Shown: in pieces, positions 1 to 64,000 of the stretch
Layout: each line of letters opens with the position of its first letter
Numbering within the stretch: position 1 is the stretch's first letter
From: an uncultured Spirochaetota bacterium
GTDB taxonomy: Bacteria > Spirochaetota > Brevinematia > Brevinematales > JAOACQ01
Direction: 5' to 3'
Assembly: GCA_963783575.1 (NCBI GenBank)
Contig: CAWAOD010000011.1
Coordinates: 64,001 to 128,000 of the forward strand
Length of the DNA stretch: 64,000 nt
Made by a program: the position numbers and the translations under genes
Notes under the pieces: model-generated
Told to the model about the DNA's origin: nothing
Databases searched by the model: none
What the model saw: the letters and a program-made list of their open reading frames with translations, nothing else

Positions 1-571
1 ACACATTTTGGGTATTATCCGGATAATTATCCGGGCTTGCTTCTGAAAATTCATTCTTTTGATCCGGGTGAATCCTAAAAGAACTATAATGAAGGACTTT
101 CTTATGGTCCGGGCAAATCAGTACTCCGGGAGTATTTTGGATCCGGTGCCAGTAATATTCCCCATGATTTAAAAGATCTTCCCTGCAACAATCCGGGCAG
201 AATTGAAAAAAGGGAAATATATGGACTGAACTTACCGTGATACCTGTTTTTATGTAGATATTCCCTCTATAGGGCTTTCCCATGGTTTTGTATACTGATT
301 TTGCTCTGATGGCAGGCAAAAAGGCTGTATAAAATGGATAAAGAGTATGGTTTATTATCAAATCTTTCTTTGTTAATTGATTGTAAAATGGTAAATTCCG
401 GACGAGATAATCAATATGGCAGGGCGGATCGACAGAAGCAATAAACCTTGGATTTCCAAACAATTCCCGGGTTGTTGTCCTGAAAAAGATATTTCCGCTT
501 CGGATATGAGCTCTCGCTACGATACTATATAACAACTCTCCTTTGTAAGGTTGTGGAAAATAACACAGCAT
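1..571 (-). CDS. tniQ: TniQ/TnsD-family target selector, 3'-partial (runs off the window; absent from the ORF track)
   Basis: Manual translation from ATG 571: MLCYFPQPYKGELLYSIVAR...HTLYPFY...FCPDCCREDL...GEYYWHRIQNTPGVLICPDH (TniQ N-terminus and zinc-finger motifs); directly after tnsC. Confidence 0.9.
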   Translation of the reverse strand, partial: MLCYFPQPYKGELLYSIVARAHIRSGNIFFRTTTRELFGNPRFIASVDPPCHIDYLVRNLPFYNQLTKKDLIINHTLYPFYTAFLPAIRAKSVYKTMGKPYRGNIYIKTGITVSSVHIFPFFQFCPDCCREDLLNHGEYYWHRIQNTPGVLICPDHKKVLHYSSFRIHPDQKNEFSEASPDNYPDNTQNV

Positions 572-574
572 ATC

Positions 575-2098
575 TCAGCCTGCTTTGATAAACTCTTTTA
601 CAGGATCTTTTATAAATCCAGCTTGTTTTAATGCTTCATAAGCACTTAACCCTTCTTTTTTTGCTTGCTTTATTATGATCCTTAGATCATTATTATCGAT
701 TTTAGGACTTTTATTTATAGGATTACTGTTGTCATAAGCTTTTATCTGTTTTTCTTTACTTGTTTTACAGTTCCTGTTTTTATTTATACTCCCTCTTGAT
801 TTGATATTGTCGGTTAAAATTATTTGTGATGCAGTACTGTTTATTCTATTTTCACACAGCTTATTTATATCCAGCGGAAGTAGATCTTCAAAATTGGAAA
901 TGGTCCTATAATCTCCTGATTTAATCGCTTTTAACATAGGTTCAAGAAAGCTAAGACTTTCCCTTGAAGCACTTCTGACAACACTTGGAGTAAGTTTTTC
1001 TTTGCCGGAAATAATCGCCTCGACCTGCGAAAGAATAAAAAGCTTTACTGTTACATCTACAATGCCTTGGCTTAATTCATAGAATAGATCAGACATTCCT
1101 TCAGTTAATGGTATAGAATCTTTGGACCATTGAAATTTCCAGAATCCTTTTAAAAGTAAATCCCACCATTCATTTTTCTTCATATTCTCCCAGATCACGC
1201 TTCCCTGTTGTCCGGTACTGCGCCTTGCCTGTCTGAACTCGCCCTGGAGTATTGGCAGCGCTTTATTTGTCCCAATCAATATAATAGGAACACCAATAGT
1301 ATTCACTAAATTGACAAAAAAATTCAGCATTTTCTCAGAACCCCTGCTTTTTGCCGCACTTAAGTGCTGGATTTCATCAATTACAAGAAGCCCAAGACTT
1401 TGTCTTTTTGCTAACTGTGCCATCCGGGGGATCATCAAATCAGTTGTTGTATTATGTCCTGAAGCGAATTTGTTATATGTATTTTCTCCAAGAAGTTCGT
1501 CAAACTGCATAAAAAAACTTGAACACAAACCTTTAATACTACCGTCAAGCGGGCATTCAAGCTTCATCCAGACCAATTGATAATGCTGTAAAGGCTGATC
1601 CTCATATAAATTGTGGACAATAACACGGGGATATAAAGCCAAAATCTTTTCAATTGCTCTTGACTTTCCCACACCTGAATAACCAATAATTGTAAATCCG
1701 GAAGCGGATGAAGGCGAAAGATTTACCCCTTCAAACCTGCTGTCCTTTTCCTTTAAGGCTTTATAAAGCTGATGCATATCGGCAGCATAAGCCGGTTTGA
1801 TCGGATTTCTGGATATGTATCCCTGCCGTATAGCAGATGATATTTTATTTTCTATTTTAAGATGAATATCCCAGGGTTGAAAGAAATTACACAGTCTCTT
1901 GACACATTCTAAACGGAAATGGGGTTCAAGCAATCTTTCAGATTCATTGAAATCTGGATAATACTGTAGATGCTTTACTGCTTCTTGAAAAGACATCATA
2001 GGTGGAAGGGCTTTTATCAGCGGATTAGAATTGAATTCAGGCAGAACCTGTTCAGTATATATCGCTTCTTCTGGTTCAAAGCGGGATTCATTATTCAT
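575..2098 (-). CDS. tnsC: TnsC-like AAA+ ATPase
   Basis: Walker A GYSGVGKS, Walker B LLVIDEIQHL, FRQARR arginine finger, NPLIKALPP N-terminus. Confidence 0.93.
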   Translation of the reverse strand: MNNESRFEPEEAIYTEQVLPEFNSNPLIKALPPMMSFQEAVKHLQYYPDFNESERLLEPHFRLECVKRLCNFFQPWDIHLKIENKISSAIRQGYISRNPIKPAYAADMHQLYKALKEKDSRFEGVNLSPSSASGFTIIGYSGVGKSRAIEKILALYPRVIVHNLYEDQPLQHYQLVWMKLECPLDGSIKGLCSSFFMQFDELLGENTYNKFASGHNTTTDLMIPRMAQLAKRQSLGLLVIDEIQHLSAAKSRGSEKMLNFFVNLVNTIGVPIILIGTNKALPILQGEFRQARRSTGQQGSVIWENMKKNEWWDLLLKGFWKFQWSKDSIPLTEGMSDLFYELSQGIVDVTVKLFILSQVEAIISGKEKLTPSVVRSASRESLSFLEPMLKAIKSGDYRTISNFEDLLPLDINKLCENRINSTASQIILTDNIKSRGSINKNRNCKTSKEKQIKAYDNSNPINKSPKIDNNDLRIIIKQAKKEGLSAYEALKQAGFIKDPVKEFIKAG

Positions 2099-4256
2099 TT
2101 TTCCTTTTTAAACCTTCTTCCTGCATTTTTCTTATATATTCAATATTGATAATATTCGTTGATGTATTATCCTCTTCCTCTATGCTGACATTATCAATGG
2201 AGTTCGGTTTTTTATCTTCTTTTCCCAGAATAAACGATTCTTTTTTTCTATTGACCAGTTTTTCATTTGCTCTGTTCTCTCTGATACCTCTTATGCGCGA
2301 AGCTTTACTGGCCTCTGGAAAAATATTTTTTTCTGTTTTCTTCTTTGATTTCTTTACAATATTCTCAAGTTCCGAAATCAGATCAACCTTTGACTGTATT
2401 ATTACACCTGCATTTTTCTGTCTGTTTAATTTTTCATACGCTTCCAGATAATCAAGTTCTTCAGCCGTTTTCCCAATAAACCCCTGGCCTTCAATTAGGT
2501 AACAGACATCATAATTCCGTCCGTCTTCTAACCTAGCATAAATACGGTCTAAAATCCTGGGATCATATGATATATCAATCTTCCAGCTTCCTCTGCTTCT
2601 TGCTTTTTCAAACCAGTGTTCTGAAATTGCCCTGTCACTTTTGTAATACCTTGTTTTAAATTTTATTCCCTTCTCTGTTACAGTTGCCGAAGCAGCAGGC
2701 ATTAAACTGAGCTTTACAATTTCATCTGGAGTTGACCGGAGGCTGCCGGACCTATGGATAATACCCCAGTTCCATATTTGAATTGGAATAGGATCAACAT
2801 TTCCTGCTGCTAATTCCTCATCCCTGCTATAACTATCCATCCAGTTATGATTATTATGATAAAGGACACAGCGTATTACCATTTCTGTAAACTCGCTGAT
2901 ATCCATCTTTGCGTCCAGTCGGTAATCCTGGCCGCCCCTTTCCCTGAAATCAGTGTCTATATATCCGGGCGCCAACGGTTTGACTTTTATATTAAGAGTC
3001 CTGAAATACTGTTCTACAATACCTTTCCAATCAGCCCTGTAAGGAGGGGTATTTTCTATTTTTACATGGAGGGTATTGATCAAGGTATCAATGTTTTTCC
3101 CTTCCATCTCGCCCCTGTCAGCCAGGATCGATTCCGGAATACCACTGCATGGCCAATCTTCTTCTGTAATATTAATTCCATAGTCCCTGCAGAACTCAAC
3201 CTTATCTGAAGCTGCGTTTGCAAGTGCCATCATCGCTCCAATCCATGATGGTCCTTCCAGGCCCACATAAATTCCTGCTACCATTCTCGAAAAAACATCA
3301 ATAATAACATAAATTACAGGGCGCCCTATTATCCATTCCCTGTTAATACTTGAAACCAAATAAATATCACCTACAGTCGCGTCTATTTGGTACTTAGCCC
3401 CTGGTCCCAGATTACCTTTATCGGATTTTCCCAATATTGCTCTGTGCTGAAGTTAATATTTTTTCGCTCCTAGTCTTGAAGACAATATTTTTTTAATATT
3501 CTGCTCTTTTTGAAACCAGTATTTAAATTGCGTAAATGACGGAATTTCTTTTATTGGGTACAATAGTGCCTTTTTTATGCCATTCTCCATTACGAATCCA
3601 TCGGTATAAAATTTCTTTACCATCATATGATAAGCGTCAACCAGGGAATTTTTTTTCGGGGTATTATAAAAATTACTTATAGCAACTCTAAAATTTCTCT
3701 TTGCAGCTTCATCAACATTTGTTCCATGGATGTTGAGATTTTGGGTCTTTCTGGGTCTTCCTATTTTCTTTTCGCCTAGAACTTTATCTTTTCCTTTTCC
3801 TCCGGATTTCCAATAATCCGGTAGAAGTGCATTTTTATTCTTTCCCCTCTGCCAGTACCTTCGAAGGTATTTATAAATATATTTTTTCTGGATACCATGT
3901 TCATTTTTTATTTCATTAATAATAGAGCCTCTTTTTTCACGGAAATATATTTCAGGTTCGTTTGACACTGCATTCTCAATTATTTTCCAGGATTTATCAC
4001 GGATAGTTTTTGATTTCGAATTGATTGATTCTTCTAATATTGCAATGGAAAATGGATCGTCCACAGTAATCTGAATCATTTTTTTCTCAATTTCTTCAAG
4101 TATAAAATCATGGTCTTTTATTTCGGGGAGGGCTTTATTGGATTGGATATCTATGGTAACAATTATACTATTGTCAACCCATAAAATTCTTTCAAAATTT
4201 ACTATGCCCTTTTCATTTATCAATTTTAAAATTTCATTCACTATAGGAATTTTCAT
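2091..4256 (-). pseudogene. tnsB: TnsB DDE transposase interrupted by one in-frame TAA at 3453-3455
   Basis: ORFs 3453-4256 and 2091-3434 share a frame (…GAKKY*LQHRAILGKS…); YQIDAT, LADRGE and KGIVEQYF motifs. Confidence 0.9.
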
Positions 4257-4264
4257 GCTAACCT

Positions 4265-5090
4265 CTAGTTTTGCTCAGAGATATCTAAATTCAAATTATT
4301 AAAATTTAAAATCATATTTTCAGCTTTTTGATTAAGTTCAAATTTTACATTCATATCAATGATTACTTGCTTAGATGCAATTAAGTGTTTGAAGATTTTA
4401 AGAAATGTTTAGATCAAGAGTATCCAAAATATTCTGGATAGTATCGGTTTTATGGAAAAGGTTTTGTTTTAGAATATGAATCATTTCACTTAAATTATCC
4501 TGGTCTTTATATCCCAGGTCAACAGGATTTCTGAAAAAATGAATCCTCTCGATATTTTCAGTAAGTTGTGAAGGTAAAAGTCCATCAGTGACAATTCCCC
4601 AATCGATTCCCTTTTCCTCCCAATAACACCTTTCAATCTCCAGATTTTCAATTTTTCTTGATCTGTTAAGATCCTCTGACAGTTTTACTGTTCTTACAAT
4701 ATTCATTACACTGCAGGAATCACGTACAGTTATCATAAAATCCGATGTTAGAATAACAGGGGTTTGACTCTGCCTGTTGATAGGATATTTGATATCTTTT
4801 TCCTTAGCTATTTCTTTAGTTCTATTCCTATCCAGCAACGGAAACTGTTCCCTTATATCGACAACACGATCGGACCATTCTAAAAGATAAAATAATTTTG
4901 TTTCCTGGTCGGACATAAAATGATGGGTTCTGCTGGTTTTCCATCCGAATACACGTGATACTCTACCGAGTGACGGGAAATCATGAATACTAATCCAGGG
5001 TTTATAATTTTTACCTTCTCCGCTCCCGTACCCTTTCTTTATTTTCTCAGCTATATTATTTTCACTGGGTATTGATCTTGTTTTTGCCAT
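4265..5090 (-). pseudogene. tnsA: TnsA endonuclease, frameshifted near 4400-4410
   Basis: GYGSGEGKNYKPW, DIREQFPL and TSDF motifs; the C-terminal FKHLIASKQVIIDM segment continues in another frame to TAG at 4265-4267. Confidence 0.85.
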
Positions 5091-5154
5091 CCTTCCGTCC
5101 TCTGTTATTCTTGATGCTATTTCATGATCGGATATACCCGGAGCAGAATATTAT

Positions 5155-5221
5155 AGTTTCCAACTTTTTTATCTAGTTTCCAACATTATTATTCAGTTTC
5201 CAACTATTTTATATTTCTACA
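5155..5221 (-). repeat. Tn7-like transposon end: three putative TnsB-binding repeats and terminal TGT
   Basis: AGTTTCCAAC at 5155, 5175 and 5195 (20-bp period); minus strand reads TGTAGAAATATAAAATAGTTGGAAACT. Confidence 0.88.
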
Positions 5222-6537
5222 GTACTCAATATAAGCAGCGCCAGCATTTCGACGTGCTGAGTCTGGGGAAACATATCTACAAGAACCAATTCTTTGAGTT
5301 GATATTTTTCCGAAAGCAAATGTATATCCCTTGCCATGGTTGAAGGCTTGCATGATGAATAGATGATCTTTTTGGGCTGCATTTTTAAGAGCACATCAAG
5401 ACATGCTTTGTCCATACCCCTTCGCGGCGGGTCGATTATCATAACATCCGCATAACCAAGTTCCGGAAGCTTTTCCTCGACCGCAGCCTGGATAAACCTC
5501 AAATTTGTGCCGATTTTATTTCTTATAACATTCTGTTGAGCGTCAAGAACCGAGCTTTTCGCTATCTCTACGCCAATAGTTTCCTTCGCAAAAAAGCTCA
5601 CAAAAAGTGTTATCAATCCTATTCCGCAATAAAGGTCAAAAATCCTTTCATGCCCGGCGGGATCAAGAAGACTTATTATTTTTTCGAGCCAGAGAGGGAT
5701 GACTCCATTATTCACCTGGAAGAAGCTATCTTTGGATATTTTAAACGAAATAGATTTCCCGGCGGCAGAAACCGTTTCGTAAACTTCACTGTCCCGGTAT
5801 CTATCGGTCAGAATCCAGTTTACTACCGTATCGCCCGAATCAGTTGTCCTTACCTTAAAATTATGCGGTGGAAAAACTGATTGTGATCTGATTAGGTTTA
5901 ATGCCTTGTTAATTTCGGGCATGGCTAAAAGGCATTCATTTATATCCACTATTGATTTGGAGTCTTTGCGGAAAAAACCGATATGCCTGCTTTTATTCCC
6001 GACTTTAAAAGTCTCGGTATTCCTGTAATTGTAAGGATTCGGGCTTTTTATCAGCCCGGTCAGGCCGTTAATTTCCATCTTACCGATTCTGCGGATGGTT
6101 TCAAGCACAGTCTGTTTTTTTAACTCGAGCTGTTTATCATAATCCAGCATCTGGTAATCGCAACCGCCGCAGATTGAGAAATAAGGGCATTTAGGTTTAA
6201 TTCTGCCGGGGGATGGTTCGATTATTTCCGCAGGCTCTGCCATGGCATAATCTTTTGTTTCTTTATAAATATTCGCTTTGACGGTTTCTCCGGGAATAAC
6301 ATATCTTACAAAAATAACCTTCTCATTTTCACGGGCGATACATGCCCCTTCGCCCGCATATTTTTCAATCTTAAGAATAGCTTCCCTTTTTACCGATTTG
6401 GTCCGGCGGGGATTTAAACCGTCAAATATGGTTTTATCATTATCCGGTCCGTTTATATTTGTTGATAAAGAGTCATTATTCATATCAACGGAATGAAATG
6501 ATTCATTTGGGGATTGTTTTTTTAGGCTGCTTTCCAT
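5209..6537 (-). CDS. rlmD: 23S rRNA (uracil-5)-methyltransferase RlmD/RumA family (start uncertain)
   Basis: TRAM-like N-terminus, CPYFSICGGC Fe-S motif, SFFQVN, DLYCGIG, DPPRRG, YSSC, DMFPQTQHVE. Confidence 0.92.
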   Translation of the reverse strand: MESSLKKQSPNESFHSVDMNNDSLSTNINGPDNDKTIFDGLNPRRTKSVKREAILKIEKYAGEGACIARENEKVIFVRYVIPGETVKANIYKETKDYAMAEPAEIIEPSPGRIKPKCPYFSICGGCDYQMLDYDKQLELKKQTVLETIRRIGKMEINGLTGLIKSPNPYNYRNTETFKVGNKSRHIGFFRKDSKSIVDINECLLAMPEINKALNLIRSQSVFPPHNFKVRTTDSGDTVVNWILTDRYRDSEVYETVSAAGKSISFKISKDSFFQVNNGVIPLWLEKIISLLDPAGHERIFDLYCGIGLITLFVSFFAKETIGVEIAKSSVLDAQQNVIRNKIGTNLRFIQAAVEEKLPELGYADVMIIDPPRRGMDKACLDVLLKMQPKKIIYSSCKPSTMARDIHLLSEKYQLKELVLVDMFPQTQHVEMLALLILSTVEI

Positions 6538-7777
6538 TTAAATTTATACCTTTCCTTTTTTCTTTTCTTTTTTTCGGTGAAATTTTAACGCGTTTCACCC
6601 TGATATTTGTGGCTGAAATTACCTCAAAAGTAAATCTGCCTTCATCGAAACTATCCCCGGCTTCAGGTATCCTGCCGAGTTTATAAAGCACAAATCCGGC
6701 AACTGTTTCAAAGTCAATCTTCTTTATGTGAAGTTTTAATTCATCATTGATTTCATCTATATTCAGCATTCCGTTAACCAGGTAGGCGTCGCCTTCCTTT
6801 TCGATCCAGTTTTCATGTATCTCAACAAATCCGCCGATGATCTCCGTTATAATATCCTGATTGGTAATGACCCCGGCAACACCGCCGTATTCATCGGCGA
6901 CAAAAGCCATCTGGACCATTTTATTCTGCATCCTGACAAGAACTTTATTGATCGTCATAAGGTCGGGCACAAAAACTGCTTCCTTTACATATTTGCCTAT
7001 TTTATCATGCTTATTTGCATCAAGCAGGTCTTTATTTTCAACAAAGCCGATCATATTATCGACCCTCATTCTGAAAACCGGGATCCTGGAATGCCTTGTA
7101 GTAAGCATAAGAGCCGAAGCCAGCTCAACGGAATCATTTTCTTCAACGCAGGTCATCCGGATAAGCGGAACCATTATTTCCTTCGCCTTGATATTCTTAA
7201 AATTCATTATACTTTCGATGAATTTCTTCTCATTTTCTTTCAAAATACCTTTATCAGCGGTCATATCGAGGAGAATATTGAAATCCTCTTTAGTATAAAG
7301 GCTCTTTTTCTTTTTTATACCAAGAACCCACAAAATTGACTTAACAATCCTCACGAATATTATCTGGACCGGGTACAGCAAAATATAAATGACCCGGTAA
7401 AAAGATGCCAGTGGAAACATCAGTTCATCGGCGAATTCCCTGAATATGACTTTAGGAATCAAAGTCGCTATGATCAATATTACCGGAGTAAGTATAAGGG
7501 TAGCGTAAAGCGGTATCAGCGGACTCGGTCCAAGGATTCCGGAAAGGAATTTTGTAAAATTGACTACTATCGCCACCTCAAAAACACTGGTTCCAATTAT
7601 AAAAGTACCGATCACATTCTCGGAATTCTTTAATAATTTTTCCAGGATTCTCGCTCTTTTATCCTTAAGCTCCAATCTTGAGTGCAGCTTAATGCGGCTT
7701 ATTGAAATAAAAGCCGTTTCACTGCCGTTGAAAAATGCGGCTAGAAGGATAAAGAGACATACATATAATAATTCCAT
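6503..7777 (-). CDS. HlyC/CorC (CNNM-CBS-CorC) family membrane protein
   Basis: AFFNGSETAF, EIMVP, HSRIPV, DEYGGVAG, FETVAG; start set at MELLYV. Confidence 0.88.
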   Translation of the reverse strand: MELLYVCLFILLAAFFNGSETAFISISRIKLHSRLELKDKRARILEKLLKNSENVIGTFIIGTSVFEVAIVVNFTKFLSGILGPSPLIPLYATLILTPVILIIATLIPKVIFREFADELMFPLASFYRVIYILLYPVQIIFVRIVKSILWVLGIKKKKSLYTKEDFNILLDMTADKGILKENEKKFIESIMNFKNIKAKEIMVPLIRMTCVEENDSVELASALMLTTRHSRIPVFRMRVDNMIGFVENKDLLDANKHDKIGKYVKEAVFVPDLMTINKVLVRMQNKMVQMAFVADEYGGVAGVITNQDIITEIIGGFVEIHENWIEKEGDAYLVNGMLNIDEINDELKLHIKKIDFETVAGFVLYKLGRIPEAGDSFDEGRFTFEVISATNIRVKRVKISPKKRKEKRKGINLNGKQPKKTIPK

Positions 7778-7785
7778 TCCCTCTC

Positions 7786-9018
7786 CTACTTCTCTATCAC
7801 TGTAAACCATTCAATGTGCATTTCACTTCTGTCTTTTATTATAATCCTGTATTTCTCGGTATCAAAGGTATACCCGCTTTCCGGGATATCGCCGGCCAGT
7901 TCTATCATATAACCGGCAAGGGTTTCATAATCACTGCTCGATAAGCCGCATTCAAAAAAGCCGTTGAAATCGTCAAGGCTAATATCGCCGCTTACCAGGA
8001 AGCGCTTTTTCCCCGTACGGATGATCTTCCGCTCCATTTTGAAGCTTTCGTCCATAATCTCGCCGACAATTTCGCCCAGGACATCCGCTATAGTAACAAT
8101 TCCAAGGCTGCTCCCGTATTCATCAACAACCGCTGCAATGCCGAGCTTTTTCTTAAGAAAGTCCTCCAGCATTTCGGAAAGTTTTTTTGTCTCCGGTACA
8201 AAATATATCTGTTCCTGAATATCAGAGACTTTCATCCCTTTATCCTTTTCGGGATTATGAACAAACTGAAAAATAGCCCTCAAATTGACAACGCCGGTAA
8301 TATTATCATCGGTTCCGGAATAAACCGGGATTTTGGTAAGCCTTGTCCTTTTGAAAAGACGGATTAAATCTTTAACAGGTTTATCTTTTTCGATTGAAAT
8401 GACTTTTGTGCGCGGCGTCATTATATTCCAGACTTCACGGCCGGCAAAGTTAAGCACGCTCTCAATAAGTTCTTTTTCATCCTTCTCAAATATGCCTTCC
8501 CTGGAAACAATGTTCATAAGCGCTGAAATATGGCCGCTGTCGATCTCATTCTCATCTTTTTTAATATGGCTGATCAAATTAATAATCCGGCTGACCAGGG
8601 AGTCTATAAGAACAGATAAGGGCTTAACAAGTTTAAATACAGGCATTAATAACCTTGAATTAAACCTTGAAACCGGTTCTATCCTTAGTATGGCGATGGT
8701 TTTCGGGGATATTTCACTAAAAAACAGCAGAATCGCCGTAACAATTACAATTGACAATAATGCATGAGAAATGCCGAGCCTTTCGCTCAGAAGCGATGAA
8801 ACTGCTGTATTTGCCGCGGTATTTCCCAGTAATACCGTGATCAGCAGCAATGATGTTCTCTTTAAAAGAAATTTGATCCGGCTTCTGGCGTTTTTGCTTT
8901 TCATTTTTTTAAGCCTGATCTCGTCCATGGCAAAAAGAGCCGTTTCCGATGAGGAAAAGAAAGCGGAAAGCAGCAATAAAAATATTATTATAATGAGATT
9001 CAACCAATGGTATTCCAT
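7786..9018 (-). CDS. HlyC/CorC (CNNM-CBS-CorC) family membrane protein
   Basis: SAFFSSSETAL, EISPK, IMTPR, VVDEYG, YETLAG. Confidence 0.9.
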   Translation of the reverse strand: MEYHWLNLIIIIFLLLLSAFFSSSETALFAMDEIRLKKMKSKNARSRIKFLLKRTSLLLITVLLGNTAANTAVSSLLSERLGISHALLSIVIVTAILLFFSEISPKTIAILRIEPVSRFNSRLLMPVFKLVKPLSVLIDSLVSRIINLISHIKKDENEIDSGHISALMNIVSREGIFEKDEKELIESVLNFAGREVWNIMTPRTKVISIEKDKPVKDLIRLFKRTRLTKIPVYSGTDDNITGVVNLRAIFQFVHNPEKDKGMKVSDIQEQIYFVPETKKLSEMLEDFLKKKLGIAAVVDEYGSSLGIVTIADVLGEIVGEIMDESFKMERKIIRTGKKRFLVSGDISLDDFNGFFECGLSSSDYETLAGYMIELAGDIPESGYTFDTEKYRIIIKDRSEMHIEWFTVIEK

Positions 9019-9037
9019 TAATTAAACCGCCTCCCGG

Positions 9038-10136
9038 TTATTCCAGAGCTTTTATAACCTTATCCGCTACAAATTCTACCTGATCATCGGTTAAAAAAGG
9101 ATGCATAGGCAGACTTATAATTTCCTGGGCTACAGCTTCCGATACCGGAAAATCCCCTTTTTTATAACCAAGATATGAGTATGCTTCCTGAAGATGTATC
9201 GGCACCGGATAATGGATCGCTGTAGGCACGCCGTCTGATTTTAATTTCTGCGCCGCGGCATCCCTGTTTTTAATCCGCACCGAATACTGGGCAAATACGC
9301 TCCGGCCGGTGTAGCTTTCTAAGTAAGGAGCCTTAACATTCGTGCCTTTAAATAATGCGTTGTACTTTTTTCCGATTTCAAACCTTTTTTCGGCCTCATT
9401 TTCAAAATGGGCGAATTTTGCCAGCATTACACCCGCCTGAATGGAATCAAGCCGGAAGTTTAGCCCGATATATTTATGGACATAACTTTTTGTCTGGCCA
9501 TGATTCATAATGCACCGCATTTTTTCAGCAAGCCCTGCGTTGTTTGTAAAGATCATACCACCGTCACCGTAACATCCGAGGGGTTTTGAGGGATAAAAGG
9601 AAGCCGTGCCAACATCGGAGAGACCGGCATGATTTTTTGCCTTTATAAACAGCACCGAAAGACTGCGCTCCGTCTTCAATCACAAACAGGCCATGTTTCC
9701 TGGCGATTTTGTTGATCTCATCCATATCGGGTGTTTGTCCGTATAATGAAACCGGTATAATGCCTTTTGTTTTTTTCGTGATTTTCTTCTCAATCTGACC
9801 TATATCGATATTGTAATTTCTCTCATCAATATCAACAAAAACAGGCGTTGCTCCTATAAAAGCTATAACTTCAGCTGTGGCGACGAATGTAAAAGGCGTG
9901 GTGATAATCTCATCCCCGGGCTTCACTCCGTAAGCAAGAAGAGGAATGATAAGCGCGTCCGTGCCGGATCCGGCGCCGATTGCATAATTGGTTCCGACAT
10001 ATTGCGAGAGTTTTTCTTCAAGTTCCTTAACATCTTTTCCAAGGATAAAAGTGGCGTTTGACATATTTTCAAAAACCTTTTTGTCGATTTCTTCCTTATA
10101 AAGTTTATACTGCTGTTTCAGATCAATAAAATCCAT
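9038..10136 (-). CDS. DegT/DnrJ/EryC1/StrS PLP aminotransferase, one frameshift near 9627 (sequencing error or pseudogene)
   Basis: SGTDAL…IEDGAQSFGA in ORF 9564-10163 continues as SFYPSKPLGCYGDGG in ORF 9038-9679. Confidence 0.88.
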
Positions 10137-10297
10137 ATTTTCTCCTTGCTTTTTATTCATCAAACATATTATTAAAAAACTTTGTTTTAATGATATTTTT
10201 GAACTGCCTAAATATTATAAATTAAAATGCCATAATTGACAATTTAGCTGTAAATTGTAATAATGTAAGCATAGAAGCATTTTCCGCCAAATGCCGG

Positions 10298-10867
10298 TTA
10301 TTTTTTTTCAACCAGATAGTCAAGCTCAATTACTCCTGATTTAAAAGTCCTGGATTTTACAAGTTTCAGATTCAGCCTCTCATTGATGTCTTTAAACAAT
10401 GGATTTCCTCCACCGATAATAACGGGATGAATGAAAATCCTGATTTCATCGATCAGGCCAAGTCCGAAAAAAGCCGATGCGATTCCGGCTCCGCCGAGCA
10501 TTAGGTCGCCGCCCGGCTGTTCTTTAAGTTTTGTTATCTCTTCCGCAATATTCTCCCTGATGATTCTTGTATTTGCTGCGGCTTTTTCGAGCGTCCTTGA
10601 AAAAACGATTTTGGGCATATCCTTCCAGATACGTGCAAAATCGATGACGTAATCCGGGTTCGCCGAATCAAAACCGGCAACCGGCCAGTAGCCTGCCATT
10701 GCCTCATAGACTCTCCGCCCGTAAAGGAAGGCTCCCGCCTCACTCAGACGGCCGTTAATGTACCGGTGGTATTCCCCGTCAATGACAGCCCAGTCGAGAT
10801 TTCTGCCAGGTCCTTCGATAAAACCGTCGAGCGTCACATTCATGCCATAAATGACTTTTCTTGCCAT
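10298..10867 (-). CDS. Dihydrofolate reductase-like (RibD_C) protein
   Basis: TLDGFI, LYGRRVYE, KIVFSRTL, GLIDE…HPVIIGGG. Confidence 0.88.
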   Translation of the reverse strand: MARKVIYGMNVTLDGFIEGPGRNLDWAVIDGEYHRYINGRLSEAGAFLYGRRVYEAMAGYWPVAGFDSANPDYVIDFARIWKDMPKIVFSRTLEKAAANTRIIRENIAEEITKLKEQPGGDLMLGGAGIASAFFGLGLIDEIRIFIHPVIIGGGNPLFKDINERLNLKLVKSRTFKSGVIELDYLVEKK

Positions 10868-10887
10868 TTGATTTTCCCCTGGAAATT

Positions 10888-11376
10888 CTACTTCACGCGG
10901 ATCATTACTGCATCGTAAGATACATTTTCGGAATTCTCACTTCCTTCAACCGGTCTCCAGCCGCCTGTAAGACTTTTCCCATCCATGCTGAATGTCCCCA
11001 TGTATTTTGCCGTTTTCATCCAATGAGTCACTTCATCACCCCGCACATCCCACCAGTAAGGAAAAACATTCCCGGATATGCTTGAATAAACATTTGAGCG
11101 GAAAGTATGGCCCGCAGGATCATACGAAATTATTTCAAGGCTTTGAATTTTAAAGCCTTTGTAGTTTATCTCGCCTGCCGCTTTAAGAAAGAATCCACCC
11201 GGCATCCACTCAAAAGTTGTCCATCCGCTTATATTATCCTCCTTTGAGTCAAGAGTTCGGCCGGATAATTCCCAGGTGCCGACAAGTTTATCAAGGCGTT
11301 TGAGAGCCGGATCGGGGGACGGAATCTGCATGAATTCCGTATTAACTTCGGCAGTATTTAATTTTTCTTTTGTCAT
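10888..11376 (-). CDS. DUF1579-like beta-barrel protein
   Basis: LKRLDKLVGTW…EWMPGGFFL…ISYDP pattern. Confidence 0.65.
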   Translation of the reverse strand: MTKEKLNTAEVNTEFMQIPSPDPALKRLDKLVGTWELSGRTLDSKEDNISGWTTFEWMPGGFFLKAAGEINYKGFKIQSLEIISYDPAGHTFRSNVYSSISGNVFPYWWDVRGDEVTHWMKTAKYMGTFSMDGKSLTGGWRPVEGSENSENVSYDAVMIRVK

Positions 11377-11399
11377 AACCTTTCCTCCATATTTTTCAA

Positions 11400-11978
11400 T
11401 TAAATCATATTTCCTGCCGGTTCATATGTAAGAACGACAATGCCTTTATCGAACGATTTTGCATCCTTAAGTTTAAAAGCTTTCATAATGTTTCCGTCTG
11501 TAAACAGCTTCCTGCCGCTTCCTAAAATGACCGGATGGACCATAAGACGATACTCATCGACAAGGTCAAGTTTCATCAGAAATTTCACGAGTTCACCGCT
11601 GCCTGCAACAAGGATATCCTGTCCCGGCATTTCTTTCATCTTTTTTATTACCGCTTCAATATTTTCCCTGATGATAGTTGAATTGTTCCATTCGGCTTTT
11701 TCAAGCGTCTTCGATACGACAAATTTTGGAATGCCGTTCATTCTGTCTGCAAACCCAGCATCATCTTTCATAGACGGCCATGCTTTTGCAAAACCCTGGT
11801 AGGTTATCCGCCCGAGAAGAAGAGCTCCGCTTGAGAAAAGCTCATCATATTTGAACTTAGCAGCATCAGCGCCCCAGAATTTAAAGCTCCAGCCGCCATT
11901 CACTGTTTTTTCCGAACCGCCAGGGTCTTCCATTACACCGTCAAGCGTCAGGTACTCGGTTGCTATTATTTTTCTCAT
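11400..11978 (-). CDS. Dihydrofolate reductase-like (RibD_C) protein
   Basis: MRKIIATEYLTLDGV, LLGRITY, LVDEYRLMVHPVILGSG; start moved to ATG 11978. Confidence 0.88.
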   Translation of the reverse strand: MRKIIATEYLTLDGVMEDPGGSEKTVNGGWSFKFWGADAAKFKYDELFSSGALLLGRITYQGFAKAWPSMKDDAGFADRMNGIPKFVVSKTLEKAEWNNSTIIRENIEAVIKKMKEMPGQDILVAGSGELVKFLMKLDLVDEYRLMVHPVILGSGRKLFTDGNIMKAFKLKDAKSFDKGIVVLTYEPAGNMI

Positions 11979-12010
11979 ATTAAAAACTCCTATTTTAAAC
12001 CGGTTAAACC

Positions 12011-13405
12011 TCAGTTTAAGATTTCGGGGCAAGGTACCTCCTCGCACAGGCGGATGCAGGATACCGTTTTACGGAAGCTGAAGAGATAAAACATACCCCC
12101 GAGAAAAGTGACCAGTGAAAACAGGAGCAAAAGATTGCTGTAACCATAGCTCCCCGGCATCGTAACGACGGGGAGGAGCTGAAATTCAAGCCACCTTCCG
12201 TCGAGAATTTTTCCTGCCAGCGCGGTTCCGACAGCGCCGGAAATTATGGAAACAAGATTAAACAGCCCCATACCGATACCGGTTTCCTGTTCGGGAAGGG
12301 TCTGGGAAACGCTGTTTATCATGGCCGTCTGGAAGAGTGAAAAACCTGTATATGTCAGCAGCAAAGCGGCGGCAATGATCAGGGATGAAAAGCTCAGCAG
12401 GAACGACATCAATATCATGCTTGCAATCAGAAGGATCAGACCGATGGCTACAACAAAATTATTGCCTTTGCGGTCGGCTAGTGAACCGGCGATAGGGCCG
12501 AATATAACAGAGCTTATTGCACCGGGAAAAAGTATCAGGCCGATCTGGCCGGTACTCAGACCATGGATTTCATGCAGCATTAGTGGAATAATGAACAGGA
12601 TACCGATAACTATTGAGAACAGGCTGAAACCGACAATAACCCCGCTTCGAAACCTGGCGTTTTTGAACAGCTCCGGTTTAATGAACGGTTCGGAAGCCGT
12701 AAGTATGCGGTATATGAATGCGACAAGGAAGAAACCGAATGCCGCCAAGAAATACCATTCGCTGAAGTTCAGGTAAACGACAAAACTACCGACCGCCAAT
12801 GCAATCAATGCAGCACCGGTAATGTCGACACTCCCTGCCCTGCGTGGTTCTTCAGGAAGTTCCCTGACGAGAAATCCGATCGAAACAAGCATGAGGAGTG
12901 GAATAAGGAACAGGTACGACCAATGAAGTGATCCCGACACGAATCCTCCGATGACCGGTCCGACACCGATTGCGAATGAAACTGTTGAAGTTATAACGCC
13001 AAAAATCTTTCCCCTTTCCTGATCGGAAAAGTAGCGGGCAACAACAACAAAAATAAGCGAAGGGATTGCAGAAGCCCCGATCCCCTGAATGGCCCTGGCC
13101 AATATAACAAGCGGATAGGAAAACTGAAGAACAAAGCCCATGATTGACCCCGTGTTGTATAAAACAATCCCTATGACTATCAAATGGCGAAGGCTGTATA
13201 TATCGGACAGTTTTCCATAAATCACGGACCCGATGCCGAAAAAGACAAGGAAGATAGTCATCATCCAGCTTACACCCGAGTGGCTGAGGGCGAACTGTTC
13301 GGCTATCCTGGGCGTTGAAACATTGAACACGGTCTCGTTTAAAACCGAGAAAAATATTAAATAAATTATCCAGGGGACCAGCTTTTTCAAATTTTTAGTT
13401 TTCAA
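12011..13405 (-). CDS. MFS drug:H+ antiporter (DHA2, TetK/TetL-like, about 14 TM)
   Basis: FFSVLNETVFNVSTP, YGKLSDIY, ARAIQGIG, GPVIGG. Confidence 0.88.
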   Translation of the reverse strand: MKTKNLKKLVPWIIYLIFFSVLNETVFNVSTPRIAEQFALSHSGVSWMMTIFLVFFGIGSVIYGKLSDIYSLRHLIVIGIVLYNTGSIMGFVLQFSYPLVILARAIQGIGASAIPSLIFVVVARYFSDQERGKIFGVITSTVSFAIGVGPVIGGFVSGSLHWSYLFLIPLLMLVSIGFLVRELPEEPRRAGSVDITGAALIALAVGSFVVYLNFSEWYFLAAFGFFLVAFIYRILTASEPFIKPELFKNARFRSGVIVGFSLFSIVIGILFIIPLMLHEIHGLSTGQIGLILFPGAISSVIFGPIAGSLADRKGNNFVVAIGLILLIASMILMSFLLSFSSLIIAAALLLTYTGFSLFQTAMINSVSQTLPEQETGIGMGLFNLVSIISGAVGTALAGKILDGRWLEFQLLPVVTMPGSYGYSNLLLLFSLVTFLGGMFYLFSFRKTVSCIRLCEEVPCPEILN

Positions 13406-13467
13406 AATATATCTCCTTATTAAAGGCTATTGTAATAGCCTTTATATTTTTTAATCAAGCTTCTTTT

Positions 13468-14025
13468 TTATTTTAAGGGCTCGTAATTAAGGATCACGTT
13501 TCCCGATTTCATTTGCTTAACATTTATCAGTTTCAGCTTAAACCTTTCATTGATGCCTTTTAATAAAGGCTTGCCCCCACCCAGGAAAAGCGGGTTCAAA
13601 AAAATCACGAATTCATCTATCAAGCCGAATTGAATAAAGCTCAATGCAAGATCGGAACTGCCGAATATTGCCATATCCTTGCCCGGCATTTCTTTAAGTT
13701 TATTTATTTCACCGGCATTAAAGTTTTTTACAAGCCTTGTATTATGCCATTCCGCCTTTTCGAGAGTTTTTGAAAAAACGATTTTAGGCAGGTTATTCAT
13801 TCTTTCTGCAACGACAGAATCATCATTAATGGCCTGCCCGGTCGGCCAGTAACTGGCCATGAGCTGGTAAGTAACCCGTCCGAAAATAAGGGTTTCCAGC
13901 CTGTTCAGAAAATCAACCGCATATTCGTTAAATTCGGCATCCACATTATGCCAGTCAATTTCCCTGTTAGGGCCTTCATAATAACCGTCAAGGGTTATCA
14001 GATTTTGAAAAATAATTTTTCTCAT
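13468..14025 (-). CDS. Dihydrofolate reductase-like (RibD_C) protein
   Basis: MRKIIFQNLITLDGY, FGRVTYQ, FGSSDL, GLIDE; start moved to ATG 14025 (GGAGG upstream). Confidence 0.88.
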   Translation of the reverse strand: MRKIIFQNLITLDGYYEGPNREIDWHNVDAEFNEYAVDFLNRLETLIFGRVTYQLMASYWPTGQAINDDSVVAERMNNLPKIVFSKTLEKAEWHNTRLVKNFNAGEINKLKEMPGKDMAIFGSSDLALSFIQFGLIDEFVIFLNPLFLGGGKPLLKGINERFKLKLINVKQMKSGNVILNYEPLK

Positions 14026-14196
14026 GACAGGAACCCTCCTTAAAAATACTCTATGGATTGTCCAAAAATTAGAAGTGCCTCTGTTATAATAATAATTAAA
14101 AAATATCAGAACGGAAACTTTTCCAAAGGCTTTTGTTTGATCGGAAATGGGGCTGAAATGCCGTTCTCCCTTTTGGGAAAAGGGAAGCAAAAGCCT

Positions 14197-14556
14197 GTTC
14201 CTTTCTTTCCTGGACAGCCAGGATAGAAAGGAACCAAAAGAAAGGAGCTGCCCCCGCAGCATATATTATACTGGGCTTTTTTAGTTATGCTAAGATCGGA
14301 GAAACACCGCGAGTATTGGAAAGATCACCGTAAAACCCGGATACCAAGTAACTACGGGCGCAGGATGCGCCATGACAGCTTTACTTTTACCAATCAAGCA
14401 GTGCAGAATATCAATACTTAATTGTATTAATACAAATTATTTATTTAATAAGTAGCAAGTCGGCAATTAATACCTTTATGACATTACCCTACAATTAAGT
14501 ATTGATATTCTGCGAGCGACACTATGTCGCACAGAAATGGCGCTCATACTGCGGGG
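14197..14556 (-). repeat. Palindromic MITE/REPIN-like element, family A
   Basis: Ends CCCCGCAGCAT (14252) and AGAAATGGCGCTCATACTGCGGGG (14533-14556); flanking hairpin 14197-14234; similar to 27331-27669 and 46967-47182. Confidence 0.7.
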
Positions 14557-14610
14557 ATGAAAGTCTTGTAAAAATGAGGATTTCCGTTTCACCGATTGTA
14601 TAATTAAAAT

Positions 14611-14644
14611 AAAAAAGCCGGACCTAAAAATAATCCGGCTTTTA
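14611..14644. terminator. Intrinsic terminator after the blaI-blaR1 operon
   Basis: AAAAAAGCCGGA…TCCGGCTTTT hairpin with A and T tracts. Confidence 0.65.
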
Positions 14645-14660
14645 TATTTGATTCAAAAAT

Positions 14661-15548
14661 CTATATCTTTTTAAGAACATATATTACTTTGTTTAATTTA
14701 TCATGGACAGTTAATACCGAGGCGTCCCTGCTCAAAAAAACGGTGCCGACATTTATATTATTTAATTGGGCGGGCAGGCTTTCTTCCTTCCACGTTTTTC
14801 CTCCGTCTGCGGTTTGAAGAATCATCCATTTTTGTTTCTGTTCTAAGATAGCTGTTATAAGGGTGCCTTTACTTTCATCGGTAAAGCGGAGTGCTGCTTT
14901 TGGAGCCGTTGGAACCATGATAAGCAGTTGTCTGCCTTTAAAGTCTATTTTATGCGAATCCCAGGTCTTACAACCATCCTTTGTTATAAAAAGATCACCG
15001 CTCAATGTGAAAAGAAATCCCTGATCTTTGGAAAGCATGTGGATTGCCATAATATTTTTTATCTGCGGGGGGAGTGTAATCTCCGTCCAGCTTTTTGCGC
15101 CGTCATAGGTGACGGCCAGTCTGCTTTGCGAAGCTATCCAGCCTGACTCGGGATCTATGAAACTTAAATACCTGCATTCATTGGGTTCAAAATTACCGAA
15201 ATCTGCCGCTTCGACCCATGTCACTCCGCTGTCATGGGATACGCGGACATTACCATTGTTTCCGCTCGTCCATGCGTTATTCGGATCAAGAATTTCCAGC
15301 CCGAAACGGCACGCGGAAACATTTACACCATTCGGCCAGCTTTTGCCGCCATCGGATGTATAATGAACTTCACCTGCATATCCGGCTGTAATCCCGTTTG
15401 TCAGGTCGTAAAAACCGGCTATGTAAACAGCGTTGGTATTATAAGGGGAACTAAGCTTTATTTTCCATTTTACTGCGGCAAAAGCGCTGCCGGTAAATAA
15501 TACAGTCAAAAATATCAGGAAAGCGAGCGGGAACATGATTTTTTTCAT
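14661..15548 (-). CDS. Secreted BNR/Asp-box (YCF48-like) beta-propeller protein
   Basis: Signal peptide; repeated TxDGGKxW-type boxes. Confidence 0.82.
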   Translation of the reverse strand: MKKIMFPLAFLIFLTVLFTGSAFAAVKWKIKLSSPYNTNAVYIAGFYDLTNGITAGYAGEVHYTSDGGKSWPNGVNVSACRFGLEILDPNNAWTSGNNGNVRVSHDSGVTWVEAADFGNFEPNECRYLSFIDPESGWIASQSRLAVTYDGAKSWTEITLPPQIKNIMAIHMLSKDQGFLFTLSGDLFITKDGCKTWDSHKIDFKGRQLLIMVPTAPKAALRFTDESKGTLITAILEQKQKWMILQTADGGKTWKEESLPAQLNNINVGTVFLSRDASVLTVHDKLNKVIYVLKKI

Positions 15549-15562
15549 ATAATATTCCTCCT

Positions 15563-17101
15563 TTAAAATTTCATATAAAACTTGGATTCATTTTTTATCA
15601 ATAAGTCTTTACTCTCCTCTTTTTGTTGTGATCTTGTCGACATCAGGTAAAGCGCATCTTCTATTGATATTGTTTCCGATTCATCTTTATAATAATCAAT
15701 TCGTTTGATAAGATCCTTATCACAGATGGTATTACTGGCCGCTCTTGAGGCCAATGAAATTATTTCCGTAACGTCGCCTCCATATGTAACCGATATTTCC
15801 AGAAGATCTTTTAAGCGGGGAACTTCATGATCCGCCTTTGCTGCAATCTCCGCGATCCATGTAACCGGCATCGATTTATAATCAGCGCGGGGAATAATCC
15901 GGCCCGCGGTTCTGATTACATCCCTGTTATACCTGGCGATTCGGGCTGCAGCCAGCAGGCGTTTCATCGCATCATTTCGCGACTTTGACGTACTGTAATA
16001 GCTTTCAATCTCTGAAGCTAATTTCTGGCCCGGCGCTAATGCGCTGGTAAGCGTCACAAAAGAAAGAATCATAAATATTCCCAATAAAATAAGATTGATA
16101 ATTCGGTTATGCGCTTTGAAAAACATGATCTTTTTCAGCCGCCATTTGATCTGTCCAGGGCCGACTGCAATTGAAGCCATGGCTGGATTCGGCAAAAATG
16201 AACCGGATATTCTTTCCAGCATGCGTATGATAATAAGCGCGTAATTCCTTCTTTCCACAGGTTCTATGCGGGAAAGAACCCTTGAATCGCATGCCGCCTC
16301 CGCATCATTCTTCATCCGGTAAAATGCGTACCAGATAAGAGGGTTAAACCAGTGCAGAATCTGGAATAAATTGATCAGCCAATTGATAAGAATGTCTTTT
16401 CTTTTATAATGAAAAATCTCATGCATAAAAATGTAACGCAATTCATTATAATTAAAATTATTTTCCAGGTCAGCCGGCATCAGCAGCTTCGGATGAAATA
16501 ATCCGTAAATAGAGGGAATATTTATTGCATTACCGTAATATATCCCTATTGCTTTATTTATTTTTAATTCTTTTTTACATTCATTCCAGATTTCTAAAAT
16601 CTTACCACTGTTAATATAAATAAAGTTTTTTTTGATTTTAAAACCATAGAAAATATGAATCCAGACCGTATAAAAAACCAGGAGAATGACTCCCGTAAAC
16701 CAGATTAAACCAAAATGACCTATAAAATTCATATTCGAATTTGAACCGGATGTATTTCCTGAGGTATTTTGAAGAGGTTTGTTTTCAAGCGGCAAACCAT
16801 TGTTCCGGCCGGTTATCATAGAGGAAAAAATATTGGTAAAGTTTTCGTTCAAACCGGGGATATCCAGGCTATAGCTGCTGAACTGGTTTCCGTTAATCTT
16901 TACCAGGTTGAAAATACTTGCGATGCTGCCTGGTCCAAAAGGCACCGCCAGTTTCAGAATAAAAATGAACCAGAGCGCATACTGCCAGAAAGGGCTTAAA
17001 TAATTTCGAAAAACAAGCTGGATTCCAAGAATCAATAGTATCAATATACAGGCCATAAATGAAGAAATAAGGATCCAGTTAAAAAATATATTGATATTCA
17101 T
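15563..17101 (-). CDS. BlaR1/M56-family membrane metallopeptidase with an uncharacterised C-terminal domain
   Basis: HEIFH zinc motif, HWFNPLIW, EAACD; downstream of blaI. Confidence 0.88.
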   Translation of the reverse strand: MNINIFFNWILISSFMACILILLILGIQLVFRNYLSPFWQYALWFIFILKLAVPFGPGSIASIFNLVKINGNQFSSYSLDIPGLNENFTNIFSSMITGRNNGLPLENKPLQNTSGNTSGSNSNMNFIGHFGLIWFTGVILLVFYTVWIHIFYGFKIKKNFIYINSGKILEIWNECKKELKINKAIGIYYGNAINIPSIYGLFHPKLLMPADLENNFNYNELRYIFMHEIFHYKRKDILINWLINLFQILHWFNPLIWYAFYRMKNDAEAACDSRVLSRIEPVERRNYALIIIRMLERISGSFLPNPAMASIAVGPGQIKWRLKKIMFFKAHNRIINLILLGIFMILSFVTLTSALAPGQKLASEIESYYSTSKSRNDAMKRLLAAARIARYNRDVIRTAGRIIPRADYKSMPVTWIAEIAAKADHEVPRLKDLLEISVTYGGDVTEIISLASRAASNTICDKDLIKRIDYYKDESETISIEDALYLMSTRSQQKEESKDLLIKNESKFYMKF

Positions 17102-17104
17102 AAA

Positions 17105-17479
17105 TTACTCCTTTTTTTTATCCAGTATGCGTTTGAGTTCAGCGATCTCTTCCGGAGAAAACTTTCTCGCGTCCAGGAAGCTTGCAAGCATAGCCTGAAG
17201 AGCCCCGCCATGGACCCTATCCAGGAAAGTTTCATTCTCAATCCGTACGCATTCGGCTTCAGGAACTATCGCGTAATAAGTAAAAGTACGGTTTTTTTTA
17301 TCAACCCCTAAGGCCCCTTTCTTCACAAGCCTGCTTAGGAATGTTTTTATCGTACGGTGATTCCAGCTCGTCTTCTCAGACAATTCATTCACAACCTGGC
17401 TGGCAGTCATTGGCCCTTTCGACCAAATTTCCCTCATAACCGTCCATTCCGTATCTGAAATATGCGGTATAGTTTTCAC
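17105..17479 (-). CDS. BlaI/MecI/CopY family repressor
   Basis: ISDTEWTVM…W, TIKTFLSRLVKKG. Confidence 0.92.
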   Translation of the reverse strand: MKTIPHISDTEWTVMREIWSKGPMTASQVVNELSEKTSWNHRTIKTFLSRLVKKGALGVDKKNRTFTYYAIVPEAECVRIENETFLDRVHGGALQAMLASFLDARKFSPEEIAELKRILDKKKE

Positions 17480-17494
17480 ATAAACCTCCTGTTA

Positions 17495-17545
17495 ATGACT
17501 ACAAATGAAGTCATACATATTACAATTGTAGTCAATTTTTGTCAA
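17495..17545 (-). promoter_or_regulatory. sigma70 promoter overlapped by BlaI-type operators
   Basis: TTGACA(17545-17540)-17 bp-TAATAT(17522-17517); TACAATTGTA palindrome at 17521-17530 and imperfect ATGACTACAAATGAAGTCAT at 17495-17514. Confidence 0.7.
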
Positions 17546-17617
17546 GATAAAATAAAAAATATTTTTTCATGCAACATATGCAATCAGTGCACTGCCATGC
17601 AACATTGTGTTACTGAA

Positions 17618-17903
17618 GAACTAGCGTTCGGCTGGATGTTAACTTTTAGGCGGATATCATGGAGCATCCTGCTCCCTTTATTACTTGGTTTTTCCCGATT
17701 TAGCTCACATCCTGTTTCATACGGAATTTCATTCCTTATAGATCGGTAGGTCGCTTTTCCGAGTCGCTCTCAACAGTGACTTTTCTTTCCTGGGCAGCCA
17801 GGGAAGGTGCCGCCCGAGAGGGCGGGTTGCTATCGGAAGCTCGCTGCGGCAAAACACACTCACGCCGATGCGGCCTATCTCTGTGAGTATGTTTTGCCTC
17901 CGC
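17618..17903 (+). repeat. Family-A-related palindromic repeat fragments
   Basis: GAACTAGCGTTCGGCT…GGAGCATCCTGCTCC shared with 27176-27232; TTTCTTTCCTGGgCAGCCAGG shared with 14202-14222. Confidence 0.6.
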
Positions 17904-18161
17904 TTATCTTTCCGAAAGCCTTGTAAAAAAGAACAGCCGGGAAATTTATAAACAATTCTTTTATCATTAATAAAAATCTAAAATTACCAATTCTTTTTGG
18001 TTATTCGCCGGCTGTTCCAAGTATGATAAATATCAAAGTAATTCCAATTAAGAAATACTCCGGGGGGATGTTTCCCCAAAGACGGGGAAATGGTAAACAA
18101 GTTCGGGGAGGCAGTGTTTTGATTCGGGGGAATCATCCCCGAAAGCTGGGAGAGTATATTT

Positions 18162-21100
18162 TCACATGAAATTTGTTAGTTTCGAAGAGATATTATCCAT
18201 CCGGCGGTTCTCAAACCTACTGAGCGCGCTATAGACACAGGGTACTACAAAAATAGTTAATAAAGTAGAAACTATTACACCCCCGATCAGGGCAATCGCC
18301 ATTGGGATCCGGCTTTCCGCCGACGGACCGATTGAAAGCGCGGGGGGAACTGCTCCAGCTATTGTCGCAAGCGAAGTCATCAAAATCGGACGTAAACGTA
18401 TAGGACATGCTTCCAACAGGGCATCTTTGACGGATTTTTTCCCCTCCGTCCTGACCCGTTTTGTAAAATCAATCAGCAGAATTGAATTTTTCTTTACAAT
18501 TCCCATTAGAAGGATGAGTCCAATCATACTGTAAATATTGATAGAACGGCCGGTGGCGTACAGGGCAATTAAAGCGCCTGAGGCGCTGAATGGTAGAGCC
18601 ATTAAAACTGTGACGGGGTCAATGAAACTATTGAACTGTACCGCGAGTACCATATATGCGATAAAGACACCCAGAATCAAGGCGAATATAAGACTTTGAT
18701 AAGATTCATCGAATGTCTTGGAACTGCCGCTCATAGTAATATAATAGCCGACAGGCAGGACCCGTTTGGATATTTCTTCAACAGCTTGCAGGGCCTTCTG
18801 CTGAAAACTCCCGGCTTTTACATTGGCATAAACGGTTATTGCGCGTTCGCGATTATATCGATTTACGGTAACCTTTGTATTCTTTTCCTCAATATTGACA
18901 AGATTGTATAGTGGTATCCTTTGACCATGATTGTTCCATACATAGAGGCTTTTTATCTTATCTTCAGGAAATTGCTTTGTGTCTTCAAGTTTTACATTAA
19001 TATCATAACGGTGGCCGCCCTGGGGATATGTTCCGATTATAATGCCTCCTATCATCGCGTTCACTGTTTGATCAATACCGGCAATGCTAACCCCATACTC
19101 TATGGCTTTTTTTCGGTCCGGAATGATATGAAGTTCGGGAGCCCCTTCCTGATAATCCGAGTCCAGATCATTGACAAGGCCGGTTTTATCCAGTTCAGTC
19201 ATAATCTGGCGTGAATACCCGGCGAGTTTGTCCCAATCAGGGCCCTGCACCGTAAATTCGACAGGGAAACCCCTGGAAGCCACGAAACTTTTCATCGAAA
19301 GATCCTGAAGAACTGCCCGGACATTATGCAGCTTATTGAAACGGCTGCGGCATAGCGCCATAAATTCCTGCTGGCTCAGCTCATGCCCTGCATCCGGATC
19401 AATACCACGATGCCTGCGGTCTTTCATAGTAACCAACACCTGCCCGCTGTTTGCGTCGCCCGGGGAACCTCCCCCAACTTGAAGGACATATCTGTCAATT
19501 TCCTTCCTTGTCGCAAGGAATTTTTCAACCTCGGAAAATCTTGTATCGGAATAATCAAGTGATGATCCTATGGGCGTCTTCAGGCGGATGTTAAAACGGC
19601 TCTGGTCCTCAGCGGGAAGAAATTCTTTATTGATGTAGCGTATGGTCAGGAAACTCAAACCGAAGAAAGCGAATGACAGAATAATAACGATCAACCGGTG
19701 TTTCAATACCCATAATAGTGAGATTTTATAAATATTTGTCAATCCGGAAAGGAGCCAGTCCATAAACCTGCCTATAATTGTCTTCCTTTTCCCGGCATCG
19801 ACAAACTGGGAGCAGAACATTGGGGTTAGTGTTAAGGCATTTACCAGGGATAATAATACCGCTACAGTTATTGTTACCCCGAACTGGAAAAAATATTTCC
19901 CTATCACACCGCTCATAAACGCGACAGGCAGAAAAATAGCCACAATTGAAATAGTCGCCGCGATAGCGGCGAAACTTATCTCTCTGGAACCATCAATTGC
20001 CGCATTAAGCCTGTTTTTTCCCTTTTCCTGGTGCCGGACAATATTTTCCAGCACTATTATGGCATCGTCGACAACTATTCCGACAGATAGGCTCAATCCC
20101 ATTAAAGTAAATGTATTTAATGTAAATCCGGAAAAATATAGCACGATGAAAGTCCCGATTACCGAAGTCGGCATGGATAATAACACATTCAGAGTTGATG
20201 ACCATGAACCGAGAAATATAAAACAGACGAAAGCGGTAAGAAGTATGGAAAGAATGAGTATGAAATTCAGTTCTTTGACAGACTGTTCAATATAACGTGT
20301 ACTGTCGAAATTAATTGCCAGATGCATTCCCTCCGGAAGAGTTTTCTGTATCTCATCAACCTTGGCGCGGATTGCCCTGGCTACATTAACCGCATTTGCG
20401 CCGCGCTGTTTTCTAATACTCAGTCCGACACCTGGGACACCGTTTCCACGGCTCATTCTTGTAATATCTGCAAGGCCTTCGTCGACTTTTGCCACATTTT
20501 TAAGAGAAAGAAGGGCATAGTTTGGCTGTCCGTTACGCTGATCAATATTTAAATTCTCAAATTGTTTAACAGATGTCGCTTCACCCATTATACGTACGAA
20601 AAGCTGCTTATTGTCCTTGTTGATGATGCCAGCCGGTGATTCCGTATGCCCTTTCTGAATGGCATCGATAATATCAGATACCGTCAAATCATAATCGTTA
20701 AGCTTTTTCGCGGACAGCCAGATCCGCAGGTTCGGATCAACATATCCGCCTAGAGTGATATCGCCCACTCCCGTAACCATGGCAAACTGATTTTTCAAAC
20801 GGTCGTTGACAAATTCCATCAGATACCTTAGCGGGTACCGGGCGCTGTCCAAAGTCAGTAACATAATAGGCTGGTCTTCAGGGTTAACTTTTGAAATAGT
20901 CGGAAGCTTGGCGTCCTTTGGAAGCCGCTGCTGAATTTGAGCTACCTTGGCCTGTACATCCTGGACCGCGATATCGATATTACGGCTAAGATCAAATTCA
21001 ATAGTAACAGTCCCTTCACTATTTTCCGATTGGGAAGTAACATGACGGACACCCTGGATGCTCATCACCGCGTCTTCCACGGTGTCCACGATCTCTGTCT

Positions 21101-21278
21101 CTATGATTTCAGGCGCGGCGCCTTCCAGTCTGATATTTACCGATACTACCGGAAAATCAACATCCGGAAGCTGGCTGATTCCCATCCTCATAAAAGAAAT
21201 CCCGCCCAGCACAATGAGACCTGTCATCAACATCCAGGCAAATAAAGGGCGTTTTATAGACAGTTCAGGCAATGTCAT
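18162..21278 (-). CDS. RND efflux permease (AcrB/AcrD/AcrF family)
   Basis: 1038 aa; LPDVDFP, GIVVDDAIIVLENI, GIVKKNSILL, RLRPILMTS. Confidence 0.95.
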   Translation of the reverse strand: MTLPELSIKRPLFAWMLMTGLIVLGGISFMRMGISQLPDVDFPVVSVNIRLEGAAPEIIETEIVDTVEDAVMSIQGVRHVTSQSENSEGTVTIEFDLSRNIDIAVQDVQAKVAQIQQRLPKDAKLPTISKVNPEDQPIMLLTLDSARYPLRYLMEFVNDRLKNQFAMVTGVGDITLGGYVDPNLRIWLSAKKLNDYDLTVSDIIDAIQKGHTESPAGIINKDNKQLFVRIMGEATSVKQFENLNIDQRNGQPNYALLSLKNVAKVDEGLADITRMSRGNGVPGVGLSIRKQRGANAVNVARAIRAKVDEIQKTLPEGMHLAINFDSTRYIEQSVKELNFILILSILLTAFVCFIFLGSWSSTLNVLLSMPTSVIGTFIVLYFSGFTLNTFTLMGLSLSVGIVVDDAIIVLENIVRHQEKGKNRLNAAIDGSREISFAAIAATISIVAIFLPVAFMSGVIGKYFFQFGVTITVAVLLSLVNALTLTPMFCSQFVDAGKRKTIIGRFMDWLLSGLTNIYKISLLWVLKHRLIVIILSFAFFGLSFLTIRYINKEFLPAEDQSRFNIRLKTPIGSSLDYSDTRFSEVEKFLATRKEIDRYVLQVGGGSPGDANSGQVLVTMKDRRHRGIDPDAGHELSQQEFMALCRSRFNKLHNVRAVLQDLSMKSFVASRGFPVEFTVQGPDWDKLAGYSRQIMTELDKTGLVNDLDSDYQEGAPELHIIPDRKKAIEYGVSIAGIDQTVNAMIGGIIIGTYPQGGHRYDINVKLEDTKQFPEDKIKSLYVWNNHGQRIPLYNLVNIEEKNTKVTVNRYNRERAITVYANVKAGSFQQKALQAVEEISKRVLPVGYYITMSGSSKTFDESYQSLIFALILGVFIAYMVLAVQFNSFIDPVTVLMALPFSASGALIALYATGRSINIYSMIGLILLMGIVKKNSILLIDFTKRVRTEGKKSVKDALLEACPIRLRPILMTSLATIAGAVPPALSIGPSAESRIPMAIALIGGVIVSTLLTIFVVPCVYSALSRFENRRMDNISSKLTNFM

Positions 21279-22513
21279 AATTTAATATCCTCCGGGAGCT
21301 GGAACTCACCGGAATAAATGCGCAAGCGCAACCATTCCAGTTGAGCTGAATATATTAGGGAGTCCAGCGTACGGAATGAATCTTCATAAGAACTGTATGC
21401 TGAAAGAACATCGGTAATTTTTACGGCTCCAACCTTGTAATCTTTTTCCATTAGCTGATAATTAGTTTTAAGATATTGAAGGGCTTCCTGAATTGTGTTG
21501 ATCTGGTTAATATCGGACAAAAGAGACGCGTATGAAATACGGATATCACGCTGGATACCGTTATAAAGGTATTGATAAGCGGAATCTGACTGTCTATTCA
21601 ATGATTCAGCCTGCCGGATTCTTGATTGAATGTAAGTACCTGAAAAAAGGCTGTATGTAAGGGATAGCTGAATATTCCAATTCCAGGATATATTGTTTAT
21701 TAACTGGGAATTACCCGCTGATATTGCCAGGTCGGCCCAGGGGTACTGTTCGCTCTTTTCTATATCAATCGCCTTTTTGGTACTGAAGCTTTGAGCTTTT
21801 GCCGCTTTTAAGTCGGGGCGTTCCTCCATGGATTTAAGAAATTGATTAATTTCCGGGAGATTCCCAGGCAGATTTGTTTCTGAAACCAGTGTAGTAAAAT
21901 TTGAAACGCCTGTCAAAAATTGAAATAACTCAAAGACATTTGATAGTTCTCCTTCCATTTGCGCCTGCTGGGAATAGGAAAGTGCCCAGGCAGCCTTAGC
22001 GCTTGACAAATCGCTTGCCCGGCTTCTGCCTATCTTTACCCAGGACTCAATTTCTTTTGTTTGTTCATTATAAAGCCCAACCTGATTCCGGATATGCTCC
22101 AGTTGTTTCCGGATATTTACCAGATTATAAAAAACTATTGCCGAATCCAGGTATAGCTGATCGTAAGCCCAATTCCAGGCCTCTTTCTGCTCCTTAATCA
22201 GCGACTTAGACTGCTCAAGTATTGCAATGCTTTTAAAGCCGCGAAATATAGGCTGCGACAGTGAAAGTTCAAGACCGCCGTTGAGTGGCGCGGACTGGGT
22301 TTGCGAAGAATAGCCGCTTCCGTTTACGGAAAGGGCCGGCATGAAATTCTGTCTAGCCTGCAGGTAAACTTCCTCTGCCTGTTTCAATGACTCACCCTGG
22401 TTAGCAATGACATAACTCTTTTCTACCGCTTTCAGGAAGCAGTCATTCAGGGTCAGGTTAGAATCTGGGGAGGTATTTAATGTCATAGCAAATAACAAAC
22501 TTATTATCGGCAT
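21275..22513 (-). CDS. TolC-family outer membrane efflux protein
   Basis: LSQPIFRG and ERPDLKAA motifs; overlaps the RND start codon. Confidence 0.85.
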   Translation of the reverse strand: MPIISLLFAMTLNTSPDSNLTLNDCFLKAVEKSYVIANQGESLKQAEEVYLQARQNFMPALSVNGSGYSSQTQSAPLNGGLELSLSQPIFRGFKSIAILEQSKSLIKEQKEAWNWAYDQLYLDSAIVFYNLVNIRKQLEHIRNQVGLYNEQTKEIESWVKIGRSRASDLSSAKAAWALSYSQQAQMEGELSNVFELFQFLTGVSNFTTLVSETNLPGNLPEINQFLKSMEERPDLKAAKAQSFSTKKAIDIEKSEQYPWADLAISAGNSQLINNISWNWNIQLSLTYSLFSGTYIQSRIRQAESLNRQSDSAYQYLYNGIQRDIRISYASLLSDINQINTIQEALQYLKTNYQLMEKDYKVGAVKITDVLSAYSSYEDSFRTLDSLIYSAQLEWLRLRIYSGEFQLPEDIKL

Positions 22514-22804
22514 AATGATTTTATTTATTCCTTATACAATTTTCTATAAATCGATATTTACAAAATGATGATTCAGAGAATTACAGAAAAGTTTTTTAGG
22601 ATATTCTCGATATTTGGATTCAAGTATATAATTTTATAAGAAAAAAGTCAAAATAGAAATGAGCTTCTTATATTATAAGCCGCTTAATTATCACAATAAG
22701 AAAATCGAAACTCTTGTTAAAATATCAAAAATTTTAGCATTGACATTTGACTGATAAAATTGTATCTTTTGGTATTATCTTGATAAAGTTAAGGAGGCTT
22801 CATA

Positions 22805-23239
22805 ATGAAAGATAAAAATTCGAATGGTTTTTTATCCGCTGTTCCGTTTGTATTTTTCCTCGCCATCTCGCTTTTAGGCTGCGCGGGTGAAAATAAAAAG
22901 CTGACAAAAGCTGAAATAAGCTCTCTTGTTCCTTCAGGCCAGGTTGAAAACGGAGTACGGATAATAAAGGTCAAGGCTGTTATGTATGAATTCACCCCCA
23001 ATCCTATTGTCGTTAAAAGCGGAGAACAGGTGCAATTAGAGGTTACCAGCCAGGATACGACTCATGGGATCAACATTCCCGCTTATAAGATTGACTGCAG
23101 GCTTGAACCCGGGAAAACCGAAGTAATAACTTTTAAGGCTCAGGAGGAAGGGAGAATTCCTTTCCGCTGCTCTGTTTTTTGCGGGACAGGCCACTTTGGG
23201 ATGCACGGGGATTTAGTTGTTTTACCTGCGGATCAATAA
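22805..23239 (+). CDS. Cupredoxin (CuA-type, COX2-like domain) lipoprotein
   Basis: Lipobox LLGC; H…CSVFCGTGHFGM CuA ligand pattern. Confidence 0.8.
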   Translation: MKDKNSNGFLSAVPFVFFLAISLLGCAGENKKLTKAEISSLVPSGQVENGVRIIKVKAVMYEFTPNPIVVKSGEQVQLEVTSQDTTHGINIPAYKIDCRLEPGKTEVITFKAQEEGRIPFRCSVFCGTGHFGMHGDLVVLPADQ

Positions 23240-23335
23240 TAATAAAACCTATTTTGAAATTTAATGATTTGCTTTGCCAGTCAGGGATCTTGAAGTCTTA
23301 AATTATTCGTTACAAGCCGAGGCGAGCGTGATGAC

Positions 23336-23462
23336 GATCGCCTCGATACAATTTTTGCTGATGCAAAAATCACTCGGCGACCGAAGCATGTTTTATACGA
23401 TTCAATAATAATAAGTTGACTTGTTTTACCATAAGTATTATAATTTCCCAGCACGAGACATA
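23336..23462 (+). repeat. 127-bp direct repeat copy 1 (palindrome plus promoter)
   Basis: Near-identical to 23921-24047; TTGACT(23416)-17-TATAAT(23439). Confidence 0.88.
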
Positions 23463-23582
23463 ATCTTTTAGGTAATTTTCTGCGGTAATGCGTATATATG
23501 GGCGATAGCGAAGGCTGTCGCCTTTTTTTGTGGGAAGACTTCGAAACCGCTTGGTAATTATAAAAAATAAGGAAATATTGCA

Positions 23583-24056
23583 ATGCCCTATATGTATATC
23601 ATTGAATGCTCGGATCAAAGTTATTATACCGGAAGCACATGGCATCTGGAACAACGGATTGAGGAGCATAATGCCGGATTGGGAGCGAATTATACTAGAA
23701 AGCGGCTGCCTGTCAAACTGGTTTATTATGAGGAATACAACCGTATTGATGATGCTTATAAGAGGGAAAAGCAGGTACAAAATTGGGGACATGTAAAGAA
23801 AAAAGCATTGATAGAAGGTAATAAACTTAAATTATCTGAATCAGCAAAAAAGTATTTGAAAAGCCTTCTTCGCTCCCCGAGTGATCGTGATAGCGATTGT
23901 ATCGAGGGGAGTGTCATAGTGATCGCCTCGATACAATTTTTGCTTCGCAAAAATCACTCGGCGACCGAAGCCACTTTTATACAATTCAATAATAATAAGT
24001 TGACTTGTTTGAATATAAGTATTATGATTTTCCCGGCATATGACATACACTTGTAA
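23583..24056 (+). CDS. Small GIY-YIG nuclease (UPF0213-like); C-terminal ~60 aa read through repeat DNA
   Basis: YMYIIECSDQSYYTGST…RIEEHN…GANYT…REKQVQNW…KKALI. Confidence 0.88.
   Translation: MPYMYIIECSDQSYYTGSTWHLEQRIEEHNAGLGANYTRKRLPVKLVYYEEYNRIDDAYKREKQVQNWGHVKKKALIEGNKLKLSESAKKYLKSLLRSPSDRDSDCIEGSVIVIASIQFLLRKNHSATEATFIQFNNNKLTCLNISIMIFPAYDIHL
23921..24047 (+). repeat. 127-bp direct repeat copy 2 (palindrome plus promoter)
   Basis: Near-identical to 23336-23462; TTGACT(24000)-17-TATGAT(24023). Confidence 0.88.
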
Positions 24057-24095
24057 TACTGTTTACTGTGGTTATACCTATATTATTAAATAAAA

Positions 24096-26295
24096 TTGGA
24101 TATAAATATGCAAAAGCTTTCGAAAATTAACAAAAACAAAAAAAAGAAAAAATATACGTTTGTTAAAGATATAAAGTCTTGGATTATTAGTTTATTTACT
24201 GAAAATAAAATTAAAACTATTTTTGCAAATATAATTTTCTTTATAATAATACTTTGCATAATTATTATAACTCTTAATAATATAAAAAAAGATTTATTAC
24301 TATTTGAGAGATTTGAAATAGTTGATAGTTTGGAAAAAAAGGGATAACTCAAAAGTTTTAACCCGGAAAATATTTGACAAACTTATCGAATTAAATGAAA
24401 CTGCTAAGTTTTATACTAATTCAATGTTTTTTAATGTTTTCCAGGTAAACAATCATAATAACAAATTAACAAAATCTTTTGATATAAATGACCAAAAATT
24501 TCAAATGAATCCATCTGATTTATCAATAAATTATGGTTTACCAGAGTTTTCATTATCTATTAATGATTTGTATAGTCTAATTAGTGATATTTTAGGACTC
24601 TATAAAATTAAAATTGGTGGAGAAATTGTAGAAAATAATAAATCCTATGAATTAAAATTAAGAATATCTACAAAAAAAAGAATTTATGAAGAAATAATTT
24701 TTCGAGATAATATTGAAGAACTGATATCAAATGCGGCAGAAAAAATTTATAATTATAGTTATCCTTATGATTATGCTCTATATTTATTTCATAAAACACC
24801 ACCTGATACTAATATTCAGGAAATAATTGAATTTTCTAATACTATCCAAAATGGTATTCAATATGAGGACAAACCATACAAAATTTATAATTTATTAGGT
24901 TGTATAAAAATTTTTTATGCTACAAAAAAATATTTAACCAATGATTATGATTTATTTAAACAAAAAATTCTGGAATCTATAGAAGATTTTAAAAAGTCTT
25001 ATAATCTAAATAATAATAATTATGATAATTTAATGAATCTCGGCCTGATATATTATTTTTACTTACATGATAATAAAAATGGAACCTACTATTTTAATAA
25101 AGCAATAAAAATTAAACAGGATTTATTTACTTTATTTTACTGGGGCTCATCATATTTAATGCAAACAGACAATATAAAACCAGTAATTAAAAAAGCTGAA
25201 AAATTAGCCAATAAAGATAAATCTATTAATCTTTATTTAGGTTTGCTTTATCTTTATGAAAATCAATATTATAAATCAATTCAATCTTTTTCAAATTTAT
25301 TAATAGATAATCCCTCAAATGATAATGGATACAATGGCATTGGAATGAACTATATGGTTCAAACAAATTATAAAGAGTCCAGAAATTATTTTTATAAAGC
25401 TTTGAAACTTAGCCCTTCAAATCAAAACACGTTAAATAATATTTCTTTATCTTATTTATGTGAAACAAATATCAAAGCCGCAAGCTCAAATTATTTATTG
25501 ATGCTTAAATATGATTCAAACTCATTTTTAGCTTATTATGGACTTGGCTATGTAAAATATAAAGAGAAAAATTATTATTCCAGTTTAACATACTTGGAAA
25601 AAGCATTATTCATATCTCCTTTCAGTGAACAAGTTTATTACTCTATGGGAAGTAATTATAAAGAATTACAAAATACTAATAAGGCAATAGGATACTATAA
25701 AAAAGCATTAAAAATTAATCCTTTTTTATTAGAAGCTTATAGTAATCTAAATATGATATATGAAAATAATAAAGATGATTCAAATTTAATTCTTTTAAGA
25801 GAAAACTTTTTAAGTAATAATTTTGATATTTCCATAGCTAATAAATTGATTATCCAGTATTATAATTTAAAAAATTATGATGATGCTATCTTATACTCAA
25901 AAAAAATTATCGAAAAAGATCCTACTAATGAACTTGCGTATCTTAATTTAACTATTAATTATGATGGTAAGAATGATCTTACTAATGCATTGTTATCTAT
26001 AAATAAACTAATATTAATGAACAACACAACTAACAATAATTCTCTTTTTAATCATTCTGTCAAAGGACGCATACTATCAAAAATGGAAAAACATAAAGAA
26101 GCAATAAAAGAATTGGATTTCGTTACTATAAATGATACAAATGATATTTTAAGTCTGTTTATACAAGCAGAAGAAGCATTCATATATTTAAGTAATAAAA
26201 ACTTAGTTTATAAATATACAGATAAAATATTAAAAATGTCACCAACAAATAAAAAAGCATTATTATTAAGAAAAGAAGCTGAAAAGTTTAAATAA
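24096..26295 (+). CDS. Membrane-anchored TPR-repeat protein, probably one gene with a frameshift near 24345
   Basis: ORF 24096-24347 carries a TM segment and overlaps ORF 24322-26295, which has many TPR motifs (AYYGLG…ALFISP); very AT-rich. Confidence 0.7.
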
Positions 26296-26835
26296 ATGAA
26301 CAATGATAATAATCAACTAATTAAGGTAAATGGTAAAAAGATGTACCTAAAATGGTTATTCTTTTTGTTAAGTTTAATAATACTCTGCATCATTGCTTTT
26401 ATACTATGTCATGAAAAAGGATTTGCAATATCAGGTTTATTAATTGGTTTTTTTGGTTTTGGAGCTACTATTTATACGCTTCAAAAAGGAAATATTATTC
26501 GAGAATCTGAATTTATTGAAAGACTTTGCGGTGTCTTTGAAAGACCTAATATCAGCAAGCTCTATTATAAAATTGAATATAACCATCTTGACCCTATTTT
26601 AGATGAATCCGAGGATGAAAAAGATTTAGATGAATTGATTAGTTTTTTTGATAGTATGGAGTATTATCACAGGAAAAAAATAATCTCTGATGATGAAGTG
26701 GAATTTGTCGCTGTTGAATTGTTGACAGTTTATGAGAATAAAGTTGTTCGTCAATATATAAAGAAAGTTCAAAAATATTTTAAAAAATATCAACATGAAA
26801 ATTATCCCATCAACTGGTTTTCAAGATTTAGCTGA
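26296..26835 (+). CDS. Hypothetical membrane protein (DUF4760-like); C-terminus possibly frameshifted
   Basis: Two N-terminal TMs, LISFFDSME; an alternative frame GFQDLAEKL runs to about 26882. Confidence 0.5.
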   Translation: MNNDNNQLIKVNGKKMYLKWLFFLLSLIILCIIAFILCHEKGFAISGLLIGFFGFGATIYTLQKGNIIRESEFIERLCGVFERPNISKLYYKIEYNHLDPILDESEDEKDLDELISFFDSMEYYHRKKIISDDEVEFVAVELLTVYENKVVRQYIKKVQKYFKKYQHENYPINWFSRFS

Positions 26836-27135
26836 AAAACTAATAAAAAAACCAAAATTCAATATTTATAAAAAGAAATAATAACCTTTAACTCTTTACT
26901 CTCAAAACCATCTGCTATGTCATTTTTCCACAACATCACTCACTTCAATTTTCTTACTCAATCCATCCCCCTTTCATTATATATTATTAACCGGCACAAA
27001 AAGTTCAGAATTTTGCCGACAGAGGCTCAAATGATTTTTAGTTCCGTTAACTGGCCGGCAATGGTGTCTGCCTGGTTCTGAATATTGCCGTCGATTCAAT
27101 CTGGTACTGGCCAAATATTTTTTTCCGTCCCCGTC

Positions 27136-27669
27136 CCCCGGAGTATGAACGCCATCCCTGTGCGACATCGCTGCCGAACTAGCGTTCGGCTACTTTTAAC
27201 TATTGGAAGAATGTTATGGAGCATCCTGCTCCAATTGATTATTTGATTTGTTGGTTTATACCAGTGATTCTCTTTCCTGTAGCTTTTTCCAATAATCTTT
27301 AGCATAATAAAATAAGCTTGCTTAAACGCACCCCGCAGCATTAGCACCATTTCTGATTGAGCCTTAGTATGGTTAAAAGAGAATTCGGATTAATAACTGT
27401 TGTTATTCATGTCAAATAAAATAATAAATGTATAACTTATCTCACGGCAGGGATGCCGTGACCGACGCATAAAGCCAGGGACGGCGACATAAGGAGGCTA
27501 TTATAATAAGATTTCTTTAATTCAAAAACTTGAATAACAACACCTCGGAATGATCAGATTGCTTCACAAGAAATGGCGCTAATGTGAAGGGGCGATTTTT
27601 CTTTTCGATTCCTTTTCTTTTGATCGTTCAAAAGAAAAGGAATAAAGCCTATTACCGCGGCTTTGCGGT
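27136..27669 (+). repeat. Family A palindromic elements (partial copy 27136-27232; full copy 27331-27592 plus hairpins)
   Basis: TIR-like CCCCGCAGCATTAGCACCATTTCT (27331-27354) / AGAAATGGCGCTAATGTGAAGGGG (27569-27592); inner IR TGTTGTTATTCA/TGAATAACAACA. Confidence 0.75.
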
Positions 27670-27757
27670 TCTTTATTTTAGGATAAAATCCCTATTGTTA
27701 TTTATGGATAAATATTATAAAATATAGTGTTAAGTTAATCGTGTTCAGAGGATTTTT

Positions 27758-28102
27758 ATGAATTATACCAGAAAAAGCCTTGCAAATAAGTTGAATATCG
27801 GGATAGAAACATTGCGGTATTATGAAAAAATGGAATTAATACCGGCCCCTCAAAGAGCGGCTAATGGCTACCGGATTTATACCGAGGATGATGCTTCTAA
27901 AATCAATCATCTTTTAGCGGCAAAAAAATATGGATTTTCATTAAAAGAAATTAAGGCAATGATAGATAAGGCGGAAAATTCCGAATTGCAAAATGAAGAT
28001 TTTGAGCTTTTATTCCGCAACAAAATCAATGATATAGATAGTCAGATCAGCGAATTGAACAATCTCAAAAAACTTCTTCTGAATTTTATTCAACCCAAAT
28101 GA
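27758..28102 (+). CDS. MerR-family transcriptional regulator
   Basis: ETLRYYE…NGYRIY…GFSLKEI. Confidence 0.92.
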   Translation: MNYTRKSLANKLNIGIETLRYYEKMELIPAPQRAANGYRIYTEDDASKINHLLAAKKYGFSLKEIKAMIDKAENSELQNEDFELLFRNKINDIDSQISELNNLKKLLLNFIQPK

Positions 28103-28298
28103 GTAATAAGATTTTTTACTAAACTATGCGATTCTTTATACTTTTTTTATGAAGAGGTCATCTCGGTAGTGCTGTAAAGCAAGTAGCGGTGAACTCGATG
28201 ACCGTTCCCCGAGTCCACTGCTTCTTCATTTTACAGCACTACGAGGGGAACATTTTAAGATCTGTTCAATTTAATTAACCATTCTTTTAAAAAAAAGC

Positions 28299-28330
28299 TT
28301 GACACTGTTCTATACTACAGGGTGTATAAT
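28299..28330 (+). promoter_or_regulatory. MerR-type long-spacer promoter
   Basis: TTGACA-20 bp-TATAAT with the dyad ACACTGT…ACAGGGTGT spanning the spacer. Confidence 0.8.
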
Positions 28331-28349
28331 GAATATCGGAGGATATTTT

Positions 28350-29264
28350 ATGATCAATAACAACGGACAAAACAATCCGGACGGTTCATTACCCGTTTAT
28401 ACCCTCACAGGCGCGGGCGGCCATCTCGGCGGGCTGGTTCTTAATTATTTGCTGGATCAGGTTCCGGCTAAACAAATTATCGCGGCAACACGGTGCCCTG
28501 AGCTATTGGCCGATTTTACGGCTCAAGGTGTTGCCGTACGAAGGGCGGATTTTAACGATCCGTCATCATTGCCGGAAGCGTTTTCAGGCGCGGCAAGACT
28601 GCTTATTATCAGCACAAATGAATATCCTATGGAAAAACGCTCCGCTCAGGATAGGGCGGCGATATCAGCTGCTGTCAAAGCCGGGATAAGGCATATCACG
28701 ATTACTTCTTTTTCCCTGTCGAAGGCGGCGGATGAAGATGATGAAAATCCCTGGCTGCGGGGCCGCCGGCAAACCATGGAAACGCTTGCGGGGTCCGGCG
28801 CGGAATGGACTGTGCTTAATATGAATATCTGGATGGCCGGAGTACCGTACTTTCTTAACGCTTTGCGCATTGGAGAACAGGTACTTGTTCAGGAAGGTTC
28901 GGGCAAACCTTGCTGGATTACTCATGAAGATTATGCCAGTACGGCGGTATCCGTACTGACCGGTAAGGCTTTGTTCAGCGGCGCTGTGGATGTAACCGGC
29001 CCGGAATCTCTCGGTATTGACGATATAGCCCGCCGCTGGTCAGACCTTCATAGCCGCAAGCTTGAGGTTCAAATCCTGCCCGGCAGGGAAGTGATTGAAA
29101 GATTGGCTTCGAACGGTATGCTTTTGGAATCGGCGCATGGAATTGCTAGTTACTGCGAAATGTTTCGGTTATTTGACGTGAGGGTTTCAGATACTGTGGA
29201 GCGTGCGACTGGAACTCCCCCGTCCACGGTGGACAGGCTGCTTCAAGCACTTAGCATTGATTGA
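28350..29264 (+). CDS. NmrA/QOR2-like NAD(P)-binding SDR oxidoreductase
   Basis: TGAGGHLG, RRADFNDP, TGPESL; GGAGG RBS before ATG 28350. Confidence 0.85.
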   Translation: MINNNGQNNPDGSLPVYTLTGAGGHLGGLVLNYLLDQVPAKQIIAATRCPELLADFTAQGVAVRRADFNDPSSLPEAFSGAARLLIISTNEYPMEKRSAQDRAAISAAVKAGIRHITITSFSLSKAADEDDENPWLRGRRQTMETLAGSGAEWTVLNMNIWMAGVPYFLNALRIGEQVLVQEGSGKPCWITHEDYASTAVSVLTGKALFSGAVDVTGPESLGIDDIARRWSDLHSRKLEVQILPGREVIERLASNGMLLESAHGIASYCEMFRLFDVRVSDTVERATGTPPSTVDRLLQALSID

Positions 29265-29295
29265 GATTTATTGATAAATATCCGGAGGATTAAAA

Positions 29296-30150
29296 ATGTT
29301 TTACTTGAGGTATATTGTTATAGTAATTCTATTCATGGCGCTTTCAGTTGGGGTGGTTTTTACTATGGGTAGTAAGCAGCTTGTGCCTATGAAAACTTAT
29401 TCAGTAATAGGCATCCCCGATGGAGAGTTTCTTCATTACGGTATTTATATCGGTGATGAAAAAAGTTCTGATCTTTATATGGTTGCGAAAAAGGTTACGG
29501 ATGGAAACGGAAAGTTGTTTTACCTTGTTTATTCCGATGAGATTACAGTTTCGGGCGAAAAAAAGCTGCCGGAAAATTACTCAAATTGGCCGTCATTTTA
29601 TCTGGTAGACCCAGCCCGGGGTTCATTAATCGAAGCGAAAGTCAGCTACAGCACCAATGATTTTCAGGGTAATTCCCCGGACGATCTTAAGGGCATGATA
29701 TACTCTCACTATCAATTGTACCTGAACGAGGGCTATGTGGAATACAGGTCAAAAAAGGTTAAGGATAATAAAACAAATGAATATAAAAACAGGGTGAGGA
29801 TAAATCCTGATTTTCCTTCCTGGGACGGGAATTCGGCGGGTTATTTATCCATGCGGTTTATGGATGTAAGCAGCCCGGGAATTATGTATATAATCAGCCC
29901 GGGAGGCTTGAAAGATCCCATTCCTTTTACTTACAGGTATGTAGCAAAGGAAACTATGTTAACAAAAGTTGGAAAATTCCGTGTTAACAGGGCAAAAACC
30001 GTTCTGGGCGATCCTTTCCTCGGTAAGCTTATGGAACCTATATTGAAGAAAGCCGATTTATGGTTTGAGGATTCGGACAGGAGGCTTTTAGTAAAAGTCG
30101 ACGGCTTTGGACAGGTGCTGGTACTTGAGGAGATTTCTAATGTTAAATAA
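29296..30150 (+). CDS. Hypothetical exported protein
   Basis: GGAGG RBS, N-terminal hydrophobic segment, 284-aa ORF. Confidence 0.65.
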   Translation: MFYLRYIVIVILFMALSVGVVFTMGSKQLVPMKTYSVIGIPDGEFLHYGIYIGDEKSSDLYMVAKKVTDGNGKLFYLVYSDEITVSGEKKLPENYSNWPSFYLVDPARGSLIEAKVSYSTNDFQGNSPDDLKGMIYSHYQLYLNEGYVEYRSKKVKDNKTNEYKNRVRINPDFPSWDGNSAGYLSMRFMDVSSPGIMYIISPGGLKDPIPFTYRYVAKETMLTKVGKFRVNRAKTVLGDPFLGKLMEPILKKADLWFEDSDRRLLVKVDGFGQVLVLEEISNVK

Positions 30151-30181
30151 AAAAGGAAAGTTTCGAGTGGAGTCTTATGTA

Positions 30182-31465
30182 TTAGCTCTCTTCCTGCATC
30201 TCGGGGAAAACCCTTTCAAGCGCGTCTTTTATCGATATTATTCCTTTGATCGAGCCCGATTTATCGACGACCGGAACTACGGTGAAATCGTATTTGAAAA
30301 AGATCTGGGCTACTCTCCTTACTTTTTCATGGATGTTGACTTTAACTATATTTTCTCTCATTATATCTGATATAACGGTTTCTGGCGCTGATGTCAAAAG
30401 GTCCCGTAAAGTTACGACGCCGGTTGGAATATCTTCGTCATCGACGGCATAGATATAATAGATCGATTCAACCTTACTGCATTCGGTTTTAATCAGATTG
30501 AGGGCTTCCTCAACCGGCTTGTGCTGGTTGATTGTTATGAACTCTGTGTTCATAAGGCTCCCTGCACCTCCTCCCGATTGGGCTAGAAGTTCCTCAATCT
30601 CAACAACTTTATCGAGCGGAATGAGCTGGAACAATTCCTCAAGTTTTTCATGCGGGATCTTGTCGAGAAGGTCGACAACTTCATCCATCTGCATCTCGTC
30701 AATGATTTTTACGATCCTTTCAAGGTCAAGATCTTCAAAAATCTGCACGCGCATTGAAAGCGGAAGTTCCTGGAGTGTTTTTGCCGCAGTAGGGTAGTCG
30801 AGCGACTGAAATAGCAAAAGCCTTTCATCATAGCCAAGGTCTTCAAGGATATCGGCAAGGTCGGCGGGATGTATTTCGGATAATCCCGAAGATGATATTT
30901 TCAAAGACAGCGATCCATGAACATTTGTAGTACTTACAGGTTGAGCATACTTCCAGGGTATGAAATTATCCCTTATTTCCCTTGACATAAGCCATTTGCA
31001 GATACCATTGAAGAATTTTAGCCATCCGAGCCTTCTTAATAGGCCCTTTACTCCGACATCAATATGGATCAGCCAGAGGTTATCATTTTCGAGAAAAAAA
31101 TGAAGATCGTTTACCCGAACTACTTTTAAACCTGATATGTCAACAATCTGTTTGTCAAAAAAGGTTTCTTTTATCATAATCTCGTTTTCGGACAAATTTT
31201 CGGGAATGCCTGATTCAAGCAATGTGTTTCTAAGGTAAATAGTACTGTTTTCGGGGCTGATCTTTTTAATGTTTCTCCAGGGGATATACATCTTTTTTCC
31301 CTGTTCATCATTTTTGCTGACCAATAAACCGGATACTTTCGGGTAAGCCTGCTGAAGGCTGGCAGAAACATCCGATACCCTGCCGATTTTTCTTCCGGTA
31401 TCGTCGTCTTTGACACTGAACCTGATCAAATATGAGAGATAAAGAGATTTCTTGTCGTAATCCAT
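30182..31465 (-). CDS. MgtE N-terminal/CBS domain protein (PRC-like + MgtE_N + 2 CBS, no TM region)
   Basis: DKQIVDISG…VRVNDL, HPADLADILE, AGSLMNTEF, GVVTLRDL. Confidence 0.85.
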   Translation of the reverse strand: MDYDKKSLYLSYLIRFSVKDDDTGRKIGRVSDVSASLQQAYPKVSGLLVSKNDEQGKKMYIPWRNIKKISPENSTIYLRNTLLESGIPENLSENEIMIKETFFDKQIVDISGLKVVRVNDLHFFLENDNLWLIHIDVGVKGLLRRLGWLKFFNGICKWLMSREIRDNFIPWKYAQPVSTTNVHGSLSLKISSSGLSEIHPADLADILEDLGYDERLLLFQSLDYPTAAKTLQELPLSMRVQIFEDLDLERIVKIIDEMQMDEVVDLLDKIPHEKLEELFQLIPLDKVVEIEELLAQSGGGAGSLMNTEFITINQHKPVEEALNLIKTECSKVESIYYIYAVDDEDIPTGVVTLRDLLTSAPETVISDIMRENIVKVNIHEKVRRVAQIFFKYDFTVVPVVDKSGSIKGIISIKDALERVFPEMQEES

Positions 31466-31498
31466 AAATTTTCCTTGAGTATGAAGGCGTAAACAGTA

Positions 31499-32953
31499 TT
31501 ATAAGGATAAAGCCCTGTTTAAGCGCTTTAATGTCCTTTCTTTGCCGATTACGGGGAGAAGAATGTAAATTTCCGGGCCGTTAAGACGCCCTGTTAAGGC
31601 CACCCTGAGCGGCATAAAAAAGTTCTTGCCTTTTATCCCTGTCTCCTTTATAATCCTTATGGCGATTTCACCGAAAATCCCTTCGTTAACCGGCCGGGTT
31701 TCTGACTTAACGGCTTCTCCGAATTTACCGATAACTATTTTTGATTCTTCTTTCCGAAGGTATTTCAAGCCTTCAGGATCGATTTCATAATCGTCGGTTA
31801 AAAAATAACCGATATGATTTTTTATCTCTGAAAGATGCGAACAGTAACCTTTAGTTAATTCAACAACACCTTTTAAAAACCTGATGTTTTCTTCCCGTTT
31901 CAGATAATCTTCGCCGATCAATCCGGTTTCTTTAATGAAAGGAAGCGCAAGTTCGAATATCTTATTCTTATCCTCATTTATTATATAATGCTTGGCTATC
32001 CAGTCGAGCTTCGCAGTGTCGAAAATTGCGGGGCTGGGCGAAAGGCGGCCGATGTCAAATAGCTTTATCAGTTCTTCACGGGTTAGAATTTCCCTGCCGT
32101 CGGGGCTTGACCATCCGAGGAGAGAAAGGTAATTGACAAGCGCATCCGGCAGATAACCAAGGTTCCTGAATTCATCCACGCTGGTAGCGCCATGCCTTTT
32201 CGACAGTTTCTGCCTGTCGGTACCAAGGACAAGCGCCATATGAGCGAATTCCGGGACCGAAAAACCGTGAGCCCTGTAGATCATAAGCTGTCTTACTGTA
32301 TTTGACAGATGCTCATCGGCCCTGAGGACATGTGTAATCTGCATCAAAGCGTCGTCGACTACAACTGCATAGTTGTAAACCGGTACACCGTTCGCCCTGA
32401 TGATTACAAAATCCCCTACCATTCCTTTCGGGAAAACTATATTTCCCTTGACCCTGTCGATAAAACTGAAATCTTCCTCATAAGCCATAAATCTAATGAC
32501 AGGTTTCCGCCCTTCGGATTCATACTGATGTTTCTCAGATTCGGTCAGGCGCCTGCAGTGACCGTCATAATAGGGCGGCAGGCCGAGTTCTATCTGCTTT
32601 GCTTTTCTTTGCTCGACTTCTTCCGGCGTGCAGTAGCAGTGGTATGCCCTGCCTTCGCCGATCAGTTTGTTTCCGAATTCTTTGTAAATTTCGAGCCTTT
32701 CGCTTTGAAGATAAGGTTCCGAAGGACCGCCTTTATTCGGGCCTTCATCCCACTCAAGGCCAAGCCAGCGAAGATCTTCCATCAAATGATCAGTGAAAAC
32801 TGAATTTGACCGCTCTAAATCCGTATCTTCTATCCTTAAAACAAACCTGCCGTTCATATGTCTGGCATAAAGATAAGCGAATAAGGCGGTTCTGACATTT
32901 CCAACATGAAGCTTCCCGGTTGGGGAAGGCGCGAATCTTGTCCTGATCATCAT
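31499..32953 (-). CDS. gltX: Glutamate--tRNA ligase
   Basis: RFAPSPTG, HVGN, RIEDTD, KLSKR. Confidence 0.97.
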   Translation of the reverse strand: MMIRTRFAPSPTGKLHVGNVRTALFAYLYARHMNGRFVLRIEDTDLERSNSVFTDHLMEDLRWLGLEWDEGPNKGGPSEPYLQSERLEIYKEFGNKLIGEGRAYHCYCTPEEVEQRKAKQIELGLPPYYDGHCRRLTESEKHQYESEGRKPVIRFMAYEEDFSFIDRVKGNIVFPKGMVGDFVIIRANGVPVYNYAVVVDDALMQITHVLRADEHLSNTVRQLMIYRAHGFSVPEFAHMALVLGTDRQKLSKRHGATSVDEFRNLGYLPDALVNYLSLLGWSSPDGREILTREELIKLFDIGRLSPSPAIFDTAKLDWIAKHYIINEDKNKIFELALPFIKETGLIGEDYLKREENIRFLKGVVELTKGYCSHLSEIKNHIGYFLTDDYEIDPEGLKYLRKEESKIVIGKFGEAVKSETRPVNEGIFGEIAIRIIKETGIKGKNFFMPLRVALTGRLNGPEIYILLPVIGKERTLKRLNRALSL

Positions 32954-33190
32954 AAATCTCCTTCAAGCGTACTGCTTGATCGTTGGGTTATAATTGAATA
33001 TTGTTAAATTATTGATGAAGTTTTTGTTCTTCTTTCATATGCGCTTACAAAAACTTCATGGGCAGTTCCATTGGATAAAAAGTGTAGTTTAAAGAAGATT
33101 TTAGAACTACCCATATCATATTGATCAATATTAAGCCGCAAATATTTTAAAGTAAAACGTGATTTTATTCAAGGCGGATAAAATAATATA

Positions 33191-34645
33191 TCAATTATCT
33201 TTAACCGGACGATATGAGTCAAAAGGCGGCCATTCGGCGGCAGGTTCTATGATAATATTTCTGCCTCCGTCCTTTTTTACCTTGGAAAGGTTTTTGTCAG
33301 CTTGTTTAATCAATAATTGTCCCATTTCCTCAAAGTAATCTTCAGGTACCGGGCGGGGAATATCAGAAGATTCAAATTTGATATTTCTTGTAATTACTCC
33401 GCCGATGCTGACTTTTATTTGAAAATCGCATTTTTCGCCAGTTATTGTGATTTTATTCAGAAAATCAAATATCCTGCCGGATACCGCATCTATTCCTTCC
33501 GATGTTGACGGCGATAGAATGAGAACAAATTCGTCCCCCCCATACCGGCAGACAAAATCCGTTGACCTGACCGCCTGCCTCAATATTTTACCCAGAGCCG
33601 CAAGCGCCTGGTCGCCTGCTGTGTGGCCCTCCGTATCATTTATCGATTTCAGGCCGTCAAGATCGACAATCAGAAATGCAATTTGATATCTTGACCGGAA
33701 AGCCGATCTCAATTCCCGCTTAAACCATTGATTGAATACTCTGCGGACATAAACCCCTGTCAACGGATCAAGAGTGGCCATTTCGTATAATCGGCTGTTC
33801 TGTATAGCCATGGCAGCCTGATTTGCAAATATCTTAATAAGGTTAATCTCCGGTTCATTTTCCACGGAATGATCGAGATATATTATTCCAAGTACCTGAT
33901 TCCCAACTATTAAAGGAAATATTATAGAATTATCGCTTATTTCCGTCTGTTTTTTCCCGATTACCTCATAAATCTTTTTTAAATTCAATTCCGGTGCAAT
34001 GGTTTCAATATATTCGCTTGATTTAGCATGGTCGTTAAAGCGTCCCGTGGCTGCCCTGACGACCAGCCTTTCTTCTTCTTCCAAAATCGCCAGAAAAGCA
34101 TCTGCCTGGATCCCCAATAATCCTGAGATTTCTATCAAAACCTCCTGGAGGAGATCTGTAAGCGGCTGGATTTTATACATATCAGGCGCGATATTAAGGA
34201 TATAATTCAAGCCAAGGCGGTTTTTATTCAGCAATTGCACTGTATTGGCAACCTTAAGCCCCACATCGACCCACATCAGCATTTTCATCGGACCGTCGGA
34301 TTTATCATGGTATCCCTGAATGTCAAGGCGCTTGAGCATATCTCTCGGCGGATAATCCCCCGAGTATCCGGTCTGCAGAATAACCTGTATTAATGGATTA
34401 AATTTACGAAGTTCTTTAACCACTTCCTCTCCGGTCATATTTCCCGGCATATAATAATCAAGCAAAAGAAGATCAATATTACCTTTACGAAGTATTTCCA
34501 GGCCTTCCTTTCCGTTTAGCGCCGTCATTACTTCATGGCCTTCATGTTCAAGAAGCGCGGCGGTAGTCATTAAATAATCATTCTGATCATCGATTATCAG
34601 AACCTTTTTCCCACTTTTGAGTCTTGTTTCAGCCAGCCTTGACAT
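33191..34645 (-). CDS. REC-GAF-GGDEF diguanylate cyclase
   Basis: IIDD…LDYYMP receiver domain; FANQAAMAIQN; RSTD I-site and GGDEF. Confidence 0.9.
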   Translation of the reverse strand: MSRLAETRLKSGKKVLIIDDQNDYLMTTAALLEHEGHEVMTALNGKEGLEILRKGNIDLLLLDYYMPGNMTGEEVVKELRKFNPLIQVILQTGYSGDYPPRDMLKRLDIQGYHDKSDGPMKMLMWVDVGLKVANTVQLLNKNRLGLNYILNIAPDMYKIQPLTDLLQEVLIEISGLLGIQADAFLAILEEEERLVVRAATGRFNDHAKSSEYIETIAPELNLKKIYEVIGKKQTEISDNSIIFPLIVGNQVLGIIYLDHSVENEPEINLIKIFANQAAMAIQNSRLYEMATLDPLTGVYVRRVFNQWFKRELRSAFRSRYQIAFLIVDLDGLKSINDTEGHTAGDQALAALGKILRQAVRSTDFVCRYGGDEFVLILSPSTSEGIDAVSGRIFDFLNKITITGEKCDFQIKVSIGGVITRNIKFESSDIPRPVPEDYFEEMGQLLIKQADKNLSKVKKDGGRNIIIEPAAEWPPFDSYRPVKDN

Positions 34646-34959
34646 ATAATAGTACCCCCCGAATTTGTCCGAAACTGTAATAAGTTTAATTTCCTCCTGT
34701 ATAAATCACTTGGGCAATCATTTATCAAATAAATAGATTTTTTTCAGTTATACAATAGTGTAAAAAAAATAAATAATTTTGTCTAATAATTTATAATAAA
34801 TTAATTTTTCGCAGGCGATATTCCACCGGCAGTATATATTACAATTAAAAATTGTAGAAAAACCGGATTTAAATTAAAATATTAGGTTAAAAATTATTCA
34901 TATGCAATTTCTTATTTATATACATTTCAGGCAGAAATTTATCAATCGGGAGTTTAGAG

Positions 34960-36696
34960 ATGGGTGATTATGAGAAAAACAAGAATAATAATACTAAAAA
35001 CTTAACTCCGGTGGGAAGTGTTGACAACCCTGCCGGCATCAATTTTATTCAGGCTGCCGTAAATGAGGATATTAAAAGTAACAGGTTCAGCGGCATAGTG
35101 CATACCCGCTTTCCTCCGGAACCCAACGGTTACCTCCATATCGGGCATGCAAAAGCAATGACGATTGATTTCGCTGTTGCGAAGGAATATAACGGTAAAT
35201 GCAATCTTCGCTTTGATGATACAAATCCCGCAAAGGAAGAGGATGAATATGTAAATGCCATTATCAGTGATGTGAAATGGCTTGGTTTTGATTTCGGCGA
35301 TAAAGTCTTTTATGCCTCCGATTATTTTGAACAAACATACCAATATGCGGTGGATTTGATAAAAAAAGGGAAGGCTTATGTCGATGACCTGACTGCGGAT
35401 GAAATAAGGCAGTACAGGGGTACATTGACCGTACCCGGGAAAAACAGTCCTTATCGTGATAGAAGCGTTGAGGAAAACATAGATATTTTCACCCGGATGC
35501 GGAATGGTGATTATCCTGACGGTTCAAAAGTTCTAAGGGCAAAGATTGATATGGCTTCACCGAATATGAACCTGCGCGATCCTGTAATGTACCGCATTCT
35601 TCACACGCCGCACCACAGGACCGGGGATAATTGGTGCATTTACCCTATGTATGACTGGGCGCATGGGCTTGAAGACTCCATTGAGGGAATTACTCATTCA
35701 CTCTGCTCGCTTGAATATGAAATACACCGTCCTCTGTATGACTGGTTTCTTGATGAGCTTGGAATTTACCATCCCCGGCAGATAGAGTTTGCAAGGCTGA
35801 ATCTCAGTTATACGGTTATGAGCAAAAGAAAGCTTCTGGAACTGGTAAAGGCTGGTATTGTTTCAGGATGGGATGATCCGAGAATGCCGACTCTTTCGGG
35901 GTTAAGGCGACGGGGTTATACGCCGGAGTCGATAAAGGCCTTTTGCGCGCGTATCGGCGTTGCAAAAGCCGATAGTATTGTCGATATAGCGCTTTTGGAA
36001 CATTGCCTCCGCGAGGATCTTAACAAAAATGCCTCCAGGGCGATGGTTGTTTTAAATCCGCTGAAAGTTGTCATAGTGAATTATCCGAAAGGAAAAACGG
36101 AAGAAATGGAAGCCGATAATAATCCTGAAAATCCTGAAGCGGGGAAAAGGAAAATTCCTTTCTCTGGAGAAATATATATTGAAAAGGAAGATTTCAGGGA
36201 GAACCCGCCGAAGGATTTCTTCCGCCTTGCCCCGGGACGGGAAATCAGGCTCAAACATGCTTATTATATAAAATGTGTTGATGTTATAAAAAATTCCGGC
36301 GGAGAAATAACAGAATTGCATTGCACTTACGATCCGGAATCAAGGGGAGGCTGGACAAACGACGGACGTAAAGTGATGGGTACGTCGCATTGGGTATCGA
36401 TCGCGGATGCTGTTGATATCGAAGTCAGGCTGTATGAAAGGCTCTTTACAAAAGAAAATCCTGACGATGTAGAAGAAGGGCATGATTATAAGGAATATAT
36501 AAATCCCGCTTCATTAAGCCGCTTAACCGGATGCAAAGCGGAACCCGGCCTGGCCAATTCTAAACCCGGCGATATTTTTCAATTCTTAAGACAGGGCTAT
36601 TTCTGTGCCGACCCCGATTCCGGAGAGAATGGGCCAGTATTTAACCGCACAGCCGGGTTAGCGGACTCGTGGGCAAAAAAAGAAAAGAAAAAGTAA
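34960..36696 (+). CDS. glnS: Glutamine--tRNA ligase
   Basis: [29 protein letters not shown]. Confidence 0.97.
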
Positions 36697-37482
36697 TTAT
36701 TTTGATGCTTCAACAACAAGCCTTTTCATGGGAATTCGGCAAATACCGTGTTCATCAAGCTGATATTTTCGAAGGTAGTTTTCAGCTATTTCATCGATAA
36801 ATTCGGATTTTCTATCTTCGGGAATTTTTGCAGTATAAGGAGAAAAAGCCAGTCTTATCCAGTTTTTCAGCCCGCCTGGCCCATTAATTATGTTTTCTTT
36901 ATTGATCAAATTTACGCTAATCTTATTGTATCCAGCTTCTTTCAGCCACTCTGAATATTCCACGGTATCATAATAACCGTACTTAAATATATATCCTTTT
37001 AATAAAGGTTCCCATTTATCGTTTTGCACCGTTTTTTCGACAAGCTTAACAAGGTCTTCCTGGTTGCCTTTACCTCCCATCTGAAAAATTATCTTCCCAT
37101 CCGGTTTTAAACTTCTATAAATCAGCTTCAGGATCGGTTTATGATCCGTCAGCCAGTGGAGAGTTGCGTTGGAAAAGACAATATCGAACCTGTTTATAAA
37201 ATCAAGTTCCCTGACATCCAGTTGTATAAATTCAAGATTGGGAAATTCCCTGCCGCCGAATTTATCCTTCGAAAAAGAAATCATTTCCATTGAAGAGTCG
37301 ATCCCGGTAACTTTTCCTTTCGGCAGAAGCTTTGAAATTGCGGCGGTAATTCTTCCATCCCCGCTGCCGATATCAAGAATACATTCACTGCCGTTAACAA
37401 TAAATTTTTGGAGCATCTCCATTGCCCAAATTTCAATTTGTGAGGAATTTTTGCTGTATTCCTCAGGATTCCATTTTATCAT
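36697..37482 (-). CDS. Class I SAM methyltransferase (Tam-like)
   Basis: LDIGSGDG, FSNATLHW. Confidence 0.85.
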   Translation of the reverse strand: MIKWNPEEYSKNSSQIEIWAMEMLQKFIVNGSECILDIGSGDGRITAAISKLLPKGKVTGIDSSMEMISFSKDKFGGREFPNLEFIQLDVRELDFINRFDIVFSNATLHWLTDHKPILKLIYRSLKPDGKIIFQMGGKGNQEDLVKLVEKTVQNDKWEPLLKGYIFKYGYYDTVEYSEWLKEAGYNKISVNLINKENIINGPGGLKNWIRLAFSPYTAKIPEDRKSEFIDEIAENYLRKYQLDEHGICRIPMKRLVVEASK

Positions 37483-37586
37483 AAATTTATCCTTCCGGAA
37501 ACGCTTTTCCGGATTATATTAAAAAGGATTGCCATAGGAAATTTAATTAAAATGAATGATTGGTCTTTAGGTATGCCGGGAAAAAT

Positions 37587-37657
37587 AGCGGCCAGCGGGA
37601 ATCGAACCCGCGCCATTAGCTTGGAAGGCTAAGATACTACCACTGTATGATGGCCGC
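37587..37657 (-). tRNA. tRNA-Gly(TCC), CCA not encoded
   Basis: GCGGCCA acceptor stem, TTAGC-CTTCCAA-GCTAA anticodon arm, GGTTCGATTCC T-arm. Confidence 0.95.
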
Positions 37658-37701
37658 GTCAGGGAATAATTATAAAAAAAGATAGTCGATTTGTCAATTT
37701 A

Positions 37702-38127
37702 TTAAAATAAAATTATTCTAAATAAAAACAGATGAAGCAGTCCCGATAAAATTGTGATTATCCCGGCAATACCTTTGAACTTATCAATAAAGGCATAATA
37801 CTTATCCTTACTTTCCTTTGGTATGTTTAACAATTCCATAATATTCGGATAAATGATCGTACTGTCGAGAATCAGCAAAACGGAAGGAATCAACGCTCCT
37901 ATTATTGTTGGGGAATACATTGCCCCAAAATCCGGTGCGAAGAAATTCCAGAGTCCTATAACAATGCCCCCAAGTGAAAGAATAACCTTAGCCGCTGTAT
38001 TTTCAGATATTTTATCAATACTTGCAAAAAAATTTTTCCCTTGCGGAAAAGTTTTGGAAAAGAACTCGGTTGAAAGAATAAAACCGTAAAACAGGATTAT
38101 TATAGAAAATAATATAACACCAAACAT
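37702..38127 (-). CDS. Hypothetical 4-TM membrane protein
   Basis: GGAGG RBS; hydrophobic segments. Confidence 0.7.
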   Translation of the reverse strand: MFGVILFSIIILFYGFILSTEFFSKTFPQGKNFFASIDKISENTAAKVILSLGGIVIGLWNFFAPDFGAMYSPTIIGALIPSVLLILDSTIIYPNIMELLNIPKESKDKYYAFIDKFKGIAGIITILSGLLHLFLFRIILF

Positions 38128-38257
38128 AAATTCCTCCCATTTTTATTTATTTAAAAATCAAATAGAAAAAGTATTGTTTTTATCTTTAATTTTATACTAA
38201 AATTAATTATGTATTAAAATAATATGAAGTTATTATAATTATACAGGTAGGAGCCGG

Positions 38258-39196
38258 TTATTTCAAATTTATTGAAAATGTCTTGGTAATTTCATCTGTT
38301 TTATAATCATTGACTGGCTCAACCCTTATTTTCTTCAATTCTGAAAAAAAGATGCGGTCGATATCAGGATCGCCTGAAGATCTTATAATATCAACACGTA
38401 TTGCTAGCCCATTATTATCAAATACCATTCTCGCAGTAATGGAATAACTCATCCCCTTTTTTTTATACTCATCCGGTATTTTTGATTGAATATCTGGGAA
38501 AAATACTGTCTTTCTGGGCTTAAGGCTCCATTTTGCGCCTCCTAACGGATCGTTAGAACCGTATGGATTGCTTCCATATCCGGTGCCGAATCCGCCTTGA
38601 CCTGTTCCGCTGCCTGCCGTATAACCGGCTTGCTGATCCGATTGAACTGTGTTTTCCTCAAGAACCTTATCGATATTTCCGGAGATAGCACTTAATTCTT
38701 TGTTTATTTTGCTGTTTTCCGGGGAAGGTTTCTCTTCCTGCGCAGGCGCGGTAACGCCTTCTTCAATTATTGATTTTACCAGGCTGTGATCAGGAGTTAA
38801 AATTTTATCTTCCCGGATAACAGGTTGTTTGATTAGGTCTTTTGCCAATTCGCTTTTTTGATTTTTCTCATTAAAATCCTGCTTTAAAGTTTCCTTAAGA
38901 TGAGTTAAATTATTAACGGTATTTTTTTGAGGATTGATTTTTTCCGGCACCGCATTTTTTTCAATTGCAGCCGTGACTCTTGAAGTCATATGCGGAGACA
39001 TTTTCTTTACAGGGGTGTATAATTGATCTCCAACTCCGGCAGAAAGGCTGACCGTATCGGATTGAAATTCAACAGACATCGGCTGAGCGGTTGAAGTCAA
39101 AGGATTTGTTGTGATCCATATACCGAAAACAATAAAAACAGTAAGATGTATTAATACGGCAATTAAAAAACTTTTACCCATCCCGATATTTTCCAT
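38258..39196 (-). CDS. TonB/TolA-like energy transducer
   Basis: N-terminal AVLIH TM, low-complexity linker, C-terminal RSSGDPDID; follows exbD. Confidence 0.75.
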   Translation of the reverse strand: MENIGMGKSFLIAVLIHLTVFIVFGIWITTNPLTSTAQPMSVEFQSDTVSLSAGVGDQLYTPVKKMSPHMTSRVTAAIEKNAVPEKINPQKNTVNNLTHLKETLKQDFNEKNQKSELAKDLIKQPVIREDKILTPDHSLVKSIIEEGVTAPAQEEKPSPENSKINKELSAISGNIDKVLEENTVQSDQQAGYTAGSGTGQGGFGTGYGSNPYGSNDPLGGAKWSLKPRKTVFFPDIQSKIPDEYKKKGMSYSITARMVFDNNGLAIRVDIIRSSGDPDIDRIFFSELKKIRVEPVNDYKTDEITKTFSINLK

Positions 39197-39214
39197 ATTA
39201 CTATACCCGATTGA

Positions 39215-39616
39215 TTATTTTTCTTCAACAGTGGCAAGGCTAAGCTTCTTAACACCTGTCAGGCGTACTATATCCATTGTTTCTATAAGTTTGCCGTATG
39301 GTACTCCTTTATCGCCCTGGATCGTAACAACAATTGAATTATCTTTGATGTAATAATCTTTAATTTTAATGCCTAGATTATCTGCTGTCACAGGTTCCGA
39401 ATTTATGGCGGTTTCTCCATTCTTGTATAAAGTAATGGTTACTTCGCGTACCGGCTGGATATCGGATGTTTTACTTGCAGGCAGGTCTACATTAATGGCC
39501 GAAGCTCTTATGAATGTGGATGTAAGCATAAAAAATGTCAAAAGCTGGAGCACAACATCGGTAATTGGAGTCATATCTATTCCCGGCGGTTTTTTTTCAA
39601 ATCTTTTTAATCTCAT
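39215..39616 (-). CDS. exbD: Biopolymer transport protein ExbD/TolR
   Basis: DMTPITDVVLQLLTFFM, GDKGVPYG. Confidence 0.9.
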   Translation of the reverse strand: MRLKRFEKKPPGIDMTPITDVVLQLLTFFMLTSTFIRASAINVDLPASKTSDIQPVREVTITLYKNGETAINSEPVTADNLGIKIKDYYIKDNSIVVTIQGDKGVPYGKLIETMDIVRLTGVKKLSLATVEEK

Positions 39617-39673
39617 TGCGCCCCTCCTTTTTCAAAGAATTATCGATGTGAAGATATTAACCCTGAATTTTAA

Positions 39674-39729
39674 CAAGCGTGACGCTTGACCCTGTTTAGA
39701 TTCCTTACGCAACAAAGTTGCGTATAGCT
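39674..39729 (+). repeat. Family B repeat copy 1
   Basis: 33-bp core TAGATTCCTTACGCAACAAAGTTGCGTATAGCT identical at 39697, 48669 and 58078. Confidence 0.88.
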
Positions 39730-39824
39730 TTGCTTCGATTCCTTTAGAGTTCTTATGTTATACCTCTCAGCTTGTGCGGGGTTGTTTATTGAGAAGCTTC
39801 GTTTCGGCATTAATTCGAACCGGA

Positions 39825-40484
39825 TTAATTAAGGTTTATGGAAAAAGAAGGATTGTACAGATAAGCGCCACGATAGCTTCCATCTGAATTAGTAACTATT
39901 TCAACAATGTCCGAACTGTTAAATTTTAGTGTAAGGGTGTAACTTGTCCCGCCGAAGACAGAATAAGAATTCGCGCCTAAAGTTGTATACCAGGTATTAT
40001 TTGTATAATTGCGCTCGTTGTTTGTGATTTTACTCAGCATACTGGCGGTTGCGGCAAGGCAATAAATGTTCTGCCCGGTTATATTTGTGTAAGCGAGAGT
40101 ATATGGTGTACCGTTATAACTTCCGCTCACGGACCAGCCTTCGTCAAAACCGAAAAGGAAAGCCGTATATTCATCGGCGGGGACAGAAACTCCGGAAAAT
40201 AAAGTTGGAGAACCGGTAATATCCTGAGGTGTTCCGCCGAAAGAATTATCTTCTAGGCTAACCCAGCTTGAAAGATCGCTTCTGATTTGAACGGTCCTGA
40301 TATTTATATTGAAGCTCGCCGGCGAAGTTAAAAACCCGCCATGCGTAGGTGTTATTCCCGTGCTTCCGGTATTAGCCGCGGCTACAAAACTAAAAATCCC
40401 TTGCGAAGTATTGTTGTTTGATGAGGTGCAGGAAGAAAGTATGATTAAAGATATTGATAAAACTAAATATTTAAAGTATTTCAT
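39825..40484 (-). CDS. Hypothetical lipoprotein
   Basis: Signal peptide with LSSC lipobox; AGGAG RBS. Confidence 0.72.
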   Translation of the reverse strand: MKYFKYLVLSISLIILSSCTSSNNNTSQGIFSFVAAANTGSTGITPTHGGFLTSPASFNINIRTVQIRSDLSSWVSLEDNSFGGTPQDITGSPTLFSGVSVPADEYTAFLFGFDEGWSVSGSYNGTPYTLAYTNITGQNIYCLAATASMLSKITNNERNYTNNTWYTTLGANSYSVFGGTSYTLTLKFNSSDIVEIVTNSDGSYRGAYLYNPSFSINLN

Positions 40485-40521
40485 TTGCTACTCCTTAAAT
40501 CTTAACTTGCAAATAAATGTT

Positions 40522-41325
40522 TTATGGATTTAAAACAAATAAAAACATCCTTAGAATTTCCATATAATCTGCTGACTCAAAAATTGTACTTTCATTGCCG
40601 GCCTTCTTCATACCCGGATAAAATGAGGCTTTATAAGCCATTATATGGTTTTTAAAAATCATTTCCACCTGAAAATTTTCAGGAAGCGGTATTTTATATA
40701 TTTCGGGATTTTTTTTTAAAGCGGATTTTACACCCTCCCTAATCTTTTTAACGGATGCCGAAGGATGGATGCCGATGACAGAACCGCCTATACCCTGATT
40801 TACTGCGGCAGTTTTTATATTTTTATTCAATTCCAGGGCTTCATCGCAAGCCCCCTGGTCGCCGCTGACAAAGAAAACCGGTACTCCGGCCATTGACGCC
40901 GCATATGCGTTTATCATGCATTCCCCGGCAACCTCGCCGTTTATTTTTATCATAGCCAGTTCTTTTGAATAAGTATGGGAAATCGGACTGCATATTGAAC
41001 CGGCAGCTGAATGATAGCCTATAAAAATTACAGCGTAAAATGATCTGTTCAATTCCTGCAACATTGATAAAGGATGTCCGCTCCAACCGCGAATAAGCTT
41101 TGTATTTTTTGGGAGGTTCGCCGCTATTAAATTTCTTCCGCTCTCATGCGCGTCTTTAATCCAGATCTCTTCAGCTCCTGCACTATTTGCACCCTCGCAT
41201 GCAGCATTAACCTCCCGGGTCATCTGTTCGGCAAACCCGGCAAAATCAGGCATGCTTTTATCGGTTTCATCCCAGTGAGCAATGCCGGCTACTCCTTCAA
41301 TATCTGCACTTATATAAATATTCAT
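40522..41325 (-). CDS. D-aminopeptidase, M55 family (DppA-like)
   Basis: ISADIEG, DAHESGRN, GYH, SHT, VSGD. Confidence 0.9.
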   Translation of the reverse strand: MNIYISADIEGVAGIAHWDETDKSMPDFAGFAEQMTREVNAACEGANSAGAEEIWIKDAHESGRNLIAANLPKNTKLIRGWSGHPLSMLQELNRSFYAVIFIGYHSAAGSICSPISHTYSKELAMIKINGEVAGECMINAYAASMAGVPVFFVSGDQGACDEALELNKNIKTAAVNQGIGGSVIGIHPSASVKKIREGVKSALKKNPEIYKIPLPENFQVEMIFKNHIMAYKASFYPGMKKAGNESTIFESADYMEILRMFLFVLNP

Positions 41326-41428
41326 AATTTCTCTACATATAATATAACATACTTCATTTATATTTTCAACAAGTGATATATGGGGACCCTAAATTGAAGG
41401 ATTCTTAATGTAGATTTCTGTCATAAAA

Positions 41429-42712
41429 TTACTGCAATATTACCCTGTTACGGCCGCCCTCTTTCGCGTAATGAAGAGCTGTATCGGCTCTCTTTAAAAA
41501 ATCTTCAATGGTATCATCAAGATCTGGTTCTTTTGTAAAAAATCCGACAATATCAGTTAAATGGTCTTTTGAAGGCTTATCCTGGAACGTAGATACTCCG
41601 AAACTGCAGGTTACCTTCTCAACCTGAGGAAAATTAAATTCCTGTACGGCTACCCGGATTCTTTCGCTTAAATCGGCGGCTTCATTTTTACTGGTGCTGG
41701 GGGTTAATATCATAAACTCCTCTCCGCCCCACCGGGCGAAAAAATCGGTGTTTCTGATAAGTTTTTTAACAAGCTGCGCAATATTTGCTAATATTATGTT
41801 CCCGGCATCATGCCCGCATGTTTCATTTATTGTCTTAAAGTTATCGATATCAAACATTACAAGCGAAAGCGTGTTTCCATATCGTTTCACACGGGAAACT
41901 TCATAATCAACAATTTCATTGAATTTTTTTCTGTTAAAAATCTTGGTCAATGAATCGATAAAGTTAAGAAGATTAACTTCTTCTATTTTTCCCTTGAGTA
42001 AATGAGTAAGTATTAGATAAAAAATTACAATCAGGATTCCGGCCGTTATCGAACCATATAGAATCTGATTTGTGTATTTAATCGATTCATAATAAGTTTT
42101 AAGAATATCTTTTTCAGGGAATAAAATGCTGACTGCACCCAATAATGTCTTTGTTTCCGTATCTTTTACCTTGACAGCTACCGGATAGGAATATTCATAA
42201 TATACTTCATTAGCGCTTTGTATGGTTCTTTTACTGAAATCTTTTATATTCAATAAATAATTAAGCTTATCGGCGGGTATAATATTATCAAGGTCTTTAT
42301 AATCAAGCGAGCCGATTATCCAGCCGAATTTTATATCTTTTGAGGAAGCTTCGTCCTTTCTGTATTCTATGACCTGCGCCGAGGATATGCCATTAATATT
42401 CATTAATTTTAAATTATTTAAATAATCATTTATCTTGTCCCGCTTATTTTCTGTTATCCCTTCTACAGAAATACTGCTCAAGCCGAGTGCAGCAGCTTTG
42501 CAGGCATCATCTGTTTTTTGTATCAGTGCTATTCTTTCTTTTATAGGTAAAACAACGCTTAGCAGAATTATTATTGTAATAATTGCAACTGACATAATTA
42601 TAACTAAAACAGGGCTGACCTGTATCAGCAGATTAATTAAATTCTTGGAAATACCGGGCTTTTCTATCCTAGCCAGTTCATCAAGACTCAGTTTATAATT
42701 TTGTTCCTGCAT
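41429..42712 (-). CDS. Membrane-bound GGDEF diguanylate cyclase
   Basis: Two TMs flanking a periplasmic domain; DIDNFK, RWGGEEF. Confidence 0.9.
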   Translation of the reverse strand: MQEQNYKLSLDELARIEKPGISKNLINLLIQVSPVLVIIMSVAIITIIILLSVVLPIKERIALIQKTDDACKAAALGLSSISVEGITENKRDKINDYLNNLKLMNINGISSAQVIEYRKDEASSKDIKFGWIIGSLDYKDLDNIIPADKLNYLLNIKDFSKRTIQSANEVYYEYSYPVAVKVKDTETKTLLGAVSILFPEKDILKTYYESIKYTNQILYGSITAGILIVIFYLILTHLLKGKIEEVNLLNFIDSLTKIFNRKKFNEIVDYEVSRVKRYGNTLSLVMFDIDNFKTINETCGHDAGNIILANIAQLVKKLIRNTDFFARWGGEEFMILTPSTSKNEAADLSERIRVAVQEFNFPQVEKVTCSFGVSTFQDKPSKDHLTDIVGFFTKEPDLDDTIEDFLKRADTALHYAKEGGRNRVILQ

Positions 42713-42880
42713 ATAAACCTCCGCTATGTTTAATATTAATGCAATGAAAATTATATGTCAATCAATTCAGCATAGTCTTGCAAAATACCGGGCAACTTGT
42801 TAAAATCAGTGTTGTCACTAATTATTATCGGTCATTAACTGATAATTGGCATATACAAAACAAATATTTACGGAGGATTT

Positions 42881-44539
42881 ATGATCTTTAAAATTAATCC
42901 ACTTAATACCGAGGCCTGGGGAAAACTGAAAAAGCATTACAAAGTAATGAAGAAAAGGAATATGAAAGATCTTTTCAAAAAATCAGGGAATAGGTTTGAG
43001 AATTTTTCAGCCCGGTTTGAGGATATCCTGGTCGACTATTCAAAGAATGTAATAACAAAAAAGACTATGGGTTATCTTTTCAATCTTGCCGAAGAGATGG
43101 AATTGAAAGATTCCATTGAAAAGATGTTTAAAGGCGAAAAGATTAATGAGACTGAAAACCGGGCGGTTCTGCATACCGCATTGAGAAATACTGCCGGTAA
43201 ACCGGTCTTTGTCGATGGAAAAGATGTAATGCCAGGTATAAAAAAGGTCCTGAACCAGATGGAGGCTTTTTCCGGCAAAATAATAAGCGGTGAATGGAAG
43301 GGCTTTACCGGCAAAGCGATTACGGATATTGTGAATATAGGAATCGGGGGTTCCGATCTCGGTCCGGTTATGGTAACAGAAGCATTAAAGCCTTATGCAA
43401 AGCCGAACATCAACCCCCATTTTGTTTCAAATGTTGACGGTACGCATATATCCGAAACTCTGCGGAAATTAAATCCCGAAACAACTCTTTTTATGGTTGC
43501 ATCCAAAACCTTTACAACTCAGGAAACAATGACTAATGCAATGACAGCAAGGGAATGGTTCCTTAAGACCTCTAAAAATGAGGATTTTATCAAAAAACAC
43601 TTTGTTGCCATTTCAACCAATGAAAAAGAAGTGGTGAAATTCGGGATCGATCCTGAAAATATGTTTGTATTCTGGGATTGGGTTGGCGGGCGTTATTCTC
43701 TGTGGTCAGCGATCGGCCTTTCAATTGCCTGCGCAATAGGTTTTGAAGGTTTTAAAGAGCTTCTGGAAGGAGCCGAAGCAATGGATAATCACTTCAGGGA
43801 AACTTCTTTTGAGAATAACATTCCTGTGATTCTGGCTTTGATCGGAATATGGTACAATAACTTTTTCGGAGCTCAAACGCATGCCATCCTGCCTTATGAC
43901 CAGTATATGCACCGCTTCGCCGCTTACTTCCAGCAGGGTGACATGGAATCTAACGGTAAATCCGTTGATAAATCAGGCAAAAAGGTAACTTATGAAACAG
44001 GCCCTATTATCTGGGGAGAACCGGGAACAAACGGCCAGCATGCCTTTTATCAATTGATCCATCAGGGAACAAAATTGATTCCCTGTGATTTTTTAGCCCC
44101 GGCTGTAAGCCATAATCCTATCGGGGACCACCACCTTAAATTGTTATCAAACTTTTTCGCCCAGACGGAAGCTTTAATGAATGGAAAAACTGAAGATGAG
44201 GTTTATGATGAGCTTAAAATATCCGGAAAAAGTGCGGAAGAAATAAAAAAACTGGTTCCCTTTAAGGTATTTTCAGGCAACAAGCCGTCAAACTCGATTT
44301 TATTCAAAAAACTAACTCCCAGAGTCCTTGGAAGTCTTATTGCAATGTATGAGCATAAAATATTTGTACAGGGTACGATTTGGAATATTTTCTCTTTCGA
44401 CCAGTGGGGTGTGGAACTTGGTAAGCAACTCGCCAATAAGATACTTCACGACCTGGCAGAAGGGGGAAAAATAACCACCCATGATTCCTCTACAAACGGC
44501 CTTATAAACTCATATAAAAAGATTCGAGATACTCATTAA
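42881..44539 (+). CDS. pgi: Glucose-6-phosphate isomerase
   Basis: [35 protein letters not shown]. Confidence 0.98.
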
Positions 44540-44573
44540 TGCTGATCCGGCAATGGAAAAACCCGGCACTCAG

Positions 44574-45251
44574 TCATGCCGCTCTTTTTGTTCTCCCAGG
44601 TGAAAAGCATTCTTCTTTGTCTTTTAGGGCATTCCGGTAATTTATCTCGGCCTGTTTCCAGTTGATTACTTTCCAGAAAGCCGTTATATAGTCGGCCCTC
44701 CGGTTTTGATAGCTCAAATAGTAGGCATGTTCCCACACATCCAATCCGATAACGGGGAACAATTCTTCCAATAAAGGACTATCCTGATTTGGAGTTGAAT
44801 GGACTGTCAGTTTACCGAAAGCATTTAGAGACAGCCAGGCCCATCCCGAACCAAAACGCTTAACAGCGGCATCTTCGAAAAGTTTTTTGAATCCGTCCAA
44901 AGAACCGAAACTTGATGCTAGAATCTCTTCGAAATCTGAACTTGGGGAACTTTCAAACTCACTTCCAAGAAGTTTCCAGAAAAGCGAATGATTGAAATGA
45001 CCTCCTCCATTATTTCTGACTTCATCCCTAATGTCTTCAGGAACACTTCGCAGGTTCATAAGCAGCTTTTCGATAGTTTCATCGTAAAGAGCAGGATATT
45101 TATCAAGAGCTGCATTCAGTTTGCTAACATATGCCGCGTGGTGTTTGTCATGGTGTATTTCCATGGTCTTTGCATCAATATATGGTTCCAGGGCATTGTA
45201 TGCGTACGGTAAATCCGGTACTGTAAATTTATTCATAAACTCTCCTCTCAT
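44574..45251 (-). CDS. sodA: Fe/Mn superoxide dismutase (probably Mn-type; start may be 45236)
   Basis: HHDKHH, NNGGGHFNH, FGSGWAW, DVWEHAYY. Confidence 0.93.
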   Translation of the reverse strand: MRGEFMNKFTVPDLPYAYNALEPYIDAKTMEIHHDKHHAAYVSKLNAALDKYPALYDETIEKLLMNLRSVPEDIRDEVRNNGGGHFNHSLFWKLLGSEFESSPSSDFEEILASSFGSLDGFKKLFEDAAVKRFGSGWAWLSLNAFGKLTVHSTPNQDSPLLEELFPVIGLDVWEHAYYLSYQNRRADYITAFWKVINWKQAEINYRNALKDKEECFSPGRTKRAA

Positions 45252-45393
45252 CGCTTACCGTAATTCTGTAAAAATTCCCTTCGGAACATTCGGCATTGAA
45301 GCGATGATTTATATTTCATGAAATTTCTCTTACATTTTAAATATATTAAAATAAAATAAAATCGGCAAGATTAAGGCATTAAAATGTTTTTTC

Positions 45394-46938
45394 TCAAACT
45401 TCCTTTATTTCAAGTATTCTGTCGAGCCTGAACGTTCTGTTTTCATGCCGGTTTTCACAGTATGCCTTTATTCCCTCGAACGGTTTTCCCAGGTATTCCA
45501 TCCGGCCTATTGCAAGCGGACGGATGATCCTGCAGGATTTTTCATCCGAGGCCTTTAAATATACAATTTCAAGCCGTTTACGATTTCTGATGGCGTCTTT
45601 AATTATTTTACGTCTTGATTCCAAGGTAAGTTCTTTTTGTGATCGTAAATACCGGTATTCGGTCATGAATTTCACTACTTCCCAATCCATAAATATATGA
45701 TTTTTCTTAAGAGGCTTTATTAAAATAAGCCCTTCGAGCGAGCGCACGCGGCTTAAAGCAACATAAACCTGTCCCGGTGAAAAAGCCCCCCTTCCTATAT
45801 CAAGGACCATTTTATCAAAGGTTTTACCCTGGGATTTATGTATTGTCAGGGCCCAGGCAAGTTTAATCGGATACTGGATAAAAGACCCGATGATTTCCGT
45901 TGTAACTTTTTGGGATTCTTCATCATATTTGTATTTGAAAATATCCCATTCGAAAGGTTCGACTTCAATAATGTCTCCTTCACGAAGCTCAATACTTATC
46001 GAATCTTTATCCCTGCCGAATTTAACAATACGGCCGATGCTGCCGTTCACCCACCGTCCGCGGGAATCGTTTGTAAGCAGCATAACCTGGGCATTTTTTT
46101 TCAATTCAAGATTCTTTTCGGTAGGGAGATTATTTTCGCTGAAATCACCGGATAATTTTCCTTCAAAAACATATGTTCGTCCGGAAATATTTGAAAGCAT
46201 CTCCAGATTAAGCTTTGAAGCCCGGTCATTACGCGGAGTTAAAGTTATTGTATAATCCGATCCGGATGGGTTGAAGTCCGTATTAACCTTTTCGTTTAAA
46301 AGTTCAAGGTCTTTTTCAGTAACGGTATTATTTCTGATGGCATTGAGAATATTAATAAAATCGCTATCGGTCTGGCGGAATATTTTTTCCAGTTCTAAGA
46401 TTTCCATTTCAAGCGATTGAAATGATTCGGATGAGAAAAAGTATGGTGAAATATAAATTTCCTCGAAACTTTCCTTTTCCGCTGATGTCAGGACCGGAGG
46501 AAGCTGGTAGAGATCACCGAAGAAAACAATCTGTTTCCCTCCGAAGGGTTTATCCGGTGAGCAGGCGGTTCTTAGAAAACCGTCGGCATAATCAAGAAGA
46601 TCGGCCCTCAGCATTGATATTTCGTCGATAATTATTATATCCAGACTGTTGTAAATCTGTTTTTCTTTTTTGCTGATTTTTACAGCAGTTTTTTTTGCGG
46701 TTTCCTCAGTTATATCAGGCTTGAAATGAAAAAATGAATGAAAAGTCTGTCCTCCGATATTAAGGGCCGCAACACCTGTGGGTGCGAGAACGGCAACAGT
46801 TTTTTTTGTGTTTTCACAAAAATAACGTAGTAGCGTGGATTTTCCGGTACCGGCTTTTCCCGTGATAAAAATATTTTTATCAGTATATTCCATTTTATTG
46901 AAACATTTCTCGAAATCAGGGGTTAATTCAATATTCAT
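45394..46938 (-). CDS. PIF1/RecD-like SF1B helicase with a C-terminal WYL-like domain
   Basis: GKAGTGKS, DEISM, GDLYQLPPV, TIHKSQG, YVALSR; C-terminal AYCENRHENRTFRLDRI. Confidence 0.88.
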   Translation of the reverse strand: MNIELTPDFEKCFNKMEYTDKNIFITGKAGTGKSTLLRYFCENTKKTVAVLAPTGVAALNIGGQTFHSFFHFKPDITEETAKKTAVKISKKEKQIYNSLDIIIIDEISMLRADLLDYADGFLRTACSPDKPFGGKQIVFFGDLYQLPPVLTSAEKESFEEIYISPYFFSSESFQSLEMEILELEKIFRQTDSDFINILNAIRNNTVTEKDLELLNEKVNTDFNPSGSDYTITLTPRNDRASKLNLEMLSNISGRTYVFEGKLSGDFSENNLPTEKNLELKKNAQVMLLTNDSRGRWVNGSIGRIVKFGRDKDSISIELREGDIIEVEPFEWDIFKYKYDEESQKVTTEIIGSFIQYPIKLAWALTIHKSQGKTFDKMVLDIGRGAFSPGQVYVALSRVRSLEGLILIKPLKKNHIFMDWEVVKFMTEYRYLRSQKELTLESRRKIIKDAIRNRKRLEIVYLKASDEKSCRIIRPLAIGRMEYLGKPFEGIKAYCENRHENRTFRLDRILEIKEV

Positions 46939-46966
46939 GAGATATCTCCCTTTTATTATTTGTTTT

Positions 46967-47182
46967 ACCGTAAAGCCACGGTAATGGGGCTTTCTTCCTT
47001 CTTTCTGAATTGGTCAGAAATATCTCAGGGCAGGCCCTGGCTTTATGTGTCGGTCACGGTGTCCCTGCCGTGAAATGACTTAAACATTACTTGTTATTTT
47101 ACATGAATAACAACGATTTTAGTAATAAGATTATTTTTTAACCTAACAAAAACTCAATCAGAGATGGTACTCATGCTGCGGG
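46967..47182 (-). repeat. Family A element, internally deleted copy
   Basis: Reverse complement aligns with 27332-27480 (CACGGCAGGGA..CCGTGACCGAC.CATAAAGCCAGGG) and with 27635-27669. Confidence 0.8.
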
Positions 47183-47298
47183 TGGGGGGGCAAACAAATG
47201 TTAGATTTATCCTCAGCATCTCATGAGCTTCAAGTAGCATTTTTGCGGCAAAACCGGCTCAGTTTGTCAAATTAAACAAGGATCAAACATCATGTTTG

Positions 47299-48840
47299 TT
47301 AAAAAACGTCCTTGAAATCAAAGCCGATATACAAATAATCGCTTGATGGATTGCTCCTGAGCAGTGACGACAGCTTTATTCCAATGTCGAACCTGATTAC
47401 GGCCCCGTTGCCGCCGAAGCTTTCGGGATAAAGCCTGAGGCCGGTTCCAAGGGTATATATTGTGTTTGTTATGGAAAACTGCCCCCCATCTTCGGTGCCG
47501 TTGCCGAAATCGAAAAAAATGGGCGTATAAATATACAAACCGGTCGGCCAGGTAAGCTTGAAAATATACGGCCTGAACTCGGAATTACCGAAAATCAGGT
47601 AGTTGCCGCGTATTTCACCGAGCTGAATCCCCCTGACGTCGCTTGAACTTAAAGGTTTCTCAAATCCTGGACTTATGAATGCCGTTATAATATAACCCCA
47701 ATCCGTTCTGCTCCAGAGTTTAAATAAATTTTCGTTAATAATCTCCACCTGCGGTGTTCCGTTCAATGGAGAAATTCCAACTTTGATACGGCTTCGGTTT
47801 CCCCATATTTCTCCTGCATCATAGTTTATTGTGCCTAATTCGATTCCCGGGCCTATATACCAGGCCGTAATATTTTGAGGCTGTTTACCGGCTGTGTTAA
47901 GTTCAACTGTGTTGGTCTGTAAATTTAAAGTAGAGTCGATATAAACCGATAAATCGGTACCATAATGTGGAAATTTCTTACCCACCTGATTTTCATTAAT
48001 TAAATCAATTGTCCTTGCCCGGTATGTTACATTAATACCATCAAATTGCGAATCTATAAAATCCTGGTAGGAAAAATTCAGATTAATGAAATATAAACTG
48101 CCGAATAACTTTGGATATTGATAATTTACAGATATATATTTGAGATCGGGCCCGGAAACATATTTAGCATTCAGCTCAAGCCATTGATTCAATCCGAAAA
48201 GATTACTTTCCTCAAGGATAAAAACAAAACCGTTCCCATCCTTATTATCGTAATAATAATACGGCACGGGGAACAATGTCCATTTATCAACTGCTGTAAT
48301 TGCAATATCAGCTGGAATCGGTTCTGATGATTGATAATTAGTATCCGTTACTATTGTATATTGAACAAGAACCTGCGAGAAATTGCCTATATTTTTCAGA
48401 TTCTGCATACAATTGGATACGGCCGATTCCAATACGTCTTTCGAAACATTATCTCCCTCATTTAAGGGAAATTCCTGCCTTATTATAAAATCTTTTGTTC
48501 TTGTATTGCTGATGACGCTGATTTTTCTTATAATATATTCCTTTCCGAATATTGCTCCTGAAAAAAGAATAAATAAAATAGATTCTATAATAATAATTTT
48601 AACAAGCGTGCCCTGTTTGCCGTCTACCTGCCGGAGATCCGGCGTAGGCAGGCTGCTTGACCCAGGTGTAGATTCCTTACGCAACAAAGTTGCGTATAGC
48701 TCTGCGGAGTTTATCCCGAGCACCGTTGAGGGGTTTCCTCTAGAAGATGCTTCCAGTTGCGATGCACTGAGTTTATCGAAGTGTTCTGACTTTAATACCT
48801 CAAGGCTTTGCCTTAAGGATTCTTTATTCAATCCCGGCAT
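47299..48840 (-). CDS. POTRA plus outer-membrane beta-barrel protein (Omp85/BamA-like); start uncertain
   Basis: NLKNIGNFSQV POTRA-like segment, DKWTLFP, ESNLFGL, C-terminal Phe. Confidence 0.72.
   Translation of the reverse strand: MPGLNKESLRQSLEVLKSEHFDKLSASQLEASSRGNPSTVLGINSAELYATLLRKESTPGSSSLPTPDLRQVDGKQGTLVKIIIIESILFILFSGAIFGKEYIIRKISVISNTRTKDFIIRQEFPLNEGDNVSKDVLESAVSNCMQNLKNIGNFSQVLVQYTIVTDTNYQSSEPIPADIAITAVDKWTLFPVPYYYYDNKDGNGFVFILEESNLFGLNQWLELNAKYVSGPDLKYISVNYQYPKLFGSLYFINLNFSYQDFIDSQFDGINVTYRARTIDLINENQVGKKFPHYGTDLSVYIDSTLNLQTNTVELNTAGKQPQNITAWYIGPGIELGTINYDAGEIWGNRSRIKVGISPLNGTPQVEIINENLFKLWSRTDWGYIITAFISPGFEKPLSSSDVRGIQLGEIRGNYLIFGNSEFRPYIFKLTWPTGLYIYTPIFFDFGNGTEDGGQFSITNTIYTLGTGLRLYPESFGGNGAVIRFDIGIKLSSLLRSNPSSDYLYIGFDFKDVF
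48603..48783 (+). repeat. Family B repeat copy 2 with REP-like flanks
   Basis: 33-bp core at 48669-48701; extended match to 58056-58131. Confidence 0.85.
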
Positions 48841-48917
48841 TAAGGATTCTCCTGGTAAGAATGGTGTTTTTATAATTTCCGGCTGATGAAGGAAATTTGA
48901 ATATTGACTTTTAACAA

Positions 48918-49550
48918 TTATTTAAAAATATCTCCGGTTTCTTTATACCAGAGTACAAAATCGAGGTAAATCATCGGTATGCCTATCTTATCAGAGAAAA
49001 CGGCCATCTTTTTCTCTATTTCATAATAATTTTTTCCCGATAAATTCATCGTTTCTTCCGGAAGCACTCCGGTCCGTACAAGATTCCTGACAATATGCCT
49101 GTCAAGGATCGCAATGTCATTTCCATAACCGGTGTTTCTTAAAAAATGGCTTGCCTCTTTAAAACCCATACCTTTGACATTATCAATAAGCCATTCTCTT
49201 TTTTCATAAACCGTAGGAATATTAGACAGAATAGCTTTTACAGCCGGTTTTCCGTTAATTGCGCAGGTTTTCCTGGCTTCAATAATATAATTTGCTTTAT
49301 GATTTCTGAATCTCACAATATTCAGCACTTTCGAAAGATCTTCCGCGTTCCCTGAAAATATAAGGTTTTTTGATTTAAGCAGGTTAACCGCTTTTTCTGC
49401 CTGCCTTGCTTTTGTCTGTGGGGTTAAAAGGCAGAATACCAGTTCAGTAAAATGTTCTTCTTCCGTTTCCGATTTGATTTTATCGAATACAGCCAGTCTT
49501 TCGTCTATCCTGTCTTTAATTTTTATATAAATACTAATAATTTCATTCAT
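48918..49550 (-). CDS. ogg: N-glycosylase/DNA lyase (archaeal/Thermotoga-type 8-oxoG glycosylase)
   Basis: ELVFCLLT, VKGMGFKEASHFLRN, AILDRH, DFVLWYKETG. Confidence 0.88.
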   Translation of the reverse strand: MNEIISIYIKIKDRIDERLAVFDKIKSETEEEHFTELVFCLLTPQTKARQAEKAVNLLKSKNLIFSGNAEDLSKVLNIVRFRNHKANYIIEARKTCAINGKPAVKAILSNIPTVYEKREWLIDNVKGMGFKEASHFLRNTGYGNDIAILDRHIVRNLVRTGVLPEETMNLSGKNYYEIEKKMAVFSDKIGIPMIYLDFVLWYKETGDIFK

Positions 49551-49837
49551 AAAGTTTTTTCCAAAATATTATCAATATAATTTGCAGTATTTTTTAATAT
49601 TGACAATAAATATAGCATACAAGATTTATTCTTTCAAATTATGAATTAAATGCTTGTCCAGCTTTATTAAAGTTTATCAAAAACACATTTTCTAATAAGC
49701 TGTCAAATCAGAAATTATTGATACATGGCTCGAAAAACAAAATTGCCCGTGGAATATACTGAATAATGGATTTTTTCAGTCAGCACAAAAATATTCTTTG
49801 ATAGTGATGTAATACCCTACCGTTATTTAATATTATA

Positions 49838-50290
49838 TTAGTCATCATCATCATCTTCATCTTTAGCGCCGGCTTTTTTTAAAATATCAATGATTGTGGA
49901 ATCTTCGGCTAATGATAAAGCCGTACTTTCATCCTCTGCTACAGCATTGACATCAGCTTTTGCTGCGATCAACCTTTTAATTTCCTCGGTTTGAATTTCT
50001 AATGAGTTTGTATTTTCATTGTATACCGCAACCATCAAAGCTGTCCAGCCGTCTTTAGTCTTGGCATTAACATCAGCTTTTGCAGTAATCAATGCATTAA
50101 CCGCCTTTATTTGACCATAGTAGGCCGCTTCCATCAATGCAGTGCTTCCATCATTTTCCAACGGCTGGTTTAAATCCCCCTTGTAATTTTCAATAAACGT
50201 AACATCACCATCTGTGGCGGCATCTAGCAAATTCTCAGCAAAAGTCAAAACCGGGACCGTGAGTAGAAGAAAAATCAGAATTCTTTTCAT
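49838..50290 (-). CDS. Secreted ankyrin-repeat protein
   Basis: Signal peptide; GSTALMEAA, ADVNAK…GWTALM. Confidence 0.88.
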   Translation of the reverse strand: MKRILIFLLLTVPVLTFAENLLDAATDGDVTFIENYKGDLNQPLENDGSTALMEAAYYGQIKAVNALITAKADVNAKTKDGWTALMVAVYNENTNSLEIQTEEIKRLIAAKADVNAVAEDESTALSLAEDSTIIDILKKAGAKDEDDDDD

Positions 50291-50800
50291 AGAAATCCTC
50301 CTTAAAATTTAACGTATTGTCAAAAGTTTTGATTTAATAATACTTTATCTATATCAAATCAAAGCAAGTATAGTATTCAAAACGACCTCCCACCATTTTT
50401 GGCATGCTTCCAGTATAATTTGTGTTTCTGAACAGTCCCCAATTTCAAGGATTGTAAGGAAATACAAATTTGTATCTATAATCAGAAAATTTAGAATTCT
50501 ATATTTTTTTCATAAAACTTTTGACACTACCATATTTTCATGACTTTAAAGAATGATTATATGGAGTCATCTTAAAAAGAGAAATACTAAAAAGCATAGG
50601 ATTTAGAATATTATATTAAATCTGGTAATATTATGCAAGTTTAAAATTATTTAGCGTGATTAGCATTTTCCAGTTACAAACTTTTTCATACATTATATAT
50701 GTTAGATGATTAATTGAGAGTAGTCTTAAGATGTCCTATAATTACTTTACTTTTTTTTTAAAGCAATGCGAACTTCATTCGCCAAGCCCAGGTAACCTTG

Positions 50801-50880
50801 GGAGCACGGATGCTCCTTGATAGCTTCTGTTTTACTACACAGGCTGCCGAATCTTCGATTCGGCAGCGCAACGGTTGCGC
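50801..50880 (-). repeat. Diverged family-A-related hairpin pair
   Basis: Reverse complement GCTGCCGAA…TTCGGC-29 nt-GGAGCATCCGTGCTCC mirrors 27170-27232. Confidence 0.5.
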
Positions 50881-50988
50881 CTAGAACCTTACAAAATGTC
50901 CTAGCCAGAACACGAATATGATAACGATGATATGCAGGATCCACCATCCCGGTTTAAATAATAATATTCTTTTCACTTTAAGCCTCCG

Positions 50989-51504
50989 TTATTTCCATAA
51001 AAAATGGCCGATGGAATAAACAATACCGATAACTATAAGATGCACTCCCCAGAAACCTAAATTCGGGTATCTTAAAAACCTGCCTTTATGCCTGGGTGTA
51101 TCCATATTATTAATATTGGTCAAATCCAGTTCAAAAATAAGTTTACCTATGAAAAAGGCCGTCCACAGTATAAAAATATCCGATAAAAGAGTGCCGGAGA
51201 ACAGTGTTACAATATTCATCTGTTTCGGCAGGTGGGCAAGAGAAAATTGCGCCATACTTATAGTACCGATTATCGCGATTACTCCATTCGCCAGGTAGGC
51301 GTAAGGAGTAAGCCTTTTGGAACAGAACAAAGCCGGGATGATTATTATGCTTATAATCCCTGCGATGAAAGGCACATAATTCACAATGCCGCTCTGTAAC
51401 GGGTGAGTCCTGTAATGCAGTAAAAATCCGCCCAATGATATCGAAACAAGGCTAACAATAAGGGTAATCTTCAAATATTTCTTTTGTGTCATTTTTACCT
51501 CCAA
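50989..51504 (-). CDS. Hypothetical membrane protein at the end of the oxidase operon
   Basis: About 5 TMs; LLHYRTHP. Confidence 0.7.
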   Translation of the reverse strand: MEVKMTQKKYLKITLIVSLVSISLGGFLLHYRTHPLQSGIVNYVPFIAGIISIIIIPALFCSKRLTPYAYLANGVIAIIGTISMAQFSLAHLPKQMNIVTLFSGTLLSDIFILWTAFFIGKLIFELDLTNINNMDTPRHKGRFLRYPNLGFWGVHLIVIGIVYSIGHFLWK

Positions 51505-51525
51505 TATACTTTCATTATTATCATG

Positions 51526-52396
51526 TTATTTCAGCGAATCAATTACAAGCATTGACAGGATCAGGGCCTGATAAATATATATCGACCGGAATGCGGAACC
51601 GAAGTTAATGTTATTATTCTTTCGATAAATAATACGGCAGAAATAAATTATGATGAACCCGTTTAATGTAATAAGTGTTCCGATTCCGATAATGCCGGTT
51701 ATGATATGAAATAAAGGAAAAACCAATGTGCTTATTGAAGAACTTAATAACCATAAAAAAATAATTGTTTTAACCCACTTTTCATTCGATGTTTTAAAAA
51801 ATGACGGAAAACCCGCGGTATTATACTCATCTTTAAACCGCTGTAAAATAAGAAGGAAATGAGGTATCTGCCATAGATATATGAATAATGCAATAAACAG
51901 GATTACCGGCTCAAACAAATTTCCTCCCGCTGCTGTCCAGCCTATCATCGGGGGAATGGAGCCAGTCAGCGCTCCGGCCAGAACAGCATATCCGGTCTTC
52001 TTTTTTAATGGCGTATAAACTGCATTGTAGCAAATAATGTTGACCGTTCCAAGAATCGCCGATAAAAACGTATTGCCAAAAAAAAGGAGAAAAAAGCCTG
52101 TCAATCCGAACAAAAATGTTAATAAAAGAGCTGTTCCGGGTTTAATCATTCCTGATGGAAGAGGCCGTTTCATTGTTCTATTCATAAGGGCATCCTGATC
52201 CCTCTCCTGATACTGGTTCAGCGTTGAGGCTGCTGACGACAGCAAGAATATTCCGGTAAGCATAAAAAAAGCCTTCCTGTTTAAGCCATGACCTGTAAAT
52301 CAGAAAGCCGGCCAGTGCGGAAAAAGAGACTGCAATGGATAGCGGCAGGCGGGTCAGCATAAATAATACTTTGAAATATGATTTTAATCTTGCCAT
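51526..52396 (-). CDS. ctaB: Protoheme IX farnesyltransferase, frameshift at the A7 run 52264-52270
   Basis: NQYQERDQDALMNRTMKRPLPSG, YTPLKK, PPMIGW, WQIPHF. Confidence 0.85.
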
Positions 52397-52478
52397 AATC
52401 TTCACCTTTCTATACCTCCCCTCCAAGGAGGTGAAATTATTAAACCATTTATTGTCATTTTTGTATCCATTTTTATTG

Positions 52479-53396
52479 TTATTTCAACTTTTTTAAATAC
52501 TCGATAATTTCATTTATTTCTTTGTCAGAAAGAATATCCTTTCCCGGCGGCATTATATTCGGATAACCGTCAACAATGTCGGCACCCGGGTTAATAATTG
52601 ATTCCTTAATATAATTACTATCCGCTGTTATTGTACGCTCTTTTCCGGCTGTCCTAACCCTTACTTTTGAACCGTATAAATTAAGGAATGTCGGGCCGCT
52701 CATCCGTGAACCGTCGATAGAGTGACAGGACATACAGCCTCGCTCTATAAGAAGTTTTTGTTCATCGGGCATACTTGCAGTCTGCACTTTTCCCGGAAGG
52801 CTGATATTTCCCCCTTTAAGCCAGCTGTCGAATTGATCCGGAGGCACAACAATAAGTAACGCCCTCATATCCGAATGCCTAAGCCCGCAATATTGGGAAC
52901 ATAAAATGTCGTAACTTCCTGTGGTTACAGCATTGAACCATGCCTGTGTTTTGATTCCCGGCACAACATCCTGCTGGATACGGAAGGCCGGGACATAAAA
53001 GCCATGGATTACATCATCCGAAGTGAGATCGCATCTGACATCCTTTCCAAGGGGAACGACAAGATCCGGACTCTTTTTGCCGTTATTATACTCAAAAAGC
53101 CAGGACCACTGCCTGGCATGTACCTTCACCAGGATTGAGTCAGCCGGAGTACTTCGGAGAAACCGGAAACCGGTAAGCCCATAAAGAAACATCGTCAAAG
53201 CAAGAAGAGTAGGGACGATTACCCATATTGCTTCGAGAATATTACTTGATCTTACTTCAACGGGAACAGGGTTTCTCGATTTACGGTAACGTATGGCAAA
53301 GTAAATCATAAAAAAAACAATGAGAAATAAAAAGAGTACAGAAAAAGCAAGTATATAAATTAATGCGCCGTTTACAACCGAGGTTGACGTGGACAT
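52479..53396 (-). CDS. coxB: Cytochrome c oxidase subunit II with fused cytochrome c
   Basis: DVIHGF, CSQYCGLRHSDM (CuA), CMSCH. Confidence 0.93.
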   Translation of the reverse strand: MSTSTSVVNGALIYILAFSVLFLFLIVFFMIYFAIRYRKSRNPVPVEVRSSNILEAIWVIVPTLLALTMFLYGLTGFRFLRSTPADSILVKVHARQWSWLFEYNNGKKSPDLVVPLGKDVRCDLTSDDVIHGFYVPAFRIQQDVVPGIKTQAWFNAVTTGSYDILCSQYCGLRHSDMRALLIVVPPDQFDSWLKGGNISLPGKVQTASMPDEQKLLIERGCMSCHSIDGSRMSGPTFLNLYGSKVRVRTAGKERTITADSNYIKESIINPGADIVDGYPNIMPPGKDILSDKEINEIIEYLKKLK

Positions 53397-53427
53397 AACT
53401 TATTTTCCTCCTTACCGGCTTATTATA

Positions 53428-53745
53428 TCAGCGGGTAATTACATCGGAATAAGTGAGGCCGATGAATATTGCCAGCAGTATTATTGTCAGCGGTATAAGA
53501 ATTAGTATAAGAATCCTTTTCTCATAGCGCAAATGCATAAAATAGAGAAGTACAAGCGTGGATTTTACTGCCGCTATCGCGAGGCATATGATGATGGCGA
53601 TCCTTCCCAGGTTGAGACTTGCCGCTGTTACAGTAATAAAAGTGAAAATTATCAGAGCCGTCCAGACTGAGATGTAAGTTCCAAAGCCCGGTTCCTTATG
53701 CCCGGCGGCTTTTTTTTCATTTATTGCAGCATCTTTAATTTCCAT
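53428..53745 (-). CDS. Cytochrome c oxidase subunit IV (CoxD/CtaF-like)
   Basis: GGAGG RBS before ATG 53745; LVLLYFMHLRYE. Confidence 0.8.
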   Translation of the reverse strand: MEIKDAAINEKKAAGHKEPGFGTYISVWTALIIFTFITVTAASLNLGRIAIIICLAIAAVKSTLVLLYFMHLRYEKRILILILIPLTIILLAIFIGLTYSDVITR

Positions 53746-54358
53746 CGATCCTCCTGATGTTATTAGGTAAAAAAGCGGGAATAAAAATATCCAGATTATA
53801 TCAACCAGATGCCAGTAAAGTCCAGCGTTTTCAAGGAATATAGGACGCTGTGAATTAATTTTTCCTTTCCTCAGCCATGTATAAATAACCGAAAGTACGC
53901 CTATTCCAACTATTACATGCAATGCGTGGAGTCCTGTCATCATAAAATACAGCCCGAAGTATAAAATCTCACCTTTCGGTCCTGAGAGGAGCGACGAGGC
54001 GCCCGGATATAGGCCATGCTCGAAATTTCTCGGTCCACTCGAATGCCTTTACAACAAGAAAAGCGAGGGCAAAACCTATAGTTGCAAGCAGAAATATTTG
54101 AGATCTGACCGGTTTTTTTTCCTTATTTGAAAGTATTGAAAGCGCCGCAAAGAGGCTGCTCGTAATTAGAATACAGGTATTTAGAGTGCCGTCGAAGCGT
54201 GAAAGCTTCATTGAGGCATTATGGAAGTCCGCCGGGTTTTTAAACCGGTACATGGAATAAAGCAGAAAAAGCCCGCCGAAAAGAAGAACTTCGGTTGAGA
54301 TAAACAGCCATATTCCTACTTTCCCGTCGGAACGAGGTTCATTATTTTCGGCGCTCAT
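53746..54358 (-). CDS. coxC: Cytochrome c oxidase subunit III, frameshifted near 53970-54025
   Basis: GIWLFISTEVLLFGG, NTCILITSS; then MTGLHALHV, GLYWHLVDIIW. Confidence 0.85.
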
Positions 54359-55998
54359 TATATTTCTCCTTTATTTCCGAAATCATATGGGCCTTTTGTT
54401 ATAACAGGGATTTCAATAAAATCTTCCGATGCCGGAGGCGACGGCAGAGTCCATTCAAGCGTTGCGCCTCCCCATGGGATTGGAGGGAGCCTTTTTGCCT
54501 TTAAATACGCCGCGGATAAGATTGGCCGCCATCAAAAAAAGTCCCGTGACCATGATAAACGATCCGATGCTCGCGAGCAGGTGCAGGTCATTGTACTGCG
54601 GCAGATAATCGATAATATCGCCGCGGCATTCCCTGCCATCCTAGAATGAACATCGGAAAATAGAAAAGATTGAATCCGATAAACAAGTATCAGCCAGGCC
54701 ACGACCGCGCGTCGTTTTATCGTACATTTTCCCGGTCATCTTGGGAAGCCAGTAATGGAATGCCGCGAACAGGCCGAAACCCATTCCGCCGAAGATCACA
54801 TAATGAAAATGCCCGACAACAAAATAGGTGTTATGGAGCTGCACATTGGGCGAAAGCGCTCCGAGGAAAAGCCCGGTAAGGCCGCCGATGGAAAAGAGAA
54901 AGATGAACGAAAGCGCATAGAGAAACGGCGGCTCTACCTGGATCGAACCCTTATACATTGTGGCGAGCCAGTTGAACACCTTGATCGCGCTGGGAACGGC
55001 GACAAGAAATGTGAGAAATGAAAATATGATTCCTGCCAGTATCGCTCTGGCCGCTCACGATACATATGGTGCCCCCAGACAAGAGAGCCGACGCTTGCTA
55101 TCGCAAGGCTCGAAAAGGCGATCATTTTATAACCGTAAATGTTTTTTCTCGAGAATACGGGGAAAATATCCGAAATCACGCCCATTGCCGGAAGGATCAT
55201 AATGTAAACGGCCGGATGGGAGTAGATCCAGAAAAGATGCTGGTACAAGAAGCGGGTCGCCTCCCTTTGCCGGATCAAAAACGCCGATTCCGAAGATCCG
55301 TTCCATGACTACAAGGAGCATTGTGATGCCGATGATCGGCGTCGCAAGGATCTGCACCCATGCTGTGGCAATAAAAGCCCCAGACCGAAAGAGGCATTTT
55401 GAAAAAGCCCATACCGGGCGCCCGCAGCTGGTGAACCGTCGTGACAATATTGATTCCGGTAAGGATCGAGGACATACCAAGGATGAAAACGGCAGAAAGT
55501 CGCGAGCGGAACATTGACAGTTGTCTTGAGGCTGAACGGCACATAAAAAGTCCAGCCCGTATCGACCGCGCCGCCGCCGAAAAAATGGAGATCAGGGCCA
55601 GCACCGCGCCGGTAATATACAGATACCAGGTGAAAAGATTGAGCCGCGGGAAAGCCATGTCCCGGCTGCCGATAAGGATCGGCAGAAAAAAATTTCCGAA
55701 AATGGTTGGTACAGCCGGGATAACAACAAGAAAAATCTGGATGATCCCATGGAGCGTGAACATCGCATTGTACTGCTGCGCCGTCATGATCTTGATTCCG
55801 GGAATCATATTGATCCGCATCAGCACGCCGAGGATAACCGCTGCGGTGAAAAAGGTAAGAACTGAAACAAGATAGAGAATGCCGATCCGTTTGTGATCGG
55901 TTGAAAGGATCCATCCGAAAATACCCGGGATATTTACCTTTATCGGCAAAATAAGGGATATATTCATGCGTAGCTTCAGTATCGACTTGTCCGGCCAT
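54358..55998 (-). pseudogene. coxA: Cytochrome c oxidase subunit I (A2-type), multiple frameshifts (may be sequencing errors)
   Basis: Fragments [32 protein letters not shown] and VVGHFHY lie in different frames. Confidence 0.85.
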
Positions 55999-56852
55999 CA
56001 GCTTCCTCCTCTTACACGGCGTTTTTTCCCGGAAATAATTAGATATATAACAAAGATTCCCACAAGCGTAAAAATCACGGTCGCACTGACCCGCAGGGTA
56101 TTGAAAACGATACTGGTGGCTTTTAGGGTTATAGCTGAAGCAGAAGCGCAGTACTCTGGCGATTGTCGGCATGCACTGTTCCGGATGAAGCCTCCATAAG
56201 CGACATCGTCAGATCGATCAGGGAGAAAATCGGTGCCCATAATGTAGCGGACAACTTTTCCCTGAGGTGAAAGGATGATCAGTCCGATCGGATGGTCGAA
56301 ATCATCGCCTTTTTTAACAAAATGGAATCCGACAGCTTCGGTTAGTTTTTTGATGCTTTCCTTGCTTCCTGTCAGGAAATGCCATTTATCGGCCGGAAAC
56401 GGTGTTTGAATTGCTTCAAAGGCTATATTCTTCGCTTTTATCGCATCATTGGTTGTTTCCGTTTCGTCTATTGTAATTGTGAGAAGGTTTGGTTCCGAAC
56501 CTTGCTTGTCATTATAAGACCTCAGCACACTTGCGATACCGGTTAAAAGATAGTCGCAGGCGTTCGGGCATTTATAATAAACAAGCGATAAAATTGTCGG
56601 CCCAATGATGAAATCTTTTAATTTCGTTGAAGAACCGTTTTCACCGGTAAAAACAAGGTCAAGAGGAACATAAACTCCGGGCTTTTCATCGAATCCAGGT
56701 TCCTGTGAACTATCTGTTTGAACAGAATCAATTCTATTTACTTGATTTGTAATTTTTTCGGCAGGCAGCTGTACGGCCGATATTATCAGGATTAAGATTG
56801 CCATTCCGTAAATCGATAAGTTATTTTTATTATTTTTGAGAATATTTTTCAT
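55998..56852 (-). CDS. SCO-family copper chaperone, with a compensated frameshift near 56100-56220
   Basis: YYKCPNAC, WHFLTG, FDHP. Confidence 0.82.
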   Translation of the reverse strand: MKNILKNNKNNLSIYGMAILILIISAVQLPAEKITNQVNRIDSVQTDSSQEPGFDEKPGVYVPLDLVFTGENGSSTKLKDFIIGPTILSLVYYKCPNACDYLLTGIASVLRSYNDKQGSEPNLLTITIDETETTNDAIKAKNIAFEAIQTPFPADKWHFLTGSKESIKKLTEAVGFHFVKKGDDFDHPIGLIILSPQGKVVRYIMGTDFLPDRSDDVAYGGFIRNSACRQSPEYCASASAITLKATSIVFNTLRVSATVIFTLVGIFVIYLIISGKKRRVRGGS

Positions 56853-56996
56853 ATCATTTCCTCCTGTTATTAAACTCCCCCTTTGGGGACGGGGGGATTT
56901 TTCTTCATATTCCAAAATATATTCAATATTCCTCTAACCCCCGTGTCATTCCGATTCCTTCTACTTGTTGTTCTTGTATTCAGGATGGAACAATTT

Positions 56997-57730
56997 TTAC
57001 CAATTTTTAGCCATAGCTTTTACATAATTGTATAGAGCCTCTGCCTGTGTGTCGCTGATTTCCCGGGTTGAAAACGGGGGCATTTGTCCGGCCGAACCGT
57101 CCGGCATTTTCGGATTTCTAATGAAGCTGACGAATAAAGTCTTATCGGACAACTTTTCCGATGTTTTTAAAGGCAGCTTATGAACTATTAAGTTGCCTCC
57201 CTTTGGATGGCAAGCCTGGCAATCGGCTGTAAAAACAGCCTGTCCTCCTGAATTGAGATCGGGCGGAGCAGTTTTTGAAGCATTGGGGGAAGTTTCTTCA
57301 GGCCCCTTCCGTAGATCAGCCCCGCGCCGAAATAACCCAGGCCGATTGCGCAGATGAAGGCCAGGACCAATAGAACCGTCATTGTCATTGAGTGGATTTT
57401 TATCTCGCTTCCGAGAATGATACCGGCCCCGAGAATAATTATTACAGCAGTTGCAAGTACCATTTTAATTTTAATCGGCGTTATCAGCGCCGCATGATAG
57501 AAATGAATCCAGTCCAGAACGCCGAGTATGATCGTCGGGAAAGCGAAAATAAAAGCAAGGATTGACACATGCCGGGCTGTAAGAATTAGATTCTTACGTT
57601 TGAAAATTACGGCTACCAGGAAAAATATCAAGGCCCCGGTAACAAGGCCTATAGGCATATGTGTGATTGGGGGATGCAGGGGTTCGTCAAAACCGATATT
57701 TGCCAAAAACCTGTATAAGTCATCTATCAT
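56997..57730 (-). CDS. DUF2231-like membrane protein fused to cytochrome c, frameshifted near 57250-57300
   Basis: PLHPPITHMPIG; alternative frame GQAVFTADCQACHPKGGN…MPPF…KNW* ends at 56997. Confidence 0.75.
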
Positions 57731-58009
57731 TACCAGCCTCCGAAATATTATATTATCATAATTGAGAAATATGGATTATAAAAATTGAAGTAAATACTCA
57801 ACCGCATAAACAGATATTTCGTTTATTTTTAACCACTAATTACACTAATTAATCCGGAATATATTAATTATTGTAATTTGCGGCGAATAAAGTTTATCTG
57901 TTCATAATATATAGCGGCTGATTAGATTCGAATTAAAATATATTACTAAATAACAGGATTAATGTCAATATATATTATTAAATTTACTTTATTTTCTTTT
58001 TAAGCTTTT

Positions 58010-58131
58010 CAAGCGTGCCCCTTTAGTTCGGCAGGCTCACTATAAACTAGCTCAGGGCAGGCTGCTTGACCCGGGTGTAGATTCCTTACGCAACAAAGTT
58101 GCGTATAGCTCTGTGGAGTTTATTCCGAGCA
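58010..58131 (+). repeat. Family B repeat copy 3
   Basis: 33-bp core at 58078-58110. Confidence 0.88.
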
Positions 58132-58301
58132 GAACCTGCCTTGAGGATTTTTTATTAATATTTTTCTAATTTATTGCGTTTTTACCTGCCATTTATTATA
58201 ATTCTCACTAATTCAGATAAACAAAATCGTACTTTCCGGCAGGCGGAATCATAAGCCATATAATAAGGGATGCGATAAAATAAATCGGTAAGGAGATTTT
58301 T

Positions 58302-59210
58302 ATGTCTTTAAAAGACCGTATTAGAAAGATCGTTTACCACGAAATTGCGGATTTAATCATGGTTCTGATCATCATCTTTTCAACTCTTTTTCTAATTATT
58401 GAACTGGCTTTTAATTTTACACCGGGAGTAAGAAATATACTCGATAGAATCGACTTATTTATATTATGTATTTTCCTCTTGGAATTTTTAACCAAGCTTT
58501 TTCTGGACGGGGGCAAGTATTTTATTAAAAACTATGGCTGGATTGATTTACTGGCGACTATCCCCATTCTTCTTCCGGTTACCAACTTTATTGTCCTCCA
58601 GTTGAGCGCCGCTTTTATAATCAACAAAGGAACTGTTGATATCCTGCAGACATTCCGGGTAGTCAGGATAATCAGAATTATTCGGGTGGTCAGAATACTT
58701 CGTATTGTACGTCTACTTAAGCTTATACATCATATTGAGAAGAAAAATGCCCCGTCCGGAGAGTATACGGGACCTTCCCTGAATATTCCCGCTGTTACTA
58801 TACTTATTGTTGTCCTGATATCCTATTCGGCAATTTTATTCCAGGAGACTACTATTGTCAGCAAAGAAACGGCAAATACTAAAATTCTGCTTAATACTTT
58901 AACATCTGATAATATTGAACAGGTTTTTAAAATGAACCAGAATTTTATTTTACTTTTAACCGGTATTGATAAGGATTTAGCAATAAAAAGAAAAATGTCT
59001 GACGAAGATATCCGTAAAAACTTCAGGAAAGATGAAATTCTGTCGGTATATATGGATTCCGGGGCAGTGGCCTTAGTATCGATCAAACCGCAGATAAGTC
59101 TCCTCAGGGTTCAGGAACTTTTTCTTATAGCTAATATTGTAATCCTTCTCTGCAGTTATATTCTTTATGCCAATAAAATCAGATCAAAAATAGCCGGAGT
59201 TGCAAAATGA
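58302..59210 (+). CDS. Ion_trans-like protein with a voltage-sensor (S1-S4) domain
   Basis: FLLEFLTKL, WIDLLA, S4 RVVRIIRIIRVVRILRIVRLLK. Confidence 0.8.
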   Translation: MSLKDRIRKIVYHEIADLIMVLIIIFSTLFLIIELAFNFTPGVRNILDRIDLFILCIFLLEFLTKLFLDGGKYFIKNYGWIDLLATIPILLPVTNFIVLQLSAAFIINKGTVDILQTFRVVRIIRIIRVVRILRIVRLLKLIHHIEKKNAPSGEYTGPSLNIPAVTILIVVLISYSAILFQETTIVSKETANTKILLNTLTSDNIEQVFKMNQNFILLLTGIDKDLAIKRKMSDEDIRKNFRKDEILSVYMDSGAVALVSIKPQISLLRVQELFLIANIVILLCSYILYANKIRSKIAGVAK

Positions 59211-59890
59211 GAAAAACAATCTTTTTAATCATTCTTTTTATAATAACGAACAGCATCTACACTCAAAATAATAACGGCGCTATCGATTCGGCTTCGATAT
59301 CGCAATGGACATTTCTAGCGCAAAAACCTGAAATTGAAAACAAGCAGAAAGCACTGGATAGTGTAAGCACAATAATCGCTAAAGTCTCGAAGGATGATAC
59401 CAATATCATTGGAATTCTGGAATACCTTGGGGGCAGCGGAACTGTCAGCCAAATAATATCGACTAACGGTGGATATACCATACGCGCGGAGAGTGTAAGA
59501 ATGTTAGCGGCAATCGGTGGCGGCAAAGCCAGGGACAGCATTATAAAAATCTTGTTGAATGAGAATAAGGATAAAAACGGTGGAAATAGCTATGTTTACA
59601 GTACCTGCTTTTTATCCCTGTCAAAACTGGGGGATGATGATAATTATAAGGTTTCTATTGCTATTGTTACCGCATACAACCAGATCGGCAGTAAAAAGGA
59701 TAATGAGAGGGTTCTTTTGGATTTTATAAGCGCAGTGCGGCAATTATCCAAAGATAAATCCCTGGCAATTGATGTAAAAATTGGTTTTGCCCGAGCTATA
59801 TATGAACTGACAGATGACAAGAATAACACATCCCATGTTGTAAAGGATGCGAAAAAGTGTATGACGGAGATGATGGCGAACGAGGTATAA
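59207..59890 (+). CDS. Exported HEAT-repeat-like hypothetical protein
   Basis: Signal peptide; IRAESVRMLAAIG; ATGA overlap with the upstream gene. Confidence 0.6.
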   Translation: MRKTIFLIILFIITNSIYTQNNNGAIDSASISQWTFLAQKPEIENKQKALDSVSTIIAKVSKDDTNIIGILEYLGGSGTVSQIISTNGGYTIRAESVRMLAAIGGGKARDSIIKILLNENKDKNGGNSYVYSTCFLSLSKLGDDDNYKVSIAIVTAYNQIGSKKDNERVLLDFISAVRQLSKDKSLAIDVKIGFARAIYELTDDKNNTSHVVKDAKKCMTEMMANEV

Positions 59891-59894
59891 CTTT

Positions 59895-60524
59895 TCATCT
59901 TTTACCGATGATTTTACCGGGGTTGCCGGCAACTGTTGAATTGGAGGGCACATCTTTTGTTACAATTGATCCGGCTCCAATTATTGAGTATTCTCCCAGT
60001 GTTACAGAGACCAGTATTTTGGCACCGGCTCCGATGACCGTATGGCTGCCTACTGTCGGATGACGTTTTCCTGCCAGTATTCCGCCTTTGCTCCCAAGAG
60101 TAACCTGATGGAAAATCAGCACATCCTCTCCGATTTCAGCCGTTTCACCTATCACCACACCGTTTCCATGGTCAATAAAAAATCCACCGCCTATTTTTGC
60201 TCCCGGGTGGATTTCAATTCCAGTTAAAAACCGGGATAATTGTGAAATTATTCTTGGAATCAAAGGAATTTCTAAACTATTTAAAAAATAAGCAATCCTG
60301 TGGAAAAAAACAGCCCAGATTCCGGCATAGGTTGCCAATTCGAGAAAACTAAGGATTTTTCCCCTTAAAGCAGGGTCTTTTTTGTAGGCGGCTGCTATGT
60401 CTGAAAATATGTAACCCAATTGGCCGAATCCGAATTTCAATCTCTCAAAATATCCGTTTTTAGCTGATTGCAAGACTTTTTTAGTTGAGTAAAAGGTGCA
60501 GCAATTTAAAGAACTATCATTCAT
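59895..60524 (-). CDS. cysE: Serine O-acetyltransferase
   Basis: [25 protein letters not shown]. Confidence 0.9.
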
Positions 60525-60564
60525 AAAACTCTCCTATGTAATTTGTCAAGTTTTATTTTAAGAT

Positions 60565-61575
60565 TCAAGCCTCAGATTTCAGATTCAACAACTTATAATA
60601 TACTTCCACAATAATTTTTCTCGCTACTGCAATGATCGCTTTTTGTTTTCCTCTTCTTGTTCGAATATTCTCATAAAACGATTTCATTTCTTTATCATAT
60701 CTCACACGAACCCAGGCTGCTTGTACTATGACCCTTAAAAAAGCACCGTCTACTTTTCGTGTAATTTGACCATTTGTTCCTTTTCCGTCACTTTCACTAA
60801 CTCTTGGTGCTAATCCCATATATGATACAAATTTTTTTGAGGTACTAAAGCGGTCTATATTGCCTACCTTCGTTATGATGTATGCGCCGGTTGTTGTGCC
60901 TATTCCCGTTAATTCTTTAATCTCATTATATCCGGGTCTCTTTATGCTTAAGGCTTCTGTTTCTTTATCCAGTACCTTAATGTCTTCTTTGAGATTTTCT
61001 AACATAACATACATCTGGATTACGGCTCTCTTTATACTCTCAGGTATGTTTTGTTCTTTGACCCAGTTTGTGTTCTTTTCAAAATTGTTGAACATTTTGT
61101 CTCCGGTTTTAATCCCCCAATACTCCATCATCGCTATTATCTTTGTCTTATAGCTTTTCTTATTGCTAACCATTTCTTCCCTCACAGATAATAATCCTCT
61201 TATTTCAGCGTCTTCGTCGCTTCTTATCTGACAGGTACTTAGCTCTTCTTTTTCAAATCTTTGTAATATAATCGCCATTCTTTCTGCATCTTCCTTGTCT
61301 GTTTTTTTAAATCGATCCATTAATCTTTTTAAATCAATAGTATTGAAAATAACCGCATCTTTTGCTTTATCTTTTAACCGTTTGATTAAATCCCATGTCC
61401 AGTTTGTCGATTCAATCCTGATTATCGTTTCTTTGTCAATCTCTTTCTCAAATTCCGCTAATTCTTTTTAATTTCTCTCATATTGCTTGATTGATTTTTT
61501 ACCGTTTTCTATAATAATGCAAACGGTAATTTGCTTTTTGTGGATATCAATTCCGATCCACTTTTTTGCGTCCAT
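60565..61575 (-). pseudogene. IS110 recombinase with an in-frame TAA at codon 36 (61468-61470)
   Basis: MDAKKWIGIDIHK…IEST…KTDKEDA…GIG…YMGLAP..SES; GGGAGG RBS. Confidence 0.88.
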
Positions 61576-61631
61576 CGTTTTCCTCCCTAATTTATTTGGG
61601 AGGCCTGAATCTTTTAGTGGTATATTAATCC

Positions 61632-61796
61632 GGTTGAAAAATTACCATACTCCAATACGAGGTTTATCCTCAAAATGGTGGTTCGGACAAGGATTCGATC
61701 ATACTCCTAACGGGGTTTATCCCCACAAATTGATTCGATCTTTGTCCTATTCAGAGCCCTCATCTATTTTGATGCGGGCTCTTTTATTTTTCAACC
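61632..61796 (+). ncRNA. Putative bridge/seek RNA of the IS110 element
   Basis: Two homologous stem-internal loop-hairpin arms, a third hairpin, and an 11-bp closing stem GGTTGAAAAAT/ATTTTTCAACC. Confidence 0.68.
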
Positions 61797-61836
61797 TTTT
61801 TTATCATACCACCTCCTCTAATTTTTATTCATATTG

Positions 61837-62832
61837 TCAAAACCCCAGCAAATTAAGTACATCTTTTTCCGGGTGACGGTTTATTCCCTGATAAGGGTAA
61901 CAATGGATATGAAGCGCCGGGTTGAAATTCAGTTCTATTACGGCATAATTATTTTCATCGGGTTTTTCATTGATGTCCCTGATTATTATATCCGCTCCGC
62001 AGATTATAGCTCTAACGGCTTTTGTCGCTTTTAACGCAATTTCCTTGTACTCTTCCCGAATTTTATCAGTAAAATCGATACTGTCCCCTCCGGTGCTGAT
62101 ATTGGAATTATTTCTTAAAAAAACCTGTTCATTTTTGTCCGGAACTGTAAGGATGCTTTTTCCCTGATTCTTAATAAAATCTTTTTCAACCCTGCCGAGC
62201 CTAATCTTTTCCAGCGGTGTTTTATATCCTTTTCCCCTGAGAGGATTGCTGTTTTTAATGACGGCCAGTTCTTTAATATTATGAACACCGTCGCCTGTAA
62301 CATTTGCCGGTACCCTGTGAAGAATACCGGGAACTTTTTCTCCGATTACAAGGAACCTGTATTCCCTTCCCGGTATATATTCTTCCGCAATCACCGATGA
62401 GTCATTTTTGAATGCATTTTCTAGTCCTTTATGATATTCTTCAAATGAAAATCCCTTCTTTAAAATGTTTACACCGATTCCAAAGTTTGTTTTATTGGGT
62501 TTAATGACAATTTCCATATTTCTGAAAAATTCAAAATCCTTTAATGCCTTTTTCAGGGTTGTATATAATTTTCCATGAGGAACCCTGACGCTATTTTCCT
62601 CCAAAATTTTCTTTGTAACATATTTATTTTCCATAATCAAAGGAACTATATAAGAATCCGCTGAAGTTCTTGTTGCCTGTTTTACATATTCGGTTTTTGT
62701 CCCTTTGGTCAACCGGATAAAATTATCTTCTGCATCCAGGATTTCCGTTTCAATATTCCTGCTAATAGCTTCCCTGATAAGAACCTGCGTCGACAGCTCA
62801 AGGTTACGAAATTTTTTTTCGAGTGTATTCAT
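61837..62832 (-). CDS. ATP-grasp glutathione synthetase domain (C-terminal half of GshF/GshAB)
   Basis: LELSTQ, EYVKQAT, KPNKTNFG, NSNISTGGDSID, ELNFNP; GGAG upstream of ATG 62832. Confidence 0.85.
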   Translation of the reverse strand: MNTLEKKFRNLELSTQVLIREAISRNIETEILDAEDNFIRLTKGTKTEYVKQATRTSADSYIVPLIMENKYVTKKILEENSVRVPHGKLYTTLKKALKDFEFFRNMEIVIKPNKTNFGIGVNILKKGFSFEEYHKGLENAFKNDSSVIAEEYIPGREYRFLVIGEKVPGILHRVPANVTGDGVHNIKELAVIKNSNPLRGKGYKTPLEKIRLGRVEKDFIKNQGKSILTVPDKNEQVFLRNNSNISTGGDSIDFTDKIREEYKEIALKATKAVRAIICGADIIIRDINEKPDENNYAVIELNFNPALHIHCYPYQGINRHPEKDVLNLLGF

Positions 62833-64000
62833 AATCCACTCCATTCATAAAAGATTTTGCCAGCCTGGTGCCGAAATCGGCATGAGATTCATTATTAAGG
62901 GTCATTTCTTTAACAATCCTTGAGGATGGAAGGAGCGTTTTGTCATGAATTTTTAATTTCTGGGATAAGATGATGTTCAAAAACCTGTTTGAGTCATTAT
63001 TACTGTCAAGTAAATCTGCAACAAGTATCATCCTGGTAAGTATTTCTTCGGCCCAATCGGTCAAACCGGCTTTAATCCCATTGTCTTTTATAAGCTCAAT
63101 CCCGTTTTTCCTTCCATAAAGGGCCGTCAATTCATCATTTTCTTTGATTATCTTCAAATCTCCGCCGGATAAATAGCCGCTTTCCATAAACAAGCAATAA
63201 AGAAGAAACATGTGATAAAAATAGAGCTGATCAAGACTTATACCCTCCCGGTAAAACGGGTTCAAATCGACAGATCGAATTTCTATATAGCTGACACCGC
63301 CGGATTTGAGATTATCCAGATGGGACTCACCTTTATGAGCTGCCGATTTAATCCTGACCGGGGAATAAAACTCGCTTTCTTTCTGTAAAACATGAGGGTT
63401 CAGCTGGATCTGCCTGCCTCCTCTGCAAACGCCGATTTTTTTATATTCTTTAGAATCGGTAATTAATGATTTTTCCAGATCCTCGGTATATTCATCCAGG
63501 CTGTTATACGATACTCTAACTTCTTCCTGCTTGCCCGATGAATATCCGAAACTGCTCATTCTTAAAGAAGCTGTGAAATATTTGAGATTTTGAATTTTTT
63601 TGAATCCGCCCGGAATATCAATAAAACTTATATCAGCGGTAGGCGATGCTCCGAAAAGATAAATCAAAAGCCAGCGGTAGCGGAGAAAATTCCTCGCGAT
63701 AGAAAAATAGCTTTTATCAATGAAAACTTGTCTCTCAATACCCGGATTTAAGGCATCAATTAAAAAATCCCAGAACTCGCCGGGGAAAGAAAAATTATAA
63801 TGAATCCCGGAAATCATCTGCATTTTTTTCCCATATCGCAGTGACAAACCGTTTCTGTATATTTCGTTTATTCTGCCCTGTGCTGTTCCGTTAAACTTTG
63901 CTATGGGTATTTTATCCTTATCCGGCAGATGCGGCGGCATACTGAGAGGCCATAGGAATTCTCCGTCAAGATTTTCCAGAATAAAGCCCTGTATTTCACT
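62804..64000 (-). CDS. gshA: Glutamate--cysteine ligase (N-terminal half of GshF), 5'-partial
   Basis: WPLSMPP, YGKKMQMISGIHYNFS, SLRMS, ESEFYSPVR, YIEIRSVDLNPF. Confidence 0.9.
   Translation of the reverse strand, partial: SEIQGFILENLDGEFLWPLSMPPHLPDKDKIPIAKFNGTAQGRINEIYRNGLSLRYGKKMQMISGIHYNFSFPGEFWDFLIDALNPGIERQVFIDKSYFSIARNFLRYRWLLIYLFGASPTADISFIDIPGGFKKIQNLKYFTASLRMSSFGYSSGKQEEVRVSYNSLDEYTEDLEKSLITDSKEYKKIGVCRGGRQIQLNPHVLQKESEFYSPVRIKSAAHKGESHLDNLKSGGVSYIEIRSVDLNPFYREGISLDQLYFYHMFLLYCLFMESGYLSGGDLKIIKENDELTALYGRKNGIELIKDNGIKAGLTDWAEEILTRMILVADLLDSNNDSNRFLNIILSQKLKIHDKTLLPSSRIVKEMTLNNESHADFGTRLAKSFMNGVDYEYTRKKIS

Follow-up and report, generated by a model that had tools for sequence, protein, structure and literature searches.

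A candidate guide RNA of an IS110-family element, apparently aimed at Shine-Dalgarno sites in a Brevinematales spirochaete, is probably read from the recombinase strand

The closest described systems to the locus presented here are the bridge RNA of IS621 and the seekRNAs of the IS1111 elements and of ISEc21. In IS621 (PMC11208160, PMC11208158) a recombinase with DEDD and Tnp domains is reported to be accompanied by an RNA encoded in the long left end upstream of the gene, in the order 5' stem-loop, target loop and donor loop, with each loop built as stem, guide, hairpin, guide and stem. The IS621 guide made of left flank plus core lies 5' of the internal hairpin and pairs with the bottom strand so that the 3' end of the guide meets the CT core, and single U and G residues flank the hairpins (U59/G72 and U132/G155; PMC11208158). 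The IS1111 seekRNAs, as described for ISEc11, ISKpn4 and ISPa11 (PMC11187229), are instead transposase-strand RNAs from a non-coding region downstream of the gene in which the top-strand complement lies 5' of the bottom-strand complement, and their elements have a circle-junction promoter, 11-13-bp subterminal inverted repeats with 7-bp and 3-bp extensions, and no target duplication beyond the shared bases. The seekRNA of ISEc21 (PMC11187229; L079), validated by RNA co-purification, comes from the transposase strand of an upstream non-coding region and carries the bottom-strand match on the 5' side of the top-strand one. A promoter formed at the circle junction is reported for IS621, ISEc11 and ISEc21 (PMC11208158, PMC11187229).

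Here we analysed a stretch of 64,000 nucleotides (the window) from an uncultured Spirochaetota bacterium of the order Brevinematales (assembly GCA_963783575.1, contig CAWAOD010000011.1, positions 64,001 to 128,000), which carries an IS110-family element of 1.28 kb at window positions 60536-61817 with its recombinase on the minus strand (Table 1). The genome holds six copies of the element, two of them intact; the copy in the window has a TAA at recombinase codon 36 (61468-61470), the nonsense codon already recorded in the initial annotation. The product of the intact copy L002 matches PF01548 (4.9e-16) and PF02371 (3e-19) in Pfam, that is, an N-terminal DEDD (RuvC-like) and a C-terminal Tnp domain as in IS621, whose recombinase is a distant relative, matching over the C-terminal half alone (E 2e-7). 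Non-coding sequence amounts to 237 nt upstream of the gene (61576-61812) versus 29 nt downstream (60536-60564), and the only repeats at the element ends are the 4-nt pair CATA/TATG. The upstream non-coding region and the short end repeats are IS110-type traits, whereas the bottom-strand guide does not lie 5' as it does in that type. Subterminal inverted repeats of 11-13 bp, as in IS1111, were absent from the 25 longest of 43 inverted repeats. A 14-nt inverted repeat (61600-61613 with 60560-60573 at the gene's end; 93% complementary) brackets the gene and not the element, its arms standing 24 and about 200 nt from the element ends. The hairpin of the recombinase leader is predicted on both strands and is conserved in homologues.

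Table 1. Window coordinates of the element's features; strand is that of the window, with the recombinase on the minus strand
Feature	Position	Strand	Remarks
Shared core, right end	60531..60535	-	CTCCT on +, AGGAG on recombinase strand
Right end (RE), short	60536..60564	-	recombinase strand reads ...cTTGACAaattACAT
Recombinase gene, IS110-family	60565..61575	-	336 codons; TAA at codon 36 in this copy
Recombinase leader	61576..61613	-	hairpin CCUCCC...GGGAGG sequesters recombinase Shine-Dalgarno
TGgTATATT region	61617..61628 (motif 61618-61626)	.	complementary arm of left-end -10 region (61801-61812)
Closing stem H0, 3' strand on recombinase-strand RNA	61632..61642	-	5' strand if read on +; pairs with 61786-61796
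Arm 1 (loop B)	61646-61677		CATACTCCAATAC / GAGGtttatCCTC / AAAATG on +; on recombinase strand: stem ACCA, short side CAUUUU, GAGG-AUAAA-CCUC, long guide GUAUUGGAGUA, stem UGGU
Putative target-loop stem H2, 17 nt	61685-61701 with 61731-61747		spans 61685..61747 with arm 2
Arm 2 (loop A)	61700-61732		CATACTCCTAAC / GGGGtttatCCCC / ACAAATTG on +; on recombinase strand: GGACAAAGAUCGAAUCA, short side AUUUGU, GGGG-AUAAA-CCCC, long guide GUUAGGAGUA, UGAUCGAAUCCUUGUCC
Stem-loop SL1	61753..61782	-	5' stem-loop of recombinase-strand RNA; 61753-61764 with 61771-61782
Mini-ORF ATG ATA AAA AAG GTT GAA AAA TAA	61784..61807	-
Closing stem H0, 5' strand on recombinase-strand RNA	61786..61796	-	just downstream of expected transcript start
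Left end (LE)	61803..61812	-	GTGG-TATGAT on recombinase strand; right-donor sequence
Shared core, left end	61813..61817	-	CTCCT on +, AGGAG on recombinase strand

About 27 relatives with 45-88% identity were present in the protein collection searched, and the best plasmid-borne relatives (ISLin1 and others) were about 26% identical. A protein-pattern scan of genome contigs added 1 locus and a metagenome scan 6 stretches, of which 4 were kept and 2 (L042 and L043) were dropped as unrelated. Searching 401 genomes of the phylum for the left-end motif gave matches in 21 genomes; among the 30 loci fetched, 12 were judged by eye to be element ends, and the other 18 were set aside as ordinary Shine-Dalgarno-plus-ATG gene starts or unrelated sequence. 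Neither plasmids nor phages gave a BLAST match to the RNA region, all 9 matches of a motif scan of viral contigs were unrelated, and further viral scans returned 0. No Rfam family matched the RNA region, the only hit being a chance-level one to P31 (E 8.2).

Homology among 5 full copies begins and ends at CTCCT in their alignment, and CTCCT is found at both element ends (60531-60535 and 61813-61817). All 5 copies are followed after 5-6 nt by a host ATG in the same orientation, as are 8 copies of the sister element ISg25; insertion is site- and orientation-specific and entails no duplication beyond the short shared core. In the window the AGGAG of the right-end core is the Shine-Dalgarno sequence of the downstream host gene, a minus-strand ORF of the hexapeptide transferase family (59895-60524, ATG at 60524). 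The element targets AGGAG Shine-Dalgarno sites, a core (GGAG in L041) quite different from the CT reported for IS621. The left-donor sequence consists of ACAT plus the core, and the left end carries the motif GGAG(A/G)TGGTATGAT in 7/8 homologues and all three sister elements, with GATGATATGAT in L039. The -10 hexamer contains the start codon of a mini-ORF, an ATG at 5 nt from the AGGAG core, and an equivalent ORF of 5-12 codons begins at the same ATG in 9 of 10 elements, the tenth being L039 with an AGGAG-to-ATG spacing of 6 nt. The present element runs in the direction of the host gene and restores AGGAG at its right end, whereas IS900, another member of the IS110 family, lies between a ribosome-binding site and the start codon, and its transposase gene runs antiparallel to that of the host. 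The IS900 group, too, reportedly targets translation initiation signals, as the title of Doran 1997 has it.

All features named in the initial annotation (two arms, a hairpin with a T-tract and an 11-bp closing stem) were found where it had placed them. The closing stem is perfect (11/11 bp) and covaries across homologues. Folding z-scores are -8.6 for the plus and -9.0 for the minus strand, with 0/200 shuffles folding as well, and 14 of 46-47 consensus pairs are supported by compensatory changes of both partners in a homologue set that is small (8 sequences from about 5-6 lineages, L010 and L039 carrying stop codons). The two-loop fold is real, far beyond chance, and conserved in 7 relatives. 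Taken with the recombinase domains, these data support the view that the region is the guide (bridge/seek) RNA part of an IS110-family DEDD recombinase element.

Both loops hold a long side that can be read against the element's own ends. On the recombinase strand the guide composed of flank plus core lies 3' of the internal hairpin in 8/8 homologues and 3/3 sister elements. In loop A this long guide follows the left target flank from element to element (TCAAGGAG in L012, TAAGGAG in L011, ATAGGAG in L040, TTGGAG in L041), the mean identity run being 2.33 for the own flank versus 1.21 for the flanks of other elements (9 elements compared). In loop B of relatives it reads AUAGGAG, as does the right end ...ACAT-AGGAG, with an identity run before GGAG of 3 nt in 5/7 elements with a known right end and of 0 in L002 and L038, which have U where the right end has A. 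Long guides match their own target or donor. For the short sides no convincing (top-strand) guide was found, matches such as AUCAUUU/AAATGAT in L010 being AT-rich, overlapping the stem and varying in their spacing to the ATG. Readable guides had been claimed before and are borne out by this comparison, but across the 9 elements the roles come out the other way round from those first proposed: arm 2 would be the target-binding loop and arm 1 the donor-binding loop. The earlier case for arm 2 as donor loop drew on the complementarity of ACAAATT (61725-61731) to AATTTGT (60540-60546); the match exists, yet we rejected its donor meaning, since it is absent in L010, L011 and L012 (by eye) and overlaps the -35 hexamer TTGACA.

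The layout is like that of IS621 in its upstream position, loop order, loop composition, a left-flank-plus-core guide that would pair with the bottom strand, U/G-flanked hairpins and a junction promoter. It departs from IS621, as the initial annotation had proposed in calling the architecture a variant one, in having the long guide 3' of the hairpin, a closing stem that encloses the whole RNA and no clear right-side guides. A bottom-strand complement on the 3' side is the arrangement reported for the IS1111 seekRNAs (PMC11187229), although a convincing top-strand complement on the 5' side is missing here; the element also resembles those described IS1111 members in the probable transposase-strand origin of its RNA, in its predicted circle-junction promoter and in the lack of target duplication beyond shared bases, and differs from them in the position of its non-coding region. 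The guide order is likewise the reverse of that described for ISEc21.

When the two ends are joined, TTGACA of the right end (plus strand 60544-60549) comes to stand 17 nt from the left-end TGgTATGAT, a TATGAT -10 box with a TG extension, directed along the recombinase (minus) strand. The arrangement TTGAnn, 17 nt, TATGAT recurs across the joined ends of 6/7 subfamily elements with a readable right end and of ISg25 (by eye), and we predict that the circle junction creates a promoter.

The strand of the RNA was the central claim of the initial annotation, which had placed it antisense to the recombinase. For the guide RNA this is probably wrong: the predicted promoter, the module order, the guide polarity and the sister families all favour the recombinase strand. 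Read on that strand, the modules run 5' stem-loop, target loop, donor loop, the order of IS621, and the bottom-strand guide comes on the 3' side as in the IS1111 seekRNAs. Since the recombinase-strand sequence of the long guides is left flank plus core, pairing would bring the 3' end of the guide to the core, a polarity shared with the IS621 guides. U and G flank both internal hairpins on the recombinase strand in 16/16 cases (UG:8 at columns 88/103 and 146/161), at positions corresponding to those of the IS621 residues. Three sister elements from two families have in common the left-end motif, the right end and a collinear RNA, with the AGGAG target shown for ISg25, and each folds better on the recombinase strand: -52.2 versus -36.7 kcal/mol in ISg25 (G-U pairs 8 versus 2), -61.8 versus -46.6 kcal/mol in ISg30b (12 versus 3) and -80.8 versus -70.3 kcal/mol in ISg22b (7 versus 5). 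Between L002 and L038, the closest pair, both helix substitutions stay paired as G-U on the recombinase strand only. Judging from these sequence comparisons, the functional guide RNA is most likely transcribed from the recombinase (minus) strand, starting just downstream of the left-end -10 box.

The main evidence against a recombinase-strand reading is a real, family-level asymmetry in wobble pairs, in which the subfamily favours the strand opposite to that of its sisters and of IS621. In helices defined without regard to strand, 327 pairs are Watson-Crick, 37 are G-U on the plus strand only, 8 on the recombinase strand only, and 8 are of other kinds; about 11 of the 37 lie in the central motif and are explained by an alternative register. 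At position 7 of the target-loop stem the recombinase strand would have A.C (plus G.U) in 8/8 sequences, and at position 3 in 4/8, three of these four elements having an intact recombinase. Consensus folding energy is likewise better on the plus strand (-41.38 versus -31.65 kcal/mol, and -54.7 versus -38.9 by a separate script), as are folds with the guide loops held open in 7/8 sequences (sums -532.1 versus -470.0), and among 1x1 mismatches in the minimum-free-energy (MFE) folds A.C accounts for 14/23 on the recombinase strand versus 0/8 on the plus strand. For the window's own copy the statement that G-U pairing of the stems is confined to the plus strand was not confirmed, the minus strand of this copy folding, when unconstrained, to -88.1 versus -85.2 kcal/mol through a shifted register with two bulged A's that is supported by a C-G to U-A exchange in L012; what stands is the asymmetry across the family. 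ISEc21 served as a control, with G-U pairs (8 versus 2) favouring its true strand and MFE (-54.6 versus -59.9) not doing so. Two other strand tests were discarded: unconstrained MFE is near-neutral (summed -556.6 versus -565.7) and wrong for the validated ISEc21, and evaluating mirrored structures is invalid because non-standard pairs go unpenalised.

On the plus strand SL1 forms a hairpin followed by TTTATTTTT at 61783-61791 and resembles an intrinsic terminator; hairpin and tract (A-rich or U-rich according to strand) are conserved in 8/8 homologues and in ISg25, but not in ISg30b and ISg22b. A terminator scan did not call the hairpin of the window, though it did call one on the non-recombinase strand in L067. 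The extended -10 motif TGgTATATT proposed as a plus-strand start is present, but as a promoter it was not called by a simple promoter/terminator scan, and among the 8 homologues it occurs only in L002 and L038, the window's own lineage. No plus-strand promoter is conserved among the 8 homologues, 3 of which have a pair of TTGAGA/TTGGGA and an AT-rich box at 17-nt spacing. It seems to us possible, if on balance doubtful, that the subfamily makes a structured plus-strand RNA over the whole module, ending at 61753-61791, as an antisense regulator or, less likely, as the guide; such an RNA would account for the plus-strand-only G-U pairs at stem positions 3 and 7.

Of the alternatives to a recombinase-strand guide acting alone, the one that survives best has both strands transcribed, with the guide on the recombinase strand and a plus-strand RNA of about 150-165 nt that would be an antisense regulator of the bridge RNA or of the leader. 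Antisense RNAs regulate other insertion sequences, for example RNA-OUT of IS10. Two RNAs would account at once for the minus-strand promoter, guide polarity and sister families and for the plus-only wobbles and terminator-like hairpin, and possible plus-strand boxes can be pointed to in five homologues (TTGAGA, 17 nt, TTTTAT/TATTAT in L010, L039 and L041; TGgTATATT in L002 and L038). We nonetheless regard it as unlikely, as the spacing of these boxes is 17 nt in only 3/8 homologues and 15 or 19 nt elsewhere, transcription from such -10 boxes would begin within the closing stem in most homologues, two sister elements have no U-tract, and constraint acting on both strands at once would be expected to maintain Watson-Crick pairs and not to leave A.C in the guide RNA.

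That the plus-strand RNA is itself the guide, divergent from the recombinase, with a promoter near 61618 and a terminator at 61753-61791, we consider distinctly improbable. The wobble counts, consensus energies, open-loop folds and terminator-like hairpin described above would all suit it, the long side of each loop would lie 5' of the internal hairpin as in IS621, and TGgTATATT would set the start at the closing stem in the window's lineage. But MFE can mislead on such a point, the validated ISEc21 RNA being 5 kcal/mol worse than its complement, and the putative promoter is confined to 2/8 homologues. The order would become donor loop, target loop, 3' hairpin, and the guide would have its 5' end at the core, a polarity opposite to that of IS621 and found in no described member in the accounts available to us. 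Moreover the sister elements, which have the same left end and the same GGAUAGGAG guide, lose 10-15 kcal/mol of folding energy on the plus strand and would have 7-12 A.C mismatches there; these families are homologous to the subfamily and collinear with it, which makes it implausible that the RNA changed strand without an inversion. The weakest reading, in which the fold is only a leader controlling recombinase translation or transcript stability and the AGGAG loops are copies of the ends without a guide role, can appeal to the Shine-Dalgarno-sequestering hairpin and 14-nt repeat, which show a partly regulatory leader, and to the lack of short top-strand guides, but is hardly credible given that the loops follow each element's own flank and right end, including the TTGGAG variant of L041 and the different target of ISg22b, and that every tested IS110/IS1111 element in the published accounts encodes its guide in such a non-coding region (PMC11208160, PMC11187229).

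Returning to the recombinase-strand guide, we propose the following course of events. The RNA would run from the left-end -10 box towards the recombinase gene and would comprise in turn the first half of the closing stem, the 5' stem-loop, the putative target loop, the second internal loop (61646-61677) and the other half of the closing stem; the 3' side of that second loop, which equals right end plus core, would pair with the donor. RNA-DNA pairing and the roles of the two loops are in each case deduced from sequence matches. In the excised circle the right-end TTGACA and the left-end TGgTATGAT at 17-nt spacing would drive both RNA and recombinase, and the recombinase-RNA complex would then recombine the circle junction ...ACAT-AGGAG-GTGG... 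with an AGGAG Shine-Dalgarno site. The inserted element is co-directional with the host gene, whose ribosome-binding site is rebuilt at the right end.

Recombinases with bridge or seek RNAs are under development as programmable tools for genome writing, and from natural variants one can learn how much change the scaffold tolerates. The Brevinematia-type lineage would combine an upstream RNA of the IS110 type with the guide order reported for IS1111 and an enclosing closing stem, and its very short guides appear to be aimed at Shine-Dalgarno sequences in such a way that insertion restores the host ribosome-binding site. The literature as far as it is available to us reports no antisense or opposite-strand bridge RNA, and the covariance models in the supplements of published surveys may already include the present RNA. 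If a plus-strand RNA does exist, it would add antisense control to the family and would be the first functional RNA of an IS110-family element that is antisense to a guide module; if it does not, the G-U/A.C asymmetry together with folding energy can mislead on strand for protein-bound RNAs.

The 200 bases flagged by the initial annotation fall in an insertion sequence, in its long non-coding end, and their identification as the guide-RNA region of an IS110-family element was right. Where intact, the recombinase is 336 aa long and carries both IS110-family domains (PF01548, 4.9e-16; PF02371, 3e-19; domain search), while the solved IS621 and ISCro4 enzymes are distant kin only, aligning over the C-terminal half alone (E about 2e-7). 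The genome holds six copies of the element (seven matches, one copy being divided in two): L002 and L004 are intact, codon 36 of the window copy is TAA, a further copy has a TAG stop, and two have an 11-bp deletion in common, one of these also being interrupted by an rve-type transposase gene. Loci L006 and L007 are a single copy with a ~2.5 kb interruption; the protein encoded there is at least 461 aa long, contains an rve integrase core (1.8e-08) and matches a Mu-transposase C-terminal domain more weakly, below threshold. The recombinase gene lies between the two arms of a 14-nt inverted repeat (93% complementary), one in the leader immediately 5' of the ribosome-binding-site hairpin and the other over the last recombinase codons and stop; the repeat's sole non-Watson-Crick pair in the window is a G.U on the recombinase strand, and homologue L010 shows the repeat with compensating changes (UAUUUUCAAGCC / GGCUUGAAAAUA).

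Coordinates of the element, its RNA modules and associated features (window positions unless a locus or contig is named; minus is the recombinase strand)
Feature	Position	Strand
Insertion sequence	60536-61817	
Recombinase gene	61575 to 60565	minus
Closing stem	61632-61642 with 61786-61796	
Arm 1 (loop B)	61646-61677	
Arm 2 (loop A)	61685-61747	
Outer hairpin (SL1)	61753-61782	
14-nt inverted repeat	60560-60573 / 61600-61613	
19-nt complementarity	61537-61555 / 61711-61729	
TTGAAA/nAAAAT pair	61766-61794	minus
TTGAAA/nAAAAT pair, homologue L067	1018-1046	
TTGAAA/nAAAAT pair, homologue L069	1525-1554	
Gene-start-like left end	61784-61817	minus
Hexapeptide acetyltransferase gene	59895-60524	
Glutamate-cysteine ligase gene and overlapping ATP-grasp gene	61837-64000	
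Interrupted copy (L006/L007)	G000:C12:18644-22473	
Truncated copy (L055)	G030:C5, about 1500-1640	

Every motif named in the initial annotation was found in its place. A 245-nt region folds with z-scores of -8.6 (plus) and -9.0 (minus), none of 200 shuffles folding as well, which sets the fold apart from chance, and no Rfam family matched it. In related genomes, protein searches turned up three homologues at 46-50% identity, and four more came from metagenome contigs through a two-motif DNA pattern (6 stretches, 2 of them unrelated and dropped); with the window's lineage these make a subfamily of eight sequences, L010 and L039 having recombinase stops. The RNA region is kept across all eight, and in consensus folds pairing is retained through two-sided changes at 14 of 46-47 consensus pairs, whichever strand is taken; the closing stem, SL1, the stems around arm 2 (17 nt) and arm 1 (short) and the two small hairpins are therefore real helices. 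The small hairpin of loop A also shows a 19-nt, 74% complementarity to the recombinase GIDIHK codons that may be due to chance.

A search of 401 genomes of the phylum for the left-end motif GGAG(A/G)TGGTATGAT gave matches in 21. Most matches are ordinary ribosome-binding sites with an ATG behind them; of 30 loci fetched, 12 were judged by eye to be element ends. Three of the elements so found (ISg25, ISg30b and ISg22b) belong to two more distant families that have the left end in common with the window subfamily, ISg25 having at least 8 copies and a recombinase about 27% identical. TTGACA is present in the right ends of ISg25 and ISg22b, the ISg30b contig stopping short of that end. The sister-family RNAs are collinear with that of the window (same SL1 start, AGAUAGG ahead of the big stem, CCGAA behind), and the second loop of ISg25 and ISg30b carries GGAUAGGAG, as in the window subfamily.

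Alignment of five full copies shows the homology bounded on both sides by CTCCT (AGGAG on the recombinase strand), with a host ATG 5-6 nt downstream of every copy and the host gene co-directional with the element; the element therefore targets Shine-Dalgarno sequences and restores one at its right end. The target of ISg25 is AGGAG too, and ISg22b is located at a different sequence. In the window the neighbours are an ATP-grasp gene on one side and a hexapeptide acetyltransferase gene on the other, the former overlapping a glutamate-cysteine ligase gene (a split GshF-like pair), and the element probably sits within a single thiol-metabolism operon. A T directly precedes the host ATG at 16 of 17 target sites (L013-L027 and the window family), and (A)TTATG is common.

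The left end itself resembles a gene start (AGGAG, 5 nt, then ATG within the -10 box), and does so at the same place in L010-L012, L038-L041, L069 and L070. Its ATG opens a mini-ORF of 5-12 codons (MIKKVEK in the window). In 7 of 10 elements this ORF ends in the A-rich linker that precedes the first hairpin, and in 2 it ends within the closing stem; on host read-through transcripts, arriving ribosomes would cover the closing stem. Locus L054 (G027:C21) is a miniature element of about 150 nt, in which the left-end motif GGAGATGGTATGAT is followed by about 130 nt lacking a recombinase, then ...CTCATAGGAG and the host ATG. L055 is a truncated L011-type copy: it begins with the left end, includes the first hairpin of loop A and ends exactly after the loop's own TTAAGGAG, with host GATAATATG next. 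It looks as if the DNA copy of the guide had recombined with the right end, i.e. like self-targeting.

On the recombinase strand, the 3' side of the first loop (arm 2) tracks each element's own left flank. Its long guide is TCAAGGAG in L012, TAAGGAG in L011, ATAGGAG in L040, TTGGAG in L041 (T for A in its flank as well) and AAAGGAG in ISg25, and the mean identity run ahead of GGAG is 2.33 for an element's own flank versus 1.21 for those of other elements. In most elements the second loop (arm 1) has AUAGGAG, the same as the right end ...CAT-AGGAG; a 3-nt run with the right end is found in 5 of the 7 elements in which that end is known, and the window's lineage has AUUGGAG, one mismatch to its own end. 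These matches indicate a target-loop role for arm 2 and a donor-loop role for arm 1, reversing the original assignment of arm 2 as donor. With nothing but the window to go by, the two loops are difficult to distinguish, TAGGAG being a fit to the right end as well as to some targets. The 7-nt ACAAATT match to the right end, put forward for arm 2, overlaps the -35 hexamer and is absent in the three relatives compared (L010, L011 and L012). The target guide matches over 5-8 nt including the core and is short beyond it, which fits the many different Shine-Dalgarno sites used; no guides could be established on the short loop sides.

We consider it likely that the guide RNA is read from the recombinase strand. 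Joining the ends gives TTGACA, 17 nt and TGgTATGAT, directed towards the recombinase, and a TTGAnn hexamer at exactly this spacing occurs in 6 of 7 subfamily right ends and in ISg25. Junction promoters are reported for IS621 (PMC11208158) and for ISEc11 and ISEc21 (PMC11187229), and transcripts from the one here would start at the closing stem. On this strand a 5' stem-loop is followed by the target loop and then by the donor loop, which is the module order of IS621 (PMC11208160, PMC11208158). Each loop's long side, read on the recombinase strand, is left flank plus core, so an RNA from this strand would pair with the bottom strand and have its 3' end at the core, which is also how the two IS621 guides are described (PMC11208160, PMC11208158); the 5' end of a plus-strand RNA would fall there instead. 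Both internal hairpins are flanked by U and G in 16 of 16 cases, the IS621 counterparts being U59/G72 and U132/G155 (PMC11208158). The sister-family RNAs fold 10-15 kcal/mol better on the recombinase strand, with G-U pairs of 8 vs 2, 12 vs 3 and 7 vs 5 (recombinase versus other strand), and since they are collinear with the window RNA a strand switch here would need an inversion of the module relative to them; none is present. A further promoter-like pair on this strand, TTGAAA in the closing stem and nAAAAT in the first hairpin loop 17 nt away, recurs in several homologues, the count of such matches in the region being not above shuffles.

The original case for antisense transcription was in part that stems pair through G-U only on plus. 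Strand-blind aligned helices bear this out in part, with 37 positions G-U only on plus and 8 only on minus (327 Watson-Crick, 8 others), but about 11 of the 37 fall within a central U.G/C.C/G.U motif explicable by a shifted register with two bulged A's (backed by a C-G to U-A exchange in L012), and the sister families point the opposite way. The rest of the 37 stand: at position 7 of the big stem all 8 sequences have A.C on minus and G.U on plus, as do 4 of 8 at position 3, three with intact genes. Consensus energy is -41.38 on plus and -31.65 on minus, and with the guide loops held open plus folds better in 7 of 8 sequences. Folding energy alone is unreliable for strand, as in the control ISEc21, whose RNA is reported from the transposase strand (PMC11187229), the complement folds 5 kcal/mol better; G-U counts (8 vs 2) give the correct strand there. 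A U-rich tract follows the outer hairpin on plus in 8 of 8 sequences and ISg25, and is absent from ISg30b and ISg22b; a simple terminator scan called this hairpin in L067 and not in the window. The proposed extended -10, TGgTATATT, occurs in only 2 of 8 homologues and forms an inverted repeat with the left-end -10 region, and other plus-strand -35/-10-like pairs are spaced at 17 nt in only 3 of 8. An additional antisense RNA from the plus strand seems to us unlikely, and a plus-strand RNA acting as the guide highly improbable. Junction promoter, module order, guide polarity, sister families and hairpin-flanking U and G favour the recombinase strand for the guide. The plus-strand wobble counts, which are unexplained, and the terminator signal are the remaining conflict with the recombinase-strand reading.

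On that reading we infer a four-step transposition cycle. Excision would yield a joined ...TTGACAaattACAT-AGGAG-GTGGTATGAT..., whose junction promoter would drive both RNA and recombinase, the latter expressed via a leader in which a hairpin would sequester the ribosome-binding site. The complex would then pair with an AGGAG site through loop A and with the junction through loop B, strands being exchanged inside GGAG, and the product would be flank-AGGAG-element-AGGAG-N5-6-ATG.

In the way it works the element resembles IS621/ISEc21 and the IS1111 seekRNA elements, and it is a member of their superfamily, yet judged from its sequence it lacks one defining feature of each subtype. Its bottom-strand guide is 3' of the internal hairpin, which fits the IS1111 and not the IS110 order (PMC11187229), whereas its RNA upstream of the gene, without 11-13-bp subterminal repeats, is IS110-like and not IS1111-like. 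The literature covered gave no description of an upstream-RNA/3'-guide arrangement, nor of any antisense bridge RNA. The arrangement may be catalogued already, because Siddiquee et al. (PMC11187229) mention exceptions as to where the non-coding region lies and a 2026 preprint reports 86 bridge-RNA models with deviating structures. The initial observation is largely confirmed and its interpretation most likely wrong on strand and loop roles, the element being a variant within the known IS110/IS1111 kind.
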